DNA from: Kondoa subrosea
Taxonomy: Eukaryota
Length of the DNA stretch: 61,411 nucleotides
Assembly (NCBI GenBank): GCA_039545335.1
Contig: BCIN01000002.1
Span: forward strand, 3,068,678 to 3,130,088
Direction of reading: 5' to 3'
The notes under the pieces are model-generated. The model did not search any database, was not told the origin of the DNA, and saw only the letters and a list, made by a program, of their open reading frames with translations. Both the position numbers and the translations under genes were made by a program. The stretch's first letter is position 1. Each line of letters starts with the position of its first letter. Of the stretch, positions 1-61,411 are shown one piece after another.

Positions 1-475
1 TTCAGTACATCTTGCTTAAACGATGTTGCATTCAGCGTTGCAGGCCATACGTTGGGATCTTGCTTAGAACCCTGCACAAAGGAGGCTCCAGGAGGTCCAA
101 TGTCAAAGCCCTGCAATGTGATCAACCAGATTCAGACCATTCAGTCACTCGATTCACCTCATGCATGTCTCCCCTATTCTCAGGATCCACATTCTCACCG
201 CACAGAGCTGTATATCCCCTGAAAGCTTCACTGTCATGTATATCCAGCTTCCTCTTCTCTTCCTCCGGTAAGTCAAAGAAGATCTTGGCTTGCTCGAATG
301 CGCGGTCGACCAAGGCAAAGTCTACGCCAGAATTGACAATGTAGAAGAAACCAACTTCCATGCAGAATTGCTTTAATTCCATAGCCAAAGCCCGACGCTT
401 CTCAAAGTCTGGAGATGTAGCATTGGCCAGATCTAAGAAAGGAAGAGAACTAAAGGTCTTTTGTGTGATAGCCAT
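1..475 (-). CDS. 2-oxoglutarate/Fe(II)-dependent oxygenase (isopenicillin N synthase-like, DIOX_N domain); runs off the left edge of the window
   Basis: MAITQKTFSSLPFLDL...LKQFCMEVGFFYIVNSGVD...AKIFFDLPEEEKRKL...FRGY matches the DIOX_N pattern (P.IDL, C...GFFY..NHG, FF.LP.EEK, RGY). Confidence 0.88.
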
Positions 476-643
476 TGTTGTTTCAAAGAAGAAAATTACA
501 GGTAAACATTTGCCAAGCGGGAAAGATAAGCGGATAAGATGATTAGCAGCGATATTAGCAGTAAAATTTGTATAGGCATAGAGGAGGTGTCTGAAGCGAT
601 GGCATGACAATTGCAAGGCTTGCTACATAAAGAGAAGAGATGC

Positions 644-3600
644 TTAGTCCCCGAGGCGATTTCCGGTTGCACCAAAGGCAGCTGAAAGCCTTTCGAACTC
701 AGTAACCAAATCTGTAGACTGCGCGGAAGGGAACGCAGCGGTACGATTGTAAGCCATCATAGAACCGAAGGATAGAGTGAAAGCAGCAGTATTGGCTTGA
801 TCTGAACAAAATTGGTCAGCAGAGTCTAAGATGTAGGATCTGACTGAATTACAAGCTTTGATACAAGGGTCTTGACTTGCCCATTGCTTGATTTGCTTCT
901 TGACTTCTGCTCGACGATCAACCAAAACAAGCTGAATGACATCCGACCAAATACTGGTTTTCTTTGCAGGTATTAGCCAATCGTTCTGTTCTGCACGTGA
1001 GCAATGATTCATTGTAAGGTAAAACGTCATTTACGATAGCCCATCTGACAACTTGCAAAGATAAGCTCATGTTGTATCGAGCATGATCGGCTGCCGTTCC
1101 TCTTTGACCAGGTTCATTCGAGTATGGCTCATCATTGAGGATCATGCTCTACACGAAGACTAAACTCCACACTGGCGGCAATAGCGATAGACTTACTTGG
1201 ATGGAGATCAATACTTGAAGCAGAGTGGACTTCATGGGTTCTAGATAGCATTCGTTATGCTATGTGTCTCAAGAGATAAGAGAATAGCTCACGCCACATC
1301 TCTTCAGGACTGCCGGGCCATGTGCCAAGTACTGTGACCCGGCATGAGCATAGGCTCACAGAGTAGAAAGCGAAATTTTACGAGACAAGCAAACTTTGCC
1401 GCAATTGTAAAGATTTGGGTTGAATCGCACTGAACCATTACCGGTCGTCTTGAGCTTCACTACAGGAGCAACAGCAGGATAAGTAGTGGGAAGAAAGATG
1501 TCGAACTCGAACAAGCCAAAAGCATAGGGAGTGTTCTCAGGTCCAACAATCAAGGCTTTAAGCACATCCGAACGAGATTCATCAGCTCGAACAAAGATAC
1601 CAGGAGGAAGGCCTGTAAAAAAACATGAGCGACACTTAAGCAATCTTACGCGATAAACTTACCTGTAGCCAAGGTGGAAATCTCCTTTGCAATCTTGAGT
1701 GCGTGCTGCTTTTGCGTCTCGTTGCCTAAAGGATGTGCATAATCTTTTGCAACGAAACGTCCGCCTTTCAAAGTACCAAGCGAAATCTGATCGAAAGCAA
1801 GAGCGAGGCATCTAGCTGGGTAATCGAGAATCGAAGAAGACGGCTTTGAAGCGGTAACATTGGACAGAACATCCCTCCATCCAGGTTGCAAACGATCCAG
1901 AGCTTTAGTAACTTGTTCGTGTTGACTCACAAAGCCTTCAGTAAGCGATAGAAGTGTGATAGCATCTCTAATTAAGTAATCAGTCAAAGAGCTTATGCAA
2001 AGCTCGATACCTACTCATCTAGATCCGCTTGCTGTCGCAAAGCCTTCTGCAGGATCGATGCTTGGCGAACGCTAAAAACCGTATTAGCATGGTTCCCGTT
2101 TGCCTTTGCGCTTCCAACTGACAGATTATCAAAATGACTCATCAAAGGCGCACATATTTCCGTCTCTTCCAATTGATTAACTTTCCTCTTCTTTCCCTTT
2201 CCTTTCACTGCTGCTTCAGATTCTTTTATCTCCCATTTCAATTCTGCATCAGTGAATAACCATTTCGATAAACCAGGTGTAGAACGTTTGGCTTTTCTGG
2301 GAGCAGAAAGAATCTTGATTGTCGATTCGCAAGCACTAAGACTTTGCATGACATCCAGGACAGCGAAATAGAGTTCTGAGCGAGTTTGTTGATCTTCGAA
2401 ACTATCATTGCGCAGTAGCCTTTCGAGGAGTTCGGGTCTGTGGAGAATGTATCAGTAGATTGGAAGGAAGGACAATGGAAAGCGTACAAGGTAGAAACCA
2501 AAAGAAGATAAGGTAGAGCAGGACTAGGCACCCAATCAAAGAGTTGCGCTGAATCCGAATCAGGGTGTGGTAGAAGTCTAGAGAGCAAGCGAAGAGCAGT
2601 AGCAAGCCTAATGTCTGATTTGTCCATGCTGGAACTTTTGACAGCGGAACTGAATCGGAACTGATCAAATCACATTGCAAAGCCGGAAAGACAACATACG
2701 AGTTAGCTACAGTCTTGCCTTTACCTACACCAAAAGCAGGTCCATAAATCTCGTCGTCTTCTGAACTGTCAGCGTAGCCTTTGCCTGTTGAAGCTTGAGT
2801 CTTCTTGCCTTTACCCCATGCTGAAGCTTTCTTAGCTTGACTATAGGAAGAAGCAGTTCCATAGCCGACTCCTTTGCCTTTGGTCTTTGCTTTCTTTGAT
2901 TTGGCATGGTCTACTGAGATAGTGCTTGCCAAATATTCAGCATCAATAGCAGCCAAGATCTTCGCACTCTTATTCAGCGTTTAGTACTATGGCACTTTCT
3001 TGAAACACACCTCGAAGATGATAATAGCCCTAATCTCGGGACAGCAACTCCCTGCAACATTGTCCTCGAGAGCTTTGAGACAACCTGAACAAGCTTTTGT
3101 AGTACATTTGGAGCATCTGATTGTCGCTCGAGCGGAAAGTAGAGACTGGAGCGCTTCTTCTCCCTTATCGAAATCAAGAAAGAGTTTGCCAGTTGAAGGC
3201 AATTTGGCAGAACAGGAATTACATCGACCTTTGGATTTCAAAAGGTCTTTGTACTTGATAAGCTGAAGATCTGGATTTTCTTCGTTCGTCAAGGAATAGG
3301 AAGGTCGAGTAGGACTTGATTGACTAGAGGAAGCACGAGCTTTACCTTTTGCTTTAGCTGAGGAAGGTGCAGGGATAGATTGTATATCACTGTCTTCAGT
3401 TGCTGATTCCTGATCGAATTGAGCTTGTAAGCGACAAGCTACTTGCGCATCGTCATCTACATCCAATATAATAGGCCTGGAAGCTTTCGAAGTGGAAGCG
3501 GTCGGAGCATCAACATCAATGATTTGGTGCTTGGGGACTGCTTTGACGAGTTTCTTGGGGGACTTGACTGGAACAGGCTTATCATCGTCTGAGTACTCCG

Positions 3601-3652
3601 TATCGCTACCGCTGCTGAGTACTGTCACGTCTGTTTGCTTGTATTTACTCAT
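644..3652 (-). CDS. Large ubiquitin-conjugating enzyme (BIRC6/UBE2Z-like E2) with a Cys-rich N-terminal region; multi-exon
   Basis: [41 protein letters not shown]...[28 protein letters not shown]...[15 protein letters not shown] at 3652 (MSKYKQ) and TAA at 644-646. CxxC motifs near 3040-3220. Confidence 0.88.
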
Positions 3653-4713
3653 TATTGATTGAGCCGACTGGAAGACAGAGACAGCCAAGAGCAGGCTGTT
3701 GTTCGTAAAGCGGATAGACTGAGGTATAGCTGCTGCAATGGATATCTGAGCAGTCGATTGGTAGTTTCTCCAGACCAAGCTGCTGTTCACAATTCCGCTC
3801 AAGCCTCAAGTTGCCTCAAGAACCTACATTGATCTATCGTTTGTTCTTTTAAGTCACAGACTTATGAATCTTTAGAGAAAGCAATTGTGGAGACTGCGAT
3901 TGCTTCGCAATGTGTTGAGTTTAGATTCGCAGAAGAAAAACAGCCAATGACATACCGTGCAGAGGAGATACGCACCAATCATCTCTTTAGACTTTATCAT
4001 TTGCAGCATATGATCAAGCTAGAAGGCAGCGCCACACAGCTTGCCGACGTTTTGTGCTTTCTCGGCATTAAAGGGAGCTGTGGCTTTACTTGCATCATCC
4101 AAGTCCACAGCAGGCAGTGAAGCATCGTGATGAGATTGAGAATATGACGAATGCTTCCCGCGCATAGGTCCTGCACGACCGATGAGGGTGAGACATAACA
4201 TATTTCACGCTAAGCGGTAGCAGATAGATCAATGCCGCAAGATTGTATAGCTACACCAATCTCATCAGGTACACAGCGAAACCATATACGTACTCGGCGA
4301 AAGCGAAGATATTGAAAAGGATCATAAAAACACTTGCAGACAAGTGAAACTCGTAGATTGAGGGTTTTGACGAAGCTGTTCGTTTGCTCGCGCTGCAACC
4401 TTCTGCGTTTATCAATAGAGAGAAGAAGAGCACTTCAGATTCCAAGAAGAGCCAAGAGACGACTAGCGGATCGTTTTGATCAGATTCGGACAGACTGCAC
4501 ATCGCAGCCACAAGCCTGAGTCTTGATCATGCGCTGCCAACCATCACAAGACTAGTAGCAGCTACAGCGCCCTGCTGGCACTGGAGGCTGATCCGAACAA
4601 GATAATCCCGCAGTTTTGTTTCAACGTGTGTTTTCCGCGTTCAACCAAATTCCCATTCAAGCGGCGCGATACCCTTGAAAACAGGAGCAGAGAGTAAGGA
4701 CAGGTAGAAGGAC

Positions 4714-5596
4714 ATGATGCAGGAGTCAGTCAAATCGCGAAATTGAGAGGCGAATTGCTGAAAACCGGAAATCTAGCACAACAAGTTCGATAGGTGACTC
4801 TATCAAGGAGCAACCAGCCTTTCAGCGAGTCAGCAAATTTGCACAGGTGAGCCTGGATGCTTGAAAGTTAGAAGTCTGGCTGAGATTGCGGAATGAATAG
4901 CAATATCAAGCTCAACTAGGTATGTATTGCTGAGCCACTATGCCTGCTTCATGGCTGAGGCTGTGCAACGATGCATACAGATCGCGTCACACCACATACT
5001 TTCTATCGATGGCTAGCAACTTCTGGTCTCGTTCTCCTCTTCATGCTTCGAATCTTCACTATTCAAGCTTTCTACATTGTAACCTACGCATTAGGCATCT
5101 ACCTCCTCAATCTCTTCCTCGCATTCTTACAGCCCAAATTTGATCCTTCTCTGGAAATGGACATCGCGGAATCTGAGGTAGAAGAAGGTGCACCAGGTTT
5201 ACCTACTTCAACATGGAATGCCGACAAAGATGGGGAATTCAGACCATTCATTAGAAGATTGCCGGAATTCAAATTCTGGTATTCAGCTACAAGAGCTGTA
5301 GTCTTCTCGATCTTGGCTACTTTTATTCCACCTTTTGATATTCCAGTCTAGTGAGTTGGTTCTTCTGAGCCGTCAAAAGAACGTGGTTGACAAGTCTATC
5401 TCACAGCTGGCCTATTTTACTCATGTACTTCATCATTCTCTTCACCATCACAATGCGAAGGCAAATCGCGCATATGCAAAAGTACAAGTAGGCTCCTGAT
5501 ATTTGTGTCAAATGGGTCGACGTTGACCTATTTGTGTCCAGATATCTACCATGGGATTTTGCAAAGACAAAGTACTCAGGAGGAAGCAAGAAGTAG
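4714..5596 (+). CDS. RER1: Golgi-to-ER retrieval receptor Rer1
   Basis: YIVTYALGIYLLNLFLAFLQPKFDPSL...EFRPFIRRLPEFKFWYSATRA...FDIPV|YWPIL...MRRQIAHMQKYK|YLPWD. Spliced N-terminus MMQDTTSS. Confidence 0.96.
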
Positions 5597-5677
5597 AGAG
5601 GTTGAATCTTGCTTGGGATTAGGATTCTTGCATGATAATATTTCTAGATCAGGTCATAGAGCGCAGTCTATATACAT

Positions 5678-8600
5678 TTACGGTACAACGAAAACAGTAC
5701 ATGCTTGCCCTTGCTGACCATCAAGTAATTGACCTTCATGAACCACTTCTAACTCTCTAACTTTATGCCATCCTTCTTTCTCGCTTCCATCATCCAAAGC
5801 AGCCTCAACCAAAGCACCCAAACTTAATCCTACATCTCCTCTTGCATACTCTGTAGCTCGAACAAAAGGTAATTCCACTTCCCCAGTTGAACCAATAGCG
5901 ACTAAACCAATCTGAATCACATGTTCCATTCCAGGCATGATTGATAGTTTCTCTATTCTTCGAGGTCCAGATAAAACCCATTGATCTGAAGTATCGATTG
6001 CGAAAGAAAGGTAGAGCATTTCCCCCGAGATGGAATCGTTGCTTATTCTGTATGAGGCGATGACAGGTTTATTCAGTTGAATCAGTCTGGGTACGGAAAC
6101 CTGTACTGCTGCTTGAAGTTGAGGTGCTTCGATAGTCGGTAGAGGTATAGAAGTTGTGTTGTTGGTGGAAGAACCAGGTCGACGCCAATTGATGAGAAGC
6201 GTAGAGAGATCAGCTTCATCTACTACTTGCCGAATTTCAAGTTGAGGAAGAGCTTCCAAGAGCCAGTCTGTAGAATAAGGTTGACCGGGTTTCCAGAGTA
6301 TAGGGAAATCTTCCAGTTCCATCCCACTTTCAATCAGTCTTAAGGAATCGCTGTCGGCGAGCTTAAGCTGCATGTCCATGAGTTCAACGGTTTCTGAACT
6401 GCTATTGATGTAGGTGCTAATTAAATCAACTTCAACAGAGTTGCGCCAATCACTAGACTCTTCCAAATCGAGTGTTTGGATCCTCCGTCTTCTCTTTCGC
6501 CTGTATCGCGACTGGAAAGTACATTGACACATTGGTTCTGCTTTTATTGATATGCTTTGAAGTAGTTCTTTGCTAGCTGACGGCGATGAAGTGCTGGTAT
6601 TGGCTTCTTGTTGGCACTGAACAGAAAAGTCAAGCTGACGAGGTCCAGCTGATCCGCGACAGTGTAACTTGACGATTTTCTCTACAGAGGTATTAGGAGC
6701 TATTGAGCCAAGTGGTGTAGCTCGAATAAGGCCTGTAGAGGTTTCTTCACCGATTGTAATCTCGTTACGATCTATGGTTCTCAAGTTAGCAAGAGCTCAC
6801 AGTGAGCAACTATCCTTACCTGTTTCGGATGGTCCAGGCTGCAGTACTACATCCAATATCGCTTGGAAAGGTGTATCGTGCTCGCTAGTGATAATAAGCT
6901 TGATCTCTAAGTCTTCGTCCAGTAGAGCAGATTTTTTGGTTTCAACAGTGAGCTTCGCCGATATCGATTGCCTCGTGATGCTGATTCAGAATCAGCAATG
7001 GAAAGAGTCTAGTATATTGACTGACTGGCAAGTAACAGCTTTGTTCGATGTCAGCGAAAAATTGCGTCGAAGATCTATCAGCCAATTCCCTGCTGATACT
7101 GAAACAACGACAGAAGAGAGAGCAAGTTCAACTGGAACGGTCGATGTGAAAGGTATGGCAATGCGCTTGATAGAGTTCTGCGGCAGGCTGAGATCAGCAT
7201 CTTGTCCGGTCGCACCTGCCAGAGGCAGAGATAGAGATCCTAATGGCTGTTGAACGGAATTATTGTGCTGTAGTGCAAATTCAGAACCATCGCTGAAGGT
7301 AATGCTCAGTTTCTGCAATGTGCCAGAATCAATGCATGAAGGTAATGAAGAGGTGTCGATAGAGATGTTTAGAGTATTTTGCTGATTGATATATGATGTT
7401 TGATGCTCAAAAGATGGGATGATATTGACTTGGCAGAGTCAGACTATAGTCAACGCTAATTTAGAGCACTTACTTAGCGCAGCTTTTTCGCCAAGGTTCA
7501 CGATGATCGGATCCGAGTCCTCTTTCGGCGCGTTGGACTTCGCATCATAGTGAGCAATCGTTCTGGAATAGACCGACCGGAAGCTTACCTTTAGCAGCTC
7601 TGCAAGTTTATCAGAAATTACTTCTCGATCTTGCGCTGATGATGAAACTGCACGTAATCAGCCAGTAATCGCGCAATACGTATTAAAGCTTACCAAGATC
7701 TAGTAGTTCGAGGTATGACTGTATCGCAACGGGTATTTGCCCATCTTTGATAGCGCATACAGCTCGTTCGGATATCAATGGACTAATGATCGCTGTCCAT
7801 TCTTCTTTTCGATACGACTTGATGATCCGCTCCTGAAATCTGTTATGGATTAGAATAGCGTTCATTAACAGTTGGCATGGATAAATTCACTTGAGAGCAA
7901 TGTCAAGATTGTTTGCCCGCGAATGGACAGCAGCTATTTGACGAGCTATTGAAAGTGCCATTCGAGTACTTCTATACTTCTTGAAGATCTCATAAGCTTT
8001 TGTCAAAAGCTAAAATACATACATCAGTACATTGCAGAGCTTGTTATGAGCAAGACTGACTTCTAGTATTTGTTCAGCATGATTCACTTTCTTCTCATGG
8101 GCGTATGCTGGCGAAGAAAGTAAAGCATCAGGCGGTGAAGTTTGGTCTGAGCGTGTCTGCCACAACAAGTCAGTCCATTCATCAGTTATAACGGGTTGAA
8201 GCACTGACTTCTGACTCTAGTACTTGACAAAAGATATCAAAACGAGCGGTAGAGCACAGCGCAGCAGAATAAAACAAATGGCCGGGATGTTGTAGAAGTA
8301 GACCAGGATTAGTCAACCCTTGCAGATTGGCTTTGCCTGATTTCGTGTTGATCAGCGGTTTTTGAGAAGAAGGTAGTTTGAAACCGCCATGGATCGCGAT
8401 TTCGAGGACTTCAGCAAAGAGTCGATATTGTTTCGAAAGCCACGACCAGAACTCGAAGGTGTCGATTCCGATCTTCCATCCCTCGCAGAGTTGTTTGAAG
8501 CGGTAGATATGCTTGTTGAATTGTGCTAGAGCATGCTGAGAATCATCGACATAAAGATATAGTCGACTAATCTGTGAGGGCAACGATACCCTTGAACTGG

Positions 8601-9778
8601 ATTATATCAAGCAAAGGGTAGCGGTCTTCTCACCTTCATACTGACGCAATCTGCCAGTACTTTTGCTTCTGCCCATCTTTTCGTTCGAGGAGGTAAGATA
8701 GCAGTAGAAGAGAAGAGGTCTGCTAGCGAGTTGTAGCAATCTTCGTAATGTCTGGATCGTTATGTTCAGTTGATGTTACACAAGATTTAGTACTGTACTG
8801 ACTTGAGAGCCACCTCAAATTCCTGTCTTATCTCTGCAAATGCCCCCATCTTGTAATCGTATCGCACAGACCAAGCAGGTCCACTCAAGCTAGCGACAGC
8901 AGCACTAGAAGCGCCGATTGGTCGTGATGTAGCAGAAGTGGGAACTCTGCTCTTCTTTCTTCGGACTCTTCGTCCATGTTCACGATAATAGTCTATAGCT
9001 GATTCATACAGTTCCGATTGCAAGCTTGCCACAAACTTTTGGACTTCTGATGAAGGGACTGGAGAGATAACAAATAGTGATGCTCGAGAATCTAAGCCTG
9101 CTTGACGTCGTATGAGACTTAGTCGATAGTCTAAACTTGGGTCATCTGTCGATATGCCAGCGTATTCTCAGGTTCAGTCAACGAAGCTGAATCTGGTACG
9201 CTTGACCGACCTAGCATTCGTGAAGAAGTAAGAACAATAACAGCCAGCTTAATCCCTCTTTCGGCTGTCTGTCTCTTTCGATCCAAGATTTCCGCAACAA
9301 GCTCAGCGTCTTTCTTGCGTTCCAGCTCATTCAATGGTTGTGATTGCGAAGGAGGACTAAGTGGATTCTCTGCTGGTATTTCACTTGATTCCCATAATTT
9401 CAGTGTCAAGACAAAGACGCAAGGAATCATTTCCCTATGTTTCCTGATCCAAATAGGTGCCATTAAACCATCAGGATACAAAGGAGAGTTGACAGTCAAC
9501 GGAGAGATGGGCGAATGTAAGCCTCCAGTGCCAGACTCTGCTGGTTTAGCTTTCCGAGGTGGAAAGCGAGTGTTCTTGTCTACTATCACGGAATGGAAAT
9601 GACTTGAAGTCCCTCTTGAAGGATCCCAGATCGGGAAAGACCCAGATCTAATCGTTAGAGCCTTGCGAAGAGAAACGAGTAATGCATTGAATCCGTCATC
9701 TTCAGCTGCTTCGTCCAGACCAGCACAGAAAAGCAGGGGTTGCAGATGTGAGAGGAACGACTCTGGGAATGATTCCAT
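5678..9778 (-). CDS. TRAPPC11: TRAPP complex subunit 11 (Gryzun/Foie gras family); multi-exon
   Basis: MESFPESFLSHLQPLLFCAGL, HSPISPLTVNSPLYPDGLMAPIWIRKH, YYREHGRRVRRKK, WSVRYDYKMGAFAE and FEFWSWLSKQYRLFAE are typical of fungal TRAPPC11. Confidence 0.9.
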
Positions 9779-9864
9779 CAGGTATCTACAGGCATGGATA
9801 TAAGACGAGTCGCGGTGTGAAGCAACAAGTCATCGAACATCATGCACACTGATATTTACATATA

Positions 9865-11286
9865 TTACAGCTTAGATTCCCTCTGTACACCTTTGTATTG
9901 CTCTACAACACCATTCTCTAGCATTTCTTCGCGTTCTTCTTGCGAATATTGCATCTCGCTCAGTATGTCCATTGTATGACTACCAGGCGGGAGAGCGAAA
10001 AAATTGTTCGTATACGATGCTTCGAGATTGTCTTTCCCAGGTGTTCGAGTCAAATGAGGAGCCACAACAGGTATTCGCCCTGTCTGGGAAAAAGACGAGG
10101 GATCCGACCACAGATTGGAACTTTCTTCCAGTGAGAGTATAGGCGCGACACAGGCATCTGTATTTTCGAACAGAGCAGTCCATTCATCACGGGTTTTGGA
10201 AAGAAAGGCTTGTGTTAGATACGATTTGAAGGTTGACCATTGTCGAGGATCGCGTTGAACAGTCTTCATATTCAGCTTGTTGGCATCTTTTGTCGTCAAT
10301 GGTACAGCTGTTGTCATGGTATCGCTGTCCGAAAATGTCAGAAATCATGCTCAGGTTGTGCTTCGAAGAACAGGGACTGACGCAAAGATTGCGAAAAATT
10401 GAGGTTCAAGAGCACCAACACTGATGAATTTCCCGTCTTTGCAGGCATACGTCCCGTAGAAAGGTGCGCCTCCATCAAGGACGTTGGAGCCAACAGGTTG
10501 AGAAAAGTATGGCGAGCCAGAACCAGGTAAAGAATTGAGGTAGGCAAAACTGGCTAGATACCTTGTTCCGTTGACCATGTCTGCTTCTACTATCTGTCCT
10601 TTTCCACTCTTCATTCGCTCTGACAAGGCCAAAAGTATTCCGATCACGCAAATTAGACTACCTCCAGCGAAGTCTGCCAACAGATTGATAGGCGGTACTG
10701 GTGTAGGCGAATCAGGTGGTTTGAATAGCTTCACGTACATCAGCTAAGTACTTGTGAAGCAGAATGAGAGCGGCTAACGGAAAGTACACCGCTCAGAGCA
10801 AGGTAGTTGATGTCATGTCCAGCTCGATTGCTCCAAGGTCCAGTCCGCGGGAACCCAGTCAAGCGAGCCAAGATAGCTCGACCATTCGATGCTTTGTCGA
10901 TGACTTCAGGTGATAGACCAAGTCTTTCGAGAACTCCAGGCCGGAAAGGATCGATGATCACGTCTGCTGTTGCTATAAGCTTAAGAACTAAAGAGATGCC
11001 TTCTTTTGATTTTAAGCTGATCGCTATTGAGCGCTTTGATCTGTGAAGTCCAGTGTTTGAGAATAGTCTATCGACAGCTATTTACTAGCATACCTCGCTA
11101 AAACATCCTGGGATTCACTGCCTGGTCTATCAATACGTGTTACTTTGGCACCAAAGTCAGCCAATAGCACTTCGAGAGCAAGTATGAGGAAAGTCAACAA
11201 GCATGTGAAGAGCACGAACTGCCAACGAATGGGCCAGGCGCTAAGCCAGCAAATTCGACCACATGTAAGCCTTCAAGCGGAAGCAT
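9865..11286 (-). CDS. Alpha-methylacyl-CoA racemase-like CaiB/BaiF family (CoA-transferase III), C-terminal SKL peroxisomal signal
   Basis: MLPLEGLHVVEFAGLAPGPF, DPFRPGVLERLGL, AGHDINYLALSGVL, NLLADFAGG, LDGGAPFYGTYACKDG, VGALEPQF. Protein ends ...RESKL*. Confidence 0.92.
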
Positions 11287-12004
11287 ACTGAGCGAGAGGA
11301 GACAGAAGAGTATAGACTAGACCCGAAGAGATGAAAAATGGTAGGGTTGTTCTTGTGCAACGATGAATGGCTCAGATTCAGCTGAAAGCAGCAGCTACAC
11401 TTCGCATTGCTACGTGGAAAGAGACAGCTAGAACTTAAGATGCAAGGAGAAGCTCTTGGCCGTACTGATCAAAGTGCTAGTGAATGGTTTCAATGGCATA
11501 GCTTTTCTGTGGATACCATGGCTTCCTGCATTTGATGGCTATCTCTGCTGTGGTCTGAGATCAGGTCTAATCCTTTCTGTTTTGCTCTGCATTTACTGGC
11601 AAGCGTTGTCGAATCGCGCTGTTACTGCGCTGTCTGCCATATATCTAGTTCAGCCCTTCGATTCGTCCAAGTCCCGTTCTGTCGGTCATCTATCTGTATG
11701 CTATGCCACGAATAGTCTCAACAGTGCCTCCTTTCGAAGATCAACATTCCGACTGATTGGTCGTGTTCGTTTCCTGTGTGCCCACTCTGCTTTCCTTCTT
11801 TACCCCTTTTTTGATCATCGAGGCCCTATGGCCTGTATCGCGGCTACCTATGTGGCTTGTCGACCTGGGAAAGTACCCATAGAGAAAAGTCCGTGGTCTC
11901 GTTGAGAATTGTTTTTTAAGGTACTCGGTATCCTTATAGCTTCGAGTTTCCTTCTCTTTCTTCTTCTTCTTCATCCTCCTTCTTCTACTATCATTCAACC
12001 GATC

Positions 12005-13044
12005 ATGAAGCTCATCTTCTCAGTCTTCTTCGCCTTTTTGGTCAAAGCTTCTTCTTCTACTCTTGACGCTTGCTCAGGCTACATTCCTGCCTCTGTTCCT
12101 GGTTCTTTCGATATCGTGGAATGCAACACTTCACTACCAAGTCTCTTCAATAACATTGCTACCTCCTTCACATCTTCTTCAGTTATCGATGGTTTCGCTG
12201 AAGAACGTGCTGAATTATTGGAACGGATCAATCAATTGGAGATCGCTAATCAGATGTTCGATGTAACTCTGACTGAAAGTACTGCAAGGAATCACCGCTT
12301 GGGTCAAGCATTAGGTGTGATGGGATTGATGCGAGGAGTATTGAACAGGATTGATTACAAGGTTATACTTGGCTTACGTATGTTTCTCTTCTTCTCACTT
12401 TCAAGAATCCGTACTCATCCATGTTTTCTGCAGTTTTGGTACTTTGCATGCATGCAAATTATCGCAACCATTTGGCAATCATGCAACGTAAGGGTCTCGA
12501 AGGCAACACTTTGGACTACAATACCTTCCTTCGTCGAAATGCATCCTTCGATACCATCAACAATACTCGAGATCGTGCAATCAAATCTGCTCAAGCTAAA
12601 GGCGTTCCAATCAACCCAGTTCATCTACTCTCTTGCAAGACTTCTCTGGAAGCTCTTCTCGTCAATATCAAGTCTGATAAACCCTATATCGAACGGAATC
12701 CAATGACCAAAGAACCTCTTTCCCTCAAACCACTTCAATTTGGTCCTTCCATTCAAAACAACCGCAACCTTCTCACTCAACTCATCCAAGCTCATATCAA
12801 CGAAGTCACTATTCTTCTTCCCTTGGCTGAAAAAGAATATCATATCTTCCAAAGATACAAATCTGGGATGAAATTGGTCTTCAAGTATTTAGAAGCAAAG
12901 AAGTTCATCACTGTTATTCGACCGGTGAAGAAGCAGGTTGTTCAGAAGAGATGGAGGTTCAGAGATACATTCTTGTGTCCCAAAATTGTCAGAGTTCTCA
13001 TGGATTTCAAGCCTTCCCCTAAACCAAGAGTAGTAATGGGTTGA
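12005..13044 (+). CDS. Hypothetical protein (~325 aa) with a hydrophobic N-terminus and coiled coil; one intron at 12378-12433
   Basis: The GTATGT...CTGCAG intron joins ORF 11909-12706 in frame to ORF 12421-13044. No family recognised. Confidence 0.55.
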
Positions 13045-13276
13045 TTATTGAGTAGTAGAGCTGAGCCTAGTAACTAGAGTATTAAAGATGATGCTTAGTT
13101 GGTCTGGTCGTGCAATTATTAGTTTCATAAGTGGTCTTCGAACAGAAACTTACCAAGTCTTGTCCAAAAGAAGCTTGTTCTGACCGCTCAATAGCCCGAA
13201 GTAAAGTGCGGTACAGCTTGAATGATGATATTGGACATCTTCAGAGATCGTCACAATATGTACAGACTGTACGGAC

Positions 13277-14006
13277 TCAAGGTGAAGTCGCATCTTTCTT
13301 ATCGCCTTTGAGTCTCGCTGTCGATTCCTGTACTGTACTTCAGCATGTTGAGTGCGGATATGTGTGGATACTCACAATGAAGGCATTGGCCTCATTGACC
13401 TGCGATGCCTCGTTCGCAACCTTATCTAACCATCTCTGTAGCAAATTCCGATTATCGATTCTCAAATCCTCATTCTTCTTCTCCATCTGAGTAAATTCCA
13501 ATTGTAACGTAGCCAATTCATCGTTTAAATTCAACATAGCTTTCTCCTTTTCTTTCAAAGCATGTTTGGCATCCAATTGTCTTTGGTTCAATGTCTCTAA
13601 TTCCATCTTAAGACTTCTTACAGTCTCTTGAGCAGTTCGAGCAACATCTTCTTGTTCCCTCAGCGAATCAGTCAAAGAGAGTAGACGAGAGACGTTTTGT
13701 GACTGTAAGCGGTAGGAGCTTGAAACTTCTTCACGCATAGAGGAGATCTGAGATTCGAGGGAAGAGACGTAAGCTTGCTCTATCGCATTGCCTGCGCCCG
13801 TGTTGGGAGAGCGAGAAGCTTTCAGTAGAGCTTTGTTCCGTTCCTTCAAAGTCAGAGCATGCTGAGCTAGCCTGCGTTCTATCCTATCATGAGATCTGGG
13901 ATAGCTACAGCCTGTCGCACGTACGATGTGCTATGAGATCCCTGAAAGCACCCTCTTGCTGATCTCGCTTTGTCAAAGACTCTAGAATCTCATCTTTCCA
14001 GCTCAT
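13277..14006 (-). CDS. ATG16: Autophagy protein 16 (fungal coiled-coil type)
   Basis: MSWKDEILESLTKRD...YRLQSQNVSRLL...LNDELATLQLE...NRNLLQRWLDKVANEASQVNEAN matches the ATG16 domain pattern. Confidence 0.88.
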
Positions 14007-15275
14007 TGCGTTTGATCCTGCCAATATCCTGCGACTGAGGCTGCTTCTCCTCGATACTGAGAATGACTGTCCGTCTAAGTAACTGAGACAGCGGGTATAG
14101 AGTTCGAGGTATCTTGCTTTGGAGAACTGCTCGAAGACAAGCTTGCTCTCAAACGGTTCGAGCTGTAGGACATCGTCGGCGCACGGCAGCGGGCCTGAGC
14201 CTTTCATCTACGGGCTATGGACCACGAAACTCTATCACTGCTCAATACCACAGGTAATTGCCATATTGCGCGACAAGTGTGAGACTATTGTGAGCAACCT
14301 TTGAAGGCTTTCTGCTGCAGGACTATTCCGCTTCCTCTTGACCTTCTTCATTTCTCGAGTCTACTCCGTATACTAGCAAAAGACTAGCACAGCTGTAAGG
14401 AGTCTTATGTTGTGCAGTATCTCATTTGTGTTTCCGAGCTTTTCTGTGTTACTCGCTTTCCGTGTTTGCTGTATAGCTCTGCTAGCTACATATTGCGCAT
14501 TGAATAAGTATCGAGCTAGCATCCTTATCTTGGCTATTAGAAGGGTCCTTTCTTTGTGAAGTTACTAAATGACCAGGAGGTTTTCTTCTATTCTCCTTCC
14601 TTCCTTCCTGTTTCCAACTCCCAATTCCAATCATGATCCGGGTAGAATCTGACCAACAATGCGATTGAAGACGTACTCATTGCAGTGTAGAGTTGGATTA
14701 TTACCCCAAACATCTCGCTTCCGCTCGATCGCAACAAGAAAGGAAGGCCTGCCGATCGTCCCCAGCAGAGTGGCGCGAGCAAGTCGCAAAGGTTACCATC
14801 GTCAAGAGAAGACCAAGGTCTCACTGCGACGAGCCTTTCAAATCTCCCAATTGTATGTTCTCCATCACCGCCTGCAGACTTCTTGCTCAACAACATCTTC
14901 AGCTAACTCTATAGACATCAAAGACACAGTGTAACTCCCTCGTCCGCTAACGCTGACAGACGGACCCTGGTTGGCTTTCTTCATTGACCACAACAAGGAA
15001 ACTTATCAAATCTTCCCCGACAGCACACGATTTGACTGGCAGCGCGCAGAGTATCAGCCAAAGAGATTTGCAATCCCTCACGTCGTTCCCCACACTGCAT
15101 CTGGGTAGCCTTGAAAGTATTCTGTACTCGAAATTTCATGCCTGTAATTAAAGCTCTGCAATTGTATTTCTTCTCCGTTGTAGAATACATGACATGAGTT
15201 ATGGGCAGACCTTCGCCTTTAGCAAGTCGAGTCGATCGCGTTCCATTGTTGACACCGAACGAATACCCCTTAAAA

Positions 15276-16343
15276 ATGAGCATATCAACTGCCTTGGGAT
15301 CTAGCAAAGCATTCGAGAAGGCCGTCGATATAGCAGCAAGACTGCCGCAAGTTGGCATCAGTACAGGTTATGAAGAGAAGCTTACACTTTACGGAATCTT
15401 CAAGCAAGCGACACTAGGGGACGTGTCTACATCTAGGCCGTCACTCTTAGATCAATTAGGTGAGCTCCAGCATGAAAAGATCGATTGAATGTCTTCGAAT
15501 GTCTTATGTTTTGAAGGTCGTGCGAAATGGGATTCACATAAGAAGCGACAAGGAATGTCAGAAGAACAAGCGAAGAAGGCCTATTGCGATGCTTTGCTAA
15601 AGGTCCGCCTACTAAAGGAGTCTGAACCAAATCTCACGTATCGGACAGGTTCTGAAGAAGTTCAGCGATCGAACTGTAGCTGTAGAGCTTATACGCGATC
15701 TGGAGAGCGCTTACAAGCCGCCAACTCTATTGAGTGCGTACCTGTGCATCCCACACCTGTAGCAAAATCTGACAAGCTGATAGACAATCTTGCTCCATCT
15801 GAACTCTCTTCGGAAGATGACTATTCTTCCTCTTCTACTTCATCACGACCAGCGCCTGGTCCCTCATCACGTCCCTACCGTACACCGAGCGGCTCCATAA
15901 TCCTACCGACCAAATCCATAGCTTCTTCCTCTCGACCTGTTCAAATTTCTGCAGCTGCTCTGAAGGCGCATCAGTCGCAACTAGCTGTCCCAAATATCCC
16001 TTCTAAACCATCTTCAGCTATTTCACCCGTAGTTGAACCTTGGTTACAAGCTTCCACACCTTTACCTCCAACACCTCATGAAATAGCATTACAGAAGACA
16101 TTGGACAACATACAGCTGACCCTCTCATCATTGAATGAGAGGTTAGCGAGATTAGAGAGAAGAAAACCTTTTCTAGTTCAGTTGTGGAGGAAAATCGCTT
16201 GGGAGAAAATCAAAGATTGGATCTTCATACTCCTTGCATTGGGATTAGGTTGGCGAGCATTAGGATCAAGAGGATGGCTAGGAATCTGGGCTGCTTTGGT
16301 GAAAAGGAAACTAGGAGCAACTGTTGTTCCAAGTCAGGCATGA
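15276..16343 (+). CDS. Acyl-CoA-binding domain protein with a C-terminal coiled coil and TM helix (ACBD5/Atg37-like architecture)
   Basis: FEKAVDI...YEEKLTLYGIFKQATLGDV...RPSLLD|GRAKWD is an ACBP domain. It is followed by a S/P-rich linker, coiled coil LSSLNERLARLE and a hydrophobic tail. Confidence 0.85.
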
Positions 16344-16870
16344 AATGGCAAGACGAAGAAGTGTTACAAAGGTGTTGTTGTGGGTTTATTTCAGACTGGA
16401 TGTTCAGAGCTTCCGCTTATCTACTTCTGTGTATAGCTTTAGGCGCAACTAGTTCCTGTATTTTTACATTACATATTCAGTTCATACTTGGGGCGATGCT
16501 TCACGATAAGAGAGTAAGCAAAGTACCGCCCGACAGCGTTACCGCTTTGCGTGAGCTTATCAGCTGCGGTGATTTTACAGTGCGCACAGTGCCTATCGAT
16601 CTATGCACAGAAGTCCGCATGTACAGCACAAGAAACTAATTCTGCAATCAATCATCGGCTTTCACGCGCGCAGCAGCATTAATATGGGCACTGCTATACA
16701 TATCTCCCTGCACCAAGAACCCACTGAAGAAGGACTGCCGCGCTCTGTGTTGACGCGAGTGACAAAACACGGCTTCCCGTTTCCAATATCTCATTCCCCT
16801 TTCTTGCCTATTCTCTTCTTTCCTTTTGCAATCGTCTATCTCTATTCACTATCTCTCTTTCAATTCAATC

Positions 16871-19637
16871 ATGAATCCTATCTCAAGTCATCTTGAACTC
16901 GTACAACAAGCTCAAAGAAGGAGTCAATCTCTACAATCTTCTCCTGTTATTTTAGATGGCAGGTCTCTAGATATAGCTTCAGTCGTTGAAGTAGCCAGGT
17001 AAGCTACAGTATTCCCCTCGTTGACTTGATTTGACGTGACGTGCTTTGCGAACAGACATGCAACGAAGGTTGAAATCACCTCGGACAAAGCAGTCCGTGA
17101 GTATTAGCTCAGCCTGCGAGAGACTTGAGGCTAACGATAGAATAGTGCAAGGCGTTCAAGACTCGCTGGACTTCCTAGCTACAAAGGTTTGTTGATCATC
17201 GCGTTGCTAAGGAGATGATACTCATTCAATATGGTTTATAGAAAGGCGTGTCTATCTGTCAGTAGCGGATATCAACTTAGTTGCATACGCTAATCATCGT
17301 TATGTCCAGATGGTGTAACTACTGGATTTGGTGGAAGCGCTGACACACGTACCGATATGCCCGAAGCTCTACAAATGGCTCTGCTAGAGGTAAGATTCAT
17401 GCTTCCCGTAGTTTATCATGCTCATTCGCTATATAGCACCAACTCTGCGGCTATCTTGCTACTTCAGGCGATATTCTAAGTTCTTCCCACATGCCTGAAG
17501 AAATCGTTCGTGGTGCTATGGTCATCCGGGTCAATTCTCTTCTTCGTGGTCACTCAGCTATCCGTCTCCATGTCTTGGAATCAATGGTCAAGTTCCTCAA
17601 TCTTGGTATTACACCTCTTGTTCCTCTCCGATCCTCCATTTCAGCTTCCGGCGATCTTTCCTCTCTTGCTTACATTGCAGCATGCCTTTGTGGTCATCCT
17701 GATCTTCGTGTGATTGACCGATCTTCCGGTTCACCAGTCATCAAATCCTGTGTCGAAGCTCTGGAGCAAAATGGAATGGAGAAAGTTCGCTTGCTACCAA
17801 AAGAAGGTCTTGCTCTAATCAACGGTACTGGTACGTCGTCTCTGTATCATCATTTCCGAATCTCCGCTGACGTTTGTACGTGACTTTCAGCTTACTCTGC
17901 CTCGGCTGGATCTTTGGCAATGTACGACACACATTTCCTCACTTTGCTCTCGGAAGCTACTACAGCAATGACAACCGAGGCTATGGTCGGCATGAAAGGT
18001 TCTCATCATCCATTTATTCATGATATGTGCCGACCTCACGCTGGCCAAATTGAATACGCTGCAAACATGCGAAAAATGGTGAGTACATGTCTAAAAGCAA
18101 ATGATGACATGCTCAATAGGAAATTACAGCTTAATGGCAGTAAGCTGGCAGTAGAGGAAGAAGCAGAAGTGTCTGCAGACGCCGATGCCGGTGTCCTGCG
18201 TCAAGATCGTTATCCGTATGTCTTTTGCCTGTTAATTAGCAATCTAGGCTCATCTTCTGCCGTAGGTTGAGGACATCCCCACAATATGCGGGCCCTCAAT
18301 TGGAAGCCATCATGCTGGCACATACTCAGATCAGTACAGAGCTTGTGAGTTTGCATTTCCTTTCACATTAGCTCCGCTGATTGTATATCAGAACACTACA
18401 ACCGACAACCCTCTCATCGGAGAAGGTAGCTTCCATCACGGAGGTTCGTTTCTGCCCTTTGCTAGCTGTTCAATGTTGAAAATCATTGCAGGCAATTTCC
18501 AAGCCATGTCAATCAGTGTGGCCGTCGAATCTGTACGATCTGCTTTGCAACTCATCGGCCGTCTCTCCTTCGCTCAACTTACGGAAATGCTCAATTGTGG
18601 TATGAATCGCGGTCTCCCTTCATGCTTAGCCGGTAGCGAGCCATCTACCAACTATGTAAGCGATACTCCTAAAAGTGAGGCTGTTACTGATCTATCTGCT
18701 CCATAGCACTGCAAAGGTCTCGATATCGCCAGCGCTGCCTACACAGCCGAATTGAGCTTTTTATCTGCTTCGCAATCTGCTCATTTCCAAAGCGCTGAAA
18801 TGCATGTGAGTGAAGCTACATCTTCTAGTCACATTCCGTCAGTGCTGATGTCGAATGCAGAATCAAGCAGTCAACAGTATGGCTCTTGCTTCAGCTCGTC
18901 GAACCATCGAAGCCAATCAAGTCCTTACTCTTTTGCTCTCGACGCATCTCTATGCAGCTTGTCAAGCTATCGATCTTCGAGTGCTCGACTTATCTTTCCG
19001 CTCTCGTCTGCGCAAGATCACATTGTCTTCAGCTAGCACTCACCTCAAGTCTCAATTATCGGAAGATGCATTGAAAGAAGCTTGCGTACTGGCGAATGAA
19101 GCTATCATGCGACGCTTGGATCAGACTACTTCCACTGATCTCGTTCCTCGTATCACAGTAAGTATTTTCTTCTCCTTTCATGCCTTGCTTATCAATTCGC
19201 AGGACGCCTTCGAGATCGCATCAGCTGTATTTGTTGACAAGCTCTCCAGCAGCAACGCTAATCCTCTCTCAGCTCTTCAAGCATGGAAATCAGACTGTAC
19301 CAAGCAAACCATTGAAGTCTATCATGATCTTCGCGAACAACTCTTCTCTGGCAAACTCGATGCAGCTGCTCATCTTGGCCAATCTAAGCATCTATACAAC
19401 TACGTTCGCAATGTCCTCGGTGTAAAAGCTAGGAAAGGAGATGTAGAGAATGGCGAATTTGGACCTACTATCGGTGTAAGTCTTTTTCTTGCTGTGTCTG
19501 TCCCTAATCTGATGTGATGCTTCGATGATCAGTCTTCTGTGAGCAAAATCGTGGAAGGGCTCAAGACTAATGAGGGTCGTGAAGCTATTCTCGCGTGCTT
19601 CGGTTCAGCAAAAGTCAAAGTCAATGGTTTCCATTAG
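16871..19637 (+). CDS. PAL: Phenylalanine (tyrosine) ammonia-lyase, about 14 introns
   Basis: [38 protein letters not shown] motif [62 protein letters not shown]. Confidence 0.97.
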
Positions 19638-19756
19638 CGCTGTTTTGTATTTTCGTTGTCAATTTCGTTATAGATGGTAGTTGATACATATTCATTCATA
19701 AATTAGTACAATCAATGATATTTACATGTTCCATTCTACTGAAGTCTAAGATAGAT

Positions 19757-22524
19757 CTAATGCTGAGTTGTGCCGGGGAAGCCTTCTAATTTCGGGCTGC
19801 CGATAGGTGAGATATACTTGCGATGCCGTTCTGGTTGAGGCATGGTATAATTCGCTTGAGCTTCTATCTGTTCTTCCAGAATACCGCAAGCTGCAGCAAC
19901 GAAACCAAGGTAGCCGGGTGAAGGATTAAGGGGTCTGTACACAGAGTCCTTCAGCTGTACGCTCGAGAGCCTTGCAACTGAACATACCTTGTGCAAAATT
20001 CGGGATGCGCTTGCATACCAACATAGAAAGGATGATCTGGAAATTACCATTGTATTAGCTTGCTTTCTCCATGATAGACTACAACACACCTTTGATCTCA
20101 GCAACTTGCATCCTCACACCTTTTTCGTCTCTTCCAGTGAAAATCAACCCACTTTTCTCTATTCGTTCGACCCAATCCGGATTCACTTCATAACGATGTC
20201 TATGCCTTTCCCAAATGACGTTGTTCTTGCCATACAGTTGTTTGACTTTCGACCATTCGGTATCAGGTTGAAAGACGGTAGGTCTCAAACCTAAACGCAT
20301 CGTTCCTCCTAAATGTGTTTTGGAGATTTCAGGCATGTAGATGATTACTGGATCCGTAGCTTTCTCGTCCAGTTCTCCAGATTGAGCATCTGTATTCGTA
20401 AAGAAGAACGACACAAGTGAGCTACTTCTCTTTTAGAATAATGGTTATCCTAAAATGTAATAAAACCGATCGAATGATGACCTGATTTCAATGGACCATC
20501 AAGAGCCTTCAAGTTACGAAAGGTGATAGCTATTTGATCTTGCAACCTCATTAAAATCTTCACAAGCGTAGATATTCGCCGTGTTGACAGTTATAGAGAC
20601 GCGTTTTTCGCTCAAAAGACGAAAGAAGAACAGGAAGAATGAAAGTGAAGAGAGAGAGAGAGGAATGATTACTCACCAGCAACACCGACAACGTTTCTAG
20701 CCCATTCAACAACAGCCATCTGGAAACCTAGACAAATTCCAAGAAAAGGTACTTTCTTCTCTCTTGCCCATTTCGAAGCTAGAATCATGCCTTCTGTTCC
20801 TCTTAGACCGAAACCACCTGGTACGAGTATACCACCTGCTGAACATAATGCTTGCCAAGCTGCATGGAATTCTCTCGGTCGGTCTAATTGTGCAGGAGCC
20901 TCCAGATCGCTCGAGTCGACCCACTATAGCATTGCTAATCAGTACATATTCAGATAAGGAACGGAAGCAGCTAACTTCTAGTATGAGTTTTCGACCACAC
21001 CGCAAAGCAGCATGTTCGAGTGATTTGATGACCGACATGTAAGAATCCTTGAGAGAAGTATATTTGCCAACGAGAACAATGTTGACTTTATCAAACAGTC
21101 GATCATGTCTGTTGGATCCAAGCACGGAAAGAATCAGCTGTCAAAGGCTGAAAGATCGATTTTGGCCAAAACACCAACCCTATTGTCAACTCTTTCCATC
21201 GCTTTGCAATACCAGCTCCATATAAACGTTGATCATTCGAAACATTGATCTTGTCCAGATGTAGACGTTTCGTCAAGTATTTGACAATACCTTGATCTTG
21301 TAATAACAGCGGAACATGATACACTGAAGCCACATCATGCACAGCCAAGACTTGTTCTCTTCCTACATGACAGAACATGGACATCTTGGTAATAGTCGCT
21401 TGATCTAGGGGTGCATTGCAGCGACAGGCAATCTGTAGAAAAGATCAGTACTCAAGGCTAAGAAAAGGTTTATAACTGACTAGATCTGGTGTAAGGCCTA
21501 GACCACGCAGATCACGTATGCTCGCTTGTGTAGGTTTTGTCTTCTGTTCGCCATGTATAAGCGGTACGAGAGAAACATGAATAAGGGCGAAGCTGTAAGC
21601 GAAAAGCGTCCGGTTCAATATTGATCATACTGAGAGACACCATCACTCACTTCTCCTGGCCTACTCGGAATTGAAATTGTCGAAGAGCTTCAACGAAAGG
21701 CATGGATTCGATATCGCCAACAGTTCCACCAAGCTAGCAACCACTTTTTAAAAGAGATAAGCTTGAACACGGATACATGCTTACCTCGATGATGCATACA
21801 TCTGCTTCTTGATCTGAATCATCGACCGGTATCCTAGCTACTCTTTCTATCCAATCTTGAACAGCATCGGTCACATGAGGAATGACCTGAACAGTCTTGC
21901 CTAAGTAATCGCCACGTCGCTATATCTTCCTCATTCAGCTTTCGGTGGATTAACTTCGTTATGAGAACGAAAAAGCACCTCTCCATCTATAACATGTTGA
22001 TAGACTTTGCCAGTGGTGATATTGTTATCTTTTGTCAGAGTAACATCTAAATAGCGTTCGTAGTTGCCTAGATCTAAATCTGCTTCTCCACCATCGTCCA
22101 GAACGAATACTTCACCTTTTTTTTCCGAACATTCTATGTATGAGCTACCAAAAGCTGGAATGGTGAGTAGCATAACAGACCATGTTCTGTTCTGCAGTGA
22201 ACAGTAAGCTTTGAGATCCTCGCAGCAGCAGAATAAGAAGCTGAGGGAAGAACTTACGGTGACATGGTTCCAGCATCAATGTTCATGTACGGATCAATCT
22301 TGATAGCAGCTGGATGTGAATATGTCAGAGAAACACATGGATTGTTGTAAAGGCGATCTCACTGATTCGTAGACCCAATTTCTTGAGCAAGAGTCCAGTA
22401 GAGGAAGCTAGTGTGCCCTTGCCAATGCCAGAAATCACTCCTCCTATCAACGCATACACGGATCAGCCTACAGCACAGCTATCCTCAGCCGTCAGACAGC
22501 ACCTGTGACCACGACATAACGCAT
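19757..22524 (-). CDS. URA7: CTP synthase; multi-exon
   Basis: [92 protein letters not shown]. Confidence 0.97.
20453..20605 (-). ncRNA. Intronic box H/ACA snoRNA, predicted guide for 18S rRNA pseudouridine ~106 (yeast snR44-type target)
   Basis: Lies in the 287-nt URA7 intron (20390-20676). H box AGATCA at 20535-20540 and terminal ACA+3 nt at 20453-20458. Pocket strands CTATAACT and TTTAATGAG are complementary to 18S CTCATTAAA-U-C-AGTTATAG, 15 nt from the H box. Confidence 0.8.
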
Positions 22525-23558
22525 TCTGAAAATTTATGCGCAAGAAAATAAAGTTGGCCTTTTGACGCGTTGGTTGAGATCACAAGGTAGTACGAGACTC
22601 AGGTATACCAGATGCAGTGATATAAGCCAGAATTGACTTGACGCGGTTTGCGGACAAGACCATGAGATTTTTTGCAACTCTTTCTTGAAGCTTCAGATGC
22701 TGCCATGCTACAAATTTAGAGAGAGTCACTCCCTGTTTTCACTACAGTCATGTTTCTTCAGCCTGCTCGATGGCTCTCTTTTCCCTCTCTATGCTCTTGT
22801 TCCTTCATTCGTATAAGCGTTGCGCAAAGATCTGTTGCTTGCACGCGAGAGTCGCAATTGCTTGTCTTCTGAATCGTAGTAATCTTCCTGAGGTCTACCT
22901 TCGTTCGCATATGCTTGCATCCTGTCCTTCCATCTGTCCATCGCTGCAGTAGAAAAGCTCTCTATAATCATGCTCCGTTCAGAGTCAGCACTAGTCCTTC
23001 TGTATACCTATCATCCAGATGTAGTCGGGCTGGAAAGCTTCTATTCGTCAATGCAACTGAGTGTACATTCACGAATTCTCGTCGAGAAGCCCAGAGCATC
23101 TGAAGTGCTAATCCTTGATCTGTAACCTCACATTGTTGTGCAGTATAACGCTGCCTGCCTCCGATCTCCTTTGAAGCCGTCCTTAATGCAATCAGTCGAT
23201 CGATCAGTCGCAGTTGTCCATCATAGATTGCTACAAGTGTTTATAGTATCCTTTTCAATAGGTCCGCTAATATCACATGTTCACTGCATTACAACCAAAT
23301 ACTCTCGAATACTCTCAACTAGCCTACCACCCAGCTACATGCAAGTCCACCGCTCTTTACCCTATCTCCATTTCCTTGCCCCGGATTTTTGGCAAAATCC
23401 TTTCTTCCCCGGTTGCAAGCAGCCACTCCTCCAATAATCAAATCTCTCTTGCTCTCTACGTTGTTCCGAGGAAGTCCTCTATTCTGTTGATCAAGCCTTT
23501 TAGAACGCGATCCTTTCGAAGCCGTTATACCGAAAAGCAATAACAAAACTTAAGTAGA

Positions 23559-26186
23559 ATGGCAACTTCATCAAACGATACACCTTCTTTTGGTTGGCCA
23601 GGAATCAGTACCTCTATTCCAAAGAATGTGATGCAAAATGGTGATCCAGCTGGTGATCATGAAGAACGAGCATTACCTTTTAAATTAGAGGAACATTTGA
23701 TCGATGGGAATAGACCTATGAAAGTGATTATCGGTTAGTTTCCTTGTTGATTATCATACGATATACGGGTATTGATTGAGAAGTATAGCTGGAATGGGTT
23801 ACAGTGGGATCATCGCTTGGTGAGCTGAAAACTCAAGATATAGTTGGCTTCTCAAGCTAATGCAAGCAAAGCATTCGGATACAGCAAAAGATGAAGAATA
23901 TTGATCTGCAAGTTTACGAGAAGAACTCCGATATGTGCGTACTTATATAACTATTTCCGGTCGGCAAGCTGATATTTGCTTTCAGCGGTGGAACTTGGGT
24001 GAGCAAACAGTTCCCGCCTCGGTTAAGTTGACTGATAATCCGCTTTGTAGTTCGAGAACAATTGTGAGTGTTCATCGCATTGTTCCAAATCCTGTTCTTA
24101 TACCTGTTTTAGATCCCGGAGTCGCTTGTGATATTCCAGCTTTCGTGGGCCGAATGTCTTTCATGACTTCTAGCTCTTACTGATTTATCGTGCAGTGCTA
24201 CCAGCTCACTTTCAGCGAGAAAGACAACTGGAGCAGCTTTTACGCACCAGGAGTAAGTTCTCTGTCTTGCAGATACATCAGTCATCTAATGCCGGTAATC
24301 TAGGGCGAAATCTGTGCCTATCTGCGAGAAGTAGTGGAGAAATACAAGCTCAGGAAATTCGTTCAGCTATCAACGGAAGTCACTAAAGCAGAGTGGAACG
24401 AAGAACGATCAAAATGGGCTATCACTACCAAGAACCTTGTTACGCTCGAAGAATCAACGGACGAATGCGATCTATACATCCCGGCTACAGGTTTCTTGAA
24501 CGCATGGAAGGTCCGTGTACTTGTTTCTCCTATTGGGCCAAGGGTTGACTTGAAAGCAGTGGCCTGATATTGAAGGCATTCACGATTTCAAGGGCATCAA
24601 GGAACATTCAGCTCATTGGCAGAATCCCGTCTCGGACCTCAAAGGCAAACGGATTGCAGTCATTGGCAATGGTTCATCAGCTATTCAGATCATTCCTCAA
24701 TTAGCGCCAGATTCAGTTCATCTTGATACCTATATTCGGGGACCTACATGGATTGCTCTACCTTTTGCAGGTGAAGAAGCTGGTAGGTCTTTAGTCTGGG
24801 TGATTCAGTCACATAATGACCTTTTTTCGATAGTCAAGCGCAATCCAACGGGCGGCAATTTCCAATTCACATCGGAAGAGCTCGCTAAATTCTCCCAAGA
24901 CAAGTCATACTACAGTCAATATCGCCGCGATCTCGAGAACGAGCTCAACTCAGTTCACGAAGCTACCATTAAAGATTCACCAATGCAAATGGGAGCTCGA
25001 GCAGCTTTCAAGACTATGATGCAAGAGAAACTTGCAGAAAAGAAAGAAGTTGCCGATTTCCTGATTCCTACTTTCCCAGTCGCTTGCAGACGTCTCACTC
25101 CTGGTCCAAACTATTTGGAAACTCTTGCTTCAGAGAAAGTCGATGTCATTACTACTCATATCAAGAAGATCACAGCGACAGGCATTGAAGATAAAGATGG
25201 TGTGCATCGCGAATACGATGTGATTGTATGCGCGACAGGATTCGATACCTCTTTCAAGGTGCTTTCCCTTTGCGAGCTGGATGAGCCTTTCCTCATCCTT
25301 ATCTTCCTCCTAGCCTCGTTATCCTTTCATTGGTCGAGGAGGAGTTGATCTCAGGAAGAAATGGGCTGAACAGCCAAATGCTTATCTTGCTTTGGCTGTT
25401 GACGAATTCCCCAATTGCTTCATGATTCCGGTTAGCAGTTTTTTTCAATATGTTTGTATAGTGGTGTTCATGGCTTGATATAGGGACCTAATTCTGGTGT
25501 TGGATCAGGCTCGCTCTTGGTCATTTTTGAACGACAAGTGGATTGTGAGTTCGCAGGTTCTGACTGCTCCTCTCTTTCTGAAGCAATGTTATTCAGATAT
25601 GATCAAAGTCCTAAAGAAGATGCAGAGGGAGCAAGTCAAGACCATCGAAGTCAAGAAAGAGATCTGTGATGACTGGAGTGACTACGTTGACGCCTATTTC
25701 GAAACGACTGTTTACTCTGAAAAGGTTTGTTCTTCCTCGAATTGTATATAACACTCAAACTAACATGTAATTAGTGCCGTACATGGTACAAAGGTGGAAA
25801 AGAAGAAGGTCGAGTGATGGGTCTTTGGCCTGGAAGTTGTCTCCACGCTGTTCGAGCTCTAGAATCACCTAGATGGGAAGACTACAACATGAGTTCCATG
25901 TCATCGCAGAAGAACAAGCTCGCCTGGCTCGGTAATGGGTGAGCTTAACTTGTTCAAAAGGTCGAAACATGCTGACTTTCGCATTCAGATGGACTCAATT
26001 GTTAGTCTCTTCCACCGGGAGTGATAGGATAAGCTGATGATTTGAAACACAGGGAGAAGAACAAGGATGGCGACAGAGCTTTCTATCTCGATCAGAGCGA
26101 AGTCGTAAGTCCATGCCGATCGATCTAATATACTTGGTACTGATGCTCAATGATCACAGGATATTCCACCAATTCCTCCCAATTAG
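23559..26186 (+). CDS. Flavin-containing Baeyer-Villiger-type monooxygenase; many introns and microexons
   Basis: [35 protein letters not shown] (FxGxxxHxxxW BVMO motif), [34 protein letters not shown]. Confidence 0.93.
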
Positions 26187-26422
26187 GCTCAGTTTGAGGT
26201 AGAAGGGCATGTTATGAAAGTATCTGTACTACATTGTATTATGGTGAAGACTAGTCTTTATATGCATTCACAACGGTTGTTTTTGGATATGCCCAGCATT
26301 GCATGCGAATGATCTATGTACACCAAACGGACTAAACACAATAGCCAAAAATTACTAGCTCGCTTCTGGAAACCAGCCAGAAGAGGTTTAAATGTCCATG
26401 TATTCTTGCGTTGTACTCCAAT

Positions 26423-27403
26423 CTACCTATAATAGCCTCCTTGTTGTTGCCCGTATCCCTGTTGCTGATTACCATATGGTTGTTCAAAGGCCGCTGCCGC
26501 CTGTTGTTGAGATTGACTGTAATCGGCTGTTCGTCCTCCTCCTCCTGCATAAGCGCTATAGTCCCTGGGCTGTTGTCTTGATGGCGGGTAATGAGACGAA
26601 ACGTCCGATTGCAAATCTTGAGAATAAGCTGCAGCACCATAAGAAGCGTATTTCTCTTCTTGTGCTGCTGTTGGACCTGCACCAGTAGGTGAAGAAACGA
26701 AAGATTCACGTAAAGATTTAGTTCGCTTGACGAAAGAGGTGTTCGCTTGTCTTCGTTTCTTTCGAATACAGCAAAAAGTGATTAGACCCTGTGTTTTTTA
26801 GTCCAAATTTAGATTCAATGACAAATGAATGGATCGGAAAGGAGCTTACGATGATGAGTAAGCCAACAGCAGCAGCACCACCGTATATACCATATTTAGC
26901 TCCGTTCGGTAAAGATGCCCATCCACTGGTACTTGCTTGCGACGAAGATTTTCCACCATTGGCTGTTGCTGCAGCTGCTTGTTGCGTAGCTAATTTATCC
27001 GCGCCGCTTACTCCTACTGTAGCTCCCCAAACGCCTGTAAAGATTTCATAGTCGATCAGCTCCGAGCTAAAAGCACTCGCCGAGACGCGAACTGACCAAC
27101 TGTTCCTTGAGGTGCAGTAGCGGTGAATGATCCACCATCTGTAGCAAGATTAGCGACGGAAGATGTAGTAGCTGGCGTTAATGTAAGGAGACCTAGAATT
27201 GCCATTCTCAGTCAAGCGACTTTAGAGATCGCTAGCAAATACTGGCCTGTGGAAGGAGGTGATGTCAGAGCATCTCCATCGTCTGATGTTGTGGATGTAG
27301 CTTGTCGACCTCTCCTGTACAGCGCGTTAATATAGAGCTTGCAAATAGTGATCTTGAAATTAAAGTACCTTGCTGTAGTTGTAGTCGCTGCGGAATCGCT
27401 CAT
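26423..27403 (-). CDS. Hypothetical single-pass membrane protein (S/T-rich N-terminus, TM helix, basic stop-transfer, Q/G/Y-rich tail)
   Basis: MSDSAATTTT, then TM segment YGIYGGAAAVGLLII|GLITFCCI followed by RKKRR. C-terminus QQQGYGQQQGGYYR*. Confidence 0.6.
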
Positions 27404-28545
27404 GACGGTTCTATAGATCTCTGAGATCCGAGTGAAGTAGTATTTGAGGCGTGAAGAGCTTCAGATCAGACGCGCGAGACGATTGTACGGCGGTTTTTTG
27501 AAAGTGGAACGGTGCAACCTCAAGATGTAACAAAACGAGCGACTGAGCGGGATATCACGGCCAGGCAGATATACGCTGATAGTGTCAGACTTAGCAAAGA
27601 AGAGGGGAAAAAACAAGGACTGCGTTGGCCGTTGCCCAAAAATGGTGCAGACTGTTGGAATGCACCCGCGACTCGCTCTTGTCCGCGTGTGCTGAGATGA
27701 CAAGGCTGATGTGTGTGTGATGCCTGCCTGTTCGCTAGATCCTCCGCCCGAAGTAACCGAAATGTCTCGATACTGCGAATCTCGAGAGGACTCAAGTCTA
27801 AGAAATGATCCGCTTGACTTGCATTTCTCTATATTCTTCTTGTTCTACTACACTCGTTTGTCTCTGTCTATCCGGCGATGTTGCCTTCACTGGCAGTCAC
27901 TGGTCTCTTTTGTGTGACTGCATGGATGTGTTGACCCGCAACAGTGCAATGCAGATCTTTCTACTCAATGTTGCAAAGTACGCCATTGCAGTCAGAGGTT
28001 CTACTCTCAAGCATGGGCGACCGGATCAGGCCATGTTTTTTCTTCTAGGCATGACAATTTGACTTTGTCTGGGGACAGCAGTCTACTTCCTTCCACCTTC
28101 ATACTTAGGCAGGCTGGCTTGCGACTACTAACATATGCATTTCTTACTCAACGTCCAAGTCTAAGCTGATTGCAGGAGCAATTGGGGCAAGTCAAAGGGT
28201 TTGTCAGTAGGAGGAATGCAAACGACAAATCATACGCATATCGATATAATATCCTACACAATCCTACAACTCTGTTGTACCTCGCGTGCTGATAGCGACT
28301 GAGAGGCTGCTGACAATCGAGCTTCCGCTCAAATTGGTTCCGATCGCTACACAGACGCGGGGTACTTGTTATAGACCACCGTAATTGAGTCTACTCTTCT
28401 TACAATGCTGGCAGCCGCATCGTCAACCCTATCTTGAGCTCTTCTTGCGCGTTTGCATGCATTCCACTGCAGCCTAGAAATTTCGTTATTGCATAAAACA
28501 CTTTCTTTTTCACCAATCCCGTGCAGCTTGGGAGCGCTTCCCATT

Positions 28546-31500
28546 ATGGTTGCTGAAGCGCAATCCTCACGAAACAATAACAGAGCCTATCCACGTCAAG
28601 GCAAATCTGTCCTTTCTTCAAGGCATTCTGATGGAAAACCTGATCACAAGCCAAATACTAGAAGAGATCGAGTAACTGCTGCCGCTCAAGCTCCTCTACA
28701 TCGTCATTTCCCAAATGCTTATACTGCTCCTCCTATCATTGGAGCTAACAAAAATGAAGAATTGGCTATCACACCTTTGTCTGGCAACAAAGTCAAATTC
28801 GTAAAGAAATATGAGACTACAAGGACGATAGAAATGTGAGTATTCTTCTCTTATTATCGTCCTTATTCTTTCCGAACTGATCCGCTTGATGTGTATAGCG
28901 AGATCTCAAACGTACCTATGAGTGCAGGCCAAGAAGAAGTAAACTTCATGCTTCAGCGCATTTGTAAGTTCTTTGCTGGATCAACGGTATAATATGATAG
29001 TGAGCGGGGTTTCAAATAGTACATCGTCCACCTTTTACCGACCCGAAGAAAGACAAACCCTTGAATTTCAGAGTCTTCTTATTCGCTAACAAAGGTCGAG
29101 GAGGTGATAGACAAGAATGGTCTGCTCATTGCGGTACGGCTATATTAACACTACCGACTGCAGTGGCTGCACATCGTTTGCTAGCTGATTACGGTTTATG
29201 TAAGTTTCAGCGAATAGGTTGTTGCTGTGTGGGGAATGTTGAATGGTTCTTCCAGATGGATCAAAGAGAACAACGTTGCATCTTCAGCAACAGAGACTAT
29301 ACTTCAGTCAAGGTAAGAGTCGAATTTACCTTCGCAATTTAAATTGCTGATGATCGGATTAGCCAAGAGTTGGCCAACGGATGGTCTTCTCGATCACTTA
29401 CAGAAGAATGATTGGCTAGATCCCAAAGAGAAGCAGAAGCGTCGAAGAGAAGATGAGAAACTTGCTCAGCTTATTCCCATTCGATCGGTTCAATTTGGTC
29501 GAATGTGCAACAACAATCGGTTTTCAAACGAACATGAAGTCGTCTTCAACGCAGCACAAGAAGATGGTTGGATCTGTTTTGATCGAATTGGTCAATGCTT
29601 TAGAATTGGTCATCATGAGCATGAAAACGTCTTGAAAGTTTCTGCATTGAGCGTAAAGAATATGGTTTCATTGGATCGTGAGACTATGGATGGAAATCAT
29701 AGCATTGTCTTGGTTTTGGAAACGAATCCTTCGATTGAAATCAGACCGCATCACAGCCTGGAAGGCGTGGAGAGGAAGGAACGGCTTCGAGCACCTGCTT
29801 TCGATGACAAGCACAAGACAACGGCTCCTTTCACCATGCGTCACATTTGTGTCAACTTTAAGACTGGAGCTGATCTGCACGACTGTGAGTCACTTTAGTA
29901 CCTGTTCGCGTATTTGTTGACGACTCTTTGTACAGTCGACAAACGCGGCAACATCATTGGTCTACCACATTCTGTTTTCCATCCTGAAGTCCAAATTGTT
30001 CAGGATAAGCTGTACCGAAATACAGGCAAGAATGATCCCCGCAAGCTCTTGACTGTTTGGCTGCAACAGCTCTTACCAGTGCCAAACTCTATTGCTCTAG
30101 CTTTCCAGCTGGAAAAACTCTTTCGGAATTTGGTTCTTACTCCAGCTGAAATCCTTAGTATGAAGCCAACCCTTGATATCATGGTTAAAAAGCATGGAGC
30201 TCCGCTTGCTGCTGCATGCTTGAATCATATTGGTCAAGATCTACAGATCATGGGCTACAGAGAAAAGCCTTGGACTGCTGCTCCAACAGATTGAAAAGAA
30301 CTGCTCAAGAGTGCTAAATCGCGATTGGACCGTTCTTCTCGGTCCCTGAAATCCGCAAATCGACCTGATCGACTTATACCTTGCTACCATGTCGTTATGA
30401 CACCCACAGGCATGTTCTTAGAAGGTCCATAGTAAGTCTATCTATATGCACCACTGCGGCTGAACTGATGCAGTATTTTATTCCAGCCCTGATACGACGA
30501 ATAGAGTGCTGCGAAAGTACGGAAAGACTGACTGCTTCGTTCGCGTTTCTTTCTTGGACGAAGATCAGCTTGAATATCGTTTCCCGCTCGAAGTCGATTT
30601 CCGAAGTTTCTTGGAAACCTCGGTCCGTACTATTCTAAAAGATGGATTCTGGCTGGGTGCTCGAAAATGGGAGGTGAGTGCTTTCTCCTTTAGATATTCC
30701 AAATTGAGTATACTTCAACAGTTCCTCGGCTATTCTCAATCTGCTCTAAAGTCTCGCTCTCTCTGGTTTGTTACACCTTTTGAGATGCCTGATGGGAAAA
30801 CTATCAACGCAGAAGCTATTCGAGCTGCTCTGGGTTCTTTCGAAAAGGTTCAATATTCGCCTAGGTCAGTGTGCTGAAGAAGCCATCTTTGCCCTTCTGA
30901 CTGAAGATCCTTCTTCAGTCGTCTTGGTGCACGTATTGCTCAGGCTTTCACGGCTACAGATCCTTCCATTACCTTGACCAAAGATCAAATCGTTCTTGGT
31001 ACGAACGACAACACTGACTTTGGCAAGCAATACGGAGATCGGCTCAACGCAAATGGCTACAACTTCACGTACTTATCTTCTCTGTGTTTCGGTCGCGCTG
31101 TCCTGATACACATTATTATGCAGAGACGGCTGCGGCAGAATCTCTCGTGCATTAATGCTTCGTGTATGGGCGATGTTGAAGAACCGAACGGAAGCTTTGG
31201 AAGATGATATGCCGTCTGCTGTTCAATTCCGTTTAGGCGGGTTCAAAGGCGTTCTGGTATTGGATCCTTACCTGAAGGGCGAGCTGGTGTTAGTTCTGTC
31301 TCGTTTCCTTACCGCAGAATTGTGAGCTGATATATGAATAAGTCACTTGCGACCGAGTCAACATAAATTCGACGGCGGTGATGATCCTCTAGAATTGGAA
31401 ATCTGCTCGTCTGCTTTCGATCAGCACAGACCTGGGTAAGCTTAGACTGCTATCTACCAGAGCGCCTCCTTATGATCGCAATAGCCCAATGTACCTAAGT

Positions 31501-33556
31501 CGGCCATTGATCAAAACATTGGGTCAGTATTTGTATACAAGCTGTACGAGGTCTACTGATGAATAAGCTACAGAGGATCGAGGCGTCGATGTCGAAAGTT
31601 TCCTGGATCTTCAGAATGCATCGCTTCACGATGTGGTCAAAATAAAGTCATCTTTGGCTCGCGCTTCCAGAGTCATCGAACAGAATATGCTTGGACTCTC
31701 TTTCAAGATTTCCAAGGTCTTACCTTTAATCCGAACGTTGCACAACTTAAACGACGATCCTGCTAGACTGTTCGAGGATGCAGGGAGTTTCGGGCTGTTC
31801 ATGCAAGAGGTCATCTATTGCGTGCTCAGTCACATTCTGCGCTTGATCAAGCAAAAGGCTCGGATTCTGGTACCCGGTGGTCTCACTGCAGTCGGTGTCT
31901 CAGATGAGTGGAATTTTCTGAAAGCGGGAGAAATCTTCTGTTGTCAAGCATCAAAGAATGGCGGTGAACCACGATGTCTAGAAGGCAAAGTTATGATCTC
32001 TCGACCTCCTACAATCCACCCAGGGGATGTTCAGCTTGTGCACGCTATTGGTCGACCACCTCCTGGCAAAGAGGAATTGATGAATTTGACCAATGTTGTT
32101 GTCATGTCGGTGCGCGGGGAAAGACCTTTGTCCAATTGTTTAGGTGGAGGTGATCTGGACGGTGAGATTTCTTGCTTTTGGATCATTGATCGCACTCTGA
32201 TATGGACTCCCACTGCAGGTGATCTGTATCAAATAATCGAGCAACAAGATCTGCTACCCTCTTTAGACACCCAGCCGTCTGAGTACGCGACTAATGGCGA
32301 AGATTATCGGCTACCTCATCCTTGCGAGACGGATGATTTGATCGAGTCTATCATCGGCTTCTTCGAGCACGACCGTCTTGGACTCATCGCTCATCAACAT
32401 CTTCTAATATCTGACCAGACTGAGTATGGCTCAGCTCACTTCAAGGCGCTGGAACTTGCTCGGATTCATTCACTTGCTGTCGACTGTAAGCGTTTTCGTA
32501 CATCCTTATGCAATATCTCAAGGCACATACAGTCCCAAAGACCGGCAAACCTGTCCAGAAGGAAGATATTCCTAGGCCTTTGGTTCCACTCAAGCCAGAT
32601 TTCGTAAGTTCGCTTGAAGCGTAAAGTCTTTCGTTCGCTCAACCAGAGAACAGATGATGCCTGAAATAAGTGTTGGAAGCGCAGACCCAGCGCTATTCTA
32701 CGAAAGCAAGAGAGCTCGTTCGTCAATGATTTTTGTTCGCAATGGTCTAGTGCTGAGTTTCATGACCAAGTTGGACAACTTTTCCGCAACGTTGATATCG
32801 AAAGTCATGTACCAGAAGACAAAACACCTCGCAGAATGGCACCAAATCTGCCTGGCGCGATGGAAGATCTCGCATCGCTGAATCTATTGAAACACTCTCC
32901 GTTTGCTCTTCGCATTTGGGATCTGGTCTTGGCTGTCCGAGGCTCCTTTGAGGTAGAGCAAGCTACACTGAAGTTCTGCTCCGAGCTACTAGGTCAGTTT
33001 GTGTCAGTGGTGCTCTGCTTTGGCTGATTCATATGTCGATCCAGTCAACTTTGCCATAGACCTGCGCCAAATCGCTCTTGTCAATTCGCTGAGCCGGCAA
33101 CCAGGCTATCATCTGACTGAGGCCGAGATCTGTACTGGGACCATCTTGCTGTCTACAGCCCAACACAGGAAGAGGGTAAATCAGATGCAAACGGTAAGGC
33201 TTCATTTATAGTCTGGCAATTCTCGCCTTACGCTTTAATTGCAGATGAATCTCCAATCAGCCGATCTAGTTCAGTCACTCGAAGTGAACCTGATCAGCAA
33301 TGTTTCACCGAAAGACAAAGTTGGTCGTTTGTTCACGGCATGGAATTTATCCCAGCATCATCTTCAAGAGGAAGAAAAATGGGGAGCTAAGTCGTATGTT
33401 CTGTTTCTCTTCCTGGTGCACCGATATAATCTGAACATGTCGAATAGATTCGGCCTTGTTGCTTTGAGGCTGCTGCTGCAGACTCTCTTCGACGATGTTA
33501 GAGCATCTGGAAGCACTTGGAACGGCAAGCGAGTTGTCACATCCACCACTGACTAA
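28546..33556 (+). CDS. Eukaryotic RNAi-type RNA-dependent RNA polymerase; contains one in-frame TGA at 30292-30294
   Basis: VMTPTGMFLEGP|YPDTTNRVLRKY, FLGYSQSALK, SAVQFRLGGFKGVL, KARILVPGG, SRPPTIHPGDVQ, catalytic GGGDLDG|DLY across intron 32162-32218, LARIHSLAVD. Confidence 0.93.
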
Positions 33557-33657
33557 ATGCATGGAATCTAACATTTATAATAACATGATATACACATCAA
33601 CACTCGTACTTGTAAGAAATTTTGGGTTCCACTTGTACAGCATGCAATCATATCATT

Positions 33658-34637
33658 TCACTCTAGGCATTTGTTCACAGCTTCCGCAATGACTTTGTGC
33701 ATCTTGCTGGTAGGATGCAGACCGTCGCACCACATCTAAAAAGAGCCATTTCTTTCAACGGGATCCACAGTGCTGTTGGGAAGAGACTCACTGCTCCTTT
33801 ACCCGCCAGAACATCCTCCTTTGTGAACCCATATTGCTCAGGATGATCATAGACGTGCAAGAAAGTGTCATAAGTTGGCATAATCGTTTGCTGACAATCG
33901 GAATGAACTTTAGCAATATTCGGTAAATTTGCGTTCCAACGTTTGACTCTCGATTGAAGAGCTTGATAATGATCTGGTGCGTTCTCGATCCGCATCCGAG
34001 GAGGACAGTCGAATAGCAAGAACCGCCTAGCTCCTTGAGAGTAAAGCTTCTCTAGTTGATGAATGAGGGATTCGGCAGCTTTGGCTGATTCTTCTTCGCT
34101 TCCTGTAAAAGCGTTGTCATTGACCCCGCAGAAGACGACTGCAAAATGAATTAGCACATTCCAACTAGCAGAAGCAGATATTTACCAAAGAGGGAATCTT
34201 GAGCAGTCCAGCCCTTGAAGCGAGCAAGATCACTAGCAATGAAACCAATGTCTATTTGGGGCCAAAGAGCTTCTCTTGTACTTCCTCCCACGGCATAATC
34301 AAAGATCAACAGCTCCTCGCTGAAAGCTTTTCCTGGGCCCTTGATCAGATGCCCAACCCAATTTGGACAATCAACATTGTCAGGCAGATGCCAGGCCATC
34401 CCTTCTGTAAAACAGGCACCTGCATTGGGGATTAGCTAAATATTGCTCATGTCAAACAGATAGATACTTGCCTGGCCAGTCAACGCCGAGACGTTTATCC
34501 TTATTGGGAAGCGGACTGTAGCGAGCATCGTAACCAATTGAAGAATAACTGTCGCCCTGCATTCTGCATTGAGCATGGCCAATGAAAACATGCATACTAC
34601 AACTCACAAAGATGAACATATGCTTGATTGGCTGCAT
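33658..34637 (-). CDS. SGNH/GDSL esterase (fungal CE16-like); start approximate
   Basis: FIF|GDSYS (block I), DYAVGGST (block II), FCGVND (block III), LYSQGARRFLL, CDGLHPT (DxxH). Confidence 0.85.
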
Positions 34638-34891
34638 CCTGTTGTCAGAGAAGGAGCTTCCACCCATATCTCTCTTGAACACCTTTCGAGGAGAGCTTGT
34701 GATTGGCTGAAGCCAGGAAGGAACTTCTCAAATGATCGCGCAGCGACGTGCCCTCTCTATCAAAACCGCGACAACAAGAAGCAAGAGAAGAAGCCAGTAG
34801 GCGATAGCGAAGAGAATGTCGGGCGTGCCCTTCAGAAATGAGTTCTTTAGACGAGAAGTAGCGTTTGTGGACAAGCCTTTGCATATTTCGA

Positions 34892-35519
34892 ATGCGAAAT
34901 ACTCATTCTAAGGTCAATAGGACGGACAAGACCTGCTCAATGTGTGCGCTCTCATATTGACTGCAAAGCTTCTGCTGTATGTCGGCTGATGAAAATGGAT
35001 TGATCCAGGTGGGAAAGCTACCAAAATCTGTCTAGCGACAATAGACGTTTCTTCTTTTCTCTACTGCTGCGAGGGTCATCTTTCTGATCGCGGTTTTGCT
35101 ACTCTGATTCCTGAGCCCGAACTCGATTCTTTACCTAAACCTTCAAAAGACGAGTGAGCCGTTACTTTCATGTTCTTCCTTCTTTCCTAGGCGTCTTATG
35201 CCGCTAAAAGTATCGATAAGGTCGTAAAGGAATGGCAGGAGAAGAAGGACAAGAAGAAGACAGACGAGCCAAAGAAGGACGATCCGAAAGCTGTCAAAGC
35301 GGAATCGCCAGTGTCATCTCCCCCGGTTTCTAATCCTTCACGTAAAGCTAAGTATGCTTTGCATCGGGAGATCTTTCAAATAGTCAGCCATCAATCATCT
35401 GGAATCTCCAAATGCTGATCTTCCCTTGATTTCAGCAAGTAGACCAGTACAAAGCACAACAAGCAAGAAAGCAAGCAGCTTCTCTCCCACCTAGACCTCC
35501 TAGAGGATTTCCTTCATAG
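34892..35519 (+). CDS. Vps4-associated protein 1 (Vfa1/DUF1742)-like; start uncertain
   Basis: Spliced TCSM|CGKATKICLATID..FLYCCEGHLSDRGFAT, then IDKVVKEWQEKK and YALHREIFQ. Not in the ORF track because the exons are short. Confidence 0.72.
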
Positions 35520-35627
35520 AAAGATAACCAATCATGATTCAATGTAAAAATGCATATGAGTGTAAATGACCATCAATTGTACAAGTGCAAGGAAAAAATG
35601 CAAACCCAAAAATACAAAACAGAACTC

Positions 35628-40952
<5,325 letters not shown>

Positions 40953-41229
40953 GACTTGATCGCCAAAAAAAAGCACAACAGATTATCAACCAGAGGAAGG
41001 GGAATAGACCTGCTAGATGGGGTATCCTTGGCTGCTCGCACCAGCCAAGAAGGAGATCAGCAAGGTATAATTGGTTCGTCGTGAGAAGAAGACAACATAA
41101 TGCAATTCTCGAATGCGTATGAGTCGAAATGTTTGTGATCACAGTCATGTCTGATACTTGACGCAGCCAATACGATATAGCTACATTGTGCTCATATGCA
41201 ATGCGGAAAATAACAAAGTAAGTGCTACA

Positions 41230-42450
41230 ACTAAATTCGCCCTCCTCGCAAGTTACCAGCTAATGCAGCCTCAAACTCTTCTTTGAAGATGAAAGGACTT
41301 CGGCTAATTACCTTCCTTCGACTGTTTTATACATCAAATCTCGCATTGGCTGATGTAAATTGAGGTAGCGCGAAAAACTCACAATAACCATGAAGCGTTT
41401 CTAATCTCGATGAAAGCATTGGTCGCTAACACGCCTGTTTTCTTACTTGAATCGTGCGTTGGTAGCCAAGGCTTAGGTTCTAGGCTAATCTATAATCAAA
41501 GATCACTTAGTTTAGAGCATCGTACGCGAACGATTTACTGACTGGATTCCTCAACCGCAATTGCGAGAACTGTATTGTCTTTGGTTTCCGCAAGAAAGGA
41601 ATAGACGATAGAGAATGATAAAGCTGCACTTCGTGTGGACTTTGCATGATTTGCGTAGCTCTTCTCAAGAAAGGATCTTTGATTTGTGCTCTGGCCGGTG
41701 CGGGAGTCAAGACTATTCTTGTGATTAGATTCAGGCCTTGTACGGTGATCACTGAGGCGATGTCAGCGAATGTTTACGATAAAAGCGACAATATCACTTA
41801 CGACAAGGAAATGTGATTGCTGCGCCGCCTAAGGTCAATGCAAGACCAAGATGTATAGCAGGGTTGATAGCTTTTAATCGAGTTTAGCTGACAGTATGTC
41901 TAGCGAGTGCGCGGATAACTCACGGCCAGCATCAGCAGTCTTCTTGTTCTGTTCTTCTATCCAGCCCAACTGTCCCCTACACAACCATCAGCACATCGAG
42001 AGCACAATGACGCAATTATCTCACATGTTGTAGGCTAGATTCAGCCTGCGTCCAAGCGACTTGAGCTGAGCATTGCAGGAGCATGTATCAGAACATACAG
42101 TACAGGAAGGGCGACGACAGCTTCTTCGATTCACATCATGAGAAATCCATTTGTGAATGTACAAGCGAGAATGAGGACACACAGAAGAGTATCCGTAAGA
42201 ATGGGTTGGATTGCACTTCAGCTTCATAAACCACAATAGCATGGGTTGGAAAAGAATCAGACAGAGTTGAGATACTTGGTGTAGCTGCAGGAGAAGGCTT
42301 TGATGCAGGAGACGCAGGCTGAGAAGATTTCGGTGCTCCAGCTTGAACATGATGTTTGGGTTTCTTCTTCTTAGCCCATTGATGAGCTGAGCGACTAATC
42401 ACTCGAACAGATAGCAGCGGCGTTGGTACTACTCGTAAACACGGAAACAT
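41230..42450 (-). CDS. Hypothetical protein, probably mitochondrial inner membrane (targeting-like N-terminus, hydrophobic segments); 3' end uncertain
   Basis: MFPCLRVVPTPLLSVRVISRSAHQW... followed by intron-separated exons such as HLGLALTLGGAAITF and ITVQGLNLITRIVL. Confidence 0.45.
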
Positions 42451-42794
42451 GCTTGTTGTGGGTCAAGCATGCGATCACAAGACAGTCTAGACACCTTTGC
42501 CTCTCTCTCTCTCGAACTCCCATGTCTTTGCAAGGAATGTGCTGTTGGCGACCTTACGCTGTTCCTCTACGTCAGATTGTGAATGCACAAATGCAGATAT
42601 GCTTCAAGCGCAGTGCTATGCAATGATGCGGACGAAAAGTCATCGCTTTGAGCTTCCGGCGCTCGTACAGCTGTATCGCTTCATGCTGCCTCCTAGATGC
42701 CCGCTTCTTCTTCTCGAATATTGCGCGTTGAAGTGGACCAGCTTGAAGAATGTGATTTAACAGCATAGTGTGCTGGCTGGCATTAATTCTGCAG

Positions 42795-43315
42795 GACTGT
42801 CCGATTGAGAACTTGCTCCCGTCTCGCTCAACAACGCAACAAGACAAGAACTGCGCTGCGAGCCAAGAGCATAGTGAAGCATACTGTCTCATGGTCATAG
42901 TCTCTATTCACTTTCGGGATGTTAGCGAAGCCCTTTCCTCCTCTTCTGCTCCTACCGTGTTCCTGCCGAAATCGTAATTCGCGAGATGTGATTGACGACG
43001 ATTTGGCGAGTCGCCTATCTCGAAGACTGTACAGCTTCGCATGCGTTAAATCGATACAAAAGCAACCCAACCATTTCCAAAAGTCACGCTGATGCTCATA
43101 ATGATGCTCAACCATGTATCGTCGACTTGCACTGTATGCTTGTCAGCCCGACGAAACTAAGGAAGTCTTGTTTGTATTGTCAAATTATGTTACGACTTTA
43201 CAAAGACGCTTTCTCCCTTTCTACTCCTCGGTAACTACACCATGACTTATATACTAGATCAGTAGTGAACTCGGCCCGTCTCATGAGCTGTGGTATGAAG
43301 AATTGTTTGGGAGGT
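42795..43315 (-). pseudogene. Degenerate repeat copy X1 (frameshifted coding-like sequence, paralogous to 43907-44455)
   Basis: Shares blocks such as CTCCTCTTCTGCTCC, TGTACAGCTTCGC, AAATCGATACAAAAGCAA, ACCATGTATCGTCGA and CTTTACAAAGA with X2. The peptide CFCIDL.HAKLY.L is in both copies, with frameshifts and stops. Confidence 0.55.
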
Positions 43316-43701
43316 CTGGTCTGGAGCGATCTTGCGCTTTTCTCGTAGCATGCCATGCGGTACGTCCTGCTGTGCCCTTTCAAAGCTCACCCTGAGTGTA
43401 TTGCTGTGACATAGGACATTCACTTTACCGGATCGCGGGACCTTAGAGAAGCCAATGATCAGGCGATCTATGCGATTTCAGGCAAAGGCCGATGAACGAT
43501 GAACGAGGTTATCGATTGGCTTCGCAGTCAGCTATAGCCGACAACTACGGTACAAGAGTAACCCCTCGCCCCGCGCCAATCACCACGCCCTATCGGCGCA
43601 CCCATTCCTGGTTCATTTCGTACTTCCGGATAAACGCCGAGCGCGCTCTACAACAACATGGTATATCCAATGGATTGCACACTCAAAATCGCCTGTGCAT
43701 C

Positions 43702-43835
43702 GGCCGGATGGTGTAGTTGGTTATCACGTTTGCTTAACACGATGTTCGCAAAAGGTCAAGAGGTCAGTCGGACGTCAAGACTTCTCGGAACTTGGACTCA
43801 TCTCCCATCTATTAGATCGAGCCTCTTTCTGGTCA
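43702..43835 (+). tRNA. tRNA-Val(AAC) with a 7-nt anticodon-loop intron plus a 53-nt GT-AG spliceosomal-type intron (43763-43815) in the T-arm
   Basis: GGCCGGA TG GTG-TAGTTGGTTAT-CAC G TTTGC TT AAC A[CGATGTT]C GCAAA AGGTC AAGAG [GTCAGT...GACTCAT...TAG] ATCGAGC CTCTT TCTGGTC A. Exons are identical to the copy at 60368-60448. Confidence 0.85.
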
Positions 43836-43906
43836 ATTGATAACAAAGCAGCAGCTTGGGGCAGCGATCTGTGAGAATCCTTGCTATCGCGACCTCCTCG
43901 TATAAG

Positions 43907-44455
43907 AACCTATCTGATCGAGGTGAGCTTGCTCTCATATCGCTTCAACAATACAAAAGACTAGATGGTACATGTGCATCGCAAGATAAGAGCATCTGAA
44001 GCGTGCTGTCCCACGATCATCACCTTGATTCGCTCTCATCGGGGCAGCGAAGCTCTTTGCTCCTCTTCTGCTCCGATCGTTCTCCTCTCGAATACATACT
44101 TGCTATATGTTGTTGACGAGGATTGGTCAAGTTCCCTCCCTTGAAGATTGTACAGCTTCGCGTGTGCCAAATCGATACAAAAGCAATTCAACGATCTCCA
44201 GGGATCATCTCGAAGCTTCTTATTGATGCGCGACCATGTATCGTCGATGATTGTTCATGTATCGTCAATGTTTAATGTACGGTTGCCTGCCCATTGGGGC
44301 TAAGGAAGACTTATCTGCAATGTCAACTTTTGTTCCAGCTTTACAAAGATGCTTTCCTCCTCTTTACTGCTCAACAAATGCACTATGGCATTGCGTACCA
44401 GATCATTCATGAACTCAACTCTTCTCGAGAGCTTTTACATCAGGTATTGTTTGGT
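43907..44455 (-). pseudogene. Degenerate repeat copy X2 (paralog of 42795-43315)
   Basis: IDDTWSRINKKLRDDPWRSLNCFCIDLAHAKLYNLQGRELDQSSS, with in-frame stops upstream. Direct repeat of X1. Confidence 0.5.
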
Positions 44456-44580
44456 ACGCGCCATCATCTTATTGTCTTGTCTTCCTTCAGATCGAGCCTC
44501 TTTCCCGTCAAAGAGTCGATACTGAGAGTGATACAAATGCCTTGATTCCCCAATATGATGCCTGTCATGGCCTGTACATA

Positions 44581-45915
44581 CTACACTACGCCCTTGTATT
44601 CCTCTTCCACCTTTACAGCTCTATCTGTCGTGATCTCAATCTGATCCACGAAACTGATCCTGCTGACAATCATGGGAGTCGCCCCAGAGGATTGATTAGA
44701 ACGACCGTTCTTATGCTGCAGGGAGCTGCCAGGCAAATCTACGGTGATCACTCGTCTTGGCGCATCTGGATTCTGCGAAGCTTCCCTGAAAGTCAGGTTG
44801 ACCAGTAAAGTGTAGAGATAGCAACTTGGCAACAGGCGAGGAATAAGTTCGTAGGAGCTTCTGAAGCGTAGGTAGATAATTCTGGTGCAAAAAGACCATC
44901 GAGCTTAATAGGTGTGGGAGAGATGAAGGCGAAACTTACGTCGTCAGAATCACAAGTAGTGCTACCAGTCCGTTCGTCCGCACGAGGAGTAGCAGAAGCC
45001 TGTTTGGATTGAAATGACAAGCCTTGATCGGCTACCGTATGAGATGGGTACATACCGCTTCACCAGCCTTTATGCGGCAGAAGCATGAGCTTTGATGTCA
45101 GAAGTACAGGATTATAACCCTACCGTCCTATCTTTGGAGTCTTTCTATCTTGTGAAGTAGTTGTTTGGTGTATTGTCCAAAGCATAGCGCAAACTGTTTG
45201 AGCAGAAAGCTTCATCAGCCCGCTATCAAGCCCTGCCGCGAAAGCTTACCGATTATCACATCAATGGCTACCTGCACCACTATGCCTACTGTGAAGACGT
45301 CCAGCACCCACCTTGGCGGTTGTCCGGGCGGAACGAAACGAAGCATAATGCTATAGACTATACGCTCGAAGAATGAGCCAGCTGGGTACGGACAATCGAC
45401 GAGGCATACCGAGGAATATAACAACGCCGACAAATGCGAGACTTGCAACTATGACTGGCAGCACAAGGCGTCTTCGTGTTAGAAGATAGAGCTAAAGATT
45501 TGTCAGCCAGCCACTCTGTCCGCTTCTCAACTAGGCAACTCACTCTATGGCTGTAATATAATTGCACGACGAAAGCAATAGTCGCTATTGAGCAAAAGCA
45601 GAACATTGCAGCAAGTGAGTAGGAGGCTGAGTACGTCGGATTGCCCAGTAAAGCTTGATGATACCGCGTAATGATGACCGCAGCTACCGAACCGCCATGA
45701 AAAACATTGATGGCAGTAGCTACGACCACAAAGCCTGTCATTGAGGCATCTTAAATACAAGTTCAGCTGGAAAGTCCAATGGAATGACCTTTGAGTATCC
45801 ACGGATCTTGAGGAAACCTCGTCCAATACGACTGAGCTTGATGAAATGTATAGCCCGTCCCAACCAATGCAAAGATGTTGAAAGCGCAATTGGCTATTGT
45901 TATCGGTATATCCAT
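44581..45915 (-). CDS. DUF6534-family multi-pass membrane protein, copy A
   Basis: MDIPITIANCAFNIFALVGTGYTFHQAQSYWTRFPQDPWILK, FVVQLYYSHR, VAIDVII, CYLYTLLVNLTFRE. Resembles the basidiomycete DUF6534 pattern (FP.D...LK; Y..LL..L..R). Confidence 0.72.
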
Positions 45916-46992
45916 CGAGAGTCTGGGCAGTGTATTGTGATATGACAGTATGTGAAGAGCAGCATAGTCATCTGCTCCATAGCAAGTCGCATAGTAAACC
46001 TAAAAGCATCCGGAAATACATACATAACATTGAATCATAACATTGCGCACAACCGCAACAAAAGGAAGGTTTGTAAAGCTAATTCGAGCCACGCCGATCC
46101 CGATCGCGCCCAGCGGGAGACAGTCGGAGACTCTTGTCTGTACTGCTGAGCCTGCACACTTTGTGTAAGAAAATGGGCAGTTCTGTGAACCAACATCACT
46201 CTAATCTTTTCGCACTCCAAAAGGCATTAATACAGCTCAGCACCAAAGCAATCATCGTCAGAAGGGCAGGTGCACGTTATGACGGCAGAGTCGCAAGCAT
46301 GGCAAGCAAGAACCTATTCCAGCAAGTTAAAAGGCTGGACATGATGCGAAATTCAATTCGCAGAAATTGCATTATGTACGACTGAGGAGGTCGCTGAGGG
46401 ATAAGCAGACTTGGAGCAGAAACGAGCAACACATGGACCATGGTTAGACCAACGGAAAGATATGGTTTGAGACAGAGCCTAAGAACGAATATTAGTCAAA
46501 CTCGAATAGCAGCCCCCTGCAATACACGAGTCACAATACTGCCAACTAGTAATACACTCAGGAATGTCTTTGACATATGTGACATATGTCAAAAACATTT
46601 GCAAAAGCTACCATCAGAAGTCCTGAAGCCTGACAGGCGCCGAGGGAATAGAACAGAAGCAAGATGGCCTTCACATGACTGGTTGACAGCGCGGAGAGGA
46701 ACGATAAGGGGGGAACCAAATAAGGCCCTTGTCATTGGTCATGGGAGAGAATGCAATATTGTCGGAGCGAATCTCTTTCGCCTTTGCGCATGCAATTATT
46801 GGACATCGGATGTATTGAAACTCAGCGAGAAATGTCACCACAAAGCTTGGCCTAGTGCTTGCTTGGTACGCGCCATCATCTTATTGTCTCGTCTTCCTTC
46901 AGATCGAGCCTCTTTCCCGAAAACGAGTCGATACTGAGAGTGATACAAATGCCTTGATTCCCCAATATGATGCCTGCCATGGCCTGTACATA

Positions 46993-48325
46993 CTACACTA
47001 CGCCCTTGTATTCCTCTTCCACCTTTACAGCTCTATCTGTCGTGATCTCAATCTGATCCGCGAAACTGATCCTGCTGACAATCATCGGAGCGGCACCAAA
47101 AGACCGATTAGTGCGACCATTCTTATGTTGCATTGAGCTACTAGGCAATTCCACCGTGATCACTTGATTTGGCGCATCTGGATTCTGCGAAGCTTCTCTA
47201 AAAGTTAGATTGACCAACAAGGTGTAGAGATAGCAGCTCGGTATTAGGCGAGGAAGAAGTTCGTAGGAACTGCTGAAGCGTAAATTGACAATTCTGGTGC
47301 AGAAGAACAATCGAGCTCGATAGGTGTACTAGAAATCTAACCATAACTTACGTCGTCAGAATCACGAGTAGTGCTACCAGTCCATTTGTCCGCACAAGGA
47401 GTAGCAGAACCCTATTTGTATTGGATCGGTGAGCCTTAGATCAGCTCCGGTAGGAGATGGGTTCATACCGTTTCACCAGCCTGTACGTGACAAAACATTA
47501 GCTTTCATGTCAAGAGTAACGAATTATAATGCTTACCGTCCTATCTTTGGAGTCTTCCTATCTTGTGAAGTAGTTGTCCGATGTATCGTCCAAAGCATTG
47601 CACACACTATTTGGGCAGAAAGGTTGACCTAACATCCCGCTTTCAAAGACCATGCGTACCTATGATGACGTCTATCATAATTTCCGCAGTAACACCCACT
47701 GTGAAGACATCCAGCACCCAGGAAGGCGGTTCTCCGGAAGGAAGGAATCGAAGCATGATACTATAGGCTATATGCTCCAAGTATGAGCGAGCTGGCTAGC
47801 GACAATCGAGGAGGCATACCTAGCAATATAGCAGCGCCACTAAATGCGAGACTTGCTACTATGATTGGCAGTACAAGGCGTCTTCTTGTGAGAAGATAGA
47901 GCTGAATATTCGTCAATCAGTTACTTTATCCGCTTTCCAGCAAGGAGACCCACTCTATAGCTGTAATACAGTTGCACAACAAAAGAAATAGTCGCTATCG
48001 AGCAAAAACAAAACATTGCAGCAATTGAGTAGTAAGCTGAGTAGGCTGGATTGCCCAGTAAGGCTTGATGATACCGCGTGACGACCACCGCCGCTACCGA
48101 ACCGCCATGAAAAACATTGATAGCAGTAGCTACGACCACAAAGCCTGTCATTGAGGCATCTTAAATACAAGTTCAGCTGGAAAGTCCAATGGAATGACCT
48201 TTGAGTATCCACGGATCTTGAGGAAACCTCGTCCAATACGACTGAGCTTGATGAAATGTATAGCCCGTCCCAACCAAAGCAAAGATGTTAAAAGCGCAAT
48301 TGGCAACCGCTATCGGGGTATCCAT
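46993..48325 (-). CDS. DUF6534-family multi-pass membrane protein, copy B
   Basis: MDTPIAVANCAFNIFALVGTG.... Same exon structure as copy A and same C-terminus DRAVKVEEEYKGVV*. Confidence 0.72.
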
Positions 48326-49652
48326 TGAAACTCTGGGCAGAGTATTGCAGCGCTTGTCGATGTGATATAGCAGTATGTGAAGAGCCGCATAATTATCTCC
48401 TTCATGGCAAATCGCATAAGCAACCTAAAAGCGGCGGTCGGGATCCGAAACAATTCACAACCGTATCAAAAGGAAGGTTTATTGAGCCGCGCCGTTATCG
48501 CTCACGCGGCTAAACGAAGCCTCTCGTCTGCTGACTGTCCCTCACGCATCAGAACGGACGCTTCTGCAAATCAAGTTCATCAACATGGACTCGCAAATAA
48601 ACGGCAAAGCAATGATGCAATGCAGCCTCGAAGCGATCTTCACAAAAACGTTATGCGTATTACGTGGCAGCAGAGGATGCACGAAGCACGAGGACGGGCA
48701 ACAGAACATACCAACAAGCTGGAAGAGGCCGAGTGTGCAGAACTCAAAGACAGTCGAATCATGTAGCACAGAGAGGCTTGCTGAAGGGCAAGAAGAGTCA
48801 GGCCATTAAACAAGCACAGATGGAGGAAGACGGTGTAGCGCGCAAGATATGGTCAAAGATATGGTTTCCGATCAAGAGCCAATTACATTAGTCAGCACTT
48901 AAGTTCCCAATATATAGCAGCCTAGCTACACTACCCCGAGTCGCAATACTGCTAATATTATTACCTAATAGTGATTAATCCAGAAGTGTCCTTTGCGGTT
49001 GCGACAAGCTGCTGGTACAAGTCTGAAGCCTGATTACCGCCGAAGGTGAGGAACATAAAAGAAGCAAGATGAACTTCACATGAATTGACTGGCAGCGCGA
49101 TGAGGATCCATACCGGACAAAACAAGTAAGGCACTCGTCATTGTTCATGAGAGTGAATGCAATATCTTGTGAGTGAATCCCTTTCACCTTCGCGCATGCA
49201 ATTCTTCGCCGGATGTTCTGAAACCGAGCGAGATTGATAGAAGTAGGAGAGATGTCACCCCACAGCTTGACTTAGTGCTTGCCATGCATTCCGGCGACTA
49301 CAGCCATCATGAGGAATGCTGACATTGACACGCGTATTGTTGCAATGTTGCAAGCAGCGTGAGAAGGAGGAAAATATAAGTAGCACAGTTCTACAGTCAG
49401 GAACCGGACTGTCAGATCGCCGACAGAGTATGAAAGCAGGTCAGACAGAAAATCCCTGCGTCGCTTGAACAAGCTGAACAAACCCTATAGGACAGGCATA
49501 AAGGACATAGTAGACCAAGCAGTGATTTTGCGCATGCGCAAGAAGGGGCGAGCAGAAAAAGGACACAAAGCTGCGCCGCTGGCGTTCGACATGTCACAAG
49601 GCTTAATCGTGCAATGGCAAAAAGCGATAGCTAGCAATGCATACGCTCCGTT

Positions 49653-51995
<2,343 letters not shown>

Positions 51996-52279
51996 TTTCG
52001 TTCTTTGTACTGTCGCAAATCAGTGAGATGCGTGTCTTAATAGTGATCCGCACAAACAAACCTTTCAATAAGTAACAGATGCTCGGCAACAAGCGGCGGA
52101 AAATGTTGGCAGTATGCTGGTGTTCGGTCGGCAAAACAAATGAGCAGACTAAGCGAACAGGTAAGGACAAAACATTGACACTAGTAGACAAGACTGTAAG
52201 AAGACAGCTGATTACTGTAAATGCCGGCTTCTTCCAATCCTAAGTATAACAAATCTACAATTACAATATCCCCCAATCA

Positions 52280-55200
52280 CTACTGCCTATAATACGTATT
52301 AGGTGGTTGCTGTCCGTTGTTGAGCTGCGGTATGGATCGTAGCAGCGCTTGTGCATTAGCGAAAGCTGTATTGCCATTTTGTTGCTGTTGATGAGCAGTA
52401 GGCTGCTGCCATGCTTGAGGCTGAGGAGGTGGTCTATAGCTTCCATACCCACCATACGAAGATGTCGCAGGTGCTTGTTGAGGCGGTTGAGCATATTGCA
52501 TTGGAGGAGGATTCGAATAGCTGCCGTAACTTGGCTGTTGAGGGTAGGCATTCGCTTGAGGATATTGCGCCGGCGGCCTGTAGCCTGCGCTATAGCCGCC
52601 TGCATATCCACCCGCTGCTCCGTATGGCTGAGATTGTGGCACGATGGGAACAGGTGGAACGAAAGGTCGCTGTGAACCGTTGTTGTACTGCTGCATAGGA
52701 GGCGCTCCATAGCCGTGGTTCGGAGGAGTAGGATAGCGAGGAGGAGGTTGCTGACTGTAACCAGAGTAAGGATCATTCATGTTGTTTCTTGGAGGTCCTG
52801 AATTGTTGTTGAAACCGCCTCGACCGGGCCTTCTCACACCGACGCCGTCAATATCTCGACGGTTGGCGTGGAAGTTGCCATTCTGATTCTGCTGCCTTCG
52901 ATCCGGTACACCTCCTCGCTTGACTGTATCCTTATCGTACGGATCAAGAATGCCCTTTTGAACATTCGCACCTGGCAGCAAGACGCTACGATGCGGTCTG
53001 GTTTGATTTGGGAAAAAGTAGAACGAAGCGATAGAGCGATCGTTGTCGATGTCACCTTGACCAGGCAAGTCGAGAGGAGAGAAATAGGTTGCACCGGGTA
53101 CAGATTCTGGATCTGGCATAAGAGCACCGAACATGCCCTTGGAGTAGCTAGGATTGATGACCAGAGGCTATGGAACATTTAGCATCAAGCAATACTATCG
53201 CGAAGACAAGCTGACCTCTTTTGGTGCCTTGCCATATAAGCCATTGATTGTAGGCCATAACGGATTGTCTTCATGCACAAAGATCGCATCATTACCACGA
53301 GTATTCCTCCGCTTCTCATCATCCGACAACTGATCTTGTCTTGGATCCAAAGCATCCAGTAATCGCTTTTGTTCGATGAAAGGGAGCAAAGCTACACCTT
53401 GCCAAAGCATCTTCTTGCCGTTCATATCTATGTCGAAGTTTTCCGGGTAGAAATCGATGATTGGTGAATCTTCATCGATCATAAGGCCTTGAAAAGGTTT
53501 TGGAATGTGCTGCCGACTATCGAGCGGTATACACATTTTAGCACATGCCTAGATGAAGTGTCGATTGGGACTAACCTTGCAGCAGGAAAAACACCCATAA
53601 GCTGATCATACGGCCTGAAAGGTTGACCGAGTTCGAATTTGATATCGAATTCCGATAACTCGGTGAAGTCTGATGCGAAAGGTGCGTAATGATAGGGGTA
53701 GAACCATTGCCACGACGGACAGCCTTGGTAGTAGTAAGCTAGAACCCAACAAAGACCTTCCATGTAAGCTTCAACGACCCTTTGCAGTCAACATCAGCAC
53801 GGCTTTCGCGATCAATCATATTGAAGGACGTACTTCCGCCTGAATTCTGTGTCCGACAGCTCTACGCCAAATTTCTGTCTATAGTATCGTTCTTTATAGC
53901 CAGGCTCATATAGTCTGGACAAATACCATGAGCTCAAGATGCAGCGATCCATTCGAGACTCACTTGACTGTATCTTCCTGCTCTACCATATTATCACCCA
54001 TCATCTTCAATGGCTTAGGCACAGCTGGTTCAAGAGCAGCTGAAATCAGAACAGAAGGACCTTCGATATCGTCATCATCCTCATCATCGTCTTCTTGCTC
54101 TGCATCTTGAGCAGGCTTCTCAAGCAAAGGTGTTGATGCATCTGCTCGATCTGGTATATCCGCTTCATCTGCTTTCCTCTTCACACCTCGAGAAACATCA
54201 GAAGACATTGAAGTATCTTCCGTCGCAGCTTCCTCTGGTGCAGGACTAGGTGAAGCAAAGACTTCTCCACGAAGTTCAGCTTTTAGTCGTTCTGCCGCGG
54301 ACATGTTTTCCGCTTTCACTTTGACTTCATCGATTTTGAGAGGAGCAGTAGGTCCAGTTTGAGCTAAGAAACCAGCCGGTTTTGGTGGTAAGAAAGAAGG
54401 TTTGCCAGGTAGATTGTTTGAAGTGTTTTCAGTAGCGGAAGAAGCGACTTGGCGGAAAGCTGAAGTAGCCATTGTACTGCTGATACCGGTTTCTTCGGCT
54501 TGGCGATCAGCTTCGATTTTGCGTCGCTTTTCGCCTTTATCTTGTCTTTCCTCGGCTATAATAGTATTAGCCTGTTATATGACTCTCATGGTAAGGAAGA
54601 ATGCAAACCTTCTCGTCGTTTTCGAAAGATCTCATCCTCTCTAGCAGCAAGACCATCCAGAATAAATTGAGCTCTTTCAAGCCTGACTTTCCCATGTTCA
54701 GTCATATAACCACCCATATTCGGCAACTCCTTCTTCCAGATTTCCAATAGTACATCAATAGCGCCTTCTCGAATTTCCAAAGAAGGTAAATGAGGTAAGA
54801 AATCGTTGCCAACAAAGAAAATGAGGAAAACCCAATCGTCAATCGATCGTTCGAAATCGAATTCAATACCGCCGACATTGAGTTCTACTTCTAGATATTC
54901 TCGTAGAACACCAACATCGAGGAAGATGAAAGGCTTTCGAACTGGATTATCTGCAGCATTGGCTTCCGCGGCTTTTTTGATCGCAGATGGTGTTGCTGTA
55001 CAAGAAGAGGAATGATGACCTGGGATGCCGCACTTGTGACAACCGCGCGGTTTGGCTGCTTGCAAGAATACATCTTCACGAAGAACTTTGAAGTGAGGTT
55101 CATGAGTGGCGAGCGAAAGCATAATCAAATCTGCATCCTGTTGAAGGAATGAATAACCGAGACTGTGATTACCTGAAGGAGACTTACGAGACCATAAATG

Positions 55201-56044
55201 ACATGCTTCGTATTAGGATTGTAGTTTGGCTGCACTCTTTGTTTGCGAATGAAGTCCATTATCTTATGTTCTCCTTCACCCGGTACTGAAGCATCGGAAA
55301 TAATAACAGTGAGCTGTTCGTCATCAGCCCTTCGTATAAGCACTGGACCATGCAAGACAGATGAGCGACGAACCCCTTGCCATCCTGGAGCAGTGTTCAT
55401 CTTCTTTGCTACCCAATAACGCAAACAAGAAGCGAGCAAATCCATAAAAGGTGTTCCAGGAGTAATAGCATTTGAATCCCAAGCTTTCTTTCCATTGAGC
55501 ATCTCTTCATTGACCGTTCTTCCTAGCAGGCGCCATTCCTCAATCGCTTCCAATCTAGCTTCTTCTTTCTCTTGAGCTTCCCGAGCAGCCCTGAAACGTC
55601 TAGATCGTTGCTGGTTCATCTTTGCACGAGGAGCGACACCATCGATGGCCATGAAGAGGAGTTTTCGTGGTTTGACCATGTTCACTACTCGTTCAGTATA
55701 ATTGAAGATCTCAATCATCATTTCTTGCTCGGTTTTCGGTGCAGGTTTTCCCTCGGGATGCGTGCAGGGGTGTACTATCCCATTCATATCAAGATATAAG
55801 CTGATTACGTAATCACATTGAGCATAAACATGTAGGAATTGGTGCGACACAGACTTACGCATCGAATTCCTGGCCATTCAAATTTTTGTGTCCCATGTTC
55901 GTTTTGTCTTCATCATCTTCGATGACAGAAGCGACGATCTTTGGATACTTGCGACTTAGCCATCGGAAGAGTGCTGGTCTGCATAACAAGTAAGATTTGA
56001 TCCAACCCGTTGCGTACATAATGATGCAAGACTTACACTCCCAT
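52280..56044 (-). CDS. RAT1: Nuclear 5'-3' exoribonuclease 2 (Rat1/Dhp1/Xrn2)
   Basis: [77 protein letters not shown], zinc knuckle [33 protein letters not shown]. Confidence 0.96.
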
Positions 56045-56453
56045 ATTAGATTACGATAAGAGTTTTAAAGCGTCTAGAAGTAATAGATAGAACAATGTAC
56101 AGCTGTAGAAGGCCGCTAAGACCAGGCTATGATGCAAAGTTGAAAAACGAAGTCTTGTTGAGAAATTTACGAAGCAGCGGCTATAATCCAATGCGAGTTC
56201 GCTTCTTAAGGTATCACCACACAAGTCCTTTGATATCTGCACACTTTGGGGTAACTTAGATTCAGCTGGTTTGGGAGCAAGCTTGACTTTCTTTCAAACC
56301 AAATCGAAGTTCTTGAAGCCACTACTTTATCCCGTCTTCTTCAGGCTCTATACCTCACTTGCGCGTCTCTTGACTGTGACAGTGCGCCGCGCTGGAAAGC
56401 GGAAGCATTCTACACTTGTTCTACACGCGAGTCAAATTCCATTGTCTCACGAT

Positions 56454-57569
56454 ATGGCCAATTCGAAGTTTTCCTAGTGCGCTGTCACTCTATCGTTCTT
56501 AATTTTATCGTCTCATATGAAATCTCTCAGTGTTCGAAACTTCGAATTATCTGATGTCCTGCTACCGAACACCTACCTTGTCGTTCGACTAGATGGCAAA
56601 GGGTTTCATCGATTCTCGGAAAAGCATCACTTTAAGAAACCCAACGATCGTCGAGCTTTAGACCTCATGAACACAGCAGCAAGATTACTTATGGAGAAAA
56701 CCGAGTTTGGGAAATCAATCTTTTTAGCTTTCGGTGAATCGGATGAATACAGTTTCTGTTTCGATAAACGTTGCAGCGTCTTTAATAGAAGAGAAGGGTG
56801 GGGCTTTCTTGTTACTTTGATTGTGAATTGTATGTTGATTTTGTGTTTATGCAATAGCAAAATATTGTCAACCTGTGTTTCGCTCTTCACTTCTTTCTAT
56901 GTTCGAAATTGGTCTTCGTATTTCCCTGATGATCCTCTTGATCCCTCGGACGATAGTCCGTCCTTTGATGGAAGGTTGGTCCCATCAGATTCTCTTGTCT
57001 TGCCTGTCTCATCTTTGCCGCAGAGTGGTAGTATATCCTTCATGGAATGAGATCGTAGATTACTTCAAATGGAGACAAGTAGACAGTAAGTTGTATGCCT
57101 TTGCTGCATGAGAAATTTGGCTTATTGATTCCTCAGCCCATATCAATAATTTATACAATACCTGCTTTTGGGCGCTGGTTCAACAAGGGAATATGACAAC
57201 AGCAGAAGCTCATGCTGAGTTGAAAGTGTGTACAAGCAGGCTAGTCAAGGTGATACTAACGAAGTATGCAGGGCACGCTTTCAGCTCAGAAGAATGAAAT
57301 ACTCTTCTCTCGCTTTCAGATCAATTATAATCAGATAGACGAACTAGAAAGGAGGGGAAGTATATACAGGCGGCAAATCGAAGCTCCTTCAGAAACAAGT
57401 ACAGATCAAGCAAGTTTTCTACAATCTCTTCTCCAAACATCTTATGCTGAAATAGAGCTCTGCTGTACAGAAGAAGAAGAAACAACCACCCTCTACAACA
57501 GTTCTATTGCACGAAGATATGCTAAAAGAAGTTTTCTGGACTTCACCTCATTTCATTCCATACCAATGA
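56454..57569 (+). CDS. THG1: tRNA(His) guanylyltransferase
   Basis: MANSKFSY|VRNFE..LLPNTYLVVRLDGKGFHRFS..HHFKKPNDRRALDLMN, GESDEYSF, PSFDGR, DYFKWRQVD|HINNLYNTCFW, LLHEDMLKEVFW. The last intron is probably GC-AG (57410-57470). Confidence 0.96.
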
Positions 57570-57577
57570 CATGAACA

Positions 57578-60147
57578 TCACCCAGCCAAAGATTTCCTCT
57601 GCAAATTCCTTCGAGCTCTTCTTTTAGCCGCACCAGCTCCTTCGCCCATTTCTAAAGTCAAGTAACTTACTTCTTCCCAGTCCAACCCGCATACGCCATC
57701 CGCTTCTCGACCGGAATCGATCTGTCTCTTGTCCAGCATACCAACTACTGGTAATTCGATTTCAGATTTGACGAGAATGATAGGGCGATTAAGTAATTCT
57801 AGAGGGATAGGGGTGAGAAGATGGAAAGAAGTAGCAGCTGGATCGATGGAGCGTATAAGGGCATAACCAATACAATGTGATTCTGAAGGCCGAGGTAGAG
57901 GCGCGAAAGGATCATAAGGGAAACCAGGTTGTCTTTCTTGTTCGGTATCAGATGTAAGGACAGCTACTAATGAACCGTTCAAGGCATAAGGAGCGTGTTC
58001 GTAAGCTACTTCTTCGGGGAAAATGTGGATGCTTTGTAGAGCTGAAGAAGTCCAATCTAACGCTAGAGGAAGTTTGCTGACTAGCGGAACATTGAAATCC
58101 CATGATCTTGTAGCTGGCTTTGAATACATGTAGCTCATCATCATGAGCGTTCTAGCATCAGCCGCTGTGATCTTGGAACTGCTTAGCACTTCGCTGATTG
58201 GTTCCAAGTGGTGAACTATTGGTTCGCTGGCATCGTCCAATTCGTAGGTGATAGCGGCATCGCCCATTTGCAAAATTACTGTAGGTTGAACGATGCGGTA
58301 AATCGAAAGCAAAAGATCGGCTCCGAGACCTGTTGCCCAGCCGTGAGTATTGACTACCAGAGGAATGATATCCGATCGTCTGACATCGGTTGCAGAGTCT
58401 TCTTCCGCCGGGTTCATCATTTTCTCCTGATAGTGAGAAAACAGATCTGCAATTGCACTTGTATACTGCTCTGGGTCAATAGCTGGTGAAGTTGAGCCAA
58501 TAAAGTGAGCTCGCGTAGGTGTTTTAGGATGGCAGATAGCTGGGCCAATGACGGGCTCAGAAAGAAGATGTAGGGAGACTTGGCCGCTAGGGGTGAATTC
58601 ACTCTGGCCAAGATCGCAGTCTAGCCAGGCCACTTGCTTGTACCTGTGTGAATGATAAGCATGCAATCCTCGAATGCATCGAGACGTCCACTAACGTAGC
58701 TAGTAGCCTATTGACTGCCATTTTCGCCAAAGTACTTTTGCCGGACTTCTTTGGGCCTCCAATAAAGCACACAAGACGACCGTCTTTCTCCTGGCCCAAG
58801 TTACGCAAAGCTTTTTCTTTTTGTTGACTTAGCAGCAGCCTTTTCATTCCTCTTGGCCCATAATCCAACAGCTGTGAATGCGATACAAGTTGAAAGCCAG
58901 TGCCATTACTTGCTGGTTCAGCTGAGGCGAGAGGAAAGAGTTGACCACTGCGTCCGAGCATACCAGATAATCGAGCTAGAGGAGCCATATCCTGTATGCC
59001 TGTTTGCAGCGGGTCGAGCAGAATGACAGCGCTGGAAGTAGGGATTGATGTACTTGATAGATCGAGATCTTGGAATAGCGATGAGAAAGATGTCGAATCA
59101 GGTGTTTCTGATTCAACAGGTGATATTGCAGGTAGAGGGTGACTTGATGGTGCATAAATAGGCACAGATGAGGAAGCGGACGTAAGGACGGATCCAGCGA
59201 CAGCAATTCGTCCTTTCAGCACTCTGAGTGTACAGCAGCCAGAAATTGTCATAGACTGCATCAAAATGTGAGCTGATTCTGGTAAAGTGTAGAAAACCGA
59301 CTTCTGTATTTCCTATTCCTAAGAGAAGCGATACACCTCCTTCTCCCTCTATCCGCATGACATTGCTTCCCAATTTCGCTGCAAAGGAAGGCTCAGGCGG
59401 CTCTATTTCGCGCTGGATCGTTGCATCCTCGACTGAGTCTATTGTCATATTTGCTGTCACATCTCCTGCTGGCTCGTCTAACGTAGCTTCAACAGTTTCG
59501 AGGTTGATTTCCTCCATCAGGACGTCCTGTGAGTTGTCTGGAAGGGAAGATTTCCCGCGCCGCGAGCTGGACCCTTGCATACGATCTGACACTGCTCCAT
59601 CAATGACTTCAGCCGGCGAAACATGACAGTTTGGCTCGGAGATAATTTCTAGTTCTTGACTGCTTTCATCTTCCGCTTGATTGGGTACATCAGTCTCGGT
59701 GCCAGCCTGGGACACTGGTTCTATCTGTTCAGTGGCTGGTAATTCGTCGGTTTTCCTCCTCTTATTGCGCCTAGGCTTGTCCTCTGATGCTGCAAAATAT
59801 CTATCACTCGCTTTCCCAGACTTTGCATCTTTTGATCCGCTTGAGCTCTTTCTTGGCTTGATTACGAGACTCTCATTCGATTCAGTAGGTGAAGGAGGAA
59901 GCGTCGGAGACTTAAGAGAGCGAGATTCGTAAGGCTTGACTACCAATGCAGTTGGCAAGATTTCAGGTTGCGCTTGTTGCTGCTGGCTTTGTTTCCTAGC
60001 TTGCAAAGCAGACATTTCCGTCTTGACAGGTCTCACATGCAGGACGCTTTGAGATACTTGAGGGACGGAAACATAGAAAGCAGGCGAAGAAGGTGGAACA
60101 GCAGATTTGCGTGTACTGCTGCGCTTGCGCTTGACTGGAGCAGACAT
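57578..60147 (-). CDS. GRC3: Polynucleotide 5'-hydroxyl kinase (Grc3/NOL9)
   Basis: Walker A GPKKSGKSTLAK, WLDCDLGQSEFTPSG, PLVVNTHGWATGLG, CIGYALIRSID..FHLLTPIP. Long disordered N-terminus. Confidence 0.92.
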
Positions 60148-60354
60148 ATCCTCTATCCAAGAAAGGTATGACACAGTCTGGTATATCAAGTACTCGCGGT
60201 TCGGAACAAGAGCTTACTTTTCTGCAATTACAGAGCAAAGTCAAATGCAATCATGGCTTAGATCGGTTACCCGGCGTTTAATCGATTAAGAGGGTTGGCA
60301 CATATTGCGAGCGTGAAGACCATTTTTGTCGTCTGTTTGATGCATGAAGGGCCC

Positions 60355-60365
60355 AAAAAAAAAAA
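60355..60365 (-). terminator. Oligo-dT RNA polymerase III terminator of tRNA-Val
   Basis: T11 begins 2 nt after the discriminator base on the minus strand. Confidence 0.85.
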
Positions 60366-60367
60366 TG

Positions 60368-60448
60368 TGACCAGAAAGAGGCTCGATCTCTTGACCTTTT
60401 GCGAACATCGTGTTAAGCAAACGTGATAACCAACTACACCATCCGGCC
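60368..60448 (-). tRNA. tRNA-Val(AAC) with only the 7-nt anticodon-loop intron, followed by a T11 Pol III terminator
   Basis: Full cloverleaf (74-nt mature sequence plus 7-nt intron). The T-run corresponds to A11 at 60355-60365 on the + strand. Confidence 0.93.
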
Positions 60449-60507
60449 GATGCACAGGCGATTTTGAGTGTGCAATGCATTGGATATACCATGTTGTTGT
60501 AGAGCGC

Positions 60508-61411
60508 TGTCCAGACCATCTCATAGATGAGCTGGAGCGGGCTGTAGTCAACATGATGTGGAAGAGAGGCAGACATGAGGTCTCATTGGACAGGCTTACC
60601 ACTCCAATGTCCTCAGGCGGTTTCGGCTTACTTCCCCTCAAGCGACAACTCTATGGCTCCAGAGGAGTGTGGATCTACTGGCTCTTATGCGATCCAGTGA
60701 TGTCTCAGGAACCGCATCTACTCACTATACGCAATCGATTGGTCAATGCAGTTGCAAAACAGCCAAGAACTTCTTCCGATGATCCTGGATACTTCTGGAA
60801 CTGGAGAGCTATCTTTTGCAACGCACCAGATGACAAGCGGGTCGCATGGGCAGTCGCAAGATCAAAGATGCGCAAACTCTTGTCGCCAATATGGCAAGAC
60901 TACCTAGAAGCCTGGGAGCTCGCAACATACCTCCCAAAAGACCTCAACTGGAGCGAAACCTTCTTATCCAAGCAAGTAGAAAGGAAGCAACACAACGCGT
61001 GGGGTTTTCTTACGATGGTGGACTCCAGCAATTTCCAACAAATAGGCGGAGATATCATTGCAGTAGCACAAGACGTAGTGAACCAGCGAAGGCAACATCA
61101 GCTCTTCAGGAAAACAATTCAACCGGAAGGCTGGAAGTCTCGTTTCCCAAATCTTATCCATGAACGATGGCAGAAAGCATGGACAACAACAGCTTTACTC
61201 GATCGAATTCTACCAGAAGAGGTCGACACAGCCCATCGCATATCTCTCGGCTCTCTACAACCACAATCCCGCAAGATTGAATGGAAGAATCATCGTCCAG
61301 TTGGCAATGATTCGCAGTGTTCTTTGTGCGGAGATATGGTCAGAGAAGATTTCGCTCACATCTTCTCGCATTGCACCACCTCAAAGGAAATATGGGCACT
61401 TGCTGGCCCAC
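60508..61411 (+). mobile_element. 5'-truncated non-LTR retrotransposon (L1/Tx1-like ORF2 C-terminal part); runs off the right edge of the window
   Basis: About 300 stop-free, intronless codons: CPDHLIDELERAVVNMMWKRGRHEVSLDRLTTPMSSGGFGLLPL (post-RT P...GG.GL motif) through to CSLCGDMVREDFAHIFSHCTTSKEIW (zf-RVT CCHC). Not in the ORF track because it has no stop inside the window. Confidence 0.9.

Follow-up and report, generated by a model that had tools for sequence, protein, structure and literature searches.

Can a nuclear tRNA gene acquire an intron of the kind that the spliceosome removes, and what would such an intron mean for the gene that carries it? The question is raised by a locus of Kondoa subrosea, a basidiomycete without close named relatives (over a 295-aa exon of RPC1, the gene for the largest subunit of RNA polymerase III, the highest identity is 68%). 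At this locus a tRNA-Val sequence is interrupted in the T arm by 53 nt that begin with GT and end with AG. The window, that is, the whole stretch of DNA that was analysed, comprises 61,411 nt of assembly GCA_039545335.1 (contig BCIN01000002.1, positions 3,068,678-3,130,088 of the forward strand); coordinates below are those of the window, which also holds an uninterrupted copy of the same tRNA gene.

The reading favoured here, to which we assign a probability of about one half, is that the interrupted locus is a young, redundant, probably decaying or marginally productive gene copy that captured a real spliceosomal-type intron. The locus would then record the gain of an intron by a Pol III gene, in a cell that does not depend on this particular tRNA gene. 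If the copy is transcribed, some of its transcripts may be spliced and may then pass through RNase P, RNase Z and TSEN to give the same tRNA as the intact gene does.

The interrupted copy and its intact twin

When introns are allowed, ARAGORN calls one tRNA gene in the 61-kb window, a tRNA-Val(aac) at c[60367,60448], and this is the intact gene. The interrupted copy lies 16.6 kb away on the opposite strand, and its relation to the intact gene is defined by two BLASTN blocks. The first aligns 43643-43762 with the reverse complement of 60388-60507 (119/120 identities) and consists of the 59-nt 5' flank together with tRNA positions 1-53; the second, 43814-43838, has 25/26 identities between the two loci. 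The gap between these blocks is exactly 53 nt, 43763-43815, precisely where the original prediction had placed an insertion between G53 and the T-loop. The exons of the interrupted copy show no change relative to the intact gene. When the insert is cut out by its coordinates, ARAGORN calls a tRNA-Val(aac) of 74 bases plus a 7-nt intron, so that the further claim of a tRNA-Val restored without exon mismatch is borne out as well. The features of the two loci are collected in Table 1.

Table 1. Features of the two tRNA-Val loci and of the DNA adjoining them (window coordinates)
Feature	Position	Strand	Remarks
Multi-copy element, ~20 copies	43502-43640	.	Ends beside the start of the interrupted copy's shared flank
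Shared 5' flank of interrupted copy	43643-43701	+	58/59 identical; G/C difference at 43673
Interrupted tRNA-Val copy	43702-43835	+	Same body as intact gene except for the 53-nt insert
First tRNA part, positions 1-53, with acceptor and D arm	43702-43762	+	Identical to intact gene (BLASTN); cloverleaf by ARAGORN
A-box region	43709-43720	+	Within first tRNA part
Anticodon AAC	43736-43738	+	Within first tRNA part
7-nt canonical intron of interrupted copy	43741-43747	+	ARAGORN; agrees with the 37/38 position rule
T-stem 5' strand, after variable loop	43758-43762	+	End of first tRNA part
53-nt spliceosomal-type insert	43763-43815	+	Between tRNA positions 53 and 54
Second tRNA part, positions 54-73	43816-43835	+	T-loop, 3' strands of T-stem and acceptor stem, discriminator A
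Unique 3' flank without oligo-T terminator	43836-44331	+	First run of at least 4 T is TTTT, 44328-44331
Trailer of intact gene, CA then T11 (Pol III terminator)	60355-60367	-	No counterpart at interrupted copy
Intact tRNA-Val(AAC), comparison copy	60368-60448	-	7-nt canonical intron; ARAGORN -i
5' flank of intact gene, common to both copies	60449-60507	-	BLASTN; homology stops at 60507
5'-truncated non-LTR-type reverse-transcriptase open frame	60508-61410	+	Runs off the end of the window

The AG common to the ends of exon and insert leaves three possible placements of the insert (a 2-nt ambiguity), of which only one has GT..AG ends. The homology of the two loci amounts to a bare 196-nt patch made up of the 59-nt 5' flank and the tRNA, and it stops at the discriminator base. 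Beyond the 59-nt flank no upstream homology of the two copies was found at the DNA or protein level, and the unique 3' flank that begins at 43836 has no paralogue in the window.

Two features are common to both copies. The T-loop starts with A at position 54, which is presumably unusual for an elongator tRNA. The 7-nt anticodon-loop intron (43741-43747 and 60423-60429) is close to the shortest recorded for eukaryotes, where the range is 6-133 nt (PMC4090602).

The interrupted copy appears to be both young and dispensable. Strong splice signals and unchanged exons are also to be expected of a selected working gene, and to that extent they count against regarding it as a decaying copy; on the other hand, if the copy is very young, its lack of decay is uninformative either way.

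The insert compared with spliceosomal introns

The insert has the donor GTCAGT, a CTCAT branch motif whose A, at 43800, is 15 nt from the 3' end, the acceptor TAG and a length of 53 nt. A set of local introns was assembled for comparison. Within the window, 2877 GT..AG candidates connect two open frames that are each 45 codons or longer, and 1176 of these candidates are 42-80 nt long. An EM model fitted to 266 clusters of ORF-joining candidates gave no usable consensus, and a motif-filtered set was used instead: of the 1176, 27 candidates, forming 23 groups, have GTNNGT, a CTNAY branch motif and YAG. These 23 reference introns were picked by a motif filter, and their agreement with the insert, set out next, is therefore partly circular. 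Their length is 43-70 nt (median 52), a range in which the insert falls; their commonest donor hexamer is GTCAGT (7/23); their branch A is 11-27 nt from the 3' end; and 5/23 share the TAG acceptor of the insert. Pyrimidines make up 83% of the insert between branch and acceptor (the mean for the reference introns is 0.62). The donor, branch position, acceptor and typical length noted in the original prediction thus all match. That prediction had also pointed to mRNA introns with the same donor at 4725, 17258 and 30865; all three sites do read GTCAGT, but only the one at 30865 was confirmed as belonging to an intron that joins open frames.

A check that does not depend on the motif is provided by RPC1, whose exons were placed by means of a homologous protein. 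The ten gaps between the matches, judged by eye and with the frame unchecked, hold introns of ~47-64 nt, nearly all of which have CTNAY shortly before the acceptor. Their donors, also read by eye, are more varied (GTCAGT twice, GTAAGT, GTATTT, GTACAA, GTGAGC and others).

How often would such a likeness arise by chance? The pattern used for the estimate (GTNNGT, a CTNAY whose A falls 8-35 nt short of the end, and YAG) is found in 8 of 400,000 Markov 53-mers (~2e-5) and in 7 of the 122,716 53-mers of the window, a count that includes real introns and the insert itself. The three possible placements raise the chance odds at most 3-fold. (The motif alone, it should be said, is weak evidence, since a scan free of constraints on position or length gives 111 hits in the window. 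The match owes its force to the fact that the boundaries of the insert are fixed independently by the intact twin.) The intron-likeness of the insert is far beyond chance. Its splice signals, as read from the sequence, are typical or better than typical and stand at the strong end of the local range. By these marks the insert is a genuine U2-type GT-AG spliceosomal-type intron lying in a tRNA gene copy, and it would probably be spliceable.

An account in which the insert has nothing to do with splicing, being filler DNA or a mobile-element fragment in a tRNA pseudogene that merely happens to look like an intron, has to be weighed against these numbers. It can draw on the AG at both ends of the insert, a possible 2-nt target duplication or microhomology, as well as on the repeats around the locus and the reverse-transcriptase element beside the parent gene. 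Even when the terminal AG is left free to allow for a target duplication, only 50 of the 122,716 window 53-mers match in donor, branch motif and pyrimidine at -3 (4e-4), and the Markov figure given above, with AG required, is lower. Moreover, the insert has single-copy depth and is unique in the window, so that it represents no repeat family, and reading of its ends disclosed no terminal inverted repeat. Coincidence of this kind is very improbable.

Uniqueness also bears on where the insert may have come from. No second copy is present in the window at up to 3 mismatches (BLAST-short finds chance-level matches of 8-13 nt only), and in the reads an unbranched unitig passes through the insert at one-copy depth; what this means operationally is that the 31-mers of the insert recur at no other locus in the reads. 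A multiplied intron family, of the introner or MITE-like type, was rejected on the basis of this single-copy state (copies of less than ~90% identity would escape detection). Nor do the read data contain a near-identical parent intron that has a 31-mer in common with the insert, a finding that speaks against very recent copying from another gene of this genome. The same observation weighs against the favoured reading, the capture of an intron by a young gene copy, inasmuch as recent intron transposition predicts a parent intron and the reads show no near-identical one. An origin of the insert by tandem duplication was also considered and rejected: the adjacent 53 nt on either side are unlike it, with chance-level BLAST-short matches only.

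The integrity of the assembly was examined in two DNA runs (X1 and X2) of a single sample; since this is probably the sample behind the assembly, the runs do not constitute independent support. In both runs a 324-nt unitig spans 43733-44056, including the insert and both of its junctions, without a difference. This unitig belongs to the lowest depth class (53 in X1, 144 in X2), its neighbours having about twice its depth; the uninterrupted T-arm junction has a depth of 89 (X1) and 212 (X2). The halved depth may signify that only one haplotype carries the insert, although low-copy paralogues would give the same picture.

Between 43378 and 44186 the unitig depths of run X1 fall into classes of ~50 and ~100; an alternative contig over 43378-43531 has 11 differences and one indel; and one contig joins 44186 back to 43300. 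Together these depth classes and contigs suggest a heterozygous diploid or dikaryon, or else low-copy paralogues, with the region arranged differently in the other copy.

An assembly artefact is one of two minor readings that may be taken together; the other is a non-canonical intron removed by the tRNA splicing endonuclease through a bulge-helix-bulge, in the manner of archaea, Cyanidioschyzon or nucleomorphs. The position of the insert does lend itself to the latter, 53/54 being a known site of non-canonical introns in archaea (PMC4090602). The structure does not. The 4-bp central helix would have 2, 1 and 1 pairs in the three placements, no more than 2/4 in any of them, and the flanking helices are absent. 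Shuffled sequences fold as stably as the 134-nt precursor does (z = 0.36). An endonuclease-type (TSEN/BHB) intron was rejected on grounds of the 53/54 position and the missing helices, and a difference-free unitig across insert and junctions, at normal depth in the two runs of one sample, speaks against an artefact; this pair of readings is barely credible. TSEN would be unable to remove the insert because it is in the wrong place (53/54, not 37/38) and forms no bulge-helix-bulge. The spliceosome is, as far as these sequence features go, the only machinery that could remove it.

Transcription of the interrupted copy and the relation to known systems

The TATA-like motif, the A-box region and the B-box string are all unchanged in the interrupted copy. 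The first of these, TATAT at 43662-43666 (-40 to -36 relative to tRNA position 1, as read from the sequence), we take to be an upstream Pol III element, by analogy with fission-yeast tRNA promoters. The B-box string, 43814-43823, is preserved because exon and insert have the same terminal AG; that of the insert and the second tRNA part, as can be read off directly, rebuild the string. What does change is the spacing of the two internal elements, A box and B box being 105 nt apart (start to start) in the interrupted copy versus 52 nt in the intact gene. TFIIIC reportedly tolerates varied spacing of the A and B boxes that it binds (PMC4090602); if this tolerance extends to K. subrosea, transcription of the interrupted copy, with its intact promoter elements, is plausible. 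The precursor contains no internal run of at least 4 T. Downstream, no oligo-T terminator follows the interrupted copy until the TTTT at 44328, ~490 nt away; the intact gene has T11 two bases past its end.

It is unlikely, though these elements would suit it, that the interrupted copy is a working tRNA-Val gene, transcribed by Pol III like fission-yeast U6 and giving rise to a precursor that needs the spliceosome for its 53-nt T-arm intron and TSEN for its 7-nt intron. Perfect exons and strong splice signals are what such a gene should have; its TATA-like element, A box and B-box string are intact, its precursor is free of internal T runs, and spliced Pol III U6 genes serve as a precedent (PMC5855946). 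Furthermore, should the multi-copy element at 43502-43640 represent an independent insertion of a tRNA-targeting retroelement, Pol III factors would once have been bound at the copy (compare PMC5391098). Against this stand the absence of a terminator for ~490 nt, and then one of T4 only; redundancy with an intact gene 16.6 kb away; a setting in repeat-rich DNA lacking recognisable genes; and the insert-bearing unitig at about half the depth of its neighbours, perhaps in one haplotype only. The case for a decaying copy is largely built of the same material, namely the missing terminator, the 196-nt patch of homology, the Pfam-less surroundings, the flanking repeats and the low depth of the insert. 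The original interpretation, a pre-tRNA dependent on both spliceosome and TSEN, is thus sustained in one respect, all spliceosomal sequence features being present and those of TSEN/BHB splicing being absent from the insert, but it left aside the missing terminator, the repeat-rich setting of the 196-nt patch and the intact twin.

A missing Pol III terminator would be irrelevant if the tRNA-derived segment were simply crossed by a Pol II transcript (either non-coding or the untranslated portion of a gene that has escaped recognition) from which no tRNA is intended. Pol II transcripts are the usual home of spliceosomal introns, and a further intron-like segment of this strand spans 43360-43414; this segment is of little weight, however, for a large part of the 111 unconstrained hits in the window are estimated to be due to chance. 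No notable open frame runs over the spliced junction, the open segments in the three frames being 72, 94 and 27 aa (the longest without Met), and a coding exon across the junction was rejected on this account. The surrounding ORFs also belong to no Pfam family. A Pol II transcript of this sort is quite improbable.

Standard searches detect little at either locus. Default ARAGORN reports 0 tRNA genes in the window and Rfam at gathering score 0 matches; with Rfam relaxed to E<=10, neither copy is recognised as a tRNA, and the two matches that appear are spurious, non-tRNA and near the intact gene, with none at the interrupted copy. The interrupted locus is thus missed by both ARAGORN and Rfam, and similar genes would accordingly escape annotation. 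Metagenome scans with the exact exon strings (25 nt and 21 nt) gave 0 loci.

Introns of snRNA genes were reportedly described by Tani and Ohshima (1989, 1991) and by Takahashi et al. (1993, 1996), and spliceosomal introns of ascomycete rDNA are said to have been described by Bhattacharya et al. (2000). The U6 gene is transcribed by Pol III. Spliceosomal introns are recorded in PMC5855946 for U6 of S. pombe, for U6, U2, U5 and U1 of Rhodotorula hasegawae, and for ascomycete rDNA. The snRNA introns resemble the present case in being short introns with ordinary pre-mRNA signals in conserved small RNA genes, and in having fungal hosts, one of them a basidiomycete. They differ in that what is dealt with here is a tRNA gene copy known from its sequence, devoid of a terminator and accompanied by an intact twin. 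[quoted passage not shown] The rDNA introns are comparable as spliceosomal-type introns in genes outside Pol II transcription; those, however, are in Pol I genes and many are kept across taxa, whereas the insert described here is at a single locus.

Intervening sequences in the T arm are known from the tRNA genes of archaea (where 53/54 is a listed position), Cyanidioschyzon merolae and nucleomorphs, and the archaeal 53/54 and nucleomorph T-arm introns are removed by the endonuclease route (PMC4090602, the source also of the other published details in this paragraph). A nucleomorph tRNA-Val(AAC) even has a T-arm intron whose excision was observed by RT-PCR. The introns of archaea and C. merolae are removed by way of BHB motifs, of which the K. 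subrosea insert forms none, and the inserts of the Guillardia nucleomorph are 3-24 nt long, as against 53 nt with GT, branch and AG here. In eukaryotes, a tRNA gene that has many synonymous counterparts and alone among them carries an arm insertion is regarded as a pseudogene. The interrupted copy resembles such pseudogenes with D- or T-arm insertions in being one of several synonymous copies, and here the terminator is missing too; it is unlike them in its full set of strong spliceosomal signals and in the undamaged state of the rest of the gene.

A search of article full texts, few of them from subscription journals, brought up snRNA and rRNA genes but no nuclear tRNA gene among those reported to contain spliceosomal-type introns, in accord with the statement in the original prediction that no case in a tRNA gene is established. 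In the portion of a tRNA-processing review that was available (PMC10275265), the spliceosome is mentioned only as a contrast to tRNA splicing.

What would follow depends on the reading. Were the interrupted copy a working gene, unlikely as this is, it would be the first tRNA gene whose maturation needs the spliceosome, with a Pol III or mixed Pol II/III precursor that undergoes both lariat splicing (53 nt) and TSEN splicing (7 nt). It would also imply that spliceosomal introns are able to colonise tRNA genes in a poorly sampled basidiomycete lineage, where standard tRNA finders miss them. Splicing of the insert, if it takes place, would mean that a single tRNA precursor is handled by two splicing systems which textbooks treat as separate, and the non-mRNA genes invaded by spliceosomal introns (snRNA, rRNA) would extend to tRNA. 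Even a dead copy would be a rare and nearly undecayed case in which a non-coding Pol III gene has received a spliceosomal-type intron.

Surroundings of the two loci and retroelements

The DNA around the interrupted copy (41.3-46 kb) is repeat-rich, with diverged local duplications and a multi-copy element, and 12 ORFs of 40.6-46 kb gave no Pfam match. Diverged direct duplications (76-85% identity) pair 42924-43226 with 44046-44372, 44447-46007 with 46859-48432, and 46645-46830 with 49050-49233; the larger of the duplicated units carry minus-strand ORFs that look membrane-protein-like by eye and lack a Pfam match.

The multi-copy element next to the shared flank of the interrupted copy is evident from unitig depth, which in run X1 (one copy being ~50) is 1116 at 43517-43547 and drops to 123 at 43641-43671, and from loose unitig ends at 43501/43502 and 43623. 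Its copy number declines towards the tRNA, as would be the case for the ends of 5'-truncated retroelements on the minus strand, and the segment may be the 3' end of such copies. A short CGATGAA tandem occupies 43490-43503.

A retroelement also adjoins the intact gene. The open frame at 60508-61410 corresponds to the C-terminal third of a reverse-transcriptase protein: it matches P0121, a 1189-aa protein with RVT_1 at 500-741, with 57% identity over 100% of the query and with 53% over residues 769-1094, and its zf-RVT score of 26.9 bits is just below the cut-off of 27.5. The two tRNA loci cease to be homologous at 60507, and similarity to P0121 starts at 60508. The element accordingly has its truncated 5' end turned towards the 5' end of the intact tRNA gene and lies 59 nt upstream of it. 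No DNA or protein homology was found that would make the multi-copy element at 43502-43640 kin to this retroelement.

The arrangement beside the intact tRNA-Val gene is that of TRE5-A, a tRNA-targeting non-LTR retrotransposon of Dictyostelium (PMC5391098). The differences are that the host here is a fungus, that the element is 5'-truncated and only partly inside the window, and that targeting is deduced from one clear case. A reverse transcriptase has probably been active at tRNA genes of this genome recently. With such an enzyme at tRNA genes, RNA-mediated intron gain becomes conceivable, if unproven. A chimeric retrocopy, in which a LINE reverse transcriptase switched to a tRNA precursor, was dropped as a candidate, the orientations not fitting.

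For the favoured reading, the capture of an intron by a redundant gene copy, the candidate mechanisms are reverse splicing combined with reverse transcription, or repair-mediated insertion. An intact twin that allows exact comparison, together with an adjoining reverse-transcriptase element, makes the mechanism of intron gain directly testable at this locus.

The window that holds the two tRNA-Val copies is also home to several genes of RNA metabolism: RPC1 (35631-40872, minus strand), an XRN-type 5'-3' exonuclease, Thg1 and a CLP1/NOL9-type kinase, the coordinates of the genes other than RPC1 being listed jointly as 55128-55877 (-), 56478-57047 (+) and 57581-58690 (-). Their presence alongside both tRNA copies is probably a coincidence.

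Follow-up and report, generated by a model that had tools for sequence, protein, structure and literature searches.

Probable targeting of tRNA upstream sites by an L1-type LINE family in the basidiomycete Kondoa subrosea, and a CRE-like retrotransposon in the L1 3' end

The closest described systems are the elements TRE5-A, TRE5-B and TRE5-C of Dictyostelium discoideum and NLTR-B of Polysphondylium pallidum, which are of L1 type, carry poly(A) and lie upstream of tRNA genes in opposite orientation (PMC5911963, PMC5006619). TRE5 sits about 44–54 bp and NLTR-B 39–64 bp upstream of the tRNA, according to the accessible parts of the same two papers (PMC5911963, PMC5006619). The accessible text of one of them reports TRE-like elements from dictyostelids only (PMC5006619), and that of the other, a 2018 review, lists tRNA-directed non-LTR elements for dictyostelid amoebae only (PMC5911963). 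Here we describe an L1-type LINE of the fungus Kondoa subrosea that shares these traits. It was found in a stretch of 61,411 nucleotides, referred to as the window (contig BCIN01000002.1, positions 3,068,678 to 3,130,088, forward strand), for which a first-pass annotation made from the sequence alone had reported an L1-type LINE beginning 59 bp upstream of a tRNA gene, head-to-head. The features of the locus and of its paralog are as follows.

57578..60148, minus strand: host gene encoding a Grc3/Nol9-like kinase (CLP1_P, E 6.7e-30, and NOL9_C; 5' extent from ORFs)
60355..60365, minus strand: oligo-T run after the tRNA-Val gene, a probable Pol III terminator judging by its sequence
60367..60448, minus strand: tRNA-Val(AAC) with a canonical 7-nt anticodon intron (ARAGORN with introns, score 101.5), its 5' end facing the LINE
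60449..60507, no strand: 59-bp spacer from tRNA-Val +1 to the LINE, also present in the empty paralog
60498..60502, minus strand: upstream motif CTACA (YTACA) at -54, common to most tRNA genes examined
60505..60507, plus strand: left copy of the 3-bp target-site duplication CGC, with the second copy beyond the poly(A) tail outside the window; single in the empty paralog
60508..61411, plus strand: 5'-truncated L1-type LINE, C-terminal part of ORF2 in open frame, extending beyond the window end
61288..61395, plus strand: zf-RVT (PF13966) CCHC zinc knuckle (E 2.3e-5; 25.4 bits, below the Pfam cut-off of 27.5)
43643..43652, no strand: empty paralogous target site with a single CGC and the YTACA motif (43648–43652), upstream of the second tRNA-Val gene
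43702..43835, plus strand: second tRNA-Val(AAC), interrupted additionally by a 53-nt GT-AG insert at 43763–43815 (score 101.5 after in-silico removal of the insert)

The tRNA-Val gene at 60367–60448, which has two more copies in the genome, went undetected by intron-blind ARAGORN and by Rfam at gathering score, neither of which gave any tRNA in the window, because of introns and an odd T loop and not because tRNA genes are absent. Positions 60385–60507 align to 43643–43765 over 123 bp at 98% identity; the match ends at 60507, exactly where the annotation had placed the end of identity with the other tRNA locus, and the alignment to another LINE copy begins at 60508, so that 59 bp separate the tRNA +1 from the element. 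The ORF2 fragment, described in the annotation as stop-free with a GGFGL motif and a zf-RVT knuckle, indeed remains open to the window end, with GGFGL at 60616–60630 and the zf-RVT match just under the cut-off. This piece begins downstream of the reverse transcriptase (RT) core, which is present in the longest copy, on contig C4 (RVT_1, E 1.4e-8, with zf-RVT also present); the two are 96% identical and differ by 24 silent and 12 altered codons. Directly past the window lies a run of N. Further on, following the annotation's suggestion to read beyond the window, both a poly(A) tail and a target duplication were found: the flank beyond the tail continues exactly like the empty paralog at 43643, which identifies the duplication as CGC. 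The 5' piece in the window and the distant poly(A) end would thus form one insertion, linked across the N run by this duplication. The Grc3/Nol9-like gene lies downstream of tRNA-Val and is unaffected by the insertion.

The surroundings of the second Val gene are themselves repetitive: positions 42800–49200 hold sequence duplicated in tandem, repeating at about 1.1 and 2.4 kb (70–91% identity), and 830 bp upstream of this gene are duplicated again beyond the window LINE (86% identity over 830 bp). The two Val paralogs of the window differ by one 53-nt GT-AG insert, which suggests its recent gain or loss.

Relatives of the LINE were sought by protein comparison. Full-length ORF2 relatives at 33–59% identity carry PF03372, and those with names come from Microbotryum intermedium, M. 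silenes-dioicae and a Microbotryomycete; proteins of the clade include SCV69872.1, SCV71979.1, SGZ08700.1 and KAM0786553.1. The best PDB match of one full-length relative (P0002) was human L1 ORF2p (E 1.4e-38), with R2 at 1.6e-11. The annotation had called for an RT phylogeny: a FastTree analysis of RT regions (60 of 68, eight being dropped for short cover; midpoint root; no named TRE or Tx1 sequences included) grouped the L1 query with the named Microbotryomycete proteins at a support of 0.905. A genome search with a full-length relative for APE or ORF1 gave five matches, all from the RT onward. The poly(A) tail, 5' truncation and variable target duplication are all present, as in the L1 superfamily. 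A metagenome scan yielded eight loci, two of them close relatives without flanks and six distant, whose relaxed long-intron tRNA calls were treated as noise; the ESM Atlas returned generic RT clusters only.

Searches of the genome (18.9 Mb in 27 contigs, the single genome covered) used three queries: the piece in the window, the longest copy and a pattern for the 3' end. Nine loci were identified that contain L1 sequence and whose 5' flank can be read; they represent ten insertions, all standing copies rather than insertion events that were watched. Of 13 matches in one search, the remaining rows were parts of these loci or sequence of a second, CRE-like element. The count leaves out a tenth composite at the beginning of contig C9, whose tRNA side falls outside the contig. 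Each of the nine informative loci is situated upstream of a tRNA gene, with the L1 directed away from it, and the nine anticodons are all different. Their distances from the tRNA are as follows.

Val(AAC): 59 bp
Ala(CGC): 63 bp
Gly(CCC): 65 bp
Leu: 67–71 bp
Ser(TGA): 75–77 bp, two stacked copies
Arg(TCT): 77 bp
Asp(GTC): 130 bp
Ser(AGA): 128 bp, an old 75-bp fragment
Ser(CGA): about 215 bp, a decayed piece

At the two old fragments, Ser(AGA) and Ser(CGA), other sequence intervenes before the tRNA. The Leu tRNA is an Rfam match with an unstable ARAGORN isotype, read by eye as Leu(TAA), and the Ser(TGA), Ala, Gly and Ser(CGA) tRNAs were called only after in-silico removal of one to three GT-AG or GC-AG inserts of 50–58 nt. 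The same procedure gave a tRNA call in none of 266 control segments, a control that covers the first intron-removal rule, a wider intron rule having been used in later tRNA calling. In eight loci Rfam found two tRNA matches and no Pol III RNA of another kind. On the assumption of 300 tRNA genes, and allowing only a quarter of the genome, the chance of six such placements, the window locus excluded, is at most 3e-16 for a window of 55–135 bp chosen post hoc. The copies are thus not randomly placed with respect to tRNA genes, the outcome that the annotation had named as counting against its suspicion of a tRNA-targeting family, and the L1 family very probably targets tRNA upstream sites.

A further repeat occupies such positions:

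43479..43624, minus strand: repeat U, about 146 bp, found head-to-head upstream of tRNA genes genome-wide

The genome contains 24 matches to repeat U, whose far end is constant and whose near end is ragged; the 21 alignments that lie close to a called tRNA are without exception head-to-head, and four loci have no called tRNA. Repeat U shows no similarity to the ends of the L1 or the CRE-like element, and it may be SINE-like or the tail of an older LINE or other targeted element. Its tail consists of (GTTTCATC) units, and copies are stacked upstream of tRNA genes. Two loci carry repeat U and the upstream motif with no tRNA called and no Rfam match: near C9:365900 a tRNA-Arg(CCG) with a GT-AG insert can be read by eye, and the locus near C7:1122400 could represent a different Pol III gene or a relic. 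GT-AG inserts of 48–69 nt resembling mRNA introns were present in 18 of 30 called tRNA genes, Ala(CGC) having three. An ARAGORN call of tRNA-SeC at C2:2562326 was rejected, as by eye this is an elongator tRNA-Met with two introns. Unrelated to L1, CRE-like element and repeat U is a single RT frame of 545 aa at C5:1494693–1498133, Penelope-like by eye, beside an exonuclease-like frame.

A short motif precedes most tRNA genes. Among 30 tRNA genes called from retrieved loci, YTACA clusters at -54 to -71, and most tRNA genes have a fuller consensus, TGTCYTACA(A/G)A, between about -55 and -70. Within -75 to -50, a motif window chosen post hoc, YTACA was present at 15 of 20 L1-free tRNA genes chosen independently of the motif, against 5.2% of random places; many of these 20 were reached via repeat U and some are near-identical paralogs. 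It was also present in six of eight L1-occupied tRNA genes, and at Val(CAC) and iMet, called by Rfam only, the motif lies at -83 and -56. It is probably an upstream Pol III promoter element of the host. A search for SNAPC3, a candidate binder of the motif, gave no match, and its control likewise matched nowhere. The A box of many tRNA genes in this genome is split by an intron, and the motif hints at a Pol III element lying upstream.

The insertion site follows this motif closely. At the five loci with a readable target duplication, the left edge, which is the expected position of the first nick, lies 56, 59, 68, 72 and 124 bp from the tRNA and the motif ends at 53, 57, 67, 70 and 121, giving an edge 1–3 nt beyond the motif in every case (offsets 3, 2, 1, 2 and 3). 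The distance from the edge to the tRNA varies from 56 to 124 bp, and the edge stays with the displaced motif; the Asp and Leu loci have variant motifs that were identified after the fact, and in a different Asp gene a true YTACA stands at -141. As an observation on the tRNA-Asp genes themselves, all three have a conserved hairpin-like leader about 45 bp upstream and lack the motif at -60, and two of the three have the motif or a variant at -121 to -141, as if transcription began further upstream.

We propose that the L1 protein–RNA complex would be brought to the site by the Pol III machinery, either TFIIIB or a motif-bound factor, that the L1 endonuclease would then nick beside YTACA, and that the copy would be made by target-primed reverse transcription, always oriented away from the tRNA gene. 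We favour this combination of Pol III tethering and motif-guided cutting with moderate confidence. Pure sequence specificity as in the Tx1 clade, in which the endonuclease would read a longer motif with no Pol III factor and hit tRNA sites through conservation of the motif, is the strongest alternative and seems unlikely. It would account for a nick 1–3 nt from the motif in all five readable loci, even at -124 (Asp), and Tx1-type target choice is described as determined by the endonuclease in the accessible parts of one paper (PMC4494074). However, the flanks have only about 5–7 bases in common, with variants, and such words occur tens of thousands of times. For the 5-base form about 77,000 occurrences are expected in the genome, which means that sequence alone cannot yield the placement pattern. 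The exact 12-base motif is found at 15 genome sites against 16 for its control, with no enrichment, and as a predictor it led to a tRNA gene at two of eight new sites (61 and 150 bp away). Six of its 15 sites have no called tRNA and none of these six is among the L1 loci, a small number that nevertheless speaks against the alternative.

Random insertion with survival only upstream of tRNA genes, where a copy would be harmless in a gene-dense genome, is a much less probable explanation. The genome is compact and the same regions also gather repeat U and CRE copies, as it would lead one to expect; yet selection leaves unexplained the single orientation at nine of nine loci, the window of about 20 bp that holds six of them and the nick 1–3 nt from the motif. 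In addition, the window copy is identical to the C7 copy at 682 of 683 bases and to the C5 copy at 438 of 439, in line with the young insertion suspected at first, and identity above 99.7% among three copies leaves little time for purging by selection. The LINE family is supported by these sequences as recently active.

That segmental duplication or gene conversion multiplied one or a few old insertions, or that the junctions are assembly artefacts, is the least probable account and already largely refuted, for although the window Val locus itself lies within a duplication (86% over 830 bp) and runs of N occur at several loci, the loci have nine different anticodons, their truncation points and target duplications differ, the paralog at 43643 is empty, and 5' junctions at Val, Leu, Arg, Ser and Gly (Gly by nine letters only) recur in Logan contigs, which probably derive from the sample used for the assembly. 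The sequencing runs listed were two DNA runs of one sample, with no RNA run among them. The target duplications measure 3–9 bp (CGC, GCG and CGTTT, GAAACAGGC, GCATTT, CGCCGC), the right ends at Ala and Leu being unreadable in this respect. Among the Logan pieces listed there was no new 5' junction and the RT part had no cover; as a rough hint, contig depths of about 160–175 against 390–480 fit one plus three ORF2 tails.

The second element is unrelated to the L1 and was found at ten loci. It has a single ORF with RT and a CCHC/restriction-like endonuclease motif (a 968-aa frame, interrupted near its end by an insert) and falls into two subfamilies, A and B, with 74% protein identity. The only PDB matches of its protein were weak ones to R2 (E 2e-4), its RT being closer to R2 than to L1, and none of the 43 relatives found is informatively named. 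A relaxed form of the published CCHC-RH-E-RxD-D pattern matches subfamily B, with RHE in place of RHD/N; it had no match in the subfamily A translation used, where the later motifs are visible by eye.

At five of six visible L1 3' ends the CRE-like element follows in antisense orientation, with junctions that lie in GCTGAATAAATC-poly(A) and no more than 4 nt from a single site: subfamily A follows GCTGAAT or a close variant and subfamily B begins four bases further. The right ends of the composites retain the last C of the L1 or AATAAATC before poly(A) in five of six cases. At the window, Asp and C9 loci the left CRE junction is unreadable and the right end retains the last C of the L1 before poly(A). 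The junction occupies a constant position on the L1 and is between 0.1 and 2.5 kb away from the tRNA, which points to the L1 as the target. The 5' ends of the CRE copies all differ, and two loci have a repeat insertion with a duplicated target. One locus, on contig C6, lies outside any L1 with no tRNA called beside it, and another, a decayed piece, sits upstream of a tRNA at a distance of about 490 bp. Some CRE pieces, such as the long Ser copy without the terminal C, may have been carried inside L1 transcripts. At the Asp locus, the 5' part of the CRE copy is inverted, as expected from twin priming.

We hold with good confidence that this element targets the L1 3' end, the junctions being observed and the specificity of the enzyme deduced from them: the restriction-like endonuclease would recognise the L1 poly(A) signal and the element would insert antisense, arriving at the same harmless sites second-hand, as its target is the L1 end. 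Taken together, insertion of a basidiomycete L1-type family by target-primed reverse transcription at a defined tRNA-upstream site, with a CRE-like element targeting its poly(A) signal, appears likely. A broader proposal is more tentative and falls a little short of an even chance, namely that a Pucciniomycotina L1 lineage gained tRNA-upstream targeting independently of the TREs via an undescribed Pol III motif, together with a CRE-group specialist on the L1 poly(A) signal, in a three-step chain of host promoter, LINE and LINE-of-a-LINE. Motif and distance are uncoupled at the Asp genes, and the system therefore offers a natural test of LINE site-finding by Pol III factors or by DNA sequence. 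Gene insertion is a further field in which site-specific non-LTR elements with harmless multicopy targets are of interest, as tools.

Literature was searched in full text, as far as accessible and with Repbase and most subscription papers outside the scope, so that novelty is provisional; within it we found neither a fungal non-LTR element directed to tRNA genes nor a CRE-type element targeting a LINE 3' end. A fungal tRNA-directed LINE would, if true, be another convergent origin. The family may be independent of TRE5, to judge from host range. TRE5 elements depend on an intact B box, and their ORF1 protein binds TFIIIB. In placement the fungal L1 works like TRE5, a likeness of position and not an assignment to the TRE5 class. 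Its distances of 59–77 and 130 bp fall outside the main TRE5 window of about 44–54 bp, whereas six of them are within the wider range of 37–90 bp described for TRE5-A copies in the genome (PMC5006619). A fixed distance of 47 +/- 3 bp, probably set by the A box, is described for TRE5-A (PMC5391098), in contrast to the fungal nick, which tracks an upstream motif.

Among fungal elements, the LTR retrotransposons Ty1, Ty3, Tj1, Tca8 and Ylt1 are also directed upstream of Pol III genes (PMC5911963); unlike the L1 described here they use integrase and lie at other distances. Zorro3 of Candida albicans is likewise a fungal L1 with a poly(A) tail; according to the accessible text it targets poly(A) tracts and has no known preference for chromosomal regions, in contrast to the tRNA-upstream L1 (PMC7175516). 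The Tx1-clade elements Tx1L, Keno, Kibi and Koshi are APE-type LINEs with a fixed target, and Tx1L enters another transposon (PMC4494074). These elements are described from animal hosts and recognise a sequence inside a repeat or RNA gene, whereas the fungal L1 lies upstream of many tRNA genes with only a short motif in common. Dewa is a further target-specific member of that clade. The second element resembles Cnl1, MoTeR1, FoTeR, CRE1/2 and SLACS, which have one long ORF with RT and a CCHC plus restriction-like endonuclease motif (PMC12857005). Site specificity and tandem stacking, known from the CRE group, are found in it as well. The fungal members of that group reside at telomeres, whereas this one lies in the poly(A) signal of another retrotransposon, so that one site-specific retrotransposon would use the 3' end of another as its target.
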